Under the pieces are notes generated by a model. The model was not told the DNA's origin, ran no database searches, and was given only the letters and a program-made list of their open reading frames with translations. DNA of 64,000 nucleotides from an uncultured delta proteobacterium (lineage in GTDB: Bacteria > Desulfobacterota > Binatia > Bin18), in contig CAVTCR010000062.1 in assembly GCA_963733195.1 (NCBI GenBank), forward strand, positions 288,001 through 352,000, given 5' to 3'. Positions 1 through 64,000 of the stretch are shown in pieces. Every line of letters starts with the position of its first letter. The stretch's first letter is position 1. The translations under genes and the position numbers were made by a program.

Positions 1-467
1 CGATACAGAAAGAGGAAAAACAGAAACGCGGCCACCATACACACGGTAAGCGTCATATCGACCCGTGCAGTCGTCGCAGCTCGGCTCCACTCAAAACTCG
101 TTGCCAGCACAACCGCTGCGACTACCCCAGCCTCAACACCCCACAGTGCAACGCCGGTGCTATAGGTCAACAGCACGCCAATGGTGGCTAGCGCTGCTGA
201 CGGAAACCGAATAGCGAACTCGTTCACTCCGCCACATGCGTAAGAGACAAGTGCCCCAAGCCAATGGAAGAGTGGTGGTTTTGAGGGAATGATATGCCCA
301 TTCCGTAGGGGCAGTATCCATTCTTGGGTCGTGTAGATCTCCCAAACAACTGTCGCTTCTCGTGGTTCGCCCTTCGTATAAAAGGGTTCATCCCCAAGCC
401 CCCACCAGTAGAGCAGGACACATAACAAAGTGAGAGCAACACCGGTCAGAACCGCCTGCTGGCGCAT
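1..467 (-). CDS. ArnT/PMT-like membrane glycosyltransferase, 5' part (runs off window start)
   Basis: Manual translation from ATG at 467: MRQQAVLTGVALTLLCVLLYWWGLGDEPFYTKGEPREATVVWEIYTTQEWILPLRNGHIIPSKPPLFHWLG...VNEFAIRFPSA...ARVDM; collinear with the neighbouring ArnT-like gene; absent from the ORF track because it has no stop in the window. Confidence 0.85.
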   Translation of the reverse strand, partial: MRQQAVLTGVALTLLCVLLYWWGLGDEPFYTKGEPREATVVWEIYTTQEWILPLRNGHIIPSKPPLFHWLGALVSYACGGVNEFAIRFPSAALATIGVLLTYSTGVALWGVEAGVVAAVVLATSFEWSRAATTARVDMTLTVCMVAAFLFFLFLY

Positions 468-543
468 ACAGCATCCATAGAGCAAAAGTACGATTGTGAG
501 TTTTTAGCGGAAGTAGCACTAGGCGAACAGCCCGTTCCTATAG

Positions 544-2397
544 TCAGGGGACAGGGGCTATGCGCTCCGTCGGTTGAGACTGAGGCACTGGCAGCAATTC
601 GGTTTGCTTGTTTTTCGCTGTGGTTGTTGTTGGTGGAGTTTCGTCCCCATCTTCATGTTCAACCGTTGGCGATTTTTTCTCCACAGGTAAGGCCGGCAAT
701 ACAGCAATCAACGCTAACCGATGCTTCTTATCCGGCCCTTTTCCATCGCTGGCAACTAGATGTTCAAACCGTAAGTCAGATCCCGCCACAAGCGCAGGCC
801 AATCCTCTTCCCACATCAATAAATATGATGGCGATCCATTGGTGGTATCGACCGGAAAGTCGGCAAGATTTCCCTTAAATACAGGAATGTGTCGTGCGGC
901 ATAAAAGATTGCCCCATAATCATAAACCCCATCGTAAAAATACAACGGCGCATTCTTCACCGTTGAACGAACGCCGAGCATGAACGGCTTGTATGTTCGC
1001 TCCTGCGCCAGAAGCGGATGGAACAGCGCCTTCGTAAAGTACAGTGAGGATGAGGTAGCAACAGTCAATGCCGCAAAGACATACATCCACTGATTGTGAC
1101 GTATGCCCCAGATATACCATCCGACAGCAAAGACTAGCATGAGTAACCAAATAACGACAACCGCAAATTGCTGCTGGATACTCTCGGCCACCACAGGAAG
1201 GTTGCGTACATCACGCGGATGCAAGAACGGAGAAATCCAATGCTCAAGGTCGACCCCTAAACCATGCGCAGTCAGCAACGCAACCATCAGAACCAATCCG
1301 GTACAAATAAGTAGGGCGACAGCGCGAGCCCCTTTATCGATTACTGGCGAGAATCGTAAAGATCTGTCCACCAATTCCTGCCACCACACTCCAAGTGCCA
1401 TGGCCACCGCAGGATATAAAGGTAACAGATAGTTTCCTCGCTTCCCAGAGGCAAGAGAGAAAAATACAAATCCGCCTAAAAACCATACAACTAAATACAG
1501 AAGTTTTTTCTCCTGCAAGCGCGAGCGATAGAGGAAGTACCCGACTAACGGAAAAAACAGACTCCAGGGAAACATGCCAACAAATAGAGTCGGGATATAA
1601 TAGTAAAATGCATGATCACGACTGGGGCCTCCAGTTTCACTGTCGAAAAAGCGAAACACATTTTCGTCTAATACCTGTCGACGGAAAAATTCCCACCCTC
1701 CGAACCAAGAGGCAAGCAGATACCAAGAAATTGCTACACTCCCGACGATGGCCGCGCCCTTTACGAGTTGCATGCGCTTGAGAAAGGAGAGTTCCCGCGT
1801 CAGATAGAGAAAGAGCAAGACCGTGAGCCCAGGCAGTACAACTCCGAGTGGACCTTTTGCGAGAGTCGCGAACCCAATACTGAGATAAAAGATCCACAAA
1901 GTTCGCGGCTCAGTGGCACGTTCTCGCCACAGCCAGAAAAACGACATCGATGCCGCCGTCAAGAAGAAACAGAGAACGATGTCGCTGCGTGCATAGACAG
2001 CCCAGCGCATCCATTCAGGGGACGTCGTGAGAATCAGGGCCGAAAATAACCCGACCCGCCAGTTCCACAATCGTTGGGCAAAGAAAAATGTGAGCAGGAC
2101 TGTAGCCGTGGCAAAAAGTGCGGACGGAGACCGTACGGCAAATTCATTCACTTTGCCGCTGATGAGCCCAATGAATGCGCCACACCAATGGAACAATGGG
2201 GGTTTGAGTGGCAATTCGGTCCCGTTACGTTTGGGTAAGATCCATCCACCGTCGTTGAGCATTTCCCAAACGATGAGCGCTTCCTTTGATTCCTCGTAAT
2301 TATAGAAGGGGATTTTACCCAACTCCCAAAAGTACAAGAGGAAACAGAGGAGGAAGAGACCGATTATGGTCTGCCGGGTTCGCTGCCACTCACTCAT
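544..2397 (-). CDS. ArnT-like (GT83/GT39) lipid-linked glycosyltransferase
   Basis: 617 aa polytopic membrane protein with KPPLFHW, R-PSA, LAKGP and K-x-x-Y-LLP motifs typical of the ArnT family. Confidence 0.85.
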   Translation of the reverse strand: MSEWQRTRQTIIGLFLLCFLLYFWELGKIPFYNYEESKEALIVWEMLNDGGWILPKRNGTELPLKPPLFHWCGAFIGLISGKVNEFAVRSPSALFATATVLLTFFFAQRLWNWRVGLFSALILTTSPEWMRWAVYARSDIVLCFFLTAASMSFFWLWRERATEPRTLWIFYLSIGFATLAKGPLGVVLPGLTVLLFLYLTRELSFLKRMQLVKGAAIVGSVAISWYLLASWFGGWEFFRRQVLDENVFRFFDSETGGPSRDHAFYYYIPTLFVGMFPWSLFFPLVGYFLYRSRLQEKKLLYLVVWFLGGFVFFSLASGKRGNYLLPLYPAVAMALGVWWQELVDRSLRFSPVIDKGARAVALLICTGLVLMVALLTAHGLGVDLEHWISPFLHPRDVRNLPVVAESIQQQFAVVVIWLLMLVFAVGWYIWGIRHNQWMYVFAALTVATSSSLYFTKALFHPLLAQERTYKPFMLGVRSTVKNAPLYFYDGVYDYGAIFYAARHIPVFKGNLADFPVDTTNGSPSYLLMWEEDWPALVAGSDLRFEHLVASDGKGPDKKHRLALIAVLPALPVEKKSPTVEHEDGDETPPTTTTAKNKQTELLPVPQSQPTERIAPVP

Positions 2398-2499
2398 GCA
2401 GCACCTCGAACATCGTTACAGGCACCTATACGCTGCTGTTCCGCCTGTCAAACCCCTCATTCCCAATCAGCACTTCACGATTTACAATTTGCAATTGTT

Positions 2500-2856
2500 A
2501 TGCGCGCACCAGCAGTTTTGCTTAATGTCGTCATCGCAAGCGCCCTCGGTGGGTTGTCCGGCTACATGCTCGCGCAAAAAGGGAGTCGGCAAGAAATTAC
2601 AACGCTACGCCAGGAATACCAAGCAGCTCTCGTGCGTGAGCAAGAGTTACGCACACAGCTGGAATCTGCTCTCACTGCTCGGGCAGCATTGGAGCAACAA
2701 TCTCAACATTTACAAACAGAACTTGCTGAACGGCTACGTCGGCTTGAGGACCTTGCAGCAAAACTCAACCCATTCCCCAATCCGCCGACAACAGAAGCTC
2801 CGGTTGACACTGGCCCAGAGGGGAAGAATGACAACAGTCCCCCTCAAGAGGATTGA
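2500..2856 (+). CDS. hypothetical protein, N-terminal membrane anchor plus coiled coil
   Basis: 118 aa, hydrophobic N-terminus followed by a heptad-rich helix. Confidence 0.65.
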   Translation: MRAPAVLLNVVIASALGGLSGYMLAQKGSRQEITTLRQEYQAALVREQELRTQLESALTARAALEQQSQHLQTELAERLRRLEDLAAKLNPFPNPPTTEAPVDTGPEGKNDNSPPQED

Positions 2857-2867
2857 TGGGGTTGGCG

Positions 2868-3125
2868 CTACTTACGTCGCAACAGACGATATTCTGAAAG
2901 CATCCGCTCTACACGTTCCTGCTCAGAGGCGTATTTTCGCATGCCAAGAAAGAATTTGACGAGTTCATCTTCACTCGCCTCTTCTGTGGGTTGTAGCACT
3001 TTCAGCAGTTCGTCAACCAAGCTGGGGAATTTTTCGCTAGGGATATAGTAATGCGCCCAACCGAATTCGCAGTGACGATGGAGGATTTTGGCTATGGTTT
3101 TCTCCAGGCTCTCCCGTCCAGCCAT
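2868..3125 (-). CDS. hypothetical protein
   Basis: 85 aa ORF with protein-like composition, ATG start, GGAGGG upstream, fills the gap. Confidence 0.6.
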   Translation of the reverse strand: MAGRESLEKTIAKILHRHCEFGWAHYYIPSEKFPSLVDELLKVLQPTEEASEDELVKFFLGMRKYASEQERVERMLSEYRLLRRK

Positions 3126-3239
3126 GAACGTTCGCCCTCCTTCAAATCTATACGCGCCGCTACCTTAGTGGCTCTGCTCCTCAGAGTCAAGGTAAAGCCC
3201 CCTTTCCTCCGGTGTTCACTTCTGTCACAACAACCGCCG

Positions 3240-3917
3240 ATGAAAAAGCCCACCGTGTCGCGCTGGCAGTTCGCTCATCCCGCAACCATTCGCGCCTTTC
3301 AGCGTCGGCTCATTGCCTGGTACCAAAAGCATGGTCGAGATTTACCGTGGCGTCGCACGCGTGATCCATACGCCATTTTGGTTTCCGAAATCATGCTACA
3401 ACAAACTCAAGTACAACGAGCAACGTTGTATTACGAGAAATTTCTCCAACGTTATCCCACCGTTGAAGAACTCGCCCGTGCAGATGAACCAGAAGTCCGT
3501 GAAACCTGGGAAGGCCTTGGGTACTATGCCCGCGCTCGTAACTTACAGCGTACCAGTCAAAAGATTGTCAACGAATATGAAGGACGTTTTCCCAAAGACC
3601 CCACAGAGCTAGAAACGTTTCCCGGTATTGGCCCCTATACGGCTGGTGCGGTGGCAAGTTTTGCGTTCCGTAAAGACGCTGCGATCCTTGATACCAATGC
3701 TGAACGGGTATTAACGCGTTTCTTTGCGCTTGCGCCAGAGCGACAAACGTCTCGGTTCTTGTGGGACATTGCACATCGAGTGACACCGAAAGGCAAAGCG
3801 TACCTGTTCAATCAAGCGATCATGGATGTTGGAGCGACAATCTGTGTGGCACGCACGCCACGCTGCACGGCGTGTCCATTACGTTCAGTGTGTAAGAGCG
3901 TCACAACCAAGACATAA
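3240..3917 (+). CDS. mutY: A/G-specific adenine glycosylase MutY (short form)
   Basis: RDLPWRR, VSEIMLQQTQV, GLGYYARARNL, HhH PGIGPYTA, DTN, and 4Fe-4S motif CVARTPRCTACPLRSVC; start taken at MKKPTV. Confidence 0.9.
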   Translation: MKKPTVSRWQFAHPATIRAFQRRLIAWYQKHGRDLPWRRTRDPYAILVSEIMLQQTQVQRATLYYEKFLQRYPTVEELARADEPEVRETWEGLGYYARARNLQRTSQKIVNEYEGRFPKDPTELETFPGIGPYTAGAVASFAFRKDAAILDTNAERVLTRFFALAPERQTSRFLWDIAHRVTPKGKAYLFNQAIMDVGATICVARTPRCTACPLRSVCKSVTTKT

Positions 3918-3988
3918 GGCAATTGCGGTTCTTTTGTAGCACGACTCACAGTCGCTAGACTTGTTGTGACTTCAGACTATTTTTCCCA

Positions 3989-4119
3989 TTCATCATTCTG
4001 CATTCATCGTTCATCATTTCGTGTTCCTCGTTTCGTACGACTCCCAGACTCTCAGACTCCTAGACTTTCCGCATCCTGGCCCGTTTTCATCATTTTTGCC
4101 TTTTGCCCTTTGACTTTTT
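3989..4119. repeat. cluster of three different short tandem arrays (TTCATCA-like, GACTCCCA-like, TTTTGCC-like)
   Basis: ttcatca-ttctgca-ttcatcg-ttcatca; gactccca-gactctca-gactccta; ttttgcc-ttttgcc-ctttgac. Confidence 0.8.
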
Positions 4120-4132
4120 TCAAAGGAAGTTG

Positions 4133-4275
4133 GGACTCGGTCTTCCCTCATCCCAGCTGATGGGCTTTACCTGCAGCCTACGGTTACCGCCACACGTCCT
4201 ATGAGCGCTAGAGTCTCTGGGATTCGTGAAACGGTAAGGGGTCGCGGAAAAACGCTCTGGAAAAGAACCGAGACT
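4133..4275. ncRNA. candidate structured RNA (family unassigned)
   Basis: Nested complementarity: ctcggtctt/aagaaccgag, atcccag/ctgggat, gggcttta/tagagtct, plus a gcg-gaaaaa-cgc hairpin. Confidence 0.3.
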
Positions 4276-4347
4276 GGCAGGCACAGCCTGCCCTACGACG
4301 CCTCCGCATGGCTACGGAATTTCACCGTAGGGCGGGCTGCGCCCGCC
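4276..4347. repeat. inverted pair of GTAG-type REP palindromes
   Basis: ggcaggcacagcctgccctacg (4276-4297, reverse) and cgtagggcgggctgcgcccgcc (4326-4347); same family recurs at 54644, 58072 and 61310. Confidence 0.75.
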
Positions 4348-4537
4348 ATCGTATCCCCTCAGAGAGATTCTGGCTCCCACTAGAATCTCCCTGTGGAACG
4401 TCGCATCGTAAAGTGTAGGAATATTTTGCAAGCTCTGGCTTGGGTTTGTGAACTGCTCTTTCAGGCTTACAATAAGAATAGAAGCACCTTCAAAAACCAC
4501 CTGAGGTTCCGATAACATCAGAGAGGGGGTACATAAC

Positions 4538-5884
4538 ATGGAAAAGAAATCACGCCGGCCCAAAAAAGACGAATATCGCATGCGCACGCAGATGATTCAC
4601 GGGATTCCTAACAGCACACGCTGGGACTACGACCATCATGTCGTGCCACCGATCTCTGCCTCAACGACGTTCCGCCTAAGTTCAGCCTATCGCGGCGCCC
4701 GTGGCTTTGCCAATTTCGCCAACGATGCAGCTAACCTCACCTCTCAGGTGCCGATCTATATTTATGATCGCCTGGATGAACCGACACGCGGGATGCTGGA
4801 AGATGCGCTGGCGCATGCCGAAGGTGGGGAATCTGCTGTGTGTTTCGCTACCGGTATGGCGGCGGTTACTGCGGCCCTAGGAGTAACAGTCAAAGCCGGT
4901 GAAGAAGTAGTCGCCCATCGTGTCGTCTATGGTTGCACTTACAGCCTCATGACGAACTGGCTTCCGCGCTATCAAGTGAATACGCGTTTTGTTGATCTTA
5001 CTGATGAGCAGGCGTTACGTGCCGCCATCAATGACCGCACGCGCGTGGTCTACTTCGAGACACCGGTCAACCCTACTCTTCAGCTTATCGATATCGCTGC
5101 TGTGCGGCGGGTCGTCGATGAAGCAAATAAAGGACGCCAAGAGCCTATTCTGATCATCGTCGATAACACGTTCTCAACTCCCTATTGCCAGCGCCCGCTC
5201 GAACAAGGAGCGCATGTCGTCCTTCACAGCCTTACCAAAGATATTGGTGGCTTCGGCACCGACATGGGCGGTGCAGTGATTGCTCCACGTGAATTGCACA
5301 GTCCGTTGCTCATGTACCGTAAGGATTTTGGCGGGGTATTATCATCGAAGAGCGCGTGGACGTTTCTTGTCTACGGACTGCCAACGCTGGCGACGCGCAT
5401 GGTCAATCAGCAAAAGAGTGCAACCAAGGTCGCGCAGTTTTTACAAGAGCATCCGCTCATCGCTAAAGTCGTCTACCCAGGTCTCGAAAACTTTGCCCAG
5501 CGAGAACTTGCCATGCGCCAGATGACCGACTATCGCGGCAAATTTGCGCCTGGATCGATGTTGTCGTTCACCGTAAAAGACCCAAGCGCTGACAACCGCG
5601 TAGCCGAAGCGTTTATCGATTATATCGCCGAACATGCGTATTCGATCACCCTAGCGGTGAGTCTCGGTCATATCAAAACCCTGATCGAGAATCCGTATTC
5701 GATGACCCATGCCGCACTGCCAGCAGCGGAGAAGCTTGCTCGCGGAGTCGAACCGGGAATGTTACGACTCTCGCTTGGACTCGAAGACTGGCAAGACATT
5801 ATCGAGGACCTGAGTAACGCGCTCGATGCCGTTGCAGGCCTGTGCAATGAGAAACCGGCAGCACCAGTGACGGCGGTGCGGTAA
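4538..5884 (+). CDS. Cys/Met metabolism PLP enzyme, probable methionine gamma-lyase
   Basis: FATGMAA, YGCT (MGL-type Tyr/Cys), ETPVNPT, DNTF, SLTK (PLP lysine), AVSLG, SMTH, RLSLGLED. Confidence 0.85.
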   Translation: MEKKSRRPKKDEYRMRTQMIHGIPNSTRWDYDHHVVPPISASTTFRLSSAYRGARGFANFANDAANLTSQVPIYIYDRLDEPTRGMLEDALAHAEGGESAVCFATGMAAVTAALGVTVKAGEEVVAHRVVYGCTYSLMTNWLPRYQVNTRFVDLTDEQALRAAINDRTRVVYFETPVNPTLQLIDIAAVRRVVDEANKGRQEPILIIVDNTFSTPYCQRPLEQGAHVVLHSLTKDIGGFGTDMGGAVIAPRELHSPLLMYRKDFGGVLSSKSAWTFLVYGLPTLATRMVNQQKSATKVAQFLQEHPLIAKVVYPGLENFAQRELAMRQMTDYRGKFAPGSMLSFTVKDPSADNRVAEAFIDYIAEHAYSITLAVSLGHIKTLIENPYSMTHAALPAAEKLARGVEPGMLRLSLGLEDWQDIIEDLSNALDAVAGLCNEKPAAPVTAVR

Positions 5885-5887
5885 GTA

Positions 5888-6025
5888 GTAGAGACGCCCC
5901 GCCGAGGCGTTTCCCTTGGTTGGGTTACAGGAATCTCCCTCACCCGCATCCGCTTTCGCGTCTGCTTCCCTCTCCCAGTGGGAGAGCTTGTCCTTCGCGT
6001 AGTCGGAGGAGGACAGGGTGAGGGT
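5888..6025. repeat. REP-like palindromes between convergent genes
   Basis: gtagagacgcc...ggcgtttcc hairpin, plus ccctcaccc...ctctcccagtgggagag...gggtgaggg nested inverted repeat. Confidence 0.6.
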
Positions 6026-6045
6026 ATTAATATTCCTCGTTTTCT

Positions 6046-7357
6046 TTAGAAACTCACTTCCAGGCCTGCAGAGGGAATCACATCAGCCCGTATCCCATCG
6101 TTGTTGAGCGGCAGAAAGACATTCGCGTAGCCGACGATAGCCCCATAGATGTTGGCTTTGAACCCAACCGCAAGATCGACGATGTCAGGCCGTACCTTGG
6201 TGCTGAAGGTTCTTGTCGTAGGTAGTGTTGTCGGTGTCGCTTCAGATGTTCCAGGTGCATTCACAAACTGCGGTACTTGCACCGAAAGACGGTCATTTTT
6301 TAGATACGAACTCCCAACGATATCGACGTTCAAGGCCAACTGATCGATCAGTGAAAATGCGACCCCTGCGCCATAGCGCGCGCGGGTCCGATCTGAGTCA
6401 TCCCAGTTGAACTCGATGCCGCCAGTCGCATGCAGATGGAATCGCCAATATTCCTGCGAAAGAGCAAGGAAGGGGGTGAGTCATAGTGTCACCAAGGCCC
6501 TGAAAATCGTCTTCATCCCCGGTCGGCAGCCGTAACGTCAAACCAGCTGCAAGATTGAATCCATTATTATCTATAAGGTGATATTTCGTCCGTAGAAGAA
6601 GGTCGCCAATGCCAACTGGATCATCAGACGTTGAACGCACTTCAGTATCTTCCCCTGTCGCGTTATCAAACGAGTGCGTATCCGTACCGCTTTCGTTGTT
6701 CAGCACTGCCTGCGCACGCATTCGAAAATGGGTAAAAACAAAGGGCAATAGAATATTCACATCCCAGCGATCAGTAACACCGTAGGTCGCAAACAAAGAG
6801 AAAACATGCGACTGCAAAGTGAACTTTTCGAAGAATAAGGCAGCCGTATCTTGTTCAAAAGCCGGGACATTAGGACTAGGAGGGGGATTTGGCGTATTGC
6901 AGCAGTCATTATGCTCCAGGTCTCGGAATGAGAGACGATCCAGATTTTTCCCGTTGAGTTCATCAAAATCGATAAAGAGATAGGAAAAGCCGAAATCAAC
7001 TTTCCCGCGGCCAAGTGTCTCTGGTCGTTCGACAAACACCGGTCCTAACAAGTTCGAGGAGCGCTCAAACACTTGTAATTGCATGTTGTACTGGTAGGTA
7101 AACCCCGGTGCAGTCGAAATTGCCGGAAAATCGGCAGCCGAAGCAGCCATTTGCTTCACCAGGAGATCAAGAGTCGCCAGACTCGTACTGGTAAAATGCG
7201 CTTGATGCGGGACGGCATTGTCATCCACATCAGCCTCGATTCCACGGTCGCCAAAGAGCAGACTAATCCGATCCGATAAGCTGCGAGCTTCTGCCAACCC
7301 GGAGCACCCTACCACGAACGTCGCAAACACGAGTCCTGTCAAGATCTTAGCACGCAT
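6046..7357 (-). CDS. putative outer-membrane beta-barrel (MetA-pathway/transporter-like), frameshifted near 6340-6490
   Basis: Signal peptide MRAKILTGLVF..., GIGDLLLRTKY and LTLRLPTGD motifs, C-terminal aromatic GLEVSF; split over ORFs 6398..7408 and 6046..6339. Confidence 0.7.
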
Positions 7358-7600
7358 CACGCCCTCTCCCCTTTTCACACCGCAGACATTTATTTTGGCT
7401 TCCCCCACAGGGTCAATCAGAAACTACAACTCCCAATAGAAAGTCATATCTAGCGTATGGCGTGCAATGGCAAAAGTCAAAAGTCGATATATCCTCGACC
7501 TATCTCAAGGATAGGGCCGGTCCACTAGTGAAATAGAAAGAAGCAGTTGATAAGTCCGCCTGGAAAAAGATACGATGCAGGTCTAATACGGTGTGTCTTC

Positions 7601-8038
7601 ATGACTGAAAAACGGACAAGAGCGAGCAAGCAACTCCAATTTCTTCATTGGGGTGTTCTTTCTACGCTCGTTGTTCACCTCCTGACCCATTGTGCACTCG
7701 GTCCGCTGGCTCATCTACGCTTCTTGGGGGATGCAACACCGGCATACCACGCCAGTGGCAAAGACTGCATGCATCCTGTTGCCGACCACACCTCGAGTCC
7801 GTCTTCAGAACAACACCGCTCTGGTCTGCCAGGAACGTGCGATGAACTGGCCGGAGCCCATAAAGCGACAGTCTCGGCGTCTTCACAGACTATCGATGTT
7901 CCCCACTTTGCGCAGATTCTTTCTTTCTTCGATCTTCACACATTGACTGCGGGAGTGCAGATGCTCTCCGCTGCGCCTGTTCTTTCTTGTTGCTCTTCGT
8001 CCTCCTTGTATCTGCAGGGCGTTGCCTTGTTGATTTGA
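7601..8038 (+). CDS. small His/Cys-rich exported-type protein upstream of efflux operon (CzcI/DUF2946-like position)
   Basis: Hydrophobic N-terminal segment, scattered His/Cys residues, C-terminal LYLQGVALLI; position before czcC. Confidence 0.55.
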   Translation: MTEKRTRASKQLQFLHWGVLSTLVVHLLTHCALGPLAHLRFLGDATPAYHASGKDCMHPVADHTSSPSSEQHRSGLPGTCDELAGAHKATVSASSQTIDVPHFAQILSFFDLHTLTAGVQMLSAAPVLSCCSSSSLYLQGVALLI

Positions 8039-8215
8039 CCCATCCTCTTCCTTTGTGTTGTTGTCGAGCCAGAGACCAGAGGTCGGAGTGGTCAGCCACC
8101 CTCCCGTCCTGATCAGCACTCTGACTTGATCCTTCAGTACGAAACGCTCGGCAAGACTTACCAACAAAAAACGGAAGCCTTACCCCGGCAGGAAGGAAGC
8201 CGGAGGAGGGACGTA

Positions 8216-9466
8216 ATGACAAGACGTCTGTGGTCCGTACTCATACTAGCGGCGGTGGCCATCGTGCCACAGTCGAGCGAGGGGCAAGAACGCCCAGCAT
8301 TGACTCCGGCTGAAGCCTTGATGCTGGCACGGGATCACAACCCTGAACTCTTAGCGGCTCGTCAGGAACTAGAGATCGCACGCGGTCGGCTAATTAAAGC
8401 CCGCTATCCTAGCCAATTTAACCCAGAGCTTGCGACAGAAGTCACGGATCGCTCGCGTGGCGAGCCAGGGGAGCGTGGGAATTCCGTTGATTTTGCCGTC
8501 ACACTCTCGCAGCAAATCGAAATCGGGGGACAGCGCGAGAAGCGCATTGAGGAAGCGGAGCGCCATGTTGCTGTCGTCATACAACGAGTGAAAGATCGCG
8601 AACGACTCATCTTGGCGCAGGTGAAGGACCGTTTCTATCGCGCTCTTTCTTTGCATCGTCGCGGTGACCTCTTCCGCCATGTCGAAGATCTCACCCGCCG
8701 TCTCCGTACTGCGGCAGCCAAGCGTTTCCAAGCTGGAGAGATAACCAAACTCGAAGTGAACCTTGCCGAAATTCAACTGGGGCAAGCTCGCCGTGATACG
8801 TTGATTGCCGAACGAGACTACCGCAACATGCTGCAAGAGTTGGAGCGTCTGCTTGGCCAGGAACCACGCGGCACCATCGCGTTGGCTGGACAGCTGACTG
8901 TCCGGCCCCAGACGGTGGATGAACAAACGATATTGCAACAAGCGCTCGAAACACGTCCTGATTTGCAGGGCGCCCGCGCAGAGCTGGGACGAATCGATGT
9001 CGAAACTGAACTGACACGCCGCTTAGCACTCCCCAATCCAACACTGAGCTTTGTCTACCGTGAGGAAGAGAAACGTGACTACATCGCCGGGGCAGAAATC
9101 CGCTTTCCCTTGCCGATCTTTGATCGCAAGCAAGCAGAATTACTCCAACTCGCCGGTCGGAAAGAACAGGCCGGACACGAACGACAGAGCATCGAACTGC
9201 AAATCCGTCAGGAAGTGTCGGAGGCGTTGCGCACGTATAACACCGCCAAGGCAGAAGTCGAGGTTTATGAGCAAGATGTCTTAGAACGAGCGACAGAGAA
9301 CTTTCAGCTTATCGAAGTCGCCTATCGTGAAGGACAAATCAATCTGTTGCAACTGGTGGTGGTACAGACGAATCTGGTGACTGCTCAGCTCTCGTATATC
9401 GACGCTCTCAGCGCCTATTGGCAAGCCCGCATTGCATTGGAGCGAGCCACCGGGACGGATCTGTAG
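8216..9466 (+). CDS. czcC: TolC-family outer membrane efflux protein (CzcC-like)
   Basis: Signal peptide, NPEL, P-L-PIFDR and YREG.I.LL OEP repeats; GGAGG RBS; operon context. Confidence 0.85.
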   Translation: MTRRLWSVLILAAVAIVPQSSEGQERPALTPAEALMLARDHNPELLAARQELEIARGRLIKARYPSQFNPELATEVTDRSRGEPGERGNSVDFAVTLSQQIEIGGQREKRIEEAERHVAVVIQRVKDRERLILAQVKDRFYRALSLHRRGDLFRHVEDLTRRLRTAAAKRFQAGEITKLEVNLAEIQLGQARRDTLIAERDYRNMLQELERLLGQEPRGTIALAGQLTVRPQTVDEQTILQQALETRPDLQGARAELGRIDVETELTRRLALPNPTLSFVYREEEKRDYIAGAEIRFPLPIFDRKQAELLQLAGRKEQAGHERQSIELQIRQEVSEALRTYNTAKAEVEVYEQDVLERATENFQLIEVAYREGQINLLQLVVVQTNLVTAQLSYIDALSAYWQARIALERATGTDL

Positions 9467-9479
9467 AGGAAGTGCCGCA

Positions 9480-10855
9480 ATGAAGAGAGTCAAAGGTCTA
9501 AATCAGATCACAAAGGATTGGCACACGGGCTCTGTCACCCTGAGTGTAACGAAGGGTCTCTCAGGGAGATTCTTCGCGGAGTTTATCCTGAGCGCAGCCG
9601 AAGGGCTCAGAATGACACGAGTGAGAAGTCACGTTGTGAAGTGTACGATTGTCATGAAGTTCGATTCAGGTGCGTTGTTACTCAAGTTGGTATTCGGGCT
9701 CAGCCTCTTGGCGAGTTGTCAACCATCAGGCTCTCCTGATCCAGTCCCAACCACAGTTCCACCGGCTGAAGTTCAAGCTGAGGCTCGGGATGAGCAGTCC
9801 ATTTATCTCCAGCAGCGCTCCATGCGTTGACCATCAAGACCACCCCAGTTATTCGACGCCAGCTTACTGAAGAGGTGCGCGTGACTGCGGTCATCAAGCC
9901 CAACGAAAATCGACTCGCACACGTGAGCCCCCGTATTGCTGGACGAGTAGTCATCGTACGCAAGCTGTTAGGGGATACTGTCAAAACCGGTGATGTCCTC
10001 GCGATCTTGGATAGTGTTGAACTCGGCAAAGCGAAGGCCGACTATCTGAAATTTCAAGCACTCACTAGTGTACAAGAGAAAAACTACCAACGGGCACGAC
10101 GCCTTTTTGAGCAACACATTACCTCACAGCGGGAAGTACTTGAAGCCGAAGCTGCCTATCTAACTGCGAGAGCAGAATTTGAAGCAGCGCATGCAACGTT
10201 ACACCTTTATGGATTGTCTGATGAAGACACCCATCGCTTAGCCTGGCAGGCGAAAGAACCGATCTCGCAATTTCCACTTCTCTCTCCGTTCTCCGGGATT
10301 GTGGCAGAAAAAGATATCACCATTGGAGAGGTCATTCCGCCGGAACGTTCAGTCTACACGATTGCTGATTTCTCGACGCTGTGGATTCAGCTTGATGTCT
10401 ACGAGAAAGACCTGGCAAAAGTTCGTGTCGGACAAGATGTAGCAATCACAACTGATAGTTACCCGCAGGAGACCTTTCGCGGTACTGTCACGTATTTAGG
10501 GAGTCTGCTGAATGAGCAAACACGGACCATTCCTACGCGGGTTGAAATCCCCAATCCCCAAGGGCGCTTGAAACCCGGCATGTTTGCAACTGCGCTCATC
10601 ACCACACCGGGACAGCAGGACGTAACCGGCCTCACTGTACCGTCAAGCGCCGTGCAACGAGTAGAAGGAGAGATAGTCGTATTTGTACCCAGCGGAGAAG
10701 GGATATTTACCCGACACATTGTGCAGCTTGGCAAACAAGGAGATGAGTGGGTTGAAGTTCGCGAAGGAGTTCAGGAGGGCCAACAGGTAGTGACCGAGGG
10801 AAGTTTCACCCTCAAGTCTGAACTCCTGAAAGCGACGCTCGCTGAAGGGGAATAG
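9480..10855 (+). CDS. czcB: RND periplasmic adaptor subunit (CzcB-like), frameshifted near 9790-9830
   Basis: Lipobox LLASC; VSPRIAGRV, SPFSG, LWIQLDVYEKDL, TRT, LKPGMF motifs. Confidence 0.85.
9498..9668. mobile_element. MITE-like palindromic insertion, in frame in the czcB signal peptide
   Basis: Bounded by AGGT direct repeats (9494-9497, 9668-9671); imperfect inverted ends ctaaatc...cacac / gtgtac...gattcag; internal tgtcaccctgag...ctcagaatgaca palindrome. Confidence 0.6.
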
Positions 10856-10860
10856 CACTA

Positions 10861-13982
<3,122 letters not shown>

Positions 13983-14073
13983 TCAGGTAGCTCGTTTACT
14001 CGAGTGTTCTATAGCCGCGTTTGCGGAATTAGGAGATTTCTTTGCTTGTGTCCTTAAAGTGCCTGATTCGCTT

Positions 14074-14101
14074 GTAGAGACGCGACATGTTGCGTCTCTA
14101 C
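14074..14101. repeat. GTAG-type REP palindrome
   Basis: gtagagacgcgacatgttgcgtctctac, related to the copy at 5888. Confidence 0.7.
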
Positions 14102-14224
14102 GGGACATCGTTGGTCGCATGAAAATGGCAATCCGCTCTAAGAATACTACGCTAGGGGAAAGTAAGAGAGCTTTGCTAAGATACCTGATTATGTTCCGCT
14201 GAGAGCGGGACGAGAGAGGAAGTT

Positions 14225-15971
14225 ATGTTCAAACAACTAGCTCGACTCTATCTTTTTCTCATTATCTCCCTGGTTCTTAGCATGACAGCTCCTCGCGCGG
14301 TATTCGCACAGCCATGTTAGACAAACACGCAGCCTGGCTCGATTTCAGAGCGGTATCGGCATCGTTTCGGGTTGGGCTTGCGATGCTGATCGGATTGATA
14401 TCGAAGTAAGCGGCAGCGGAGTCACCGCCACACTTCAAGCCTCCTATGGCACTGCACGAGGCGATACTGTGGGCGCATGCAGAGATACCAACAATGGCTT
14501 TGGTCTGTTAGTGAACTGGAACATCTTACCTGATGGCAATTATACGGTTCGGGCTTTGCGCGATGACGTAGAGTTTGCCCGTGCTACAGTTATCGTCAGC
14601 ACTCTCGGGCTAAACCGGCAATTTCCTACCGGTCTCACCGGAGAATCGCAGCTGCCGGACTTTCCTCAGGACGGAAAGACGACGCGTATTCGTTGGCAGG
14701 AGAGTATTCAGAATTTTAGCATTATCGGCGCGACCGAAAGTCCGGCAGACGGAACTCCATCCAGTCCTCGCACGAAACTCGAAAACCCGATAGCAGGCTC
14801 GTTTCAGAGCGGCATTAGCGTGATCTCCGGCTGGGCGTGTGAGGCCAGAAAGGATTGAGGTCGAAATCAATGGTATCATTACACTACAAGCAGCCTATGG
14901 CACCGCGCGGGATGATACGGCGGGTGCGTGTGGAGATACCGATAATGGCTTTGGCCTGTTGGTCAACTGGAGTGATTTACCAGATGGGGTACATACTTTA
15001 CGCGCGTTAAAAGACGGCGTTGAGTTTGCACGTTCAGTATTCACCGTCACGACTCTGGGTCTTGGGTCATTCGTGCAAGGATTAAGCGGCGGCTTTGTTG
15101 TGTCCGATTTCCCGCAATCAGGACGACATACACGCGTCCAATGGCAAGAAAGTATACAGAACTTTACCATTACCGGGGCGGTTCTTCCTGAAATCGATGA
15201 ACGGATATGCACCAGCGCCACCCAAGCTGCCGTCGATCCCTCTGGCGGGAGAGCGAATCTTACGGCAACCAATCCGTGTCAGTCTTCCGGCCAGATCCAA
15301 GTCGTGCAAGTCCTTCCTCAAAATAGCTCGCCATTGACATCCGGGATCACGCCCGAACCGCGAGCACAGACAACAGGAGGGTTTTCGGCCTGCGACACTA
15401 ATCTCAGTATCACGCAAGGAGGAAAAATATTCACAATGAGTGACTTTGATTGGCTCGACAGTGATGGTAATAGAGTCTGCCGCACTCTTACGCCAGGGAA
15501 TTCGCTTGATACGTTTATCAAAGTCAAAGCAGGCTCATCCCTAAACTTCAATCAACCATTTGACATTGTCTACACCAATCAGCGCAGTCTTTCAGTGGGC
15601 ATCCTGCCTTTCTTCCTCCACCGACGATTGTCGATAACGATATAGTCGGTGGAGGCCCACCGATAGAATGCAGCCTTTTTGGCGTGCCAAGACAGATCCA
15701 ATTTTGCAATGGCGATACCTCCATCGGGCAGCGGCTTTTCCCCTTGACCAGTCAGTGTTCTGTTTTCTTGGAAGGCTCAGTGACCCTTATCGCTGATAAC
15801 AACGATTTTCACGTCATCCTGGGAAAGACCTTTTTCTTACAGCCCCCCAGTGACAGTGCGCTAATTGGCATCGAATACACGGGTAAATGTCCAGCCACGA
15901 GTAGAGGCAGAGCGTCGATTGAACTCGAAGGAACTGGGGTTGCCCTTATTTTACTGAATCCGGTGGAATAG
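14225..15971 (+). CDS. secreted protein with two tandem copies of an uncharacterised ~155-aa domain (frameshifted)
   Basis: Signal peptide MFKQLARLYLFLIISLVLS; duplicated GSFQSGI..SGWAC...YGTAR.DT.GAC.D..NGFGLLVNW..LPDG...DFPQ.G..TR..WQESIQNF. Confidence 0.7.
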
Positions 15972-16042
15972 TAGAGAAGAGGCTGTCGAATCTTGGGCTT
16001 GATAGCTCATAGTATTGGCTGAGGGCACCTTTATCTCTCAAT

Positions 16043-16071
16043 TTGACGCCTTCCAGCTTCTTTCGTATAGT
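16043..16071 (+). promoter_or_regulatory. sigma70-like promoter of the kdsB-pyrG-kdsA operon
   Basis: TTGACG-N17-TATAGT upstream of kdsB. Confidence 0.6.
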
Positions 16072-16132
16072 AGGTTTCCGTGGTCGGGCTTCTCTCCGTC
16101 GATTCCAACGTTACAATCTGCGTGAGTTGAGC

Positions 16133-16894
16133 ATGGAAGTTGTTGCATTGATTCCTGCTCGTTATGGGTCAACTCGCTTCCCCGGAAAGCCGCTGGCATT
16201 ATTGCGCGGTAAGCCGATGATCCAACATGTCTACGAACAAACCTGCTTGGTACGCGGCTTGGCTCGCGTCATCGTCGCGACCGATGATGATCGCATCGCA
16301 AGTGTCATACGTGCTGTTGGTGGAGAGGTCGCCATGACCCGCGCTGATCATCCTACTGGCACCGATCGTCTCGCCGAGGTTGCCGAACGGCTCAGCGTAG
16401 ATATCATCGTCAACGTGCAGGGAGATTTGCCGTTCTTTCCGCCAGCCATGGTCGAAGACGCGGTCACTGCTCTCACTCAGGCTCCTAGTGCGGTGATGTC
16501 CACAGTGAAAACGCCGATCTATGAAGTTGCTGAGTGGCAGAACATCAACGTCGTAAAAGTTGTCACTGATCGCAAAGGGTATGCATTATATTTTTCGCGG
16601 AGTCCCATCCCCTACGAAAGGAGTCCAGAGTCCAGAGTCCAGAGTCCAGAGTCAGCAGGCACAGAACGGAAAACGATTCTTGGGTATCGGCATATTGGTC
16701 TATACGTGTATCGACGGGACTTTCTCTTTACCTTTACGAAGTTGCCACGGACACCACTGGAACAAACGGAACAGCTTGAGCAGTTACGCGCTTTGGAATG
16801 GGGTTATCAGATCACGGTTAGCGACACAGAACGTCCAACCATCGAGATCGACACGCCGGAGGACCTGCGGCGTGCAGAGGAGGCAATGCCATGA
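16133..16894 (+). CDS. kdsB: 3-deoxy-manno-octulosonate cytidylyltransferase
   Basis: [36 protein letters not shown]. Confidence 0.95.
16621..16653 (+). repeat. (GAGTCCA)n heptamer array inside kdsB
   Basis: Four perfect copies plus a partial; encodes [11 protein letters not shown]. Confidence 0.9.
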
Positions 16895-18567
16895 GTACCA
16901 ATGAGCATGGGAAAGAAGGCCGTAAGACGAAATTTATTTTCATCACCGGTGGTGTGGTCTCCTCTCTAGGCAAAGGCATCGCCGCCGCCTCGATCGGCGG
17001 ACTGCTCGAAAGCCGTGGCCTGAAAGTCACGTTACTGAAAATGGACCCGTACATTAACGTCGATCCCGGCACTATGAATCCGTTTCAACACGGCGAGGTC
17101 TATGTGACTGACGATGGCGCCGAAACTGACCTCGATCTTGGGCACTACGAGCGCTATGTCTCCACGCCGTTGGGTCGGAAAAACACCTTCACTACCGGCC
17201 AGGTGTACGACACGGTCATTGCCCGCGAACGCAAGGGTGACTATCTCGGTGGGACGGTACAAGTCATTCCGCACATTACCGATGAGATCAAACAACGCAT
17301 TTTCGCCGCTGCCGCCGGTTTTGATGTCGCTATCTGTGAAGTCGGAGGCACTGTTGGTGATATCGAGAGCCTTCCGTTCCTCGAAGCAATTCGGCAGCTC
17401 CGCTGGGACTGGGGGCGCGAACATGTGCTGTACGTGCATCTCACGTTGGTACCCTTTATTTCTGCTGCTGGTGAACTGAAAACCAAACCCACGCAACACA
17501 GCGTGAAAGAACTCACCAGTCTCGGCATTCAGCCCGACATCCTCCTGTGTCGTACCGATCGCTACCTTGAAGCCAAGGTCAAAGCCAAAATTGCCCTCTT
17601 CTGTAACGTCAACGACAACGCGGTCATCACTGCCAAAGATGTTGAATGTATCTATGAAGTTCCGCTGGTGTTTCACCAGGAAGGGCTCGACGAACGCATC
17701 GTGGAAAAACTCAACATGTGGACCGGTGGTCCAAACCTCAGTAAGTGGGAACGGATCGTCCACATTTATAAGAATCCCCGCGAGCGGGTGCGTATCGCTA
17801 TGGTTGGCAAATACGTCAATCTCATCGACTCGTATAAGAGCTTGAATGAAGCGCTTGCGCATGGCGGGCTCGCCAACGAATGCCGGGTCGAAATCGAGCA
17901 TATCGATTCAGAACAGCTAGAGGATGGGACACTCCCTGAAGCGGTTCGTCGCGCCGATGGGTTGCTCGTGCCGATGGGATTTGGCCAACGTGGCACTGAG
18001 GGAAAAGTCGCTGCCGTCCGCTATGCCCGCGAGGAAGGAGTTCCGTTCTTCGGTATTTGTTTTGGTATGCAGATGGCGGTAATTGAGTTTGGCCGCAACG
18101 TTTGCGGTCTCGCCCATGCTAACTCTACCGAAGTCGACGAAAATACTCCGCATCCGGTTATTGCGCTGATGAATGAACAACGCAGCATCGTGCAAAAAGG
18201 CGGAACGATGCGGCTCGGGGCGTATCCATGTTCGCTGCAAGACGGGACGCTCGCCGCTAAGCTCTATGGCCAATCGCAAATCTCCGAACGTCATCGTCAC
18301 CGCTATGAATTCAACAACGAGTACCGCGAACGCTACGCCACGAAGGGCATGACCTTCAGTGGGCTCTCGCCTGACGGTGGTCTGGTGGAAATTATCGAGA
18401 TTCGCAAACATCCCTGGTTTATTGGCGTGCAGTTCCACCCAGAACTCAAGTCGCGTCCTTTTGACTGTCACCCTCTGTTTGCGGGATTTGTTCGCGCAGC
18501 GCTGCAACGGCGCTTAGGTATCCACGAAAGTCCGTTGCGACGTGTGAGCGGGGCTGGACGATCATGA
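16891..18567 (+). CDS. pyrG: CTP synthase
   Basis: [51 protein letters not shown]. Confidence 0.98.
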
Positions 18568-19415
18568 TTCGTGAAGTTGTTCCCAATGTTGTCCACATCG
18601 GGTCAATCCCGTGTGGTGGCAATCATCCGTTTGTCTTGATCGCTGGCCCGTGTGTAATTGAGGGTCGAGACTCCGCGCTGTACCACGCCGAGGCGCTCGT
18701 AACACTCACGAACCGTCTCGGCGTTCCCTTCATTTACAAATCTTCATACGACAAAGCCAACCGCACCTCTGGTGAGTCGTTTCGCGGTCTTGGCATGGAT
18801 GAGGGGCTTGCTATTCTTGCTGAGACGAGACGCCAATGCGGTGTCCTCGTCCTGACTGACGTGCATTCACCCGAAGAAGCGAGGGCCGCTGCTGACGCAG
18901 TCGATGTTCTGCAGATTCCGGCGTTTCTCTGTCGTCAAACCGATCTCTTGGTAGCAGCAGGAGAGAGTGGGCGGGTCGTGAATATCAAGAAGGGCCAATT
19001 CTTGGCCCCGTGGGATATGAGCCACGCCGCCACCAAAGTCGCGTCAACCGGCAATCAACGCATTTTACTGACCGAACGCGGAGCCTCGTTTGGCTACAAC
19101 AACTTGGTATCTGATTTTCGTTCGTTACCGATTATGGCCCGTACTGGCTATCCGGTCGTGTATGATGCCACGCATAGTGTGCAGTTACCTGGAGGACAAG
19201 GGAGCATGTCCGGAGGCCAACGAGAGTTTATTGCACCGCTGGCACGTGCGGCACTGGCAGTTGGTGTCGATGGATTGTTCATGGAAGTCCATCGCGATCC
19301 AGAACGTGCGTTGAGTGACAGTGCCACCGTCTTCCCGCTCGCCCAGCTCGAAGCCGTATTGCAAACACTTCAGAAGCTTGATGCTATTGCGAAAGAGCGA
19401 CCTCCCAGAGTATAA
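18564..19415 (+). CDS. kdsA: KDO8P synthase
   Basis: [41 protein letters not shown]. Confidence 0.97.
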
Positions 19416-19632
19416 CACTAGCGGTGCTATTCTTTCTTCGACGAGCCGCCGGTATGGACTCTCAATCCTCAATAGAGTCCCGTAGTTGATTCACCTGCAC
19501 GGTCAGGAAATTCCTGATTTACTTTTCCTCTTTCAACGCAACGGCTACTCTTTAGAGAAAGGCAAGAAACTTGCCACCTTCATTGCGTAAGATGAAGAAG
19601 GTAGGGTATCTTGATCGAGGTGGAAGAATTCG

Positions 19633-20223
19633 ATGAGTCGCGGTCAAGTACGTTTCCTCATTGCCTCTCTGGTGTTGCTTTTGTTAGCCGTAGTTGGCCA
19701 TGGCTTGCTCATCAACACAGAACGTGCGGACGACTCTGCCCTTAATCCGACTCTCGATCCTCCTACAACCTCAGAAGAACAACGCATGGAAAACTTTAAG
19801 CGCGTGAAGGTCCGACCCGATGGCAAAAAGGCCTGGGAAATCGTTGCACGCAAAGCGCGCTACTCGCCTGAGAACCATCTGGTCATTGTCGAGTCCCCGC
19901 AATTCTCCTTCTATCCGAAGGATGGAGAATCTTTCTCGTTGCGGAGCCGCGAGGCGCGAATATTATTGACTACCGACAAAAAAGAAGACGTTATGCGCGT
20001 CGAGCTCAGTGGCGATTTAGAAATGCAGGTAAGCGATTATCTTATTAAGACCCAGGAAGCGATTTTTGAAACCGAACAGAATCGGATCTCATCGTCCGGT
20101 GCTGTCCAGATAGACGGCCCAGGAGTAACGGTTGCAGGCCAAGGATATTCCGTTGACGTTACCAACAAATATTTGACCCTCGATGCAGACGTACAAACCA
20201 CTTTAAGTAGGAGCGATAGTTAA
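19633..20223 (+). CDS. lptC: LPS export protein LptC
   Basis: N-terminal TM followed by a beta-rich domain; canonical position before lptA-lptB. Confidence 0.75.
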   Translation: MSRGQVRFLIASLVLLLLAVVGHGLLINTERADDSALNPTLDPPTTSEEQRMENFKRVKVRPDGKKAWEIVARKARYSPENHLVIVESPQFSFYPKDGESFSLRSREARILLTTDKKEDVMRVELSGDLEMQVSDYLIKTQEAIFETEQNRISSSGAVQIDGPGVTVAGQGYSVDVTNKYLTLDADVQTTLSRSDS

Positions 20224-20885
20224 TGAAGAAGCTGGGAGGCAGCGGGGTTGGAATCGTACTGTTCCTGACGTTGTTTTGCGCGACAGACACTGCTCTTGCC
20301 GCTGAAGACAAGAGCGCCCCTACCGAACAACCAACAAAGAGTCAGAATCCGTTTGATATCTCCCTTACTTCGGGCAATGGGCCGATCAATATTCGTTCAG
20401 GAAAGTTAGAGTTCTTCTACAACGAAAAGCGGATTGTGTATCGCGATGGCGTGGTCGCAACCCGAGATAACGGTACAATTAAGAGCGATCTCCTTACTGT
20501 CACGTATGAAGAGCAAGAGGCAAACAATGGCGCAGGAGCGCCTTCTGCTTCTGCGACCAATGCCTCTGCTTCAGAAAAAGAGAACGCTGCCACCCGGCGA
20601 CGCCAACGGATCAAAGAAGCAGTAGCAGAAGGAAACGTAGAGATCACCTCGGAAACCGGCAACGCAACCTGCAAAAAAGCCGTCTTCAACGAAATCAAAC
20701 GTACCGTCGTGCTGAGTGGCGATGCCGTGTTGCGAGATGGAGACAACACTGTGAAAGGGCAAACCGTCACAGTGTACCTTGATGAAAGTCGAGTCACGGT
20801 TGAAGGAACGGCAGAAACACGGCCAGAAATGCAATTGAATCCCAAACGAGACGAAAAAGGCAAAAAAGAGGCAAGGACACGGTGA
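20223..20885 (+). CDS. lptA: LPS transport periplasmic protein LptA
   Basis: Signal peptide, OstA-like PINIRS, AEGNV and LSGDA motifs; context. Confidence 0.8.
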   Translation: MKKLGGSGVGIVLFLTLFCATDTALAAEDKSAPTEQPTKSQNPFDISLTSGNGPINIRSGKLEFFYNEKRIVYRDGVVATRDNGTIKSDLLTVTYEEQEANNGAGAPSASATNASASEKENAATRRRQRIKEAVAEGNVEITSETGNATCKKAVFNEIKRTVVLSGDAVLRDGDNTVKGQTVTVYLDESRVTVEGTAETRPEMQLNPKRDEKGKKEARTR

Positions 20886-21625
20886 TCAATAAAGCAGTGT
20901 TACGCGGAGAGCGGTTGTATAAGACGTACGGCAAGCGGCCAGTTCTGCGTGACGTCAGCATTGAAGTCAGAGGTGGAGAAGTCGTTGGACTGCTTGGTCC
21001 CAATGGCGCAGGGAAAACAACGACATTCTCGATTATTGTGGGAATCTTACGGCCTGACCAAGGGGTCGTCCGTTATAATGGAGAAAATATTACGACGTTA
21101 CCAATGCACCTGCGTGCCCGGAGAGGGATCACCTATTTGCCGCAAGAACCGTCGGTTTTTCGCAAGCTTACCGTCGAAGAAAACGTGATGGCAGTCCTCG
21201 AAACTCTAGAGCTGACCACCGCCGAGCGTCGCACTCGCCTCGTACAGCTCCTTGGCGAACTGCATATCATGCACCTCGCCCACCAACGTGCGGAGTCGTT
21301 GTCTGGCGGAGAACGACGGCGGGTAGAAATCACCCGTGCGCTGGTAATGTCGCCTTCGTTTATGTTGCTGGATGAGCCGTTTGCTGGTATCGACCCACTG
21401 TCAGTGAATGATATTCAAGAAATTATCGCGCAATTACGCAATCGTGGAATCGGGATTTTACTCACCGATCACAATGCCCAGGAAACACTGCGGATTTGTG
21501 ACCGTGCTTATCTTCTCACCGATGGCAACGTATTCGTGTCTGGCACCCCGGAAGAACTGGCCACCAATGAGCGCGCACGACAAGCTTATTTAGGGCAACG
21601 CTTTAGTCTGCAAAGCCGAGGGTAA
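20882..21625 (+). CDS. lptB: LPS export ABC ATPase LptB
   Basis: GPNGAGKTT, YLPQEPSVFRKL, LSGGERRRVEI, DEPFAGIDP, TDHN. Confidence 0.95.
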   Translation: MINKAVLRGERLYKTYGKRPVLRDVSIEVRGGEVVGLLGPNGAGKTTTFSIIVGILRPDQGVVRYNGENITTLPMHLRARRGITYLPQEPSVFRKLTVEENVMAVLETLELTTAERRTRLVQLLGELHIMHLAHQRAESLSGGERRRVEITRALVMSPSFMLLDEPFAGIDPLSVNDIQEIIAQLRNRGIGILLTDHNAQETLRICDRAYLLTDGNVFVSGTPEELATNERARQAYLGQRFSLQSRG

Positions 21626-21631
21626 ATTTCC

Positions 21632-23074
21632 ATGGCGTTAGATATACGGCTGCAGCAGAAGCTGCAACAAAAGCTGGTAATGACGCCACAGTTGCGTCAA
21701 GCCATAAAAATTCTCCAGCTCCAACGGGAAGAGCTCGAGACACTCATCGACGAGGAACTGGCCGAAAATCCGGTATTAGAACGCGCGGAAGGAGAAGAAC
21801 CCCTTACCTCTGGCCCGCAAACAGAAACCGAGATTGCCACGGTCGATAGTCCCACCCCAACGCCCCAAGACGACATCAACTGGCAAGCCTATCTTGATAA
21901 TTACAGTAACGACATGCCATCACTCCCTGCTACTGGCGGTGATGATGATGATGACGATCGTCTCAATATTCTCGAAAATGTCCTGACCCGTGCAGAGTCG
22001 TTAGCAGACCATCTCTCCGAGCAACTGCGATTTCACGAACTGAGTCCGGAAGAAGAACGAACAGCGTCGGTCATTATCGGTAACCTGGATGTGGATGGAT
22101 ATCTCAAAGCCTCGCTAGAAGAACTCGCCTCGGGAGCAGGGGTAGGCGTCGAACTCGCAGCCTATGTGCTCCAGCTCATCCACTCCTGTGATCCAACCGG
22201 AGTTGCCGCTCGCGACTTACGCGAATGTTTGCTTCTGCAGTTACGTGCCCAAGCGCACGAAGACCCAACGGTTGAGGACCCACTGATCACCCTCGCTATA
22301 CGGATCGTGCAAGACCATCTCACAGTCCTCGAAGGCCGACGCTTTGATCGGCTCGCCAAAGATTTAGGAGTCACGGTTGATGAAGTCACGCACGCCGTTA
22401 AACTGATTACGACACTCGAACCAAAGCCAGCCCGTAATTTTGGCGAAGGCGAGACCCGTTATGTGACCCCCGACGTCGATGTGCGGAAAATGGGCGATGA
22501 GTATTTCGTCACACTGAATGAAGAAGGGCTTCCACGTCTCAAGGTTAGTCAGTCGTACCGGCGCATGCTCGCAGGGGGAGGAGATGCGAAAGATTACATT
22601 CAGGATAAGCTGCGCTCGGCAGCCTGGCTCATCAAAAGCATCCAGCAACGTCAGCACACTCTGCTCCAGGTTGCACAAAGTATCGTGAAGTTCCAAGGCG
22701 ATTTTCTGACGTATGGTGTTTCGCAAATGCGCCCGCTGGTGTTACGCGACGTTGCCGAGGATGTCGGCATCCATGAATCAACCGTGAGCCGTGCCATCGC
22801 CAACAAATATATGGCTACGCCGCGAGGCATCTTCTCAATGAAGCGGTTTTTCACCACCGGTCTCAAAAGTCATCACGGCCAAGATATCGCTGCAGAAAGT
22901 GTGAAAGAACAGATTCGGGAATTAATCACCAAAGAAGACCCGATGCGTCCGTTAAGTGATGAGGATATTGCTAAGCAACTGTCGCAAAGCAATGTCGATA
23001 TTGCTCGCAGAACTGTAGCAAAGTATCGTGAAGCAATGAATATTCCGCCATCGGCGAAACGCAAGCAAGGATAA
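21632..23074 (+). CDS. rpoN: RNA polymerase sigma-54 factor
   Basis: MTPQLRQAIKILQL, HESTVSRA, RpoN box ARRTVAKYRE. Confidence 0.97.
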   Translation: MALDIRLQQKLQQKLVMTPQLRQAIKILQLQREELETLIDEELAENPVLERAEGEEPLTSGPQTETEIATVDSPTPTPQDDINWQAYLDNYSNDMPSLPATGGDDDDDDRLNILENVLTRAESLADHLSEQLRFHELSPEEERTASVIIGNLDVDGYLKASLEELASGAGVGVELAAYVLQLIHSCDPTGVAARDLRECLLLQLRAQAHEDPTVEDPLITLAIRIVQDHLTVLEGRRFDRLAKDLGVTVDEVTHAVKLITTLEPKPARNFGEGETRYVTPDVDVRKMGDEYFVTLNEEGLPRLKVSQSYRRMLAGGGDAKDYIQDKLRSAAWLIKSIQQRQHTLLQVAQSIVKFQGDFLTYGVSQMRPLVLRDVAEDVGIHESTVSRAIANKYMATPRGIFSMKRFFTTGLKSHHGQDIAAESVKEQIRELITKEDPMRPLSDEDIAKQLSQSNVDIARRTVAKYREAMNIPPSAKRKQG

Positions 23075-23121
23075 TACGCTCGCGAGAAGGTGACGGCTCC
23101 TCGAGGGGAAAGGACCCCCAC

Positions 23122-23583
23122 ATGCGCGTCATTGATATTCTGACAGAAGATTTAGTTATTCCACAACTACAGAGTACCAGCAAAACCGACGTACTCCATG
23201 AACTTGCGCAGCATCTAGCGACGCAACGGCCTGATATTCGCGCCGAACAGCTAGTCACGGTGTTGCTTGACCGAGAACGGCTCGGCACGACAGCTATTGG
23301 GGAAGGAATAGCTATTCCGCACGGTAAACTCCCCGGGCTCAAAGGAGTGGTGGCGGTCTTTGGTCGCAGTCAACAGGGTATTGACTGTCATTCGTTGGAT
23401 GGGCTCCCAACCAAACTCTTTTTCTTACTGGTCGCACCAGAAGAGTCTGCCGGAGTGCATCTCAAAGCCCTTGCCCGGGTTTCACGACTGCTCAAAGATA
23501 AAGCATTTCGAGACCGTCTTTTACAAGGAACGAATCGTGCCACTTTATATCAGGTGATTTGTGAAGAAGACGCCAGACTCTGA
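23122..23583 (+). CDS. ptsN: PTS EIIA-Ntr
   Basis: RERLGTTAIGEGIAIPH, HLKALA. Confidence 0.9.
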   Translation: MRVIDILTEDLVIPQLQSTSKTDVLHELAQHLATQRPDIRAEQLVTVLLDRERLGTTAIGEGIAIPHGKLPGLKGVVAVFGRSQQGIDCHSLDGLPTKLFFLLVAPEESAGVHLKALARVSRLLKDKAFRDRLLQGTNRATLYQVICEEDARL

Positions 23584-24469
23584 ATCTTCTCTCCCAGAAG
23601 CTGCCGCGGTGGCGATGCAAGTTGTGATCGTCTCTGGTCTTTCGGGGTCAGGCAAAAGCACGGCTATTCATGTACTTGAAGATCTCGGGTTCTATTGTAT
23701 CGACAACCTGCCGGTGACTCTCATTCCTCGTTTTCTCGAACTGTGCGCCAATAGCGAGGAACCGATCACCCGCGTCGCGCTGGGCATCGATCAGCGAGAA
23801 CGTGTGTTCCTTCGTAGTTATCCTGATGTCTTGGCCGACTTGCGTAACCGCGGACAACGAATTCAAATTCTCTATCTCGAAGCAGCTGACGAGGTGCTGC
23901 TTCGACGCTTTAGCGAGACTCGTCGTCCACACCCTGCAGCTGGCAGCCGCGGGGTTGCCGAAGGCATCCGCACCGAACGGGAATTACTCGCTGGACTCCG
24001 CGAGCTCGCCACACAAATCATCGATACGTCGACTTTTACCGTTCACGAACTGCGCGAAAAGCTACGGCAAACCCTTTCTCATTTTCATACGCAGAACACA
24101 CTTCTGGTAACACTAGAGTCTTTTGGGTACAAATACGGAGTACCCGTCGATGCGGATGTCATGTTTGATGTGCGGTTTCTCTCCAATCCCTTTTTCGTTG
24201 AAGAACTACGCCCCCAGACTGGCCTTGCGCCGGATGTCGCCACCTACGTTCTTCAACGCCCAGAAGCGGAGATCTTTCTCACTCAGGTGAGTGCGTTACT
24301 CGAATCAACCTTACCCCTCTATATTCGCGAAGGGAAAAGCTACCTCACCGTGGCGGTTGGTTGTACGGGTGGTCGGCATCGGTCAGTTGCTGTGGTTGAA
24401 GAACTCGGACGACGGTTGACGGCGTGGGGGTATGCCTCGCACCTCCATCACCGTGACCTCCAGCGCTAG
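23561..24469 (+). CDS. rapZ: RNase adapter RapZ
   Basis: [41 protein letters not shown]. Confidence 0.95.
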   Translation: MKKTPDSESSLPEAAAVAMQVVIVSGLSGSGKSTAIHVLEDLGFYCIDNLPVTLIPRFLELCANSEEPITRVALGIDQRERVFLRSYPDVLADLRNRGQRIQILYLEAADEVLLRRFSETRRPHPAAGSRGVAEGIRTERELLAGLRELATQIIDTSTFTVHELREKLRQTLSHFHTQNTLLVTLESFGYKYGVPVDADVMFDVRFLSNPFFVEELRPQTGLAPDVATYVLQRPEAEIFLTQVSALLESTLPLYIREGKSYLTVAVGCTGGRHRSVAVVEELGRRLTAWGYASHLHHRDLQR

Positions 24470-24485
24470 GAGCACCGGCACACGT

Positions 24486-24767
24486 ATGGCAGACGAGCCA
24501 AGTACAGCCGCCCAACTGACGCTCATCAACAGGCAAGGCCTCCACGCGCGTGCGGCTGCAGCATTTGTTCGTGCCATTACTGGACTTCGAGCAGACGTCA
24601 CAGTGAGTTGGCAAAATCAGACTGTCAATGGCCGCAGCATGCTCGAATTGATGACCCTCGGAGCCCCTCCCGGTAGTGTCCTTGAGGTGACCACAAGCGG
24701 CGTCGATGCGGAAGCTGCACTGGCGAAGCTCACCGAAGTGATTGCCAATCGCTTTTATGAAGAATGA
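24486..24767 (+). CDS. ptsH: HPr/NPr phosphocarrier
   Basis: NRQGLHARAA with phospho-His; NGRSMLELMTL. Confidence 0.85.
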   Translation: MADEPSTAAQLTLINRQGLHARAAAAFVRAITGLRADVTVSWQNQTVNGRSMLELMTLGAPPGSVLEVTTSGVDAEAALAKLTEVIANRFYEE

Positions 24768-24775
24768 AAAACGAG

Positions 24776-24851
24776 CGTAAAACGTAAGGCGTAAAACGTA
24801 AAAAGGGGGCAGAAGTAGTTACGTTTCACGTTTCACGTTTTACCTCTTACG
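24776..24851. repeat. inverted pair of heptamer arrays (CGTAAAA / TTTCACG)
   Basis: cgtaaaa-cgtaagg-cgtaaaa-cgtaa, short spacer, then ttacg-tttcacg-tttcacg-ttttacc-tcttacg. Confidence 0.85.
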
Positions 24852-24957
24852 TTCGTCGCATTTGCCCCTTGACGCTCCTATCGCTATCCTATTACATGCG
24901 CCTGCTTTCCAGGCGAAGGCGTAGAATCAGCAGAAGCAAACGAAGGAGACCGCTATT

Positions 24958-26136
24958 ATGCCGGCAAAAGATTTCCTCTTTACATCGGAGTCGGTGTCTG
25001 AGGGGCACCCAGATAAGATGTGTGACCAGATTTCCGACGCTATCTTAGACGCACTGATCACGAAAGATCCCGACAGTCGTGTTGCGTGCGAAACCCTTGC
25101 CAAAACAGGTATGGTCGTTGTTGCCGGCGAAATCACGACGCGAGCCATCATCAACTACTCAGATGTGGTTCGCGAGGTCGTCCATGACATTGGCTACACG
25201 AGTTCCGACCTGGGCTTTGACGCCACGACCTGCTCGGTCCTGAGTGCCATTGGGCAACAATCTCCTGACATCTCACAAGGAGTCACTGAAGGTGAAGGAC
25301 TCCATAAAGAACAAGGCGCCGGTGACCAAGGCATGATGTTTGGTTTCGCTTGTGACGAAACCAAAGAATTTATGCCATTCCCTATCTACACCGCGCATCG
25401 CCTGGTCGAGGCCCTGACCCAGGCACGCAAGAGTGGCCAACTGCCGTTCCTCCGTCCCGACGCCAAATCTCAGGTCACCGTCCACTACAAAGATGGGAGA
25501 CCCGCACGCGCCGACACCGTTCTCATTTCAACCCAGCACAGTCCGGATGCTGCGTATAACACCATCAAAGAAGCTGTCATTGAAGACATTATCAAGAAAG
25601 TTGTGCCAAAAGAGTTCATAGACAATAAGACGGTCTTCTTGGTCAACCCCACTGGTCGTTTCGTTCACGGTGGTCCGTTTGCCGACTGCGGACTAACGGG
25701 TCGGAAGATTATCGTCGATACCTACGGTGGCTATGGCCGGCATGGTGGAGGGGCGTTTTCCGGCAAGGACCCGTCCAAAGTCGATCGTTCTGCCGCATAT
25801 ATGGCCCGCTATATCGCCAAGAACGTCGTTGCTGCAGAACTGGCCGCACGGTGTGAAGTACAAGTGGCCTACGCGATCGGCATGGCGCAACCGGTATCAG
25901 TCTTGGTAGACACGTTCGGTACTGGAGCGATCCCGGACGAGCAGATCTCCAAGATTGTGACTGAACTCTTCGACCTGCGTCCGGCGGAAATCGTCAAAAC
26001 GTTGGGACTCAAAAAGCCGATCTACAGACCAACCGCAGCCTACGGCCATTTCGGTCGTCCGCCCGAAGGAGAAAAATTTACCTGGGAACGCATTGATCGT
26101 GTGGACGCTCTCAAACGCGCAGCAAAAATCGCTTAA
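24958..26136 (+). CDS. metK: S-adenosylmethionine synthetase
   Basis: [46 protein letters not shown]. Confidence 0.98.
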
Positions 26137-26141
26137 CCTGA

Positions 26142-27443
<1,302 letters not shown>

Positions 27444-27500
27444 GTTCAGTTTCTGTATTGATATGAAATAAATGGGAGAGGGGGAGGAAGCGTCAACGGT

Positions 27501-28961
27501 ATGAACGCAGTTATTCCTACGCATTTTGCTTTCTCCTCCGCTCCCCTCACCATTTGTACTCCCCATCTCATAGGGCCGCTTTTACGGAAAGTTCTCACCG
27601 CAACTTTCCTGATGTTGTTGCTGAGTTCTTTCGTTTCTGCCGCACCACATCGTCCGGCCATTCAAGGCATTCGTACCATTTCTTCAGCGGATGAGACCCG
27701 TGTCGTTATCTCACTCTCAAGTCCGATTGCGTATGAACTGATAGCGGAACCGTCCATCGTAGCATCGGCCTCCCCATCGCGCCTGCATATTCGTTTTTCT
27801 CCGGCAAGCCTTGCGCCCGGCATTCGCACAAATGCGAAAATTGATGATGGGATATTGAGAGAAGTACGAACCGGATTGATTACTGATTCGATCGTGCGCA
27901 TTTCGCTTGAGGTCGAGCAACTTGGTGCCTATCGTGCCACAGCATTCCGTTCACCAGACCAAGTCGTTATCCAGTTACGAAAGCAGTCAGAGAACCGCGT
28001 CGCTGCTCGTCCTCCCACTTCACTCCTGTCAGGCTCACAAAAAGTCCCAGCAGACCGCCAAGTCGCAATCACTCCACCATTCCCTGCTCCCCCTCCCCCA
28101 TTCGAGGACCGGCAACAGCCTTCGACTACGCCGCTCCCTCCGACTCCACCATCAAAAGCCCCAGTAGACCGCCAGATGCTACTCACACCCCCACGCACTT
28201 CTCCCTCTCCATCCCCTGCACAAGTCAAAGAGCCTCCAGCTCCTCCCTCTACACCTCGCTCACGCTATCGTATTATGCTCGACCCTGGACACGGTGGATC
28301 TGACCCTGGGGCTCAAGGTGTTAACGGTCTTCACGAGAAAACAATTGTGCTGGCTGTCAGTAAACAACTCGCACAGAAACTGCGTACTCGTTTGGGCGCA
28401 GACGTCATGCTTACACGTACTGATGATGTATTTATTCCTTTACCTGAGCGAACCGCCCGGGCAAATGCAGCAAAAGCAGACCTGTTTGTCTCCATTCACG
28501 CAAACGCGAGTCCGAACCCAGAAACGCAGGGCATAGAGACCTATTACTTGAACAACACCGAGGATCGCGCAACCATCCGGCTGGCAAAGTTAGAGAACGG
28601 TATCCGAGCGAAGCAACAACTGCCGCAAAGAGAAGACTCACTTTCGTATATCCTTAGTGATCTCATTCAGACAGGCAAAGAAGAGGAATCGATCGCACTG
28701 GCGCAGGCAGTACAAACAGCACTTATCGATCAAGTGAGAACCGCCGTACCGCTGGCGCACGATTTGGGGGTAAAGAAAGGACCGTTTTATGTACTCGTCG
28801 GCGCGCACCTGCCTTGTATTCTGGTTGAACTTGCCTTTCTTACCCACGCTGACGAAGCGCAACGCCTCGGCTCCGCTACCTATCAAGAAACTTTGGCTGA
28901 AGGGTTGTTTCGTGGGATTGCGGACTTCCTACGCACGGATCTCTCAGCAAAGGATCTGTAA
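27501..28961 (+). CDS. N-acetylmuramoyl-L-alanine amidase (AMIN + Pro-rich linker + Amidase_3); start uncertain
   Basis: TRVVI AMIN-like domain; LDPGHGGSDPGA, EK, FVSIHANA, PFYVL, ILVELAFL. Confidence 0.9.
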   Translation: MNAVIPTHFAFSSAPLTICTPHLIGPLLRKVLTATFLMLLLSSFVSAAPHRPAIQGIRTISSADETRVVISLSSPIAYELIAEPSIVASASPSRLHIRFSPASLAPGIRTNAKIDDGILREVRTGLITDSIVRISLEVEQLGAYRATAFRSPDQVVIQLRKQSENRVAARPPTSLLSGSQKVPADRQVAITPPFPAPPPPFEDRQQPSTTPLPPTPPSKAPVDRQMLLTPPRTSPSPSPAQVKEPPAPPSTPRSRYRIMLDPGHGGSDPGAQGVNGLHEKTIVLAVSKQLAQKLRTRLGADVMLTRTDDVFIPLPERTARANAAKADLFVSIHANASPNPETQGIETYYLNNTEDRATIRLAKLENGIRAKQQLPQREDSLSYILSDLIQTGKEEESIALAQAVQTALIDQVRTAVPLAHDLGVKKGPFYVLVGAHLPCILVELAFLTHADEAQRLGSATYQETLAEGLFRGIADFLRTDLSAKDL

Positions 28962-29077
28962 GCCTTTTTTTCTCTGCCTATCATCACTGGTAATCGGAGA
29001 CATGGTACGCCTGCACAACTCAGACCGGCGTGCTAGTATTGACTCTCGATGCCAATGACCATGAGGTGGAGCACGCT

Positions 29078-31804
29078 ATGACTGAGACTGACCCGCATCT
29101 GATGGCAGAAATATTTGACATCCCGCTGCCACCACTCCCACCGGCTGACCTTGATGTTGAGGCGGACCCGCAATTCAATCTCCGTGCCCTAAGCAAAGAG
29201 TATCGCGCTCGGGTACTCAGCAAATTGGAAAAACATCACACCGCAGGAGCAAGTGGCACGACTCTCGTCAATCTTCACACCCACCTCATCGATCGCTTGA
29301 TCCGGTACCTCTTTGCCGCAGCAACTCAGCTGTATACACGTCGGAATCCGCGACTACACCAACGCTGTGCTGTCTTTGCCCAAGGCGGCTATGGCCGTGA
29401 GGAACTCAATCCCTACTCTGACATCGACCTCCTGTTCCTCTACCATTGGAAGATTTCTCCCTATGTAGAAACTATCTGTGATACCTTATACTATAGCCTG
29501 CTCGACGCTGGATTCGTGGTTGGTCATGCCGTTCGCAACGTTCGCGAGTGTGTCAATCTGGCGAATCGGGATCTCCAAGTCAAAACTGCCCTCATTGATC
29601 ACCGGTTTCTCTGTGGTGACGAACAACTCGCTCGTGAGCTCACCACAGCCACTGAACGAGAGATTATCGCGAAGAACTCCGACCGCTTCTTTCAGGACAA
29701 AGCCCACGAGAGTCAAGAACGCCACCGTCGACATGGGGATTCGATCTACATGCTTGAACCCCACCTCAAAGAGGGAAAAGGCGGTCTGCGGGATCTACAT
29801 ACCGCAGGATGGCTCGTCAAGGTCAAGTTCAAGATCAATAGTCTCCGCGAGTTGATTCCCAAAGGAGTCGTGTCATCAGCGCAGTTGGATGAGGTTGAAG
29901 CAGCACGCGACTTCTTATGGGGAGTACGTAACAGCCTGCATTTCCTCGAACACGCTGAACAAGACTTGTTGACGTTCGAACGGCAAGAAGCACTTGCTCC
30001 ACAACTCGGCTTTGCTGATGTCACAAGTTTTATGCACGAGTATTATCGTCACGCCACAACGATCTCCGCGTTTTCCCGCCTGTTACAAGACCGCTGTGTC
30101 ACCACCTCTCGGCTCTCGTCGTTCCTAAGTCGGGCACGCGGGCGGGAGATTCGTGAAGGGATACGGATCGTTGGCAACTTACTTACAGTTACAAAACCGG
30201 AGATCTTAACTCGCGACCCACTCAACATGGTGACCGTTTTCTATGATGCCCAACGTCACGGTGCGCAACTTGAGAATGACACGCGTCAACTCATACGTGA
30301 CACATTGACCGGTCTGCCTACCACTCTTGGTGAATCCCCTCCTCTACGGAAAGCCCTCTTCGAGATACTTGCGTGGAAGCAACGCGTATCTCCAACAGTG
30401 AATGACATGCATGACCTCGGCGTCCTTGATTGGTTGCTACCAGAATTCGGACGCTTACATTGGCGCACGCAGCGCGAACTCTATCATGTATACACAGTGG
30501 ATGCACATTCCTTGCGCGGCATCGCAGAAATCGAACAATTGCGCGACGGTGAATACAAGGCATCCCATCCATTGCTGACACAAGTTGTTAGGGAAATTGA
30601 TAGGATAGAATTTTTGTTCTTAGCGATCCTCTATCATGATGTCGGAAAAGGGTACGGTCACGACCATGACGAACGGGGAGCGGCGATGGTGAAAGACACC
30701 GCTGCACGGTGGAATCTCTCTCCTGACGATACCTACGAATGGCATTTCCTCGTGCAGCACCATCTACGGATGTCGTATATCTCTCAGCGTCGTGACCTGT
30801 CGGACGACACGGTTATTGCTGACTGCGCGCGGTTCGTAGGAACCCCCGCGCTTCTCAAAAAACTGTACTTACTTACCTTTGCCGACATGAAAGCCGTCGG
30901 CCCTAAAGTCTGGAACCCTTGGAAAGGGGAATTGCTAGACGAATTGTATCTACGCACTTTGGAACTTCTTGAAACTGGAGAGCCGGTCGAGGAAAACCGC
31001 GAGGCGCGATTGCACCGGCGTAAAGAACGGTTTACTCAAGTCCTCACTCAGACGGCGACACCGGCAGCGGCAGCAGCGTTCCTCGCGGCCGCGCCGGAAA
31101 ATTATCTCTTATCCACTCCCGAAGAAGCAGTCCCGCGGCACTTCGAACTGGTCACCCGATTTCTCCGCCAGAATGGTACCGGTGAACCGGACCCCTATCG
31201 TGCAACACTCACCCATTTCCCTGAGCGTGAGTTTAGTGAGTTAACGATTGTGACACGAGATCGTCCAGGACTCTTCGCGATGCTGACTGGCGTGCTCACC
31301 TCTGTAGGTCTAAATATTGCCGGAGCACGCATTGCTACAAGCCGAGAGGGCATTGCACTCGATGTCTTTCAGCTCTCACACGTCGAGCGCAAAGATGTCG
31401 TCATGGATACCGACACCTGGACGCATATCTATTCACGACTCGCGGACGTCTTACACGGCAAACGGACGCTCGACGACCTGTTACGTGCAACCCGGGCACC
31501 TTCGTTTCTTACTAGGAAACAGTCACGGTATAGTACAGATGTCACTGTAGATAATGAGATCTCTCCCCGTTACACGGTCGTTGATATCACCGGTCCAGAT
31601 CGTATGGGGTTCCTCTTTACAGTCACATACACTCTGTTTACTCTCGATCTAGAAATTCACGTAGCGAAGATCACCACGAATGTCGATCACGTCCTCGACG
31701 TGTTCTATATCACTGATAGACATGGATCTAAGGTAAGTAATCCCGACCATGTTGCAGAGAGTATCCGCCAACGACTAATCGACACAAACGGAGGGGAACG
31801 ATGA
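29078..31804 (+). CDS. glnD: [protein-PII] uridylyltransferase
   Basis: GGYGREELNPYSDIDL, EPHLKEGKGGLRD, HVYTVDAH, HDVGKG, two ACT domains (DRPGLF, DRMGFL). Confidence 0.95.
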   Translation: MTETDPHLMAEIFDIPLPPLPPADLDVEADPQFNLRALSKEYRARVLSKLEKHHTAGASGTTLVNLHTHLIDRLIRYLFAAATQLYTRRNPRLHQRCAVFAQGGYGREELNPYSDIDLLFLYHWKISPYVETICDTLYYSLLDAGFVVGHAVRNVRECVNLANRDLQVKTALIDHRFLCGDEQLARELTTATEREIIAKNSDRFFQDKAHESQERHRRHGDSIYMLEPHLKEGKGGLRDLHTAGWLVKVKFKINSLRELIPKGVVSSAQLDEVEAARDFLWGVRNSLHFLEHAEQDLLTFERQEALAPQLGFADVTSFMHEYYRHATTISAFSRLLQDRCVTTSRLSSFLSRARGREIREGIRIVGNLLTVTKPEILTRDPLNMVTVFYDAQRHGAQLENDTRQLIRDTLTGLPTTLGESPPLRKALFEILAWKQRVSPTVNDMHDLGVLDWLLPEFGRLHWRTQRELYHVYTVDAHSLRGIAEIEQLRDGEYKASHPLLTQVVREIDRIEFLFLAILYHDVGKGYGHDHDERGAAMVKDTAARWNLSPDDTYEWHFLVQHHLRMSYISQRRDLSDDTVIADCARFVGTPALLKKLYLLTFADMKAVGPKVWNPWKGELLDELYLRTLELLETGEPVEENREARLHRRKERFTQVLTQTATPAAAAAFLAAAPENYLLSTPEEAVPRHFELVTRFLRQNGTGEPDPYRATLTHFPEREFSELTIVTRDRPGLFAMLTGVLTSVGLNIAGARIATSREGIALDVFQLSHVERKDVVMDTDTWTHIYSRLADVLHGKRTLDDLLRATRAPSFLTRKQSRYSTDVTVDNEISPRYTVVDITGPDRMGFLFTVTYTLFTLDLEIHVAKITTNVDHVLDVFYITDRHGSKVSNPDHVAESIRQRLIDTNGGER

Positions 31805-32730
31805 CTGAGGATCCGCAAGTACTGCCCCCAGCGACTCCGTCCGACACTCAGATCGATCGTTTTCTCGCCTACATTACAGTTGAAAGAGGCTTAGCCGCGA
31901 ATACCGTTGAGGCGTATGGGCGAGATCTTGCGGACTTGCGTCGCTATATCGTTACGCAAAATATGGACGATCTGAGCACAGTAGGCTCACGTCATCTCAT
32001 CGGATTCCTCACCACATTGCGTGATCGTGGGCTTTCTGCACGAAGCCAAGCACGCATACTCACCACTCTGCGTCGATTCTATCAGTTCCTTGAACGTGAG
32101 GAGATGCTCACAGGCAAGAACCCCACTGCCCATTTGTTGCTGCCCAAAATCGGCCGTCGGTTACCACAAGTACCGTCACAGCAACAAGTCAAAGCGGTTC
32201 TTGAGTTGCCGGACAACAACTCTGACCTTGGCATTCGCAATCTTGCGATGTTGGAGTTGCTCTATGCCTCTGGATTGCGCGTGTCTGAATTGATTCGCTT
32301 GGAGGTCAAACAAGTCAATTTAGAAGCCGGGTTTTTGCGGGTTCGTGGCAAAGGCGGAAGAGAACGGCTCGTCCCCTTAGGGTCGAGCGCGAAAGATACA
32401 ATCCTTCACTATCTCAAAACCGCGCGACCAGCGTTACTCAAAGGGCGCGCGAGTAACTACCTCTTTCTCACTCGTTCTACCAAGCCAATGACTCGTCAAG
32501 CGTTTTGGCAGCTCTTACGACAATATGCACTCCAGAGTAGCGAGGGCGGTAAGTTCTATCCCCATGCATTACGACATGCTTTTGCTACGCATCTTCTTGA
32601 AGGTGGGGCTGACCTTCGTGCAGTCCAGGCTATGCTCGGTCACGTCGATATCGCCACCACGCAAGTGTACACCCACTTAACCAGCGAACGGTTACGAGAA
32701 GTACACAAGAAGTTTCATCCGCGTGGGTGA
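31801..32730 (+). CDS. xerD: site-specific tyrosine recombinase XerD
   Basis: ERGLAANTVEAYGRDL, LYASGLRVSEL, MTRQAFW, PHALRHAFATHLL, LGH.DIATTQVYTH, HPRG end. Confidence 0.93.
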   Translation: MTEDPQVLPPATPSDTQIDRFLAYITVERGLAANTVEAYGRDLADLRRYIVTQNMDDLSTVGSRHLIGFLTTLRDRGLSARSQARILTTLRRFYQFLEREEMLTGKNPTAHLLLPKIGRRLPQVPSQQQVKAVLELPDNNSDLGIRNLAMLELLYASGLRVSELIRLEVKQVNLEAGFLRVRGKGGRERLVPLGSSAKDTILHYLKTARPALLKGRASNYLFLTRSTKPMTRQAFWQLLRQYALQSSEGGKFYPHALRHAFATHLLEGGADLRAVQAMLGHVDIATTQVYTHLTSERLREVHKKFHPRG

Positions 32731-32826
32731 AAAGCGCAGGGGAAACAGCAAAACAGAAAACTCGTAGTTCATGGGTGGAAGGTACAGCGCTCAGCATGGA
32801 AGGCGGAATGGAGCGGCGGCTATTTC

Positions 32827-33001
32827 TTCCGGCAAGAGGTCCGCGCTATTATCGAGGGTATGGAGGGAATAGAGTGAGTGATGGCGACACTCCTCTACGA
32901 GGTAGGGTTACGGCCGATGGATTGTCTGCGCTTACGTACAGGAGATCGACTTTGGCAGTAATCAGATCACCGTTCGTGCAGGGAAAGGCGATAAAGATCG
33001 T
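32827..33001 (+). pseudogene. integron integrase (IntI-like) internal fragment
   Basis: Manual translation RQEVRAIIEGMEGIE*VMATLLYEVGLRPMDCLRLRT/EIDFGSNQITVRAGKGDKDR, with one stop and one frameshift; matches the IntI pattern LLYG.GLR..E.L.LR..D.DF....I.VR.GKG.KDR. Confidence 0.75.
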
Positions 33002-33096
33002 CGGGGTTGTGTGAATTGATTGATGCCGCACCGCTTTACCACCGGCAGCGATGGACACATTCAACGTAGAACAAGACCAATAAAGGGGAACTTGCC

Positions 33097-34080
33097 ATGA
33101 AGCTCGCGCTTTATCTACCGAATCTCCGCGACAAGATCACCGTCAGCGAAATCGTTGACCTGGCACGTGAAGCGGAGGCTCTCGAATTCGACTCGGTGTG
33201 GTCGCTGGACCGCATCGTGGTGCCGGAAGCCTCGGACCGACAGGAACTCGAGAAGCCTTTTGGCTTCATGACGGAATTCCCGAAGGCGCTTCCAGTCAGC
33301 GCACGTGCGGAGTTCCTGCATGGCTTGCCGCTCATTCCCTATCTGGCGGCAATTACGAAGCGAGTTCGGTTGGGGGTCAGTATCATTGTCACGCCATATC
33401 GCGCCCCCGGCGTGTTGGCCGCAGAAATCGCTACCTGGGATCACCTCTCGGGCGGGCGCATCAACGTTGGCGTGGGCTCAGGCTGGATGCCGGAGGAGTT
33501 CGCCGCGGCAAGCGCCGCTCACATCTACAAGAAACGTAACAAGCATGTGAGAGAAACGATCGAGGTGATGCAGGGGGTCTGGACCAACGAGTTGTTCGAG
33601 TACCATGGAGAATTCGCCGACTTTCCGAAATGTGGCTTCGGCGTGAAGCCGGTCCAGAAGCCACGGCCACCGATGTTTTTCGGGGGCTTAGGAAAGCCCG
33701 AGACCGCGGCGGCGCGTGTCGCCAAGTACGGCCTCGACGGCTGGATCGGGATCATGGACACGCCGGAAACGATCACCACCTGGCGCGCAGCCATCAAGGA
33801 CGAGTTCGTGAAGATGGGGAGCACGCATTCCATCGACGAGCTCGAAATCTCGAGCATGCTGCCGTTTGAGATCACGCGCGACAAAACTGATCAGACGCCA
33901 CGCGGCAAGCTCACGCCAACGCTGGTCGGCACTGCCGACCAGATCACTGACAATCTCAAGCGGTATCGGGATGCGGGGATGACGATGCCATTGTTGTGGC
34001 CGCCGTTCAGCGGGACCCCAACCGCGAAGACCATCGTGGACATGCGGCGGCTCGTGCACGACATTCTGCCTAAGGTCTAG
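33097..34080 (+). CDS. LLM-class flavin/F420-dependent oxidoreductase
   Basis: AEALEFDSVWSLD, ATWDHLSGGRINVGVGSGW..EF, KPVQKPRPPMFFGG. Confidence 0.9.
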   Translation: MKLALYLPNLRDKITVSEIVDLAREAEALEFDSVWSLDRIVVPEASDRQELEKPFGFMTEFPKALPVSARAEFLHGLPLIPYLAAITKRVRLGVSIIVTPYRAPGVLAAEIATWDHLSGGRINVGVGSGWMPEEFAAASAAHIYKKRNKHVRETIEVMQGVWTNELFEYHGEFADFPKCGFGVKPVQKPRPPMFFGGLGKPETAAARVAKYGLDGWIGIMDTPETITTWRAAIKDEFVKMGSTHSIDELEISSMLPFEITRDKTDQTPRGKLTPTLVGTADQITDNLKRYRDAGMTMPLLWPPFSGTPTAKTIVDMRRLVHDILPKV

Positions 34081-34230
34081 GACCGACTCGAAGAGGAGCA
34101 TAGGGGACGTTGCAAGGTTATTCAGGTTACAAGTGCTAAAGGGGCAGTGTTGCCTACGCAGGAGAGCAAAGCCACCTAATCCCTATGAGGTCGCCGGTGT
34201 CAAGCGGGCAGAGAGATACATCGCGGGGTA

Positions 34231-34323
34231 CACGCGCCACCGCATCGCCGCTCGGTTGCGGTTTGGAAGAAACCTGAACGGGTCGTGTTTGGCCGCGGCT
34301 CGAGTGATCGCCGGGCGTTGGGC
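34231..34323 (+). mobile_element. degenerate attC-like site
   Basis: Imperfect palindrome ending in GTTGGGC (fits GTTRRRY core); no intact RYYYAAC left end. Confidence 0.45.
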
Positions 34324-34428
34324 GCGACAAACTAGGACGGTCAGTACCTGAGCTTAGAACCCGCGGCGCCCGGAGTCCGCCGCATGCGCCGAGAGAAGTT
34401 CCTAACTTTTGCAGAGGAGGAGAAAAAT

Positions 34429-35544
34429 ATGCAACACACCAAGCCGCCGTTTCGCGCGGACCACATCGGCAGCCTTCTGCGTCCACCGCAATTACTCGCT
34501 GCACGTGCCCAGTATGCGGAGGGGCGCATCAGCAGCGAGGATTTGCGCAGCATAGAGGACCAGGCCATCCTGGATATCCTCAACGTACAGCGCCAGAGCG
34601 GGATCAATATCTACACGGATGGCGAATATCGGCGTCACTCCTGGCTGACCGCCATGAACGATGCGTTGGACGGGTTCGTTCCTGAGCACGTGCTGGTGCC
34701 GTGGCAGGGGCCAGGTGGGGGCATGACCAGAGTCTCCAGCCAAGTCGTGGGAGGCAAGCTGCGGCAGAAGCGCCGACTGCACGGCCACGAATCAACCTTC
34801 CTGAGAGAACATGCTCCTGGCCCATTCAAGATCACTCTCGCTAGCGTGATGATGTACGTAGGCCAGGCCTACAAGCCAGGCGTGACGGACAAGAGTTACC
34901 CGACAAGAGCCGACCTACGCACGGAGCTGATCGACATCGTGCGGAACGAGGTTCGACTGCTAGTGGAGGAGGGCGTTCCTTACATCCAGATCGACGACCC
35001 TAGCTTGACCTTCTATGTCGACGAGGGGGTGCGAGAGTTCATGCGCGAGCAGGGTCTCGACATGGACCATTGGGTGGATGATGCGATCGCCGCCGATAAC
35101 GCCTGTTTGGAGCCCGCAGTGAACTCCCCAAGTATCCGGGCGCTGCATCTCTGCCGCGGCAACTCACAAGGCCGGTGGCTAGTCAACGGTGGCTACGAGC
35201 CGATTGCCGAGCGCTTGTTCAACTTGGTGCAGGCCGACCGCTTCTTGCTCGAATACGACAGTGAGCGCGCGGGCGGCTTCGAACCGCTACGATTTGTACC
35301 CAGGGGTAAGACGGTAGTGCTAGGTCTGGTCAGCACCAAGAGCAAAGAGCTGGAGTCTCAGGACGATCTGCTGCGCCGCATTGAGGAGGCGTCCAAATAC
35401 GTGCCCGTGGAGAACCTGGCGATCAGCCCGCAGTGTGGCTTCGCGACCGTCTCCGTCGGAAATCCCCTCACGTATGACGATCAGCAACGCAAACTGCAGC
35501 TCGTGGTCGATACGACCGAGAAGGTTTGGGGCAGGCCGTTTTAG
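34429..35544 (+). CDS. cobalamin-independent methionine synthase II-like (single-domain MetE family)
   Basis: RADHIGSLLRP, TDGEYRR, Zn ligands HLCRGN, LLEYD, SPQCGF. Confidence 0.9.
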   Translation: MQHTKPPFRADHIGSLLRPPQLLAARAQYAEGRISSEDLRSIEDQAILDILNVQRQSGINIYTDGEYRRHSWLTAMNDALDGFVPEHVLVPWQGPGGGMTRVSSQVVGGKLRQKRRLHGHESTFLREHAPGPFKITLASVMMYVGQAYKPGVTDKSYPTRADLRTELIDIVRNEVRLLVEEGVPYIQIDDPSLTFYVDEGVREFMREQGLDMDHWVDDAIAADNACLEPAVNSPSIRALHLCRGNSQGRWLVNGGYEPIAERLFNLVQADRFLLEYDSERAGGFEPLRFVPRGKTVVLGLVSTKSKELESQDDLLRRIEEASKYVPVENLAISPQCGFATVSVGNPLTYDDQQRKLQLVVDTTEKVWGRPF

Positions 35545-35735
35545 AGGGAGGCTGTAGCGTCGGCCTGGGACCGGCGCTCGGTTCCCAGCAGGCTTTCACC
35601 TCACCTTCGATATCAAAGCCATCCCACTTCCGCTGGCTGGTAGGTAACTGCTTCAGAGCAGCAAGGGGAAAAAGGCTGATTTCTCTCCCTCTTCCCCTTT
35701 GACCCGTTTTCCCTTTCGCCCTTTTCGTATTCGGG

Positions 35736-36830
35736 CTACATCACCACCACACTACGAGCGACTTCGCCTTTTTCGAGTGCAGTCATTGCCGTGTTCACCT
35801 CATCAAGCGAGTACGTCCGTGAAACGAGTTCGTCGATCTTCAGCTTCTTTTTCATGTAGAGATCGATGAGTCGTGGCATATCGACGTGCGGTCGGGCCGA
35901 GCCGTACACCGACCCTTTAATCACTTTTTCCGTCAGCAGACTCGACGCTGGAATCGTTACCGTGTCTTCCCGTGAAGGCGCACCAACCACAATCGTCGTC
36001 CCACCTTGACGTGCGCACGCATACGCTTGCTCAATGGTCTTGCCTAACCCGATCACTTCAAACGAATAATCCGCACCACGCCCTTCTGTCAGACTGCGCA
36101 CGGTCTTCACCAATTCTTGCTGAGTGGGGTTAATCGTATGAGTGGCACCAAACTGCTTCGCGTATTCCAGCTTGTTATCCATCAAATCAACACCGATAAT
36201 CGTCGCTGCGCCAGCAATCGCGCATCCCTGGATCACATTCAGTCCGACACCTCCACAACCAATCACCACACAATTTGTTCCAGGCTCGACTTTTGCCGTA
36301 TTGATCGCTGCCCCAACGCCCGTCATTACGCCACAACCAACCAGACATACCTTCTCTAACGGCACGTCATTCGCCACTTTCACACAGGAAGTCTCCGCCA
36401 CCACCGTATACTGGGCAAAACATGATACCCCAGCCATGTGGTAAATCTGCTTGCCGTTCTTCTTCAGACGGGTAGTGCCATCTAGAAGGGTTCCCTTCCC
36501 CATCGTCAAGCGCATATTGTCACATAATACTGGTCTCCCGAGGGAACAGTAGTAACAATGTCCGCAATACGGCGCGAACGACAACACCACATGGTCGCCT
36601 GGTTTGACCATGGTTACTCCAGGGCCGATCTCTTCGACGATTCCCGCACCTTCGTGTCCGGGAACAACGGGCAGAGGAGAACGTAACACTCCATGAATAA
36701 CAGAGTAGTCGCTATGGCAGACACCATTGGCGACGATCTTTACCCGGACTTCCCCCGCTTTGGGGTTATCGAGATCAATCTCTTCAACCTTCAGTGGAGT
36801 CTTGAGTTCATACAGCACCGCAGCTTTCAT
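35736..36830 (-). CDS. Zn-dependent alcohol dehydrogenase (class III-like)
   Basis: GVCHSD, GHEGAG, CxxCxxC-x7-C, GCGVMTG, GCGGVG. Confidence 0.92.
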   Translation of the reverse strand: MKAAVLYELKTPLKVEEIDLDNPKAGEVRVKIVANGVCHSDYSVIHGVLRSPLPVVPGHEGAGIVEEIGPGVTMVKPGDHVVLSFAPYCGHCYYCSLGRPVLCDNMRLTMGKGTLLDGTTRLKKNGKQIYHMAGVSCFAQYTVVAETSCVKVANDVPLEKVCLVGCGVMTGVGAAINTAKVEPGTNCVVIGCGGVGLNVIQGCAIAGAATIIGVDLMDNKLEYAKQFGATHTINPTQQELVKTVRSLTEGRGADYSFEVIGLGKTIEQAYACARQGGTTIVVGAPSREDTVTIPASSLLTEKVIKGSVYGSARPHVDMPRLIDLYMKKKLKIDELVSRTYSLDEVNTAMTALEKGEVARSVVVM

Positions 36831-36934
36831 TTGAATTCCTCCTTATCTGAGCAAGTAGTAGGCAACTTGATTTGAGTTCCCAGGAGTTCCCTTCACGCAA
36901 TACGTAACACGTATCACGTTTTCCGTATCACGTT

Positions 36935-37924
36935 TCACGTTCCGTCCCGCAATACCGAACTTTCCAAAATTTGTACTGATGCAGCATGTGGATCGATTTT
37001 TCCTTCACTGACCTCTTCAAGGAAATGTGCGAACGCAGAATCAGTCCGCGCCTTTGTCGTCAGCCGCCGCCGTACCTCGTATTCCACACGAGACAGAAGC
37101 TCTTCCCGGCGACGTGTTTTGCGACGTCGGTCCAATTCCCCACTCTCACCAAGGTATTGATGATGCTGCTCAATCGCTTCATACAGTTCGGTCATCCCGA
37201 TGTTGTTGAGCGCTTGCGCTGGCAAGACGGGAATACGCCAAAACGATTGTCCGGGCTCTGGATGTGGCAAGTTGCTATATTTCAAGTCGAGCATCAACGT
37301 CAGCTCAGTCTGCATGCGATCCGCACCATCGCGGTCGGCTTTGTTCACCACGAAGATGTCAGCAATCTCCATCAGACCGGCTTTCATCGCCTGCACCCCA
37401 TCACCAGCCTCTGGCACAACTGTCACAAGCACCGTATCAGTCGCCCCCATCACATCCAGTTCAGTCTGTCCAACTCCCACCGTTTCAATCAGCACGTAGT
37501 CACGACCAGAGGCATCAAGCAATTTTGTGACATCTTTGGTCGCGCGGGAGAGACCACCGTGACTTCCACGGGTCGCCATGCTGCGAATGAAAACACCTTT
37601 ATCGAGGTAATGCTGGGTCATACGAATGCGATCACCGAGTAACGCGCCACCAGTGAACGGACTCGAAGGATCAATTGCTACCACTCCGACTGTCTTCCCT
37701 GCTTTTCGCATCAGAGCGGCTAGACGATCAACCACACTGGACTTGCCTGCGCCAGGAGGGCCAGTAATCCCGATGGTAAACGCCTTCCCAAGCCGAGGAG
37801 CAATAGCTTCCAGAATAGGGCCGACTTCACGACCTTCCCGTTCAACTAAGGTCATCAAGCGTGCCAGCGCAACTTCATCACCGGCAAACATCTTGTCGAG
37901 TAACTGTATAAGCGTTATTGCCAT
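36935..37924 (-). CDS. meaB: methylmalonyl-CoA mutase-associated GTPase MeaB/ArgK
   Basis: GITGPPGAGKS, DPSSPFTGGALLGDRIRM, ETVGVGQ, NKAD. Confidence 0.93.
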   Translation of the reverse strand: MAITLIQLLDKMFAGDEVALARLMTLVEREGREVGPILEAIAPRLGKAFTIGITGPPGAGKSSVVDRLAALMRKAGKTVGVVAIDPSSPFTGGALLGDRIRMTQHYLDKGVFIRSMATRGSHGGLSRATKDVTKLLDASGRDYVLIETVGVGQTELDVMGATDTVLVTVVPEAGDGVQAMKAGLMEIADIFVVNKADRDGADRMQTELTLMLDLKYSNLPHPEPGQSFWRIPVLPAQALNNIGMTELYEAIEQHHQYLGESGELDRRRKTRRREELLSRVEYEVRRRLTTKARTDSAFAHFLEEVSEGKIDPHAASVQILESSVLRDGT

Positions 37925-38255
37925 GTAGGTGGTTCTCTCTCCTTGTCGGTAAGCGTTTAGCCATCAGCGATCAGCTTTCAGCATGATGGCGTTTTCATCT
38001 TCCCACCTACTGACGACTGACTACTGAAATCCTGACTCCTGACTTAGCAGACAACATTCGTTTCTTTAAGATGGGCAGACGACGGGCGAAAAGACACTGT
38101 CAAAGTAAAATGGCTTTGCTATGTACGACGTAAAACGTAAAGCGTAAAACGTAAGAGGAAGAAATGAAGAGTTAGGCCTCACGTCTCACGTGTTGCGTAT
38201 TGCGTGTTGCATATTATTACGCGTTGCTCAAAACTCACTGCCCAGGAGACCCCAC

Positions 38256-39031
38256 ATGGAATGGGACACGATTCGGTTAGAAAAAGAAGGACAGATTGGA
38301 TTTCTCATCCTCGATCGTCCAGCGTCGCTCAACGCAGTTAACGACCAACTCATCCTCGACTTGGAAGAGGCGTGTAAAGCTATTCAGGCAGACCAGATCT
38401 CCGCGTTGTTGTCGTGAAAGGTGAAGGGAGGGCATTTTGTTCGGGAATGGATTTACGTGCGGCGGCGAATCGACCAGCCACCATTGAGGCGATCCGCTCC
38501 ACCTGGTTGCCGTGGGAACGAGCACTGCAAATTCTCGATAACCTCAACCAGTTAACCATCGCCTCGATCCATGGTCCTTGTCTGGGTGCTGGTTTTGAAT
38601 TGATTCTCTCTTGCGATTTTCGTATTGCCGCGAGCACAGCGTTTTTCTCCTCACCGCAAGTGCTTTACGGCTCTCCAGCCGACGCGACATCAACCTATCG
38701 GCTGCCCCAACTCATTGGCCTGGCAAAAGCAAAAGAGATTGTCATTCTCGGTGAGCGGTTTGATGCAGCAAAAGCCGAACAATGGGGATTGTTAACCAAG
38801 CTCGTTGAGCCCGAACGGTTAACCGAAGAAACGCAGAAGCTCGCTGAGCGCTGTTTACAAGTCGGGTGGAAAGCCGCGGCAGCGGTGAAACATCTCCTTG
38901 CTCGCTCGTGGCAGCTCGACCTACAGACGTTAGAGCAAGAGATCGATCGCGGCCGTACCGTCTCATTGGAGACCAGTGAGTTTAGTGAGTCGATGGAAAT
39001 GTATCGGGAGAAGAGAAAGCCCCGCGTTTAG
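38256..39031 (+). CDS. enoyl-CoA hydratase/isomerase family, frameshift near 38400
   Basis: LDRPASLNA, GEGRAFCSGMDL, IHGPCLGAGFEL..CDFRIA. Confidence 0.85.
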
Positions 39032-39074
39032 GCTCTGGGATTTAGGAATTGGGAAGAAGGCTTTACCAATCAAT

Positions 39075-40325
39075 ATGCAAGACCGTCGTCTAAAGAGAGA
39101 CCCACTAACTCCCAGATCCCAACTCCCAACTCCTCTCAGTGAGCTGATGCTCCGTTTCATCACCGAACTCCGCACCGCCGGGCTGCGCATTTCCATTGCC
39201 GAAAGTATGGACGCCATGGAGGCGATTGGTGCTGTTGGTCTTGAACAAGATCTCCTCCGTGAAGCACTCGCTGCAAGTTTGGTGAAAGAAGAAGACGATC
39301 GCTTCACGTTCGATGAAATTTTTACCCGTTTCTTTGCGGGTCCGAAGGGACACCGAAAAAGCAAACTACAAACCAGCTCCGGCGAAGGCGAGCGACAACA
39401 GACAAAAACACAAGGAAATCTTGGCCGTCCGCAAGAACGCCCACCGGAAAAACAGCAACCTCGTGAGTCCATGACCTTGCAACGCTCAGAGCAACCAAAG
39501 GAACGAGAATCAGGTCCAACCTCTTCCTCAGAAACGCAGGGAAAAAAACGCGATCAAGAGGAACAAGCAGAGCAAAAGCCAACTCCTAACTCCCAACTCC
39601 CAACTCCTAAAAACAAAGCGCTGCTGGAGAAACCGTTTCACCTTTTCGATGCTCGTGATGTTGAAGAAGCAAAAGAGTTAGTTGAGGTCCTCGCTCGCCA
39701 ACTGCGTGGACGGCTGAGCCGTCGTTACAAACCACGTAAGCACGGTCGACTCGATTTCCGCCGCACTATTCGCGCATCTATCAGTCATGGCGGAGTTCCA
39801 ATTGACTTACGGTTACGTGATCGCCGCCCAGGAAAGCCTGATCTCATTGTGTTCTGCGATCTTTCCGGTTCTGTCGCAACAGTAAGTGACTTCCTACTTG
39901 CACTCATTGCCCCAGCATCGTCGTATTTCCGACGGGTACGCACGTTCGCGTATGTAGACCGCTTGTGCGAAGTGTCATTCGAGCATGGGCATATCGTACC
40001 GCACGCAGAGCTTGATCTTTATGCACGATCTGATTTTGGCAAGGTCTTGCAACACTTTTGGCAACAAAACGGAGAGCTGATACTCAGCCATCAAACCCTG
40101 GTGCTTGTTCTTGGAGACGCACGTAACAATCGTCGTCCGCCACGTCCAGATCTTTTGGTCCGCATCCGCGACTCTACCAAAAAACTCGTATGGCTCAACC
40201 CAGAACCCCCTTCACGTTGGAATACCGGAGATAGTGTGATGAAACTGTACAAACCTGTCTGTGACATGGTCTTGGCGTGTGGTAATTTGCGGGAACTGTT
40301 CATCGCATTAAAGCAAGCTTTTTAA
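39075..40325 (+). CDS. VWA domain CoxE-like protein (start 39075 or 39147)
   Basis: F...LR.AGL, LDFRRTIRAS, CDLSGSV MIDAS, LGDARNN, WLNPEP...W.TGDS. Confidence 0.88.
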   Translation: MQDRRLKRDPLTPRSQLPTPLSELMLRFITELRTAGLRISIAESMDAMEAIGAVGLEQDLLREALAASLVKEEDDRFTFDEIFTRFFAGPKGHRKSKLQTSSGEGERQQTKTQGNLGRPQERPPEKQQPRESMTLQRSEQPKERESGPTSSSETQGKKRDQEEQAEQKPTPNSQLPTPKNKALLEKPFHLFDARDVEEAKELVEVLARQLRGRLSRRYKPRKHGRLDFRRTIRASISHGGVPIDLRLRDRRPGKPDLIVFCDLSGSVATVSDFLLALIAPASSYFRRVRTFAYVDRLCEVSFEHGHIVPHAELDLYARSDFGKVLQHFWQQNGELILSHQTLVLVLGDARNNRRPPRPDLLVRIRDSTKKLVWLNPEPPSRWNTGDSVMKLYKPVCDMVLACGNLRELFIALKQAF

Positions 40326-40335
40326 GGACGGATTT

Positions 40336-41226
40336 ATGAAGTACGAAGATGCAACGAAACACCCCGCCCATCCATCTGCGACTATGCCTCCTGTCCCTCT
40401 TACTCTCGAAGGCTGGAGCATGCTTCATCAAATGTTCCGTATTCGCTGGACAGCTTGGCGAGCACTTGCTGCTCAACAGCAGAAAGAAATTCTTGAAGAA
40501 GCAAGTGTAGCACTGGCAGAGATGGAGCAACGAAAAGATGGACAAAGTGCGCTCTTCTCTATGCTCGGTCACAAAGGAGATCTGCTGCTGTTTCATTTTC
40601 GTAAGACGTTCGACGAACTTAACGAAGCTGAGTTGCAGCTTGCTACGCTGCGCCTTCACGAATTTCTTGAACCAACGACTTCATACTTATCAGTGGTCGA
40701 AATGGGACTGTATGAAGGAAGTACGCGCTTATACGCCGCGTTGCAAGAAAAAGGAATTCAACCAGGAACTGCAGAATGGCAACAAGCGGTCGACGCCGAG
40801 CTCGTGCGACAACGACAAGCAATGGGACAACGGCTCTGGTCAGAGATCCCACCGCGCCGCTACGTCTGTTTCTATCCAATGGATAAGAAACGCGGCGAAG
40901 TAAACAACTGGTATAGTGCGCCTATCACTGAGCGTCACCTCATGATGCGCGACCACGGCATGATTGGTCGCAAGTATGCCGGACAAGTGACGCAGATTAT
41001 TTCTGGCTCGATCGGTTTTGACGACTGGGAATGGGGCGTTGACCTCTTCGCTGATGATCCGCTGGTATTCAAGAAACTAGTCTATGAAATGCGTTTCGAT
41101 GAAGCCAGTGCGTTATACGGCCTTTTTGGCACCTTCTACGTCGGATTGCGTTTCATGGCGAAGGAACTTGGAACATTGCTGGCTGGGAAGACGCCAAGGT
41201 TCGTACCGGAACAATCTTCACGATAG
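40336..41226 (+). CDS. chdC: coproheme decarboxylase / heme-dependent peroxidase (HemQ/ChdC, Cld family)
   Basis: TLEGW..LH, GHKGDL, SVVE, FYPMDKKR..NWY, HGMIGRKYAG.V.QIISGSIGFDDWEWGV. Confidence 0.85.
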   Translation: MKYEDATKHPAHPSATMPPVPLTLEGWSMLHQMFRIRWTAWRALAAQQQKEILEEASVALAEMEQRKDGQSALFSMLGHKGDLLLFHFRKTFDELNEAELQLATLRLHEFLEPTTSYLSVVEMGLYEGSTRLYAALQEKGIQPGTAEWQQAVDAELVRQRQAMGQRLWSEIPPRRYVCFYPMDKKRGEVNNWYSAPITERHLMMRDHGMIGRKYAGQVTQIISGSIGFDDWEWGVDLFADDPLVFKKLVYEMRFDEASALYGLFGTFYVGLRFMAKELGTLLAGKTPRFVPEQSSR

Positions 41227-41324
41227 CGGTGCTCTTGAGGCTATTCTGGCAAAATGAATCACCTACGCTGAGGAACCGATTCACTTGCTACAGTCGCCTC
41301 AGCGTTCATCATAAAATCTGACGC

Positions 41325-41748
41325 TTACTTCTTCCCACTGTTCATCGCCTGGCTCAGCGCCTGCCGATACGGATATGTATCCATGTAGATACGCAAGACC
41401 TTGAACTTGCCTTTTTCATCAAAAGTCCAAAAGTTCAGATTGTTCATCACAATTGGTGCTCCGTCTTTTGTCTTGCCTTCGAGATGCAAGGGAGCGACTA
41501 GTTTGCGCCCGTCGATGACAATGTCCGTCGGTCCGGCGTGGTAATCGACCAGGCTGCTCACCAGGTTCGTATAGAACGCACGCAACGCGGTTTTCCCGCG
41601 AATTCCTTCTTCGCCTGTCATCGGGTTAATGACGTGCGCGTCATCAGCAAACAGTTCGAGAATCCCGTTCAACATTCCCCTTGGTGACGTTCTCGAAGTA
41701 CGTGCGTGCCGCTTGCTCCATCGCTTCTTGCTCGACTGTGCGTGGCAT
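41325..41748 (-). CDS. NTF2/SnoaL-like protein, frameshift near 41670
   Basis: Start MPRTVEQEAMEQAARTYF joined to ILELFADDA...IRGKTALRAFY...FDEKGK...YMD. Confidence 0.75.
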
Positions 41749-41770
41749 GACGTTCCCTCCTTTTTGGACT

Positions 41771-44700
41771 CTAGACGGTAGACTCTTTCAAGTAATCGCG
41801 CAGACTCCTCGCCGTATGCGAGGTGCGCCAATGCTTGAGAAGCTCCTCGGGCGGACCACAGGCAACGATGTGGCCTCCGTCCACGCCTCCCTCCGGCCCA
41901 AGGTCGATAACGTAGTCAGCTTCTTTGACGATGTCGAGGTTGTGTTCGATCGTCACGACAGTGTTGCCTTTATCTACTAGGCGATGCAATGCGTGGATCA
42001 ATTTTTCAATGTCAGCAAAATGCAATCCCGTCGTCGGTTCATCTAACACGTAGAGAGTTTTTCCCCGCGATTCCTTTGCTAGCTCATACGCAAGCTTGAT
42101 ACGCTGCGCCTCGCCACCTGAGAGTGAATTACTTGCTTGTCCAAGAGTGATGTAGCCCATGCCTATATCATCTAACAATCTGAGTGGTCCCGAGATTTTC
42201 GGTACACCGTGAAAGAAGGTGGCCGCTTCTTCAATCGTCATATTGAGCACATCGGCAATGTGTTTACCGTTGTACGCCACTGACAGGGTTTCTTCGTTAT
42301 AGCGTTTGCCACCACACTCCTCACATGCCACATACACATCCGGCAAGAAACTCATTTCCATTTTGATCTCGCCCTGCCCAGCGCATGTTTCACAACGTCC
42401 ACTTTTGACGTTGAAAGAGAAACGACCAGGTAAATAACCCTTCAATCGGGCTTCAGGGAGGAGCGCAAACAGTTTGCGCACTTCATCCCAGAAACCAACA
42501 TACGAAGCCGGGACTGAACGTGGCGTTTTCCCAATCGGCGTTTGATCCACTTCCACCACGCGTTCGATAGGATCGATTCCCTCCATACGGTCATGCAGGC
42601 CCGCACGACCAGCGAACGAGCCAAGTTTCTTCTTGAGTCCTTTGACCAAGACCTCTTGCACCAGCGAACTCTTGCCAGAACCTGATACGCCAGTCACACA
42701 GGTCCAGGTCCCGACGGGAATCCGCACATCAATGTTGCACAGGTTATGTTCCCGTGCACCAACGATAGATAAGTGAGATCGATTATCTAGCGACCGTGCC
42801 GGTCCGAGGCGTGGGTGCGAACTCTGGAGAAACCGTCCCGTCACCGAGTCGGGATTATCTTTCAAGTCGTCCGGCGTACCGATCGCGATCACTTTACCAC
42901 CGTTGACTCCAGCGCCTGGGCCAAGATCAATGACAATATCCGCACTCGCGATGGTCTGTTCATCATGCTCAACAACCAGCACCGTGTTGCCGCGCTGCTG
43001 CAGGTTGCGCAGCGTCGCAATCAGCCGTTCGTTATCACGTGGATGTAGACCGATCGTCGGTTCGTCAAGGATGTAGCATACACCACGGAGGTTGGAGCCA
43101 AGTTGCGCAGCTAGACGTATGCGTTGCGCCTCGCCACCAGAGAGGGTGTCGGCGCGACGATCAAGCGTAAGATACGAAAGTCCAACTTCGTTGAGGAACG
43201 ATAGCCGCGGCACGATCTCTTTCAAGATCGGTTCACCAATCATCGCGTCACGCTGTGACAGCGGCAGGGTCGTCATGTGTTGCAGACTATCGCCTGCCGA
43301 CATCGCCATCACTTCCCAAATCGCGTGATGACAGACTTTCACCGCGCGTGCGCGAGGATTAAGTCGCGTACCTACACACGTAGGACATGGAACTTCCGTC
43401 AGAAACTGGCTCGGATACAGGTTCGCGTCTTCGCCTTCACTGCCAGTAATAGCATCGTTGAGAATCGTAAACGCACCACGCACGGTCTTGTCGTCACCGA
43501 GGAACACTAACCGGCGCTGCTCGGTACTCAACTCACCAAACGGTCGGTCTAGTGGTACTCCATGTTTTTTCACATCACGAAGCAACTTCGCATGCTCGCG
43601 ATGAAATTCAGAGCGTGTGAGCGGGAACAACGCCCCATCATTGAGCGATTTACTGTTTTCCGGGACCACAAGTGCCGGATCAAACTCCCAACGTGCCCCG
43701 AGGCCGGAACAGTCTGGACACGCCCCCTGGCGACTATTAAAAGAGAAAAGGCGCGGGTCTAGCAACTCATATCCTAATCCACACGCCACACAGAACAGTT
43801 TCTCACTGTAAGTGCGTTCACCACCTTCACCTTTGAGATGAACTGCGCCATTACCCACCCGAAGCGCTGTTTGCAGCAACGGCTCGATCTTCTGTACTGC
43901 TCCGTTAACAGTCGCACTCCCAATGACGATCTCGAGGTCGTGTTCCTTGTAACGCGCCAGGCTCATCCCTGACGTCAGTTGTGTCATACGCCCGTCAATA
44001 AGCGCCTGCTTGAATCCCAGCTTGCGTGCACCTTCTAATGTATCCTTATGAAAACCTTTGCGCCCACGCACCACCGGTGCCAGGAAAGACACTTCTTGGC
44101 CACGAAAGTCACTGCGTAAGCGATCAAGAATCTGACTGCGGCTTTGGACCGACAGCGGTTGCGCACAATTCACACAATGTTGCACGCCAGCCTTCGCATA
44201 TAACAAACGGAGATAATGCGAGATCTCGGTAATGGTTGCTACTGTCGAATTGCGACCGCCACGACTCATGCGTTGCTCGATCGCCACAGTGGGCGGAATG
44301 CCAGTCAGCAAATCCACGTTGGGTCGCGCCATTACTTTGATGAACTGGCGCGAGTAGGCAGACAGGCTATCGATATACCGTCGCTGTCCTTCGGCATAGA
44401 CAATGTCAAACACCAGTGTCGATTTGCCGGACCCGGATAATCCTGTAACCACCACCATCTCATCACGGGGAATCTCAACCGAGAGGTTTTGTAAATTGTG
44501 CTCTTTGGCACCGACGACGGAAATCAGCTCGCAGTTGGGGCTGAGGGCTGGGGGCTGGAGGGCTGAGGTTTAGATTTTGACTTTTGACTTTTGACTTTTG
44601 ACTTTTGACTTTTGATTTTGACTCTGACCGAGCAACCTGCGCGAGATATTGCCCCGTATACGATTTCTTGACTTTCGCCACTTCCTCCGGCGTCCCGGTG

Positions 44701-47468
44701 GCAATCACTTCTCCACCCCCATCTCCTCCCTCAGGGCCAAGGTCGATCACGTGATCAGCGCATTTGATAACTTCGAGGTTATGCTCGATGATTAACACCG
44801 AGTGACCTCGATCGACAAGTTGATTGAACGCATTGAGAAGCTTCTGAATGTCGGCAAAATGTAAGCCTGTCGTTGGTTCATCGAAGATAAAGAGTGTACT
44901 CGTCGCTTGCTCATCTTTTCCATCTTTGAACAACGAAACAGGGGTTTCTTTTTCCCTGCCGATGTGGGCGGCAAGTTTCAATCGTTGCGCTTCACCACCT
45001 GAGAGAGTAGTCAACGACTGCCCGAGGCGCATGTACTCCAAACCAACCGCGGCGAGCGGTGTAATCCGCTTAATAAGTTCCGCTTGCTTAGAGAAGAACT
45101 CTAACGCTTCAGCAACCGTGAGGTTCATGATCTCGGTCAGATTCTTCCCCTGATACATGACTTCCAGGACTTCTGCGCGGAAGCGTGTTCCATGACACTC
45201 TGGACACGGTACGTACACATCGGAGAGAAACTGCATCTCGATTTTTTCAAACCCTTCACCTTTGCACGTTTCGCATCGTCCTCCTTCCACATTGAAGGAA
45301 AAGGTTCCAGGGGCGTATCCGCGCAACCTCGACATCTCGGTGTCAGCCAACAGGCGGCGAAGCGGGTCGAAAGCTTTTGTATAGGTGAGGAGATTCGCTC
45401 GTGGCGTCGTGCCAATCGGCGCCTGATCAACAAAGATCACATCCGCGAGATTCTCCCCACCAGTGATGTCACGACAGGCGCCAGGAATCCCCACCGCTTC
45501 GCCTTTGCGCTTCTTCAAATTGCGGTACAAGACCTCTTCCACCAAGGTAGATTTTCCTGATCCTGACACTCCGGTGATACACACCATGCAGCCGAGCGGA
45601 ACCGAGACTGTCACATCCTTGAGATTGTGGGCCGTCGTGCCGCTGATTGTGAGGGCCGGCTTGCCTTTTACACTCCGGCGACGCTTTGGCACCGCAATTT
45701 CTGCACGACCTGACAAGTACTTCCCAGTCAGCGAACGCTTATCTTGAAGGATCTTGTCATAGGAGCCAGCAAAGACGACATCACCCCCTTTCTCTCCAGC
45801 GAGTGGTCCCATATCAAGAATGTAGTCTGCCTCGCGAATGATTTCCGGATCGTGCTCGACCACAACAACCGCGTTGCCATTGTCACGCAAACCCTTGAGA
45901 ATCCGCACCAAGCGATGACTGTCGCGGGGATGAAGCCCGATCGATGGCTCATCGAGAATGTAGAGCGTATTCACCAACGAGGATCCAATCGCGGTTGTGA
46001 GATCTACGCGTTCGAGCTCACCACCTGAGAGGGTGCGCGACTGGCGATCAAGGGTAAGATACTCAAGGCCGACTTCAACCAAAAAACGTAATCGTTTGCG
46101 AATCTCATCAAGAATGAGGTGGGCAACTTGATCCTGAAACACCGAAAGTTGCAGATCGCGAAAAAAGGCGTAGCATTCACTAACACTGAGTTGGTTGATA
46201 TCGGCCAATGTTTTCCCGCCGACACGATAGAGCAGACCATCGGGTTTGAGTCGCGCTCCTTTGCAGGTCTCGCAGGGAAAGTAGCCACGATAGCGCGCAA
46301 GGAATACGCGCACGTGCATCTTGTAGGCCTTCCCTTCAAGCCAGCGAAACCAGCCACGGACGCCGTAGTAATCGCCATCACCATCAATAACGATCCGTTG
46401 CTGCTCAGCCGTAAGTTCTTGCCATGGTACTGTCGCCGGAATCTTGCGTTTTTGACAGAACGACACCAGCTCGCGTCGTTCCCATTGCGCGGCTTTGATC
46501 CGCCACGGCTTGATCGCTCCATCTTTCAATGACAGCGTCGGATCAGGGACAACCAGGTCAAGGTCAATATCAATCGTCCGCCCGAATCCACGACAGGATT
46601 CACATGCGCCCAACGGACTATTGAAAGAGAACATGTTGGGCACCGGTTCTTTGTAGGTAATGCGGCAAGAGGCACACTCCAGTTGATCAGAGAACGGCAG
46701 CTCGTTGTTGTCATCCTCAGGAAAGATCAGGATCAGCCGACCTTTGCCATAGCGAAAGGCTTGCTCTAACGAGTCATGAATACGTTTTTTACTCCGATCA
46801 TTGAGCACGAGGCGATCGACCAATACAGTGAAGTACTCTTGTCCTTCGACTGGCCGTTCGCCGAGTTCTTGAATGTCGAGCACCTCGCCATTTTCGACTA
46901 AGCGATGAAAACCGGAATGTAACAAACCGTCACGGATTTCCGTCCACGGCAGCGACGGCGGAGCTGATATCGAAAAGGTCACGAGGAATCGTGCATCTTC
47001 GGGACGTGAGGCCGAGAGTTTGCGAAAGACCGACTCCGCTGAATCACGCTCAACGACTTCGCCGCATTGGCGACAGTGCAACACACCGATCTTCGCGAAT
47101 AACAACTTCAAGTGGTCGTGGAGCTCGGTCATGGTGCCAACCGTCGAACGTGACGTCCGCACCGGACGGTTCTGATCAATAGCGATAGCGGGCAGGATGC
47201 CTTCGATTTTCTCGACCTTCGGTTTATCCATGCGGTCGAGAAACTGGCGCGCATACGCAGAGAAACTCTCAACGTACCGCCGCTGTCCTTCGGCATAGAG
47301 GATGTCAAAGGCGAGGCTCGACTTTCCCGAACCACTGACACCGGTGACCACGGTCAGTTGGTTCAGTGGGATCTTCACATCGATATTTTTAAGGTTGTTC
47401 TGGCGCGCGCCGGTAATCGTAATCGCATCGGCGTTAGTATTAGTGTTTCGTACTCCGTTGGTGCTCAC
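41771..47468 (-). CDS. uvrA: double-length excinuclease ABC subunit A (two fused UvrA units), frameshift in the linker near 44540-44570
   Basis: Four Walker A motifs ([16 protein letters not shown]), four LSGGE signatures, Zn fingers; second unit begins [14 protein letters not shown] without its own start. Confidence 0.9.
44537..44623. repeat. two abutting heptamer arrays (GGGCTGA-like and TTTTGAC) in the UvrA linker
   Basis: ttttgac x5 plus variants; gggctga/gggctgg variants. Confidence 0.9.
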
Positions 47469-47685
47469 CCACGTCCTCCACTGAAGGCAGGGGTCGGGTT
47501 TCAGAGATCGGGGATTAGTTTCCTAAGTCTGCAACTTCTGTAAGCCTTTTTCACCAACCCTGACCCCTGACTCCTAGCCCTTAACATCATACTTCGAGTG
47601 TAAATCGTCCCTCTTCATAGTCGCTGCATGCCAGTGAGTCCAGACGGGCACTATGCTACAGTGGGGGCGTTTCAGGAGGCTTTGC

Positions 47686-49087
47686 ATGGGAGGAGAATTT
47701 TGGTTTGAGGTCGCGATCATTCTATTGTTGATCCTTGCGAACGGTTTCTTTTCTGGCTCAGAGATGGCGATTATCTCTGTCCGCCGCAGCCGCATTGATC
47801 AACTGGTAGAGGACGGACACAAGTCTGCCCAAGTGGTAGCGCGTCTCAAGGATGATTCCGACCGCTTTCTCGCGACGGTCCAGGTGGGGATCACGTTAGT
47901 TGGTTCTCTTGCCTCAGTGCTGGGAGGTGCCTCGGCGATAGAATACCTACGCCCGATCTTTCAGCAAAGCGAGAGTGCCTTTCTTCGTCAGTGGGGCGAA
48001 GCTACTCGCCCTCGGTGTCATGGTTGTCATTATTTCATACTTGTCCTTGGTCTTGGGAGAATTGGTTCCGAAAACCCTCGCTCTGCGCTACTCGGAACAG
48101 ATCGCCCTTTTTGTCGCCCGTCCGCTCGATCTTCTCTCACGGATGCTCTCCGTGATTGTGCGCTTTCTCACCGCCTCTTCCAACGTGCTCCTCTTTTTCA
48201 CCGGTACCGGCGCCAAATCGACCGAAGCCCTCATTTCTGAAGAAGAGGTTCGCTATCTCGTTAGCGAAGGCGCAGAGAAGGGAGTCTTCGATGACACGGA
48301 GAAAGAGTTTATTCATAGTGTGTTTGATTTTGCGGATACGTCGGTGCGAGAAATACTGACTCCGCGTACGGAAATTCACGGCCTTGAAGTCTCCACCTCG
48401 GCAACCGACGCTCTACACGAGATGATTGAGAGCGGTTTTTCACGCATGCCAGTGTATGAAGAGGATTTGGACCACATTATCGGGATCGTGCATATCAAAG
48501 AATTACTGAAAGCCCGTGAGCACGGAGAAAGCGCGTCATTACGGAACCTCTTACACCCAGCGCATTTTGTGCCCGACTCCATGCAGATCAGTCATTTGTT
48601 ACGCGAACTGCAAGTGCGACGAGCGCATATGGCAATCGTCATTAACGAATTCGGTACCGTAATCGGCATCGCCACCATTGAAGACATCATGGAAGAGATC
48701 GTCGGTGAGATTCGCGACGAGTATGATGAAGATGAAGAACAGCCAGTGCAGGAAATTTCCGAAGGCGTGTTGCTGGTTGAAGGCGGCGTCGCGCTCAGCG
48801 AACTCAAAGAAGAGCACAGTATTCCCCTCGAAGAAACCCAGGCCTACCGCACTCTCGCGGGTTTTCTTCTCGCCCGCCTCGAACGCATTCCACGTGGACG
48901 TGAGATCGTCACGCACGAAGGCTATCGTTTCACGATTGTTGAGATGGATGGGCGACGGATTGCGAAAGTGCGGGTGGAAAAGATCGATAACCCACCAGTA
49001 CCAACTGCTACCATCCGTTCAGGAGGAGAGCAAGCAGCCAGCGAATGGATAGCCGAGAGGCTAAAGTCTAGGAGTCTGGGAGTCTGA
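47686..49087 (+). CDS. hemolysin/CNNM family (DUF21-CBS-CorC) protein, frameshift near 47995
   Basis: ANGFFSGSEMA, QVGIT, GELVPK, FSRMPVY, EDIMEEIVGEIRDEYD, TLAGF. Confidence 0.92.
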
Positions 49088-49101
49088 AGAGTCTAGGAGT
49101 C
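49066..49101 (+). repeat. left arm: AGTCTRGG octamer array
   Basis: gtctaggagtctgggagtctgaagagtctaggagtc; 32/36 identical to the reverse complement of 49521-49556. Confidence 0.9.
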
Positions 49102-49135
49102 GAAAAACTTATGAGCTTATAAAGGGGTATTGAGT

Positions 49136-49510
49136 ATGCCAACGGTACGGCGATTTGAAGATTTGCAAGCGTGGCAGAAAGCGCGAGAGTTGGTCCGTGA
49201 AATTTATACAACGAGCGCTGACGGACGCTTGAGCAAAGATTTCGGATTGCGAGATCAAGTCTGCCGTGCTGCGGTATCAGCCATGAGCAACATCGCTGAG
49301 GGGTTTGCAAGAGGAAGCGATAAAGATTTCGCTCATTTTCTTGATATCGCTAGAGGATCATCGCTAGAAGTACAGTCTCTACTCTATGTTGCACTCGATG
49401 TCGGATATATCGATCAACAACAATTCGAGAGATTATACAAACTGGCCGACGAGACAGTCTCCCTCATCATCGGCTTCAGCTCATACCTTCGTAAGCACCC
49501 CAGCTCCTAG
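49136..49510 (+). CDS. four-helix-bundle protein (23S rRNA IVS protein family)
   Basis: FEDLQAWQKA, DFGLRDQ..RAAVS.MSNIAEGF.R, FLDIARGS..E..S.L..A.D.GY. Confidence 0.93.
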   Translation: MPTVRRFEDLQAWQKARELVREIYTTSADGRLSKDFGLRDQVCRAAVSAMSNIAEGFARGSDKDFAHFLDIARGSSLEVQSLLYVALDVGYIDQQQFERLYKLADETVSLIIGFSSYLRKHPSS

Positions 49511-49868
49511 ACGTCGCCCAGACTCCCAGACTCTATAGACTCCCAGACTCTTAGACCGTTTTACTGGCAGCACCTCCGCCTTACGATACCCTGCCCCAAT
49601 CGCGGCTCGTTCACTGGGAAAGATGACTTGATTGTCGGGATTGATCAGATCGTAGCCGTGACATCCGATGGTGCGATATACCTTGCTCCGACGGTTGGCA
49701 CGCACTTCTTCTGCCACTGAGGCTGTCTGGACCGCAGCCACTTGCACTGGGGTAGGAGCAGTTTTTCGCTTGACGACTGGAATGGCCACCACCAGTTTTC
49801 CTAGGCAAGGCAAACGTAAGACAGAGACCCAGCAGTTGACCACACCCTAGGTTTCGGACTATGAACAC
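49481..49868 (-). CDS. small putative exported protein with Ada metal-binding-like C-terminal domain (frameshifted, ends uncertain)
   Basis: NRRSKVYRTIGCHGY..I.P.N.V.F.SE..A..AGYRKA motif; hydrophobic N-terminus in an adjacent frame. Confidence 0.55.
49504..49556 (-). repeat. right arm: inverted octamer array
   Basis: ctcctagac...gactcccagactctatagactcccagactcttagac. Confidence 0.9.
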
Positions 49869-49911
49869 CTGTCCACTCGCTCACACTCTCAGCGCTAAAG
49901 GGGGGCCTCAT

Positions 49912-50895
49912 ATGGCAGAAGTAAGTAAGGATAAACTCCTCAAAATGTACCGCACGATGCAGACGATTCGCCATTTCGAGGAACGGCTGCGCGATTTGTT
50001 CAAGGAAGGGAAAGTTCCTGGCTTCGTCCATGTCTCAATTGGTGAGGAAGCGTCAGCGACCGGTGTCTGCGCTGCCCTGACCGACGAGGACTACATCACC
50101 AGTACCCACCGTGGCCACGGCCATCTTCTTGCCAAAGGTGGAAAACTCAAACCGATGATGGCCGAACTGTTTGGCAAGAAAACTGGTTATTGCAAAGGCA
50201 AAGGTGGGTCGATGCATATCGCCGACTTCAGCATCGGTATTCTTGGCGCTAATGGCATTGTTGGCGCGGGTCTGCCTATTGCTACCGGTGCCGGGTTAGC
50301 GGCAAAAATGAGAAAAAGTGGTCAGGTGGCGGTCTGCTTCTTTGGCGACGGCGCCTCGAACGAAGGTACGTTCCATGAATCCCTCAACATCGCTTCGTCC
50401 TGGAAACTCCCAGTCGTTTATGTCTGCGAGAATAACCTCTATGGCGAATTCACCGCCGGAAAAGATGTCACCTCAGTCAAAGACATTGCCGATCGTGCGC
50501 GCGGTCATGACATGCCCGGCATCATCGTTAACGGCAATGATGTGGTCGAAGTCTATGAAACAACCTCAGAAGCAGTTGCCCGTGCGCGCCGCGGAGAAGG
50601 GCCAACATTGATCGAATGCAAAACCTACCGCTGGGAAGGCCACGTCGTTGGTGAAGAAGCCTTTCTCGGCAAGAAAGCTTATCGTCCGGCAGAGGAAATC
50701 GCCGAGTGGAAAAAACGCTGCCCACTCATCTCGTTCGAGAACCGCTATACCGCAAATGGGATGTTCAATAAAGCCGACCTGGACGCGATCAAAGCCGAGG
50801 TGAAACGCGACATCGACGAGGCAGTCCAATTCGCCATCGATAGCCCATTGCCAGCTCCAGAAGAGGCGATGGAGGATATGTTTTCGGTGGCATAA
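49912..50895 (+). CDS. TPP-dependent dehydrogenase E1 alpha (acetoin/pyruvate)
   Basis: THRGHGH, GKGGSMH, GDGASNEG...ENN, TYRW.GH. Confidence 0.93.
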   Translation: MAEVSKDKLLKMYRTMQTIRHFEERLRDLFKEGKVPGFVHVSIGEEASATGVCAALTDEDYITSTHRGHGHLLAKGGKLKPMMAELFGKKTGYCKGKGGSMHIADFSIGILGANGIVGAGLPIATGAGLAAKMRKSGQVAVCFFGDGASNEGTFHESLNIASSWKLPVVYVCENNLYGEFTAGKDVTSVKDIADRARGHDMPGIIVNGNDVVEVYETTSEAVARARRGEGPTLIECKTYRWEGHVVGEEAFLGKKAYRPAEEIAEWKKRCPLISFENRYTANGMFNKADLDAIKAEVKRDIDEAVQFAIDSPLPAPEEAMEDMFSVA

Positions 50896-50896
50896 G

Positions 50897-51004
50897 AAGG
50901 GGAAACGGGAAAAAGGGTAAAAGGCGAAAAGGATAAATCATTAGAAAATTCTGGATTAGTTTTCATTTCTCCTTTTCACCGTTTCGCCCTTTCCCCTTTT
51001 CGCC
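50897..51004. repeat. inverted octamer array pair between E1 alpha and E1 beta
   Basis: aaggggaa-acgggaaa-aagggtaa-aaggcgaa ... ttctcctt-ttcaccgt-ttcgccct-ttcccctt. Confidence 0.8.
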
Positions 51005-51066
51005 ACATTCTCCAGGGGACAACACTGATTGTCTATCGTTCACACTAACGTTAAGGGAGAGCAATT

Positions 51067-52035
51067 ATGGCTGAAATTTCATACATTCGTGCGATCAACG
51101 AAGCATTACGGGAAGAGTTACGCCGCGATCCACTTACGTTTGTGATGGGATTGGACGTTTGGGTCGGCGCCTTCGGCGCTACCGGTGGATTGACGGATGA
51201 GTTCGGCCCTGAACGTATCCGCAATGCGCCTATTTCTGAAGCTGGATATGCTGGAGCGGGTGTCGGCGCGGCAATGGCTGGGATGCGACCCATCGTGGAA
51301 ATCGAGTTCGCCAGCTTCTTCTATTGCTGCTGGGATCAGGTGTGTAATCAGGCGGCAAAGCTCCGATACATGTCTGGCGGACAAGCGGATATCCCCATCA
51401 CATTCCGTGCGGCATATGGTGCGACAGGACAAGCGGCAGCCCAGCATTCCGAGACGGTATACGCGCAGTTCATGAGCGTACCGGGGTTAAAGATCGTTGC
51501 CCCATCAGACCCGTACGACATGAAGGGCTTGTTAAAAAGCGCCATCCGCGACAACAACCCAGTCCTCGTATTCGAGCATATGGGACTCGGTCGTTTGCGC
51601 GGCCAGGTTCCTGAAGAAGATTACGTCGTGCCGATCGGCAAAGGCGCAGTTAAACGTGAAGGGAAAGACATCACCGTTGTCGCGATTGGCGCTATGGTGT
51701 CCAAAGCGCTCGCCGCCGCTAAGGCGTTGGAACAAGAAGGCATCTCCATCGAAGTGGTTGATCCACGCTCGCTCGTTCCTCTTGATGAAGAGATCATTCT
51801 CAATTCCGTAGGGAAGACACATAAAGTGCTGATCGTTGATGAAGGCCACCTGCGCGGCGGCGCAGCAGCGGAAATTGCGGCGGTGGTCGCGGATAAAGGG
51901 TTTGACCTGCTCGACGCCCCGGTCAAACGGCTGACGACCCCGGACGTACCCATCCCCTTTAGCCCACCGATGGAAAAGTTCGTGCTGCCCGATGACACGA
52001 AGATTGTCAAAGCGGTGAAGGAGTTGGTCGGATAG
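51067..52035 (+). CDS. TPP-dependent dehydrogenase E1 beta
   Basis: FGPERIRNAPISE, AAQHS, PGLKIVAPS, EVVDPRSL.PLD, LDAPVKR. Confidence 0.93.
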   Translation: MAEISYIRAINEALREELRRDPLTFVMGLDVWVGAFGATGGLTDEFGPERIRNAPISEAGYAGAGVGAAMAGMRPIVEIEFASFFYCCWDQVCNQAAKLRYMSGGQADIPITFRAAYGATGQAAAQHSETVYAQFMSVPGLKIVAPSDPYDMKGLLKSAIRDNNPVLVFEHMGLGRLRGQVPEEDYVVPIGKGAVKREGKDITVVAIGAMVSKALAAAKALEQEGISIEVVDPRSLVPLDEEIILNSVGKTHKVLIVDEGHLRGGAAAEIAAVVADKGFDLLDAPVKRLTTPDVPIPFSPPMEKFVLPDDTKIVKAVKELVG

Positions 52036-52052
52036 TCGAGATCAGGTAGTGA

Positions 52053-52143
52053 ACAGGCGAAAGGGCAAAAGGCAAAAAGGGGAGGAGGATGTCATCAGAG
52101 TGCTGTCTTGTGTTCCCTTTTCCCGTTTACCCATTTCCCACTT
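52053..52143. repeat. inverted octamer array pair between E1 beta and E2
   Basis: aggcgaaagggcaaaaggcaaaaagggg ... ttcccttttcccgtttacccatttccc. Confidence 0.7.
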
Positions 52144-52201
52144 CTAGACTGTGTGGACTCGAGACTGACGTTAAGACGGAAAGAGAAGAAGGGAGAAAAC
52201 C

Positions 52202-53472
52202 GTGGCGGTAGAAGTCGACCATGCCGAAGTTCGGTCTGACCATGACCGAAGGAACCATCCAAAAGTGGTTCAAGAATGAAGGGGATGCGATCAAAGCTGG
52301 CGAGGCGATCTTTGAGGTAGAAACAGAAAAGGTGCTCTACGAAGTGGAGTGTTCGGCAACTGGAACAGTAGCGAAGTTGCTCTATCCGGTTGAGGCAGTG
52401 GTCGCGGTTGGACTGCCAGTTGCCGTCATTGCCGAAGCTGGTGAGAACGTCGCCGAGGTCGCCGCTCGGTATGGTGGTGGAGCGCCAACTACACAAGCTG
52501 CAGCGGCTTCGTCTGTTGCCGCAGCACCAGTGCTGCAAGTGCCGCACCAGCAGCCGCATCAGCCAGTGGCCGGAGAGAAGGTGCACCTGTCACCCCTGCC
52601 GCCCGTAAGCTCGCGCAAGAGAATGGCATCGACGTCTCACAGCTTGTTGGCACAGGGCCAGGAGGTCGCATCACGCGCGAGGATGTCGAGAAAGCTATTG
52701 CTGATCGTGCGAAAGCACCTGCCCCGACCGCGGCTCCGGCAGCAGCTCCAGCGGCTGCACCTGCACCACGCCCGCTGCAGCACCAGCTCGCAGGGGACAG
52801 AGCATCCCGCTCCGTGGCATGCGCAAAGTCATCGCCGAACGCATGCATAAAAGCCTGCAAGGAAGTGCGCAGCTCACGATTACGACAGAAGTCGATGTCA
52901 CGCAGTTAATTGATCGCCGTCAGGAAGTGCAACGCGAGTTCAACGCAACATACACAGACTTCATCGTCCAAGCCTGTGCTCATGCACTCAAACAACATCC
53001 TCGGATGAATTCCACCCTCGACGGTGAGACGATCCGTCATCTTGAGCAGGTCAGTGTCGGCATCGCGGTTGCCTTGGAGGAAGGATTGATTGTCCCGGTA
53101 GTTCCGAATACAGACAAAAAATCACTGAAAGAGATTGCCCAAGAAGCACGGGCGTTAGCCGAGAAAGCTCGCGCTGGAAAACTCACCTTAGAAGAGGTCT
53201 CCGGCGGGACGTTTACCGTGTCCAACCTCGGTATGTTTGGTATCGATGGCTTCACGCCGATCATCAATACACCGCAGATTGGCATTCTCGGGGTAGGACG
53301 CATTGTTGAGAAGCCGATCATTTATCGTGGTGAAATTGCAAAACGTTCAATGATGGTGCTGAGCTTAACATTCGATCATCGTATCATCGATGGTGCACCA
53401 GCTGGCGCGTTCTTACAAACCGTCGCCGACTTGCTGGCGCATGGGAATCGGATTTCGTTGGACGCGCGATAA
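52202..53472 (+). CDS. dihydrolipoamide acyltransferase E2 (frameshifted)
   Basis: Lipoyl domain MPKFG...ETEKV, peripheral-subunit-binding domain TPAARKLA...[13 protein letters not shown], catalytic DHRIIDG. Confidence 0.9.
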
Positions 53473-53480
53473 GAAGCAAG

Positions 53481-53563
53481 AAGCGGAGAACCGGCGACGG
53501 GAGGAATCGGAGAAGAATTCTTTTTGCCTTTACTCTCCGTTTCTCCGCTTCCCCGGTTCCTCC
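53481..53563. repeat. inverted octamer array pair after E2
   Basis: aagcggagaaccggcgacgggaggaatcggagaa ... tctccgtttctccgcttccccggttcctcc. Confidence 0.7.
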
Positions 53564-53587
53564 AACGGAGAATTGCTGGAATTTGCA

Positions 53588-53865
53588 TTACTTGACTCTT
53601 TGTTGTTTCTTCCGCGTCCTCGCGACAGGTCTCCCCGCCCCCTGTTTGCGTTCTTTTCGTTCGGCTAGCAGCGACTCCCAGTCGATGAGGACCAGAGAGT
53701 CTTCGGGCGGGCTAGATTCGCAGTCGTAGCGATAAAGGAACTTACGAAAGTCCCATGTTGCCTCTGATAGGCACTGAGCCTCCGGTCGATTTCTCTGGGG
53801 GTAAGAACTGAGTAATTGATCCTGCGCTCACCCTCGGTTCCGCTAATGACCACAATACGACTCAT
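53588..53865 (-). CDS. small antitoxin-like hypothetical protein (one frameshift)
   Basis: Repaired translation MSRIVVISG...IDRRLSAYQRQHGTFRKFLYRYDCESSPPEDSLVLIDWESLL...; resembles the L..YE..YG....F...Y......D...W pattern of small antitoxin-like proteins. Confidence 0.45.
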
Positions 53866-53948
53866 CGGATACTCTGTTCTTGAGACACCCCTCAATATCT
53901 CAGAATCAGCGTGAGCCAGCAAGCCTGACTCTGCGAAGATCTTTCTCA

Positions 53949-53978
53949 TTGACAACGGCAATGAGTCGGCAGGATAAT
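53949..53978 (+). promoter_or_regulatory. sigma70-like promoter, cyclase 1
   Basis: TTGACA-N18-GATAAT, conserved before all three paralogs. Confidence 0.7.
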
Positions 53979-53999
53979 CACCTGCAGAGAGGAGGAGCG

Positions 54000-56431
54000 A
54001 TGCCTGCCCAGACGCCCAGTCGGCATGGAGCGCAAGCTGGCGGCGATCTTCAGCACCGATGTCGCCGGCTACAGCCGCCTCATGGGGGACGATGAAGAAG
54101 CCACCATCCGCACCCTCACCGCCTATCGTGCACTGATCTCCTCTCTGATCCAGCAGTACCGTGGCCGCGTGGTCGATGCGCCCGGTGATAATCTGCTGGC
54201 CGAGTTCGCCAGTGTGGTCGATGCCGTGCGCTGCGCGGTCGAGATTCAGCACGAACTCAAAGTGAAGAACGCCGAGTTGCCTGAACATCGGCAGATGCAG
54301 TTTCGCATCGGCATCAACCTGGGCGATGTGATCGTCGAAGGCGAACGGCTCTACGGGGATGGGGTCAACATCGCCGCCCGGCTGGAAAGTTTGGCCGATT
54401 CCCGGCGGCATCTGCATCTCCGGCACGGTCTACGACCAAGTCGAGAACAAACTTGCGCTGAACTATGAGTATCAGGGCGAGCAGACGGTCAAGAACATCG
54501 CCAAGCCGGTGCGGACGTATCGGGTCGTGATGGATGAAGCCGCAGCAGCCCTGGTCGAGCAAGCCGTGCTTCGACAAGCTCAGCACGAACGGATACCGAC
54601 ACCGGGCACTCTGAGCCCTTCACAACTGTCCTGGAGCGAAGCTCGTAGGGCGGGCTTTGCCCGCCGAAAATGGACGATGGTGGCTGTGGCTGGCCTGCTG
54701 CTCATCGCGGCAGCAATCGTCGCTGTCCGCTATTTTTCCTTCTCCACCCCTAACCCCCAACCCCCAACCCCTAGCACCCAGAGCCGCGCCTGCGGCGCTT
54801 GCCGCTGCCCGACAAACCCTCCACTCGTCGTCCTGCCCTTCGTCAACATGAGCAAAGACCCCGACCAAGAGTACTTCAGCGACGGCCTCACCGAAGTGCT
54901 CACCGGCGATCTCTCCAAGATCTCCAGCCTGTTTGTCATCGCCCGCAACTCCGCCTTCACCTACAAAGGCAAGGCGGTGAAGGTGCAAGACGTGGGACGG
55001 AGATGGGCGTGCGCTACGTGCTGGAAGGCAGTGTGCAGAAAGCTGACCAGCAGGTGCGGATCACCGCGCAGTTGATCGAGGCGACGACCGGCTATCACCT
55101 GTGGTCCGAGCAGTATGACCGGCCACTCAAGGATATCTTTGCCCTGCAAGACGAGATCGTGCAGAAGATCGTGACGACGCTGAAGCTGCAGCTCACGTTG
55201 CAGGAGCAAGGGTACATCGTGCGCAAACACACGGACAACCTGGAGGCCTATGATGCCTTCTTGCGCGGGGTGGAGTATTTTTGCCGCTTCACGAAAGAGG
55301 CCAATGCCCAGGCGCGGCAGACTGTTTGAGAAAGCCATTGCCCTGGACCCGCAGTATGCGGAGGCGTACGCGTGGCTGGGTGGACCTACTGGCTGGAGTG
55401 GGTCTTGCGCTGGAGTGCGGACCCCCAGACCCTGGAGCGGGCGTTGGCGCTGGCGCAACAGGCCGTTGCCCTGGACGACTCCCTGCCTGTGGCCCATTCG
55501 CTCTTGAGCAATGTCTATGCGCAGAAACAGCAGTATGACCAAGCCATCGCGGAAGGGGAACGGGCGATCGCCCTCGATCCCAACAATGCCGACAGCTATG
55601 CATGGCAGGCGGAGGTGCTGAACTTCGCGGGCAGGCCAGAAGAAGCCCTGCGGATGGTGGAGCAGGCGATGCGGCTCAACCCCCGCTATCCGCCCTGGTA
55701 CTTATTCGAATTGGGCTGGGCCTACCGCTTGACCGGGCGGTATGCCGAGGCGATCGCCGCGCTGAAGGAAGCTCATCAGCCGGAACCCCAATTTTCTGGC
55801 TGCCCACCTTCACCTGGCTGTCAGCTACTTGTGGCAGTGGGTCTCTCAACAGAGCCCGGCTGCCCAGACGTTGGAGCCGGCAGTGGCGGCGGTGCAACGG
55901 GCCCTGGCCCTCAATGACTCCTTACACTGGAACCACATAGTCTTGGGCTATATCTATCTCTACCAACAGCAGTATGAGCAGGCCCTGGCGGAGATGGAGC
56001 GGGCCGTGGCCCTCGCTCCTACCGAGGCGGGGAGCTATGCGGCTCTGGCTGAGGTGCTGAGCTGTGTGGGCAGGACGGAGGACGCCCTGGAGGCCGCCGC
56101 ACAGGCGCTGCGCCTGAAGCCCGTATGTTGCGGACGACCACTTAGACAGCGTCGGCACTGCCTATGCGGTGGCCGGGCGCTACGAGGAGGCGCATTGCCC
56201 CCTTGCAGCGAATATCTCAGCCGCTACCCCAACATTCTGCCTGCCCATCTCATGCTGGCAGCGGTCTACAGCGAGTTAGGCCAAGCCGCCGAGGCGCGGG
56301 CGGAGGCCGCGGAAGTGCTGCGGCTCAATCCCAAGTTCTCACTGGAAGTTCACAAGCAGCGAATGCCGATCAAAGATCCAGCGGTGTTGGAGCGGCATAT
56401 TGCGGCGTTGCGCAAGGCGGGGCTCAAATAA
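54000..56431 (+). CDS. class III nucleotidyl cyclase-TM-TolB-like-TPR protein, copy 1 (multiple frameshifts)
   Basis: [67 protein letters not shown], TPRs, LRKAGLK end. Confidence 0.9.
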
Positions 56432-56490
56432 TGAAGAATGATGAATGAAGAATGAAGAATGAAAAATGATGAATGAGCGATAATGAATGC
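56430..56490 (+). repeat. TGAAGAA-like heptamer array after cyclase 1
   Basis: tgaagaa-tgatgaa-tgaagaa-tgaagaa-tgaaaaa-tgatgaa; similar arrays at 59859-59928 and 62660-62696. Confidence 0.85.
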
Positions 56491-56598
56491 TGAGGAAAGG
56501 CAAGATTCCTACAAGTCAAAGGGATAGAACCTCATTGACGCCAATAGTCTGGTTTGGGACGATGGTGCGAGCGCCTTTTCTATGGAGCGTCACGTTTA

Positions 56599-56880
56599 AT
56601 GCAAAAGAAATCTGAACAGCGAAAAGAAATAGGGAAATACATTGTCGCCGATCCTCGGATTTGTCATGGAGAACCCACCTTTCAGGGGACACGGAAGCTT
56701 GTCCGCGACTGTATCGAGATGGCAGCGAACGGCCTGACGATCGACGAACTCGCTAGCCGCGCCAACCTCCCTCGCGAGGCTATTGTTGAAGCTCTGCATT
56801 TTGCGGCGGACGTCTTGCAGCGCCATTATACTGACCGCTCTGTTGCTCCTTCTCGCGCCCGAGAACAGCTGAGCGCCTGA
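56599..56880 (+). CDS. DUF433 antitoxin-like protein
   Basis: IVADPRICHGEPTFQGTR..V.......A.G.T..E......L..E....AL.FA. Confidence 0.9.
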   Translation: MQKKSEQRKEIGKYIVADPRICHGEPTFQGTRKLVRDCIEMAANGLTIDELASRANLPREAIVEALHFAADVLQRHYTDRSVAPSRAREQLSA

Positions 56881-56882
56881 GC

Positions 56883-57269
56883 ATGAGCCGCCACGTTCTT
56901 GATGAACTCTTTGATGAGTCCATCTATGAACAATTAAAGGCTCGACGAATTGCCATTGATAAGGTCGGAGCAGGATTCGGAAGAACTGGTTGGTTAGATG
57001 AACATATCCTGCAAGCCCTTCATGGCAGCGGAAAGACGTTGCATACCCGAGATCGTGGCTTCTACCGCCGCTCTCGTGCTCATCCCTCTTACTGTGTTGT
57101 GTACTATGATGTTCCTCTCGCGGAAATGGTTGCCTCTATTCGCCGTTTTCTCCGACACCCTCAGTTCAATACGCATGCGAAGCGATTAGGAAAGGTAATT
57201 AAAGTCACAGGTCAACGTATTGAGTTCTGGCAGCGAGATCGCTCCACGAAATCAGTGCTTCGTTGGTAG
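56883..57269 (+). CDS. PIN-like toxin (DUF5615/VapC45-like)
   Basis: N-terminal VLDE, LDEHI, T-R-D-x-x-F motif; directly follows DUF433. Confidence 0.7.
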   Translation: MSRHVLDELFDESIYEQLKARRIAIDKVGAGFGRTGWLDEHILQALHGSGKTLHTRDRGFYRRSRAHPSYCVVYYDVPLAEMVASIRRFLRHPQFNTHAKRLGKVIKVTGQRIEFWQRDRSTKSVLRW

Positions 57270-57283
57270 AGGAAAGCTAGGAA

Positions 57284-57310
57284 CGGCCTGCGGCCTTATC
57301 CCGGCCTACG
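57284..57310 (-). repeat. GTAG-type REP palindrome
   Basis: Reverse strand cgtaggccgggataaggccgcaggccg. Confidence 0.55.
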
Positions 57311-57395
57311 GCCTGGTGCGCCACAAGCAGCAAGCTACTCGTGCATTTGCTTAAGCACCGACAAACAAATCATCAGAGCGCTCGGCGCAGAACCG

Positions 57396-57425
57396 TTGAC
57401 AAGTAGGAGGAAACGAAAGGATAAT
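57396..57425 (+). promoter_or_regulatory. sigma70-like promoter, cyclase 2
   Basis: TTGACA-N18-GATAAT. Confidence 0.7.
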
Positions 57426-57445
57426 ACCCCGATAAGGGGGCGTTG

Positions 57446-59861
57446 ATGTCCACTCACACCTCTACAGTCGGCATGTCGCGCAAGCTGGCGGCGATCTTCA
57501 GCACCGATGTCGCGGGCTACAGCCGTCTCATGGGGGACGATGAAGAAGCGACTATCCGTACCCTCACGGCCTATCGTGAAGTGATCTCCTCTCTGATCCA
57601 ACACTACCGGGGCCGCGTGGTCGATTCTCCCGGTGATAATCTGCTGGCCGAGTTTGCCAGTGTGGTCGATGCCGTGCGTTGCGCGGTTGAGATTCAGCAA
57701 GAACTCAAGAGTCAAGAACGCCGAGTTACCTGACCACCGGCAGATGCAGTTTCGCATTGGCATCAACCTGGGCGATGTGATTGTCGAAGGCGAGCGACTC
57801 TATGGCGATGGCGTCAACATCGCCGCGCGGCTGGAAAGTCTAGCGATCCCGGTGGGATCTGCATCTCCGGCACGGTCTACGACCAAGTCGAGAACAAACT
57901 GCCGCTCAACTACGAATATCAGGGTGAGCAGACGGTGAAGAACATTGCCAAGCCGGTGCGGGTGTATCGGGTGGTGATGGACGAAGCCGAAGCACCCTAG
58001 CAGAGCGATTCGGCAAGTCAAAAGGCAAAGAGCGTCAGACAACAGTCCAGTGCAGACCCAAGCCTCAAGAGCGTAGGGCGGGCTTTGCCGCGCCGAAAAG
58101 GGTACGATGGTGGCAGTGGCGGCTGCTGCTCATCGCGGCGCATATCGTGACTGTTCGGTATTCTTTCTCCGTCCCCTACTCAGTCCTCAGCCCTCAGTCA
58201 CTCAGTTACTCAGAGCCGCAGCCGCGGCGCTTCCGCTACCCGACAAACCCTCCATCGTCGTCTTGCCCTTCGTCAACATGAGCAAAGACCCTGACCAAGA
58301 GTACTTCAGCGATGGCCTCACCGAAGTGCTGACCGGCGATCTCTCCAGCATTTCCAGTCTCTTTGTCATCGCCCGCAACTCCGCCTTCACTTACAAAGGC
58401 AAGGCGGTGAAATGCAAGACATCAGGAAAGAGCTGGGCGTGCGCTATGTGCTCGAAGGCAGCGTGCAGAAGGCCGGCCAGCAGGTGCGCATCGTCGCACA
58501 GTTGATCGACACGACGACAGACAGTCACCTGTGGTCCGAGCGGTACGATCGGCCATTCAAAGATATCTTTGCCCTGCAAGACGAGATCGTGCAGAAGATC
58601 GTGACCACGCTGAAACTGCAACTCACCTTGCAGGAGCAAGGGTACATGCGTGCGCAAACATACGGACAACTTGGAAGCTTACGATGCCTTCTTGCGTGGG
58701 ATGGAGTATTTTCTGCCGCACCACGAAAGAGGCCAATATCCAGGCGCGGCAGATGTTTGAGAAAGCTATTGCCCTGGACCCACAGTATGCCGAGGCGTAC
58801 GCGGTGCTGGGTTGGACCTACTGGCAGGAGTGGGTCTTGCGCTGGAGTGCAGATCCTCAGAACTTAGAGCGAGCGTTAGCGCTGGCGCAACAGGCTATTG
58901 CCCTAGACGACTCCCTGCCTGGAGCCCATTCGGCTCTTGAGCTAATGTCTATAGGCGAAACAGCAGTATGACCAGGCCATCGCAGAAGGGGAACGGGCCA
59001 TCGCCCTCGATCCCAACAATGCCGACAGCTATGCAAGTCAGGCGACTGGCGCTGAACTTCGCGGGCCGGCCCGAAGAAGCCCTGCGGGCGGTGGAGCAGG
59101 CGATGCGTCTCAATCCCCGCTATCCGCTTCTGGTACTTATTCGACATGGGCTTGCCTACCGCTTGACCGGGCGGTATTCCAAGGCGATCGCCACCCTGAA
59201 GGAAGCCATCAGCCGGAACCCCAATTTTATGCCTGCCCACACTAACCTGGCTGGCCAGCTACTGGTTGCAGTGGCTCTCTCAACAAAGCCCCGCTGCCCA
59301 GACGTTGGAGCTGGCTGGAGGCGGTCGCAACGGGCCCTGGCCCTCAATGACTCCTGGTACTGGGTCCACATATTCTTAGGCTATCTATCTCTGTACCAGC
59401 AGCAGTATGAACAGGCGCTGGCGGAAATGGAGCGGGCTGTAGCCCTCGCTCCTACCGAGGCAGAGAGCTATGCGGCGCTGGCGGAGGTGCTGAGCCGTAT
59501 GGGCAGGACGGAGGACGCCCTGGAGGCTGCAGCACAAGCGCTGCGCCTGAAGAACGAGTTTGCGGACGATCACTTAGGCAGCGTCGGCACCGCCTATGCG
59601 GTGTCCGGGCGCTATGACGAGGCGCGAGCCCCCTTGCAGCGCTATCTCAGCCGCTACCCCAACATACTGCATATTCACCTCATGCTGGCAGTGGTCTACA
59701 GCGAGTTAGGCCAAGCCGCCGAGGCGCGGGCGGAGGTTGCCGAAGTCCTGCGGCTCAATCCCAAGTTCTCACTGGAAGTGCACAAGCAGCGAATGCCGAT
59801 CAAAGATCCAGCCGTGTTAGAGCGGCATATTGCGGCGTTACGTAAGGCGGGGCTCAAATGA
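57446..59861 (+). CDS. class III nucleotidyl cyclase-TM-TolB-like-TPR protein, copy 2 (multiple frameshifts)
   Basis: Same motifs as copy 1, with long near-identical DNA stretches. Confidence 0.9.
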
Positions 59862-59959
59862 ATGAAGAATGAAGAGTAAAAAGTGAAGAGTGAAGAATGC
59901 TGAATGAAGAGTGAGGAATGATAAATGAGGGCGGAGGAGCGGGTGTCTGAGTGCGCGAA

Positions 59960-60274
59960 ATTGGTTGAGAATACGGAGCGACGCGCTACTATTTGAAGGA
60001 GCACCTCTCGCATACGCTCATAAACCGTGACGCCTGTGACCCCAGAAAGATGACAGTGATGCTTGCCTGCATCCATCTGGTAAATAACACGGTAATGGGA
60101 GACGCGGAGCGACCAGAGGCCGGCCAGTTCTTCTATGCGAGCGGTTTGCCTATTCACCGGATGACTTGCCAGGTCATCGAGCGCCTGACGGATCGAGCGC
60201 TTTAAGTCCGGATGCAGATGGCGAAGAAGCTGTTCGAGCGAGTTGTCGTAAGAAAAACAGGAACGCGTTCTCAT
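59960..60274 (-). CDS. RelE/ParE-family toxin (frameshifted, 3' end approximate)
   Basis: LHPDLKRSIRQALDDLASHP...ELAGLWSLRVSHYRVIY; ATGA overlap with the antitoxin stop. Confidence 0.75.
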
Positions 60275-60535
60275 TCTTTGAAAGCGTCTTCAAGACGAAC
60301 GACTCGACCAGCTTTCACATCTTGCAGTCCTGCTTTGATACCACGCAGCATTTTGGTGTCCGCCAGGATTTCAATGGTTTCTAACAACCCAGCGAAATCC
60401 TCGTAGCTGAGCAATACCGCCTTTGGCAGCCCATTTTGGTGAGCACAACTTCTCGCGGCTTTCTTCTACTTGACGGAGTAATTCGAGGAGTCTGGTTTTT
60501 GCTGATGAGATAGGGACATGCTTTTCGATCATCAT
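60271..60535 (-). CDS. Phd/YefM-family antitoxin (frameshifted)
   Basis: Manual translation MMIEKHVPISSAKTRLLELLRQVEE..VVLTK.GLPKAVLLSYEDFAGLLETIEILAD...D.KAGRV. Confidence 0.85.
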
Positions 60536-60603
60536 GAAGCTACTCTAGAAAAAGGGCGGCATTTTGTCCACCACGCATGACAACTCTACGATTCCTCGCA
60601 CGA

Positions 60604-60633
60604 TTGACAACTGTGAGGCGCCAGCCGGATAAT
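60604..60633 (+). promoter_or_regulatory. sigma70-like promoter, cyclase 3
   Basis: TTGACA-N18-GATAAT. Confidence 0.7.
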
Positions 60634-60655
60634 CCCCTGCCAGAGAGGAGAAGCG

Positions 60656-62659
60656 ATGGCTGACCAGACGCCCGCAGTCGGGATGGAACGCAAGCTGGCG
60701 GCGATCTTCAGCACCGATGTCGCGGGCTACAGCCGCCTCATGGGCGACGATGAAGAAGCCACCATCCGTACCCTCACCGCTTATCGTGCACTGATCTCTT
60801 CTCTGATCCAACACCACCGTGGCCGCGTGGTCGATGCGCCGGGTGATAATCTTGCTGGCCGAGTTTGCCAGTGTGGTCGATGCCGTGCGCTGCGCGGTTG
60901 AGATTCAGCACGAACTCAAAGAGAAGAACGCCGAGTTACCTGATCACCGGCAGATGCAGTTTCGTATCGGCATTAATCTGGGCGATGTGATCGTCGAAGG
61001 CGATCGACTCTATGGCGATGGGGTCAACATCGCCGCGCGGTTGGAAAGTCTGGCGATCCCTGGTGGGATCTGTATCTCCGGCACGGTCTATGACCAAGTC
61101 GAGACCAAACTGCCTCTGAATACGAATATCAAGGCGAGCAGACAGTGAAGAACATCGCCAAGCCGGTGCGGGTCGTATCGGGTGGTGATGGACGAAGCCG
61201 AAGCCAACAGTCAGAGAATCGGCAAATCAAAAGGTCAAGAAGGTAAAAGCTTGTCCTGCCTGCGCCAGGCCGCAGGCCGTGAGCGGAGTCGAAGGGTCAA
61301 AAGTTGAGACGTAGGGCGGGCTTTGCCCGCCGCAAAGGGGCGATGGTGGCTGTGGCTGGACTGTTGCTGCTTGCAGGAGCAATCGTCACCGCCCGTTATT
61401 TCTCTTTTCCACTCTTCACTCATCACTCTTCACTCATCACTGAGGAGGCGCAGCCTCCGTCGCTGCCGTTGCCCGACAAACCTTCCATAGTCGTGCTGCC
61501 CTTCACCAACATGAGTGACGACCCCGAACAAGAATATTTCAGCGACGGCATCACAGACAACCTCACCACTGACCTCTCGAAGATCTCCGGCCTGTTCGTC
61601 ATCGCCCGCAATTCCGCTTTCACCTACAAGGGCAAAGCGGTGAAGGTGCAAGACGTCGGGCGGGAGCTGGGAGTGCGCTACGTGTTGGAGGGCAGCGTAC
61701 AGAAAGCTGACAATCGGGTGCGGATTACCGCCCAGTTGATCGAGGCGACGACCGGTGGGCATCTGTGGTCCGAGCGATATGACCGGGCGCTCAAGGATAT
61801 TTTTGCTCTGCAAGATGAGGTCATCCAGAAGATAGTCGTAGCGCTGAAGGTCAGCTGACGCAGGGGGAGCAAGAGCGATCTGTGCGCAGAACACACGGAC
61901 AACCTCGAAGCCTATGACTACTTCTTGCGCGGGAGGACATATTATTTGCGGATACACCAAAGAGGCCAATGCCCAGGCACGGCAGATGTTCGAGAGAGCC
62001 ATTGCGCTGGACCCGGAGTATGCCGAGGCGTACGCATTCCTGAGCTTTGACCTACTGGATAGAGTGGATCTGGCAATGGAGTCAGAATTCTCCGCAATCG
62101 CTGGAGCGATTTACTGAACTGGCGCATCAGGCCATTGCCTTGGATGATTCCCTGCCTCTCTCCCACGTTGTCTTGGGCTATGTCTATCTGTGGAAAGACC
62201 GACAGTATGAGCAGGCCATCGCCGAGTTACAGAAGGCTGTGAGCCTGGCTCCCAACGATGCCGATGTGTATTGGGCGCTGGCAGAGGGGCTTAATATGGC
62301 AGGGCGTCATGCGGAAGCCTTGGAGCCGATCCAAAAGGCGATGCGCCTCAATCCCCATTATCCAGCCAACTACCCATTCAATTTGGGATGGGCTTATCAG
62401 GAGACAGGGCAGATCGAGGAAGCGATTGCTGCGTACAAGAGAGCGGTCAACCTCAACCCCGATTTTCTCGCCAGCCACCCAGTTGGCTGCGCTCTATAGT
62501 GAGTTAGGCCGAGAAGAGGAGGCGCGGGCGGAGGCGGCAGAAATTCTGCAGATAAGTCCCAATTTCTCAGTGGAGGAGTATCAGGCAGAACAATCCCTAT
62601 ACAGACCAAGCACGGGTAGAGCGCTTCGAGCTGACCTGCGCAAGGCGGGGCTCAAATAA
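60656..62659 (+). CDS. class III nucleotidyl cyclase-TM-TolB-like-TPR protein, copy 3 (shorter, divergent TPR region; frameshifts)
   Basis: Same cyclase and TolB-like motifs, LRKAGLK end, about 400 nt shorter. Confidence 0.9.
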
Positions 62660-62821
62660 TGCAGAATGATAAAAATGAAGAGTGAAGAATGAAGAACGGG
62701 TGCCGAGTAGGCTATTGATTTCTCTTTCGTCGGCTATTGATCGCTGTTCATACCATGGCAGATTTTTGAGCGCATGAGAATAGGATTTCGCTGGATACAA
62801 GATAGTCCGTTTTGAAGCCTT

Positions 62822-63397
62822 TTATGCTTCAAAATCGACCTTGGCGTAGATTTCAGACAAAGCGATCTCGCATCCGATAGCTCGTAAGGCAATGAACGCA
62901 TCAAGGCCGGATGTGTCTGATAAGAGCCATGAGACGTCAGAGTGTCGAACATAATGCACGATATGAGCTTTTTCTTGAGACACGAGCAAATACTCTTGTA
63001 GCGAGGGAATAGTGCGATAGTGCTCGAGCTTTCGTCCGCGATCATAGTCTTCAGTAGACTGAGAAAGCACTTCGACAAGAATAGTCGGATTAAGGAGGGT
63101 GTCTCCCATCGTGTCTTCAAACTCGGGCTCTCCACATACCACAACTACATCAGGATAGGTGTAGAGCCCCGTCGGACTGACTTTCACTCGCATGTCACTC
63201 GTGTAGACTTCACAGGGTCGATGACGGAGTTGTGCACGCAGTTCTGCGCCAAGGTTGAGAGAGATGAGGTTGTGCCGCCGACTTGCACCGGACATGGCAA
63301 ACATCTCTCCAGCAAAGTATTCGCTTTTACCTGGTGCCTCTCGCTCCAAGGCGAGATAGGCTTCGGGTGTCAGCAACTCTTTTTTTTGTACTGACAT
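62822..63397 (-). CDS. Uma2-family (DUF820) PD-(D/E)xK endonuclease-like protein
   Basis: EYFAGEMFAMSGAS..H, YTYPDVVV, VEVLS.ST..YDRG.K..Y..IPSL.EYLLVSQ. Confidence 0.92.
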   Translation of the reverse strand: MSVQKKELLTPEAYLALEREAPGKSEYFAGEMFAMSGASRRHNLISLNLGAELRAQLRHRPCEVYTSDMRVKVSPTGLYTYPDVVVVCGEPEFEDTMGDTLLNPTILVEVLSQSTEDYDRGRKLEHYRTIPSLQEYLLVSQEKAHIVHYVRHSDVSWLLSDTSGLDAFIALRAIGCEIALSEIYAKVDFEA

Positions 63398-63434
63398 AGA
63401 CAACTCCAGTGAAGCAAACAGCTAACATCTGCCG

Positions 63435-64000
63435 TCATGGTCGAATCTCGTAAAACGCCTGCGCCAGATGTTCGATCGGTAAGCGACGGATACGAGTGAA
63501 GCCGGCTTGCTCCGCGAGTTCACGAATTTTCGTTGGTCCGATTGCGGTGCCAATCCCCTCTCCCCCATGCGCCAAAGAGACAGTCATGCAGTGTAACGTA
63601 CTCATCGAGTACATCATCGCACCCATGGGTCCCATGTTCTCAGCAAGCGTATCTCCAGCTCGCGGCTCAACCATAAAGTAGGTACCGTCATCAGCGAGGG
63701 CTCGACGGATGGAGCGCAGCACGCCACGAGGATCAACCATATCGTGGATCGCGTCAAAGGAGGTGATGACATCGAACTTCGGATTATCCGGCAGTGCTGT
63801 TGCTGAGGCGCGCTGAAATTCGACACGGTCAGCGACACCCTTGCGTTGCGCATCAGAGCGCGCCCGTGCAAGCGATTCCTCACTGACATCAAAACCGTAA
63901 AAGCGTGACTGCGGAAACGCCTGTGCCATGAGAATACTCGGATATCCACTGCCACAGCCGACATCTGCAGCTATCCCACCTTCTTGTAAGCGTGTCATGA
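63435..64000 (-). CDS. class I SAM-dependent methyltransferase, 3' part
   Basis: DVGCGSG, GFDVS, FDAIHDM.DP, S.LHCMTVSLA.GG.G.G, AGF. Confidence 0.88.
   Translation of the reverse strand, partial: MTRLQEGGIAADVGCGSGYPSILMAQAFPQSRFYGFDVSEESLARARSDAQRKGVADRVEFQRASATALPDNPKFDVITSFDAIHDMVDPRGVLRSIRRALADDGTYFMVEPRAGDTLAENMGPMGAMMYSMSTLHCMTVSLAHGGEGIGTAIGPTKIRELAEQAGFTRIRRLPIEHLAQAFYEIRP

What the first reader, a model, noticed from the sequence alone, without database searches (positions are those of the whole stretch)
49066..49556. Four-helix-bundle (IVS/Avd-like) gene enclosed by a 36-bp inverted stem made of tandem octamers
Seen: 49066-49101 and the reverse complement of 49521-49556 match at 32/36 positions. 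Both are AGTCTRGG arrays and both carry an irregular 9-nt unit at the same position. As RNA, two of the four differences are G-U pairs. The arms enclose exactly one gene, and the stop codons of both the upstream CNNM gene and the bundle gene fall in repeat units. Known: this protein family was first found in 23S rRNA intervening sequences, which RNase III excises at a terminal stem, and it shares a fold with the DGR accessory protein Avd. Inference: this is an IVS-like or mobile cassette in an mRNA, with ends built from simple repeats. It may be excised as RNA or moved by an unknown mechanism. No transposase or reverse transcriptase is adjacent.
Basis: partly seen in the sequence, partly recalled or inferred. 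Interest (0 to 1): 0.82.

Follow-up and report, generated by a model that had tools for sequence, protein, structure and literature searches.

The report
Gene cassette with tandem-repeat hairpin arms
A small four-helix-bundle gene sits inside a long hairpin built from short tandem repeats, and the same gene-plus-hairpin package surrounds nearly every relative of this gene across many bacterial phyla, pointing to an overlooked mobile cassette related to the intervening sequences of ribosomal RNA.

Summary
Arms 49066-49101 and 49521-49556 pair at 32 of 36 positions, are AGTCTRGG arrays, and enclose one PF05635/TIGR02436 gene.

It is not a local oddity. All 8 PF05635 loci in this genome have inverted 7-8-nt tandem arrays on both sides. 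So do 29 of 29 loci in relatives, 56 of 76 loci from many phyla against 0 of 295 offset controls, 19 of 22 loci in five named genomes and 29 of 39 viral-contig loci.

- Unit sequences differ between loci, but 76 of 82 keep a periodic AG.
- The arms travel with the gene into unrelated genomic contexts.
- Other genera have an empty CNNM-E1alpha site with no arrays.
- A congener carries this cassette flipped.
- Congeners show at least six further presence/absence differences.

Best reading: a conserved cassette of gene plus arms, the non-rRNA form of the ORF-bearing 23S IVS. RNA excision is untested, and a G-U versus A-C test showed no RNA-level selection. I found no paper stating this rule. Interest is high.

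The parts
49065..49101 (.). Left (5') arm: 4.5 tandem units of AGTCTRGG, with one irregular 9-nt unit (AGTCTGAAG)
   Evidence: TRF; the repeat finder (D1, I1)
49102..49135 (+). 5' spacer between the arm and the start codon, with a purine-rich stretch (AAAGGGG) about 8 nt before the ATG. No sigma-70-like promoter was found.
   Evidence: Sequence; promoter scan (0 sites in 48900-49900)
49136..49510 (+). Four-helix-bundle gene, 124 aa (an alternative TTG start lies at 49130)
   Evidence: PF05635 E=1.1e-35; TIGR02436 E=6.3e-32; PDB 2GSC E=7.2e-15; AlphaFold2 model pLDDT 94.8 with four helices; Foldseek 2GSC TM 0.85-0.91, 2RLD, and DGR Avd 4DWL/8UB7 TM about 0.7-0.8
49503..49556 (.). Right (3') arm: CCCAGACT array (TRF 49517-49556), preceded by a degenerate unit CTCCTAGAC that holds the gene's TAG stop
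   Evidence: TRF; the repeat finder (D2, I1-I4); sequence
47653..49087 (+). Upstream CNNM/CBS/CorC_HlyC gene. Its last 8 codons and its TGA are read from the left arm. The gene is split into two overlapping frames here but is one 475-aa frame in congener G001.
   Evidence: ORFs; Pfam; frame comparison
49557..49843 (-). Remnant of a PLD-like gene. Congeners G001 and G002 keep an extra ~0.8 kb here, which in G001 is a PLDc_2 gene of at least 284 aa (cut at the contig end). Only its 3' part is left in this window.
   Evidence: blastn (49611-49712 at 86% to G001; 49557-49708 at 78% to G002); Pfam PF13091 E=4.6e-24 for the G001 ORF and no family for the window ORF
49861..50895 (+). Downstream E1 alpha (thiamine-diphosphate dehydrogenase) gene. 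It marks the right edge of the syntenic site that is empty in G003 and G010.
   Evidence: Pfam PF00676 E=9e-88; synteny

Best explanation
The 491-bp feature is one copy of a conserved gene cassette. It consists of a PF05635/TIGR02436 four-helix-bundle gene (Avd fold) bracketed by two inverted arrays of about 4-5 tandem units of 7-8 nt.

**Shown**
- The arms belong to the cassette. They are gained, lost and carried into new genomic contexts together with the gene.
- Unit sequence drifts fast, yet three things persist: the two arms stay complementary, the arrays stay tandem, and a periodic AG stays on the 5' arm.
- The cassette can flip between its arms.

**Inferred**
- Complementarity is kept by concerted evolution at the DNA level, through slippage within an arm and recombination or gene conversion between arms. 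The same recombination would flip the cassette.
- The cassette is the non-rRNA form of the ORF-bearing 23S rRNA intervening sequence.
- When transcribed through from a neighbouring gene, the arms would pair into a duplex of about 36 bp. RNase III could cut that duplex and release the gene's mRNA without harming the host transcript.
- The pentamer-forming protein probably binds the repeat arrays.
For: **Architecture is general**
- 8 of 8 PF05635 loci in this genome, plus one decayed copy, have inverted 7-8-mer arrays.
- 29 of 29 testable loci in 17 relatives do too. Under a strict criterion, 20 of 29 pass against 0 of 109 controls.
- In 76 testable of 80 loci from Acidobacteriota, Desulfobacterota, Planctomycetota, Chloroflexota, Firmicutes, Bacteroidota, Proteobacteria, Verrucomicrobiota, Elusimicrobiota and an archaeon, 56 score at least 14 against 0 of 295 controls.
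- 19 of 22 loci in five named genomes score at least 14; all 22 score at least 11.5.
- 29 of 39 viral-contig loci score at least 14.
- TRF finds period 6-9 arrays on both sides of 96 of 122 loci. The median is 4.4 units, and 184 of 214 arrays have period 7.

**Arms belong to the gene**
- Protein identity predicts unit identity (Mantel r=0.16, 0 of 2000 permutations reach it). Pairs at 75% identity or more share 6.0 of 7 unit positions.
- Pairs with no flank homology share both gene and unit: L027/L029, L065/L067/L070, L073/L101, L100/L121.
- The CNNM-E1alpha site in G003 and G010 has neither gene nor arrays.
- At the L159 site the empty allele is 11 nt with no array.

**Turnover**
- The cassette is inverted in G001 relative to this genome.
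- Six further filled/empty differences exist between congeners, plus a seventh locus (L157) where this genome holds about 4 kb of other sequence between the flanks.

**Complementarity is maintained**
- 1237 of 1539 aligned arm positions are Watson-Crick, although the proteins have diverged to about 30-50% identity.

**Polarity**
- AG is present in 76 of 82 periodic units, while CT is present in at most 31 of 82.

**Kinship with the IVS**
- It is the same protein family. The Coxiella IVS has a 28-bp stem cut by RNase III and GACAGAT heptamers (PMC4990558 passages).
- The window RNA folds with the terminal stem in the minimum-energy structure, z = -6.1.
Against: - No RNA ends or processing were seen. 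Only short contigs could be laid.
- G-U and A-C mismatches are equal in the sense strand (79 against 79). Selection on an RNA stem is therefore not visible.
- Copies inside one genome are old: at most 67% identity here and 55% in Flavobacterium pectinovorum. There is no sign of recent transposition bursts.
- No transposase, recombinase or target-site duplication was found.
- At four orthologous sites (L155, L027, L008, L149) this genome has an 'empty' repeat hairpin where a congener has the filled cassette. That fits insertion into pre-existing hairpins as well as it fits gene loss.
- 20 of 76 broad loci and 10 of 39 viral loci score below 14.
- The upstream gene is divergent in 16 of 98 loci, so read-through cannot be the only source of transcripts.
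- The G001 inversion rests on a 2.8-kb contig of a fragmented assembly that ends at the cassette.
- Same-unit arrays in direct orientation 300-500 nt apart (8 pairs) were not examined.
Confidence: 0.6

Rival explanations
1. Cognate-repeat system, working like REPIN-RAYT. Each four-helix-bundle protein recognises its own (YAGKNNN)n arrays and makes or spreads them. The thousands of solitary arrays and the gene-less hairpins in this genome would be its non-autonomous progeny. The gene is kept as a single copy per type, flanked by its own repeats.
For: - This genome has 2959 merged arrays, with period 7 dominant, and 84 gene-less hairpins. 79 of the 84 have the G-rich arm first, the skew seen in the 5' arm of 34 of 35 cassettes.
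- GARTKAA arrays occur in 11 of 31 related genomes. All 11 have PF05635. None of the 13 genomes without PF05635 has them.
- 80-kb samples of three PF05635-less genomes hold 3-5 weak period-7 rows against 28 here.
- G015 has about 16 loci of AGTGNNN arrays, the unit class of its own cassette arms.
- Units of this genome's cassettes match its dispersed arrays more often than foreign cassette units do (exact matches: median 5 against 0).
- There is one divergent copy per type in each genome.
Against: - There are about 300 distinct heptamer units but only 9 cassettes. Several abundant units (AAAACGT, AACACGC) have no resident cassette.
- The enrichment is modest and based on 9 against 54 units.
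- The genome counts are confounded by kinship.
- G015, with 3 cassettes, showed 0 period-7 rows in its 80-kb sample.
- The protein has no known catalytic activity.
Confidence: 0.25
2. Target preference. The tandem-repeat hairpins are host features, for example 3'-end structures, that exist first. The bundle gene inserts into their loops, or is copied into hairpins with matching units by homologous recombination through the arms.
For: - At four orthologous sites this genome has an empty hairpin where G001 or G002 has a filled cassette. One of them has similar units: CAGTNNT against CAGCGNT.
- Empty hairpins outnumber cassettes, 84 against 9.
- Arm length of 25-36 nt is near the minimal length for RecA-dependent recombination. 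That figure is recalled, not tested.
- Either orientation would be possible, because the arms are inverted copies of each other.
Against: - Empty alleles at the CNNM-E1alpha site in G003 and G010, and at the L159 site, have no hairpin at all.
- In three of the four hairpin-bearing empty alleles the units differ from the filled allele.
- Identical units accompany related genes in different phyla and in unrelated contexts.
Confidence: 0.2
3. Invertible switch. The arms are recombination sites that flip the gene relative to outside promoters, giving on/off phase variation.
For: The cassette is in opposite orientation in G000 and G001. In each it is co-oriented with the gene upstream of it: CNNM here, and the PLD-like gene in G001.
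Against: - No site-specific recombinase lies nearby.
- No contig showed the other orientation or a strand-changing joint.
- One inversion between species at about 81-86% DNA identity is expected from ordinary recombination between inverted repeats.
Confidence: 0.05
4. Chance or assembly artefact. Arrays are simply common in this genome and happen to flank a small gene.
For: 40 arrays lie in the 64-kb window.
Against: - 0 of 404 offset controls reach the score.
- The arms are complementary with a shared irregular unit.
- The same architecture is found in complete genomes of cultured species.
Confidence: 0.01

Closest known systems
ORF-bearing intervening sequences of 23S rRNA (Leptospira, Coxiella; 'S23p' ORF)
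   Same: Same protein family (PF05635). One small ORF is enclosed by terminal inverted repeats that form a long stem. Tandem heptamers (GACAGAT, copy number varying between strains) lie next to the ORF in Coxiella. Distribution is sporadic and read as horizontal transfer (passages of PMC4990558).
   Different: This copy lies between protein-coding genes, not in 23S helix 9, 25 or 45. Both 23S genes of this genome have ordinary length, and none of 122 family loci examined touches 23S. Here the stem itself is made of tandem 8-mers. RNase III excision is shown for the IVS but untested here.
REPIN-RAYT systems (REP-associated tyrosine transposases flanked by their own REP sequences); recalled, not looked up
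   Same: A single-copy gene is flanked by inverted copies of a short repeat that is also dispersed through the genome, partly as hairpin-forming pairs. There are several gene types per genome, each with its own repeat type.
   Different: The protein is a 124-aa four-helix bundle with no HUH/Y1 nuclease domain. The repeats are tandem arrays of 7-8-nt units, not single palindromes.
Avd, the accessory protein of diversity-generating retroelements
   Same: Shared fold (Foldseek 4DWL and 8UB7-8UBE, TM about 0.7-0.8, about 10% identity). Avd works as a nucleic-acid-binding pentamer beside a reverse transcriptase. That role and oligomeric state are recalled; one search gave only the Avd-PF05635 likeness and the DGR association.
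   Different: No reverse transcriptase or template/variable repeat pair lies beside this gene. Avd genes are not reported with tandem-repeat arms. One group of four viral-contig loci without arms (L193-195, L219) may be of the DGR kind; this was not checked.
Bacterial heptamer arrays: GGGAATC in Xanthomonas, GGGGA(C/T)T in Nostoc, and cyanobacterial STRR
   Same: Intergenic tandem heptamers, G-rich on one strand. 70-75 convergent pairs per Xanthomonas genome could form stem-loops. Function is stated to be unknown (passages of PMC4692102). Xanthomonas campestris also supplies the closest solved homologue, XCC0516 (2GSC).
   Different: That paper does not mention the bundle gene (0 occurrences of 'S23' or 'intervening'). 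I could not test whether XCC0516 is flanked by GGGAATC arrays. The STRR unit sequences are recalled from memory only.

Membership tests
PF05635 / TIGR02436 four-helix-bundle protein (23S rRNA IVS protein) | Profile score above the curated cut-off | tested here: met
   PF05635 122.5 bits against a cut-off of 33.8; TIGR02436 110 bits against 24
PF05635 / TIGR02436 four-helix-bundle protein (23S rRNA IVS protein) | Four-helix-bundle fold like 2GSC and 2RLD | tested here: met
   AlphaFold2 model pLDDT 94.8 with helices 11-28, 35-58, 62-88 and 94-120; Foldseek 2GSC TM 0.85-0.91, 2RLD TM 0.74-0.86
PF05635 / TIGR02436 four-helix-bundle protein (23S rRNA IVS protein) | Conserved motif reported as GxxRxxxSxxxNxxE (PMC3936711) | tested here: inconclusive
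   R44-x3-S48-x3-N52-x2-E55 is invariant in the 18-sequence alignment A1. The residue three before R44 is an invariant Q41, not G. The nearly invariant G is at position 37.
ORF-bearing 23S rRNA intervening sequence | Inserted in a 23S rRNA helix (9, 25 or 45) | tested here: not met
   The cassette lies between the CNNM and E1alpha genes. The 23S genes are 2960 and 2976 nt. No 23S similarity was found in 122 family loci.
ORF-bearing 23S rRNA intervening sequence | Terminal inverted repeats forming a stem around a single S23p-family ORF | tested here: met
   36-nt arms, 32/36 paired; the stem is in the minimum-energy fold, z = -6.1
ORF-bearing 23S rRNA intervening sequence | Excision from the precursor RNA by RNase III | not testable with these tools
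   Only Logan contigs were available, with no RNA ends
DGR accessory gene (avd) | Adjacent reverse transcriptase and template/variable repeats | tested here: not met
   The neighbours are CNNM/CorC and E1 dehydrogenase genes. No PADLOC or PHROG hit.
REPIN-RAYT | HUH/Y1 transposase-like gene | tested here: not met
   PF05635 is the only Pfam family found in the gene
REPIN-RAYT | Gene flanked by inverted cognate repeats that are also dispersed in the genome | tested here: met
   Arms. A further AGTCTRGG array lies at 4038-4066 in the window, and many occur in G001 and G002. Own units match dispersed arrays better than foreign units do.
Insertion sequence / MITE | Transposase (or derivation from one) and target-site duplication | tested here: not met
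   No transposase among the neighbours. No direct duplication at the filled/empty junctions that I read. Copies within a genome are at most 67% identical.

The most novel reading that the evidence does not exclude
PF05635 four-helix-bundle proteins and tandem (YAGKNNN)n arrays form a two-part system spread across bacteria, some archaea and phage contigs. In this reading:
- The Avd-fold pentamer recognises about five cognate repeat units, and the gene is kept between two inverted copies of its own array.
- The unexplained dispersed heptamer arrays and repeat hairpins of many genomes are its gene-less progeny. This would include the Xanthomonas GGGAATC repeats and perhaps cyanobacterial STRR.
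- The ORF-bearing 23S rRNA intervening sequences are copies that landed in rRNA.
Probability: 0.25. Interest if true: 0.9.

Novelty: new variant of a known kind. Interest (0 to 1): 0.8.

Why it matters
The IVS protein family has had no function and no defined element since the 1990s. Bacterial heptamer arrays have also lacked an explanation (PMC4692102 says so).

The evidence here ties the two together. Across phyla the gene comes packaged in a hairpin of tandem 7-8-mers with a conserved AG phase and polarity.

This gives a sequence-level definition of the element. It explains why family members turn up inside operons and cas loci (PMC3936711) and near repeat arrays flagged as CRISPR-associated (figure legend of PMC10910872). 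It also makes three questions directly testable:
- Does the protein bind its repeats?
- Does RNase III process the stem?
- Do the arrays depend on the gene?

Five literature searches found no paper stating this association.

Tried and rejected
- **Sequencing runs.** The best holder had 0.21 of the sampled words. Only 38-218-nt contigs could be laid, with no joints and no ends. Two 151-nt contigs identical to the gene came from one RNA library, which is not proof of transcription.
- **G-U versus A-C asymmetry.** 79 against 79, so no strand signal.
- **Promoter scan.** No sites in 48900-49900.
- **Rfam.** Nothing on the locus above E=0.37, and nothing on five other hairpin loci.
- **PADLOC and PHROGs.** No hit.
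- **Upstream gene orientation.** 82 of 98 are co-oriented, too close to the usual bacterial background (recalled as about 70%) to show promoter-less read-through.
- **GGGAATC arrays.** None in the genome of L127 or in 61 genomes of its order. The sample evidently did not include the Xanthomonas species of the paper, so the XCC0516 link stays untested.
- **Ralph and McClelland 1993 (PMC47033).** Not held. What I say of Leptospira comes from citations in PMC4990558.
- **The search of earlier findings.** Closed.
- **First alignment for the search for related loci.** Too diverse; a six-sequence alignment was used instead.
- **Not run.** A pentamer prediction was considered and dropped, because a pass would only reflect likeness to 2GSC and Avd.
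- **Rejected: CRISPR-like array.** The units are contiguous with no spacers.
- **Rejected: terminator pair.** Neither arm is a hairpin on its own.
Full report
**1. The observation**

The window is G000:C62:288001-352000, in a 6.95-Mb, 87-contig genome of 53.9% G+C.

- The repeat finder gives arms 49066-49101 and 49521-49556, 36 nt and 89% complementary.
- TRF calls both arms as period-8 arrays.
- Both arms carry a 9-nt unit in third place (sequences).
- The four mismatches are 2 G-U, 1 A-C and 1 A-A as + strand RNA.
- Between the arms lies one gene, 49136-49510: PF05635 (E=1.1e-35) and TIGR02436. Its closest solved relative is XCC0516, PDB 2GSC (E=7.2e-15).
- An AlphaFold2 model (pLDDT 94.8) is a four-helix bundle. 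It matches 2GSC, 2RLD and, at about 10% identity, the DGR protein Avd.
- The CNNM gene's TGA lies in the left arm. The bundle gene's TAG lies in a degenerate unit just before the right array.

**2. The genome is full of such arrays**

- TRF finds 3570 rows, of which 1160 have period 7 and 400 have period 8. They merge to 2959 arrays.
- About 300 distinct heptamer units occur.
- Of array pairs within 3 kb, 88 inverted pairs score at least 14, and 53 of them have a loop of 100 nt or less. Only 4 of 50 direct pairs are that close.
- At score 12 or more there are 84 such gene-less hairpins. 79 of them have the G-rich arm first.
- The window holds 40 arrays and two other hairpins, at 24775-24853 and 50897-51004.

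**3. Every family member has arms**

- *This genome.* PF05635 hits 8 loci here. Six have complementary TRF arrays on both sides, and the other two have them on alignment. Of 13 inverted pairs with loops of 100-900 nt, 7 enclose a bundle gene or its remains, one of them a decayed copy the profile missed. Four of the 8 profile loci are truncated or broken: C50:197724, C7:79628, C53:41378 and C84:36049.
- *Relatives.* 18 of 31 related genomes have the family. All 29 loci that could be tested have flanking inverted arrays with locus-specific units. In three loci (L001, L014, L019) the direct-repeat control scored as high as the inverted repeat.
- *Many phyla.* A scan of one genome per species returned 80 loci. 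With 150-nt flanks, 56 of 76 testable loci score at least 14, and 49 also pass a tandem-periodicity test. The figure is 0 of 295 for pseudo-genes offset within the same loci.
- *Named genomes.* All 22 loci in five named genomes have arms, 19 at score 14 or more. Five of these loci duplicate loci.
- *Viral contigs.* 29 of 39 loci score at least 14.
- *Array size.* Arrays have a median of 4.4 units and 31 nt, and 184 of 214 have period 7.

**4. What is conserved and what is not**

- Units differ from locus to locus, yet 76 of 82 periodic units contain AG. For comparison, 36% would be expected for random heptamers of even composition (my arithmetic), and CT is present in at most 31 of 82. The consensus is A-G-(T/G)-N-G-T-(C/T).
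- The AG-bearing strand is always the 5' arm, on either strand and whatever the gene's direction. G exceeds C in that arm in 78 of 94 loci.
- Arms stay 80% Watson-Crick, 1237 of 1539 positions, while the proteins have diverged to about 30-50% identity.
- G-U and A-C mismatches are equal in the sense strand (79 against 79). This argues for upkeep at the DNA level, or for too little time for selection to act, and gives no support for RNA-stem selection.

**5. The arms belong to the gene**

- Protein identity predicts unit identity (Mantel r=0.16, 0 of 2000 permutations). Unit matches fall from 6.0 of 7 at 75% protein identity or more to about 3.9 of 7 below 60%.
- Several pairs with no detectable flank homology share both gene and unit.
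- In G015, period-7 arrays were absent from an 80-kb sample. Two of its three bundle genes were examined and both have arms (L002, L019). The roughly 16 AGTGNNN arrays in that genome are of the arm's unit class.

**6. Gain, loss and inversion**

- In G003 and G010 (other genera) CNNM is followed directly by E1alpha, with gaps of 93 and 212 nt between the matched stretches. There is no bundle gene and no array.
- In G001 (same genus) the cassette is present at 81% identity but flipped. It is joined to CNNM through about 190 nt of AGTCTGGG units, and the contig ends at the cassette.
- G001 and G002 keep an extra ~0.8 kb between the cassette and E1alpha, which in G001 is a PLD-like gene. This genome has lost most of it.
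- Among 16 cassettes of G001 and G002, six sit where this genome has a short empty site. One empty allele is 11 nt with no array (L159). One keeps a single-unit vestige (L160). Four (L155, L027, L008, L149) are gene-less hairpins, three of them with different units. The L156 empty allele has only unclear, decayed arrays. At a seventh cassette (L157) this genome holds about 4 kb of other sequence between the flanks.
- No target-site duplication was evident.
- Within a genome, copies are old: at most 67% identity here and 55% among ten Flavobacterium copies.

**7. Mechanism**

*Shown:* a conserved unit of gene plus arms, fast concerted change of both arms, inversion, and evolutionary gain and loss.

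*Inferred:*
- Slippage, together with recombination or conversion between arms, keeps the arms complementary and flips the cassette.
- A transcript through both arms would form the stem predicted (-195.6 kcal/mol, z = -6.1). It would then be an RNase III substrate, as shown for the homologous Coxiella IVS.
- With a median of 47 nt between arm and start codon and no promoter match, many copies probably depend on outside transcription. The upstream gene is co-oriented in 82 of 98 loci.
- The periodic AG, the fixed polarity and the 4-5 units per arm suggest that the protein binds the array. The pentamer state is recalled for Avd and taken from the title of the 2GSC paper in the reference list read. 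This is a guess to be tested.

**8. Rivals**

- *REPIN-RAYT-like cognate system.* The main evidence is co-occurrence of arrays and gene and enrichment of own units among dispersed arrays. Both are weak and confounded by kinship.
- *Insertion into pre-existing hairpins.* This fits the four hairpin-bearing empty alleles, but not the array-less ones or the cross-phylum sharing of units.
- *Invertible switch, or chance.* Both are unlikely.

**9. Comparison with what is known**

- The closest known thing is the ORF-bearing 23S IVS, but this copy fails the defining location test.
- It is not a DGR, an insertion sequence or a RAYT.
- Heptamer arrays with convergent pairs were described in Xanthomonas and Nostoc without any link to this gene.
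- Family genes were noted inside cas loci without mention of repeats.
- Five searches found no statement of the rule.
- Of each paper I saw search listings and the quoted passages only. Supplements were closed.

**10. Verdict**

The feature is real. It is a member of a widespread and apparently undescribed class of cassette related to the IVS. The mechanism is only partly resolved.

Noticed in passing
window 47653-49087: The CNNM/CorC gene is split into two overlapping frames (200 and 381 aa). Its orthologue in congener G001 is one open frame of 475 aa. This is a frameshift or a sequencing error.
   Followed up: partly
window 44475-44623: Tandem heptamers (TTTTGAC x7 and GGGCTGA x4) lie inside the 3' end of the long minus-strand ORF 44475-47468, which looks like UvrA by my reading of its translation. 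They are read as a KSKVKSQ-type tail, so arrays extend gene ends here as they do at CNNM.
   Followed up: no
window 50897-51004: A gene-less repeat hairpin: an AAGGGGAA-type array, a 33-nt loop and the complementary array. It fills the gap between ORF 49861-50895 (Pfam E1_dh) and ORF 51067-52035, which I read as E1 beta from its translation only. A second one lies at 24775-24853 with a 15-nt loop.
   Followed up: partly
window 49557-49843 (-): Remnant of a PLD-like (PLDc_2) gene. The gene is at least 284 aa in G001 (cut at the contig end), and G002 keeps comparable extra sequence that I did not scan. The deletion abuts the cassette's right arm.
   Followed up: yes
G000:C28:61835-62551 (locus L143): Another inverted pair of heptamer arrays (AGGATTT/AGGCTTT units, 655-nt loop) encloses a frameshifted cas4 gene: Cas_Cas4 E=1e-14 and 0.0075 for the two pieces. 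A bundle gene is therefore not the only possible cargo.
   Followed up: partly
G000:C74:166084-166543 (L141); G000:C7:93210-93703 (L142): Two further repeat hairpins with loops of about 420 nt. One holds a 107-aa ORF with no Pfam family. The other holds a 133-aa ORF that looks like a cupin by eye.
   Followed up: partly
G000:C48:29969-30818: A perfect 25-nt inverted repeat 800 nt apart. Its interior encodes nearly the same 120-aa sequence on both strands, so this is a long palindrome of a different kind.
   Followed up: no
locus L153 1269-1419 (G002:C27): A 150-nt element beside a cassette has copies at 78-86% identity on at least six contigs of G000: C53, C62, C14, C83, C16 and C73. It is an unrelated dispersed repeat.
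   Followed up: no
window 49831-49880 and G003/G010 orthologues: The sequence GTTGACC...CTAGG.TTTCGGA.TATGAACACCTGTCC just before and running into the annotated start of E1alpha is conserved across three genera. It may be its promoter and leader.
   Followed up: no
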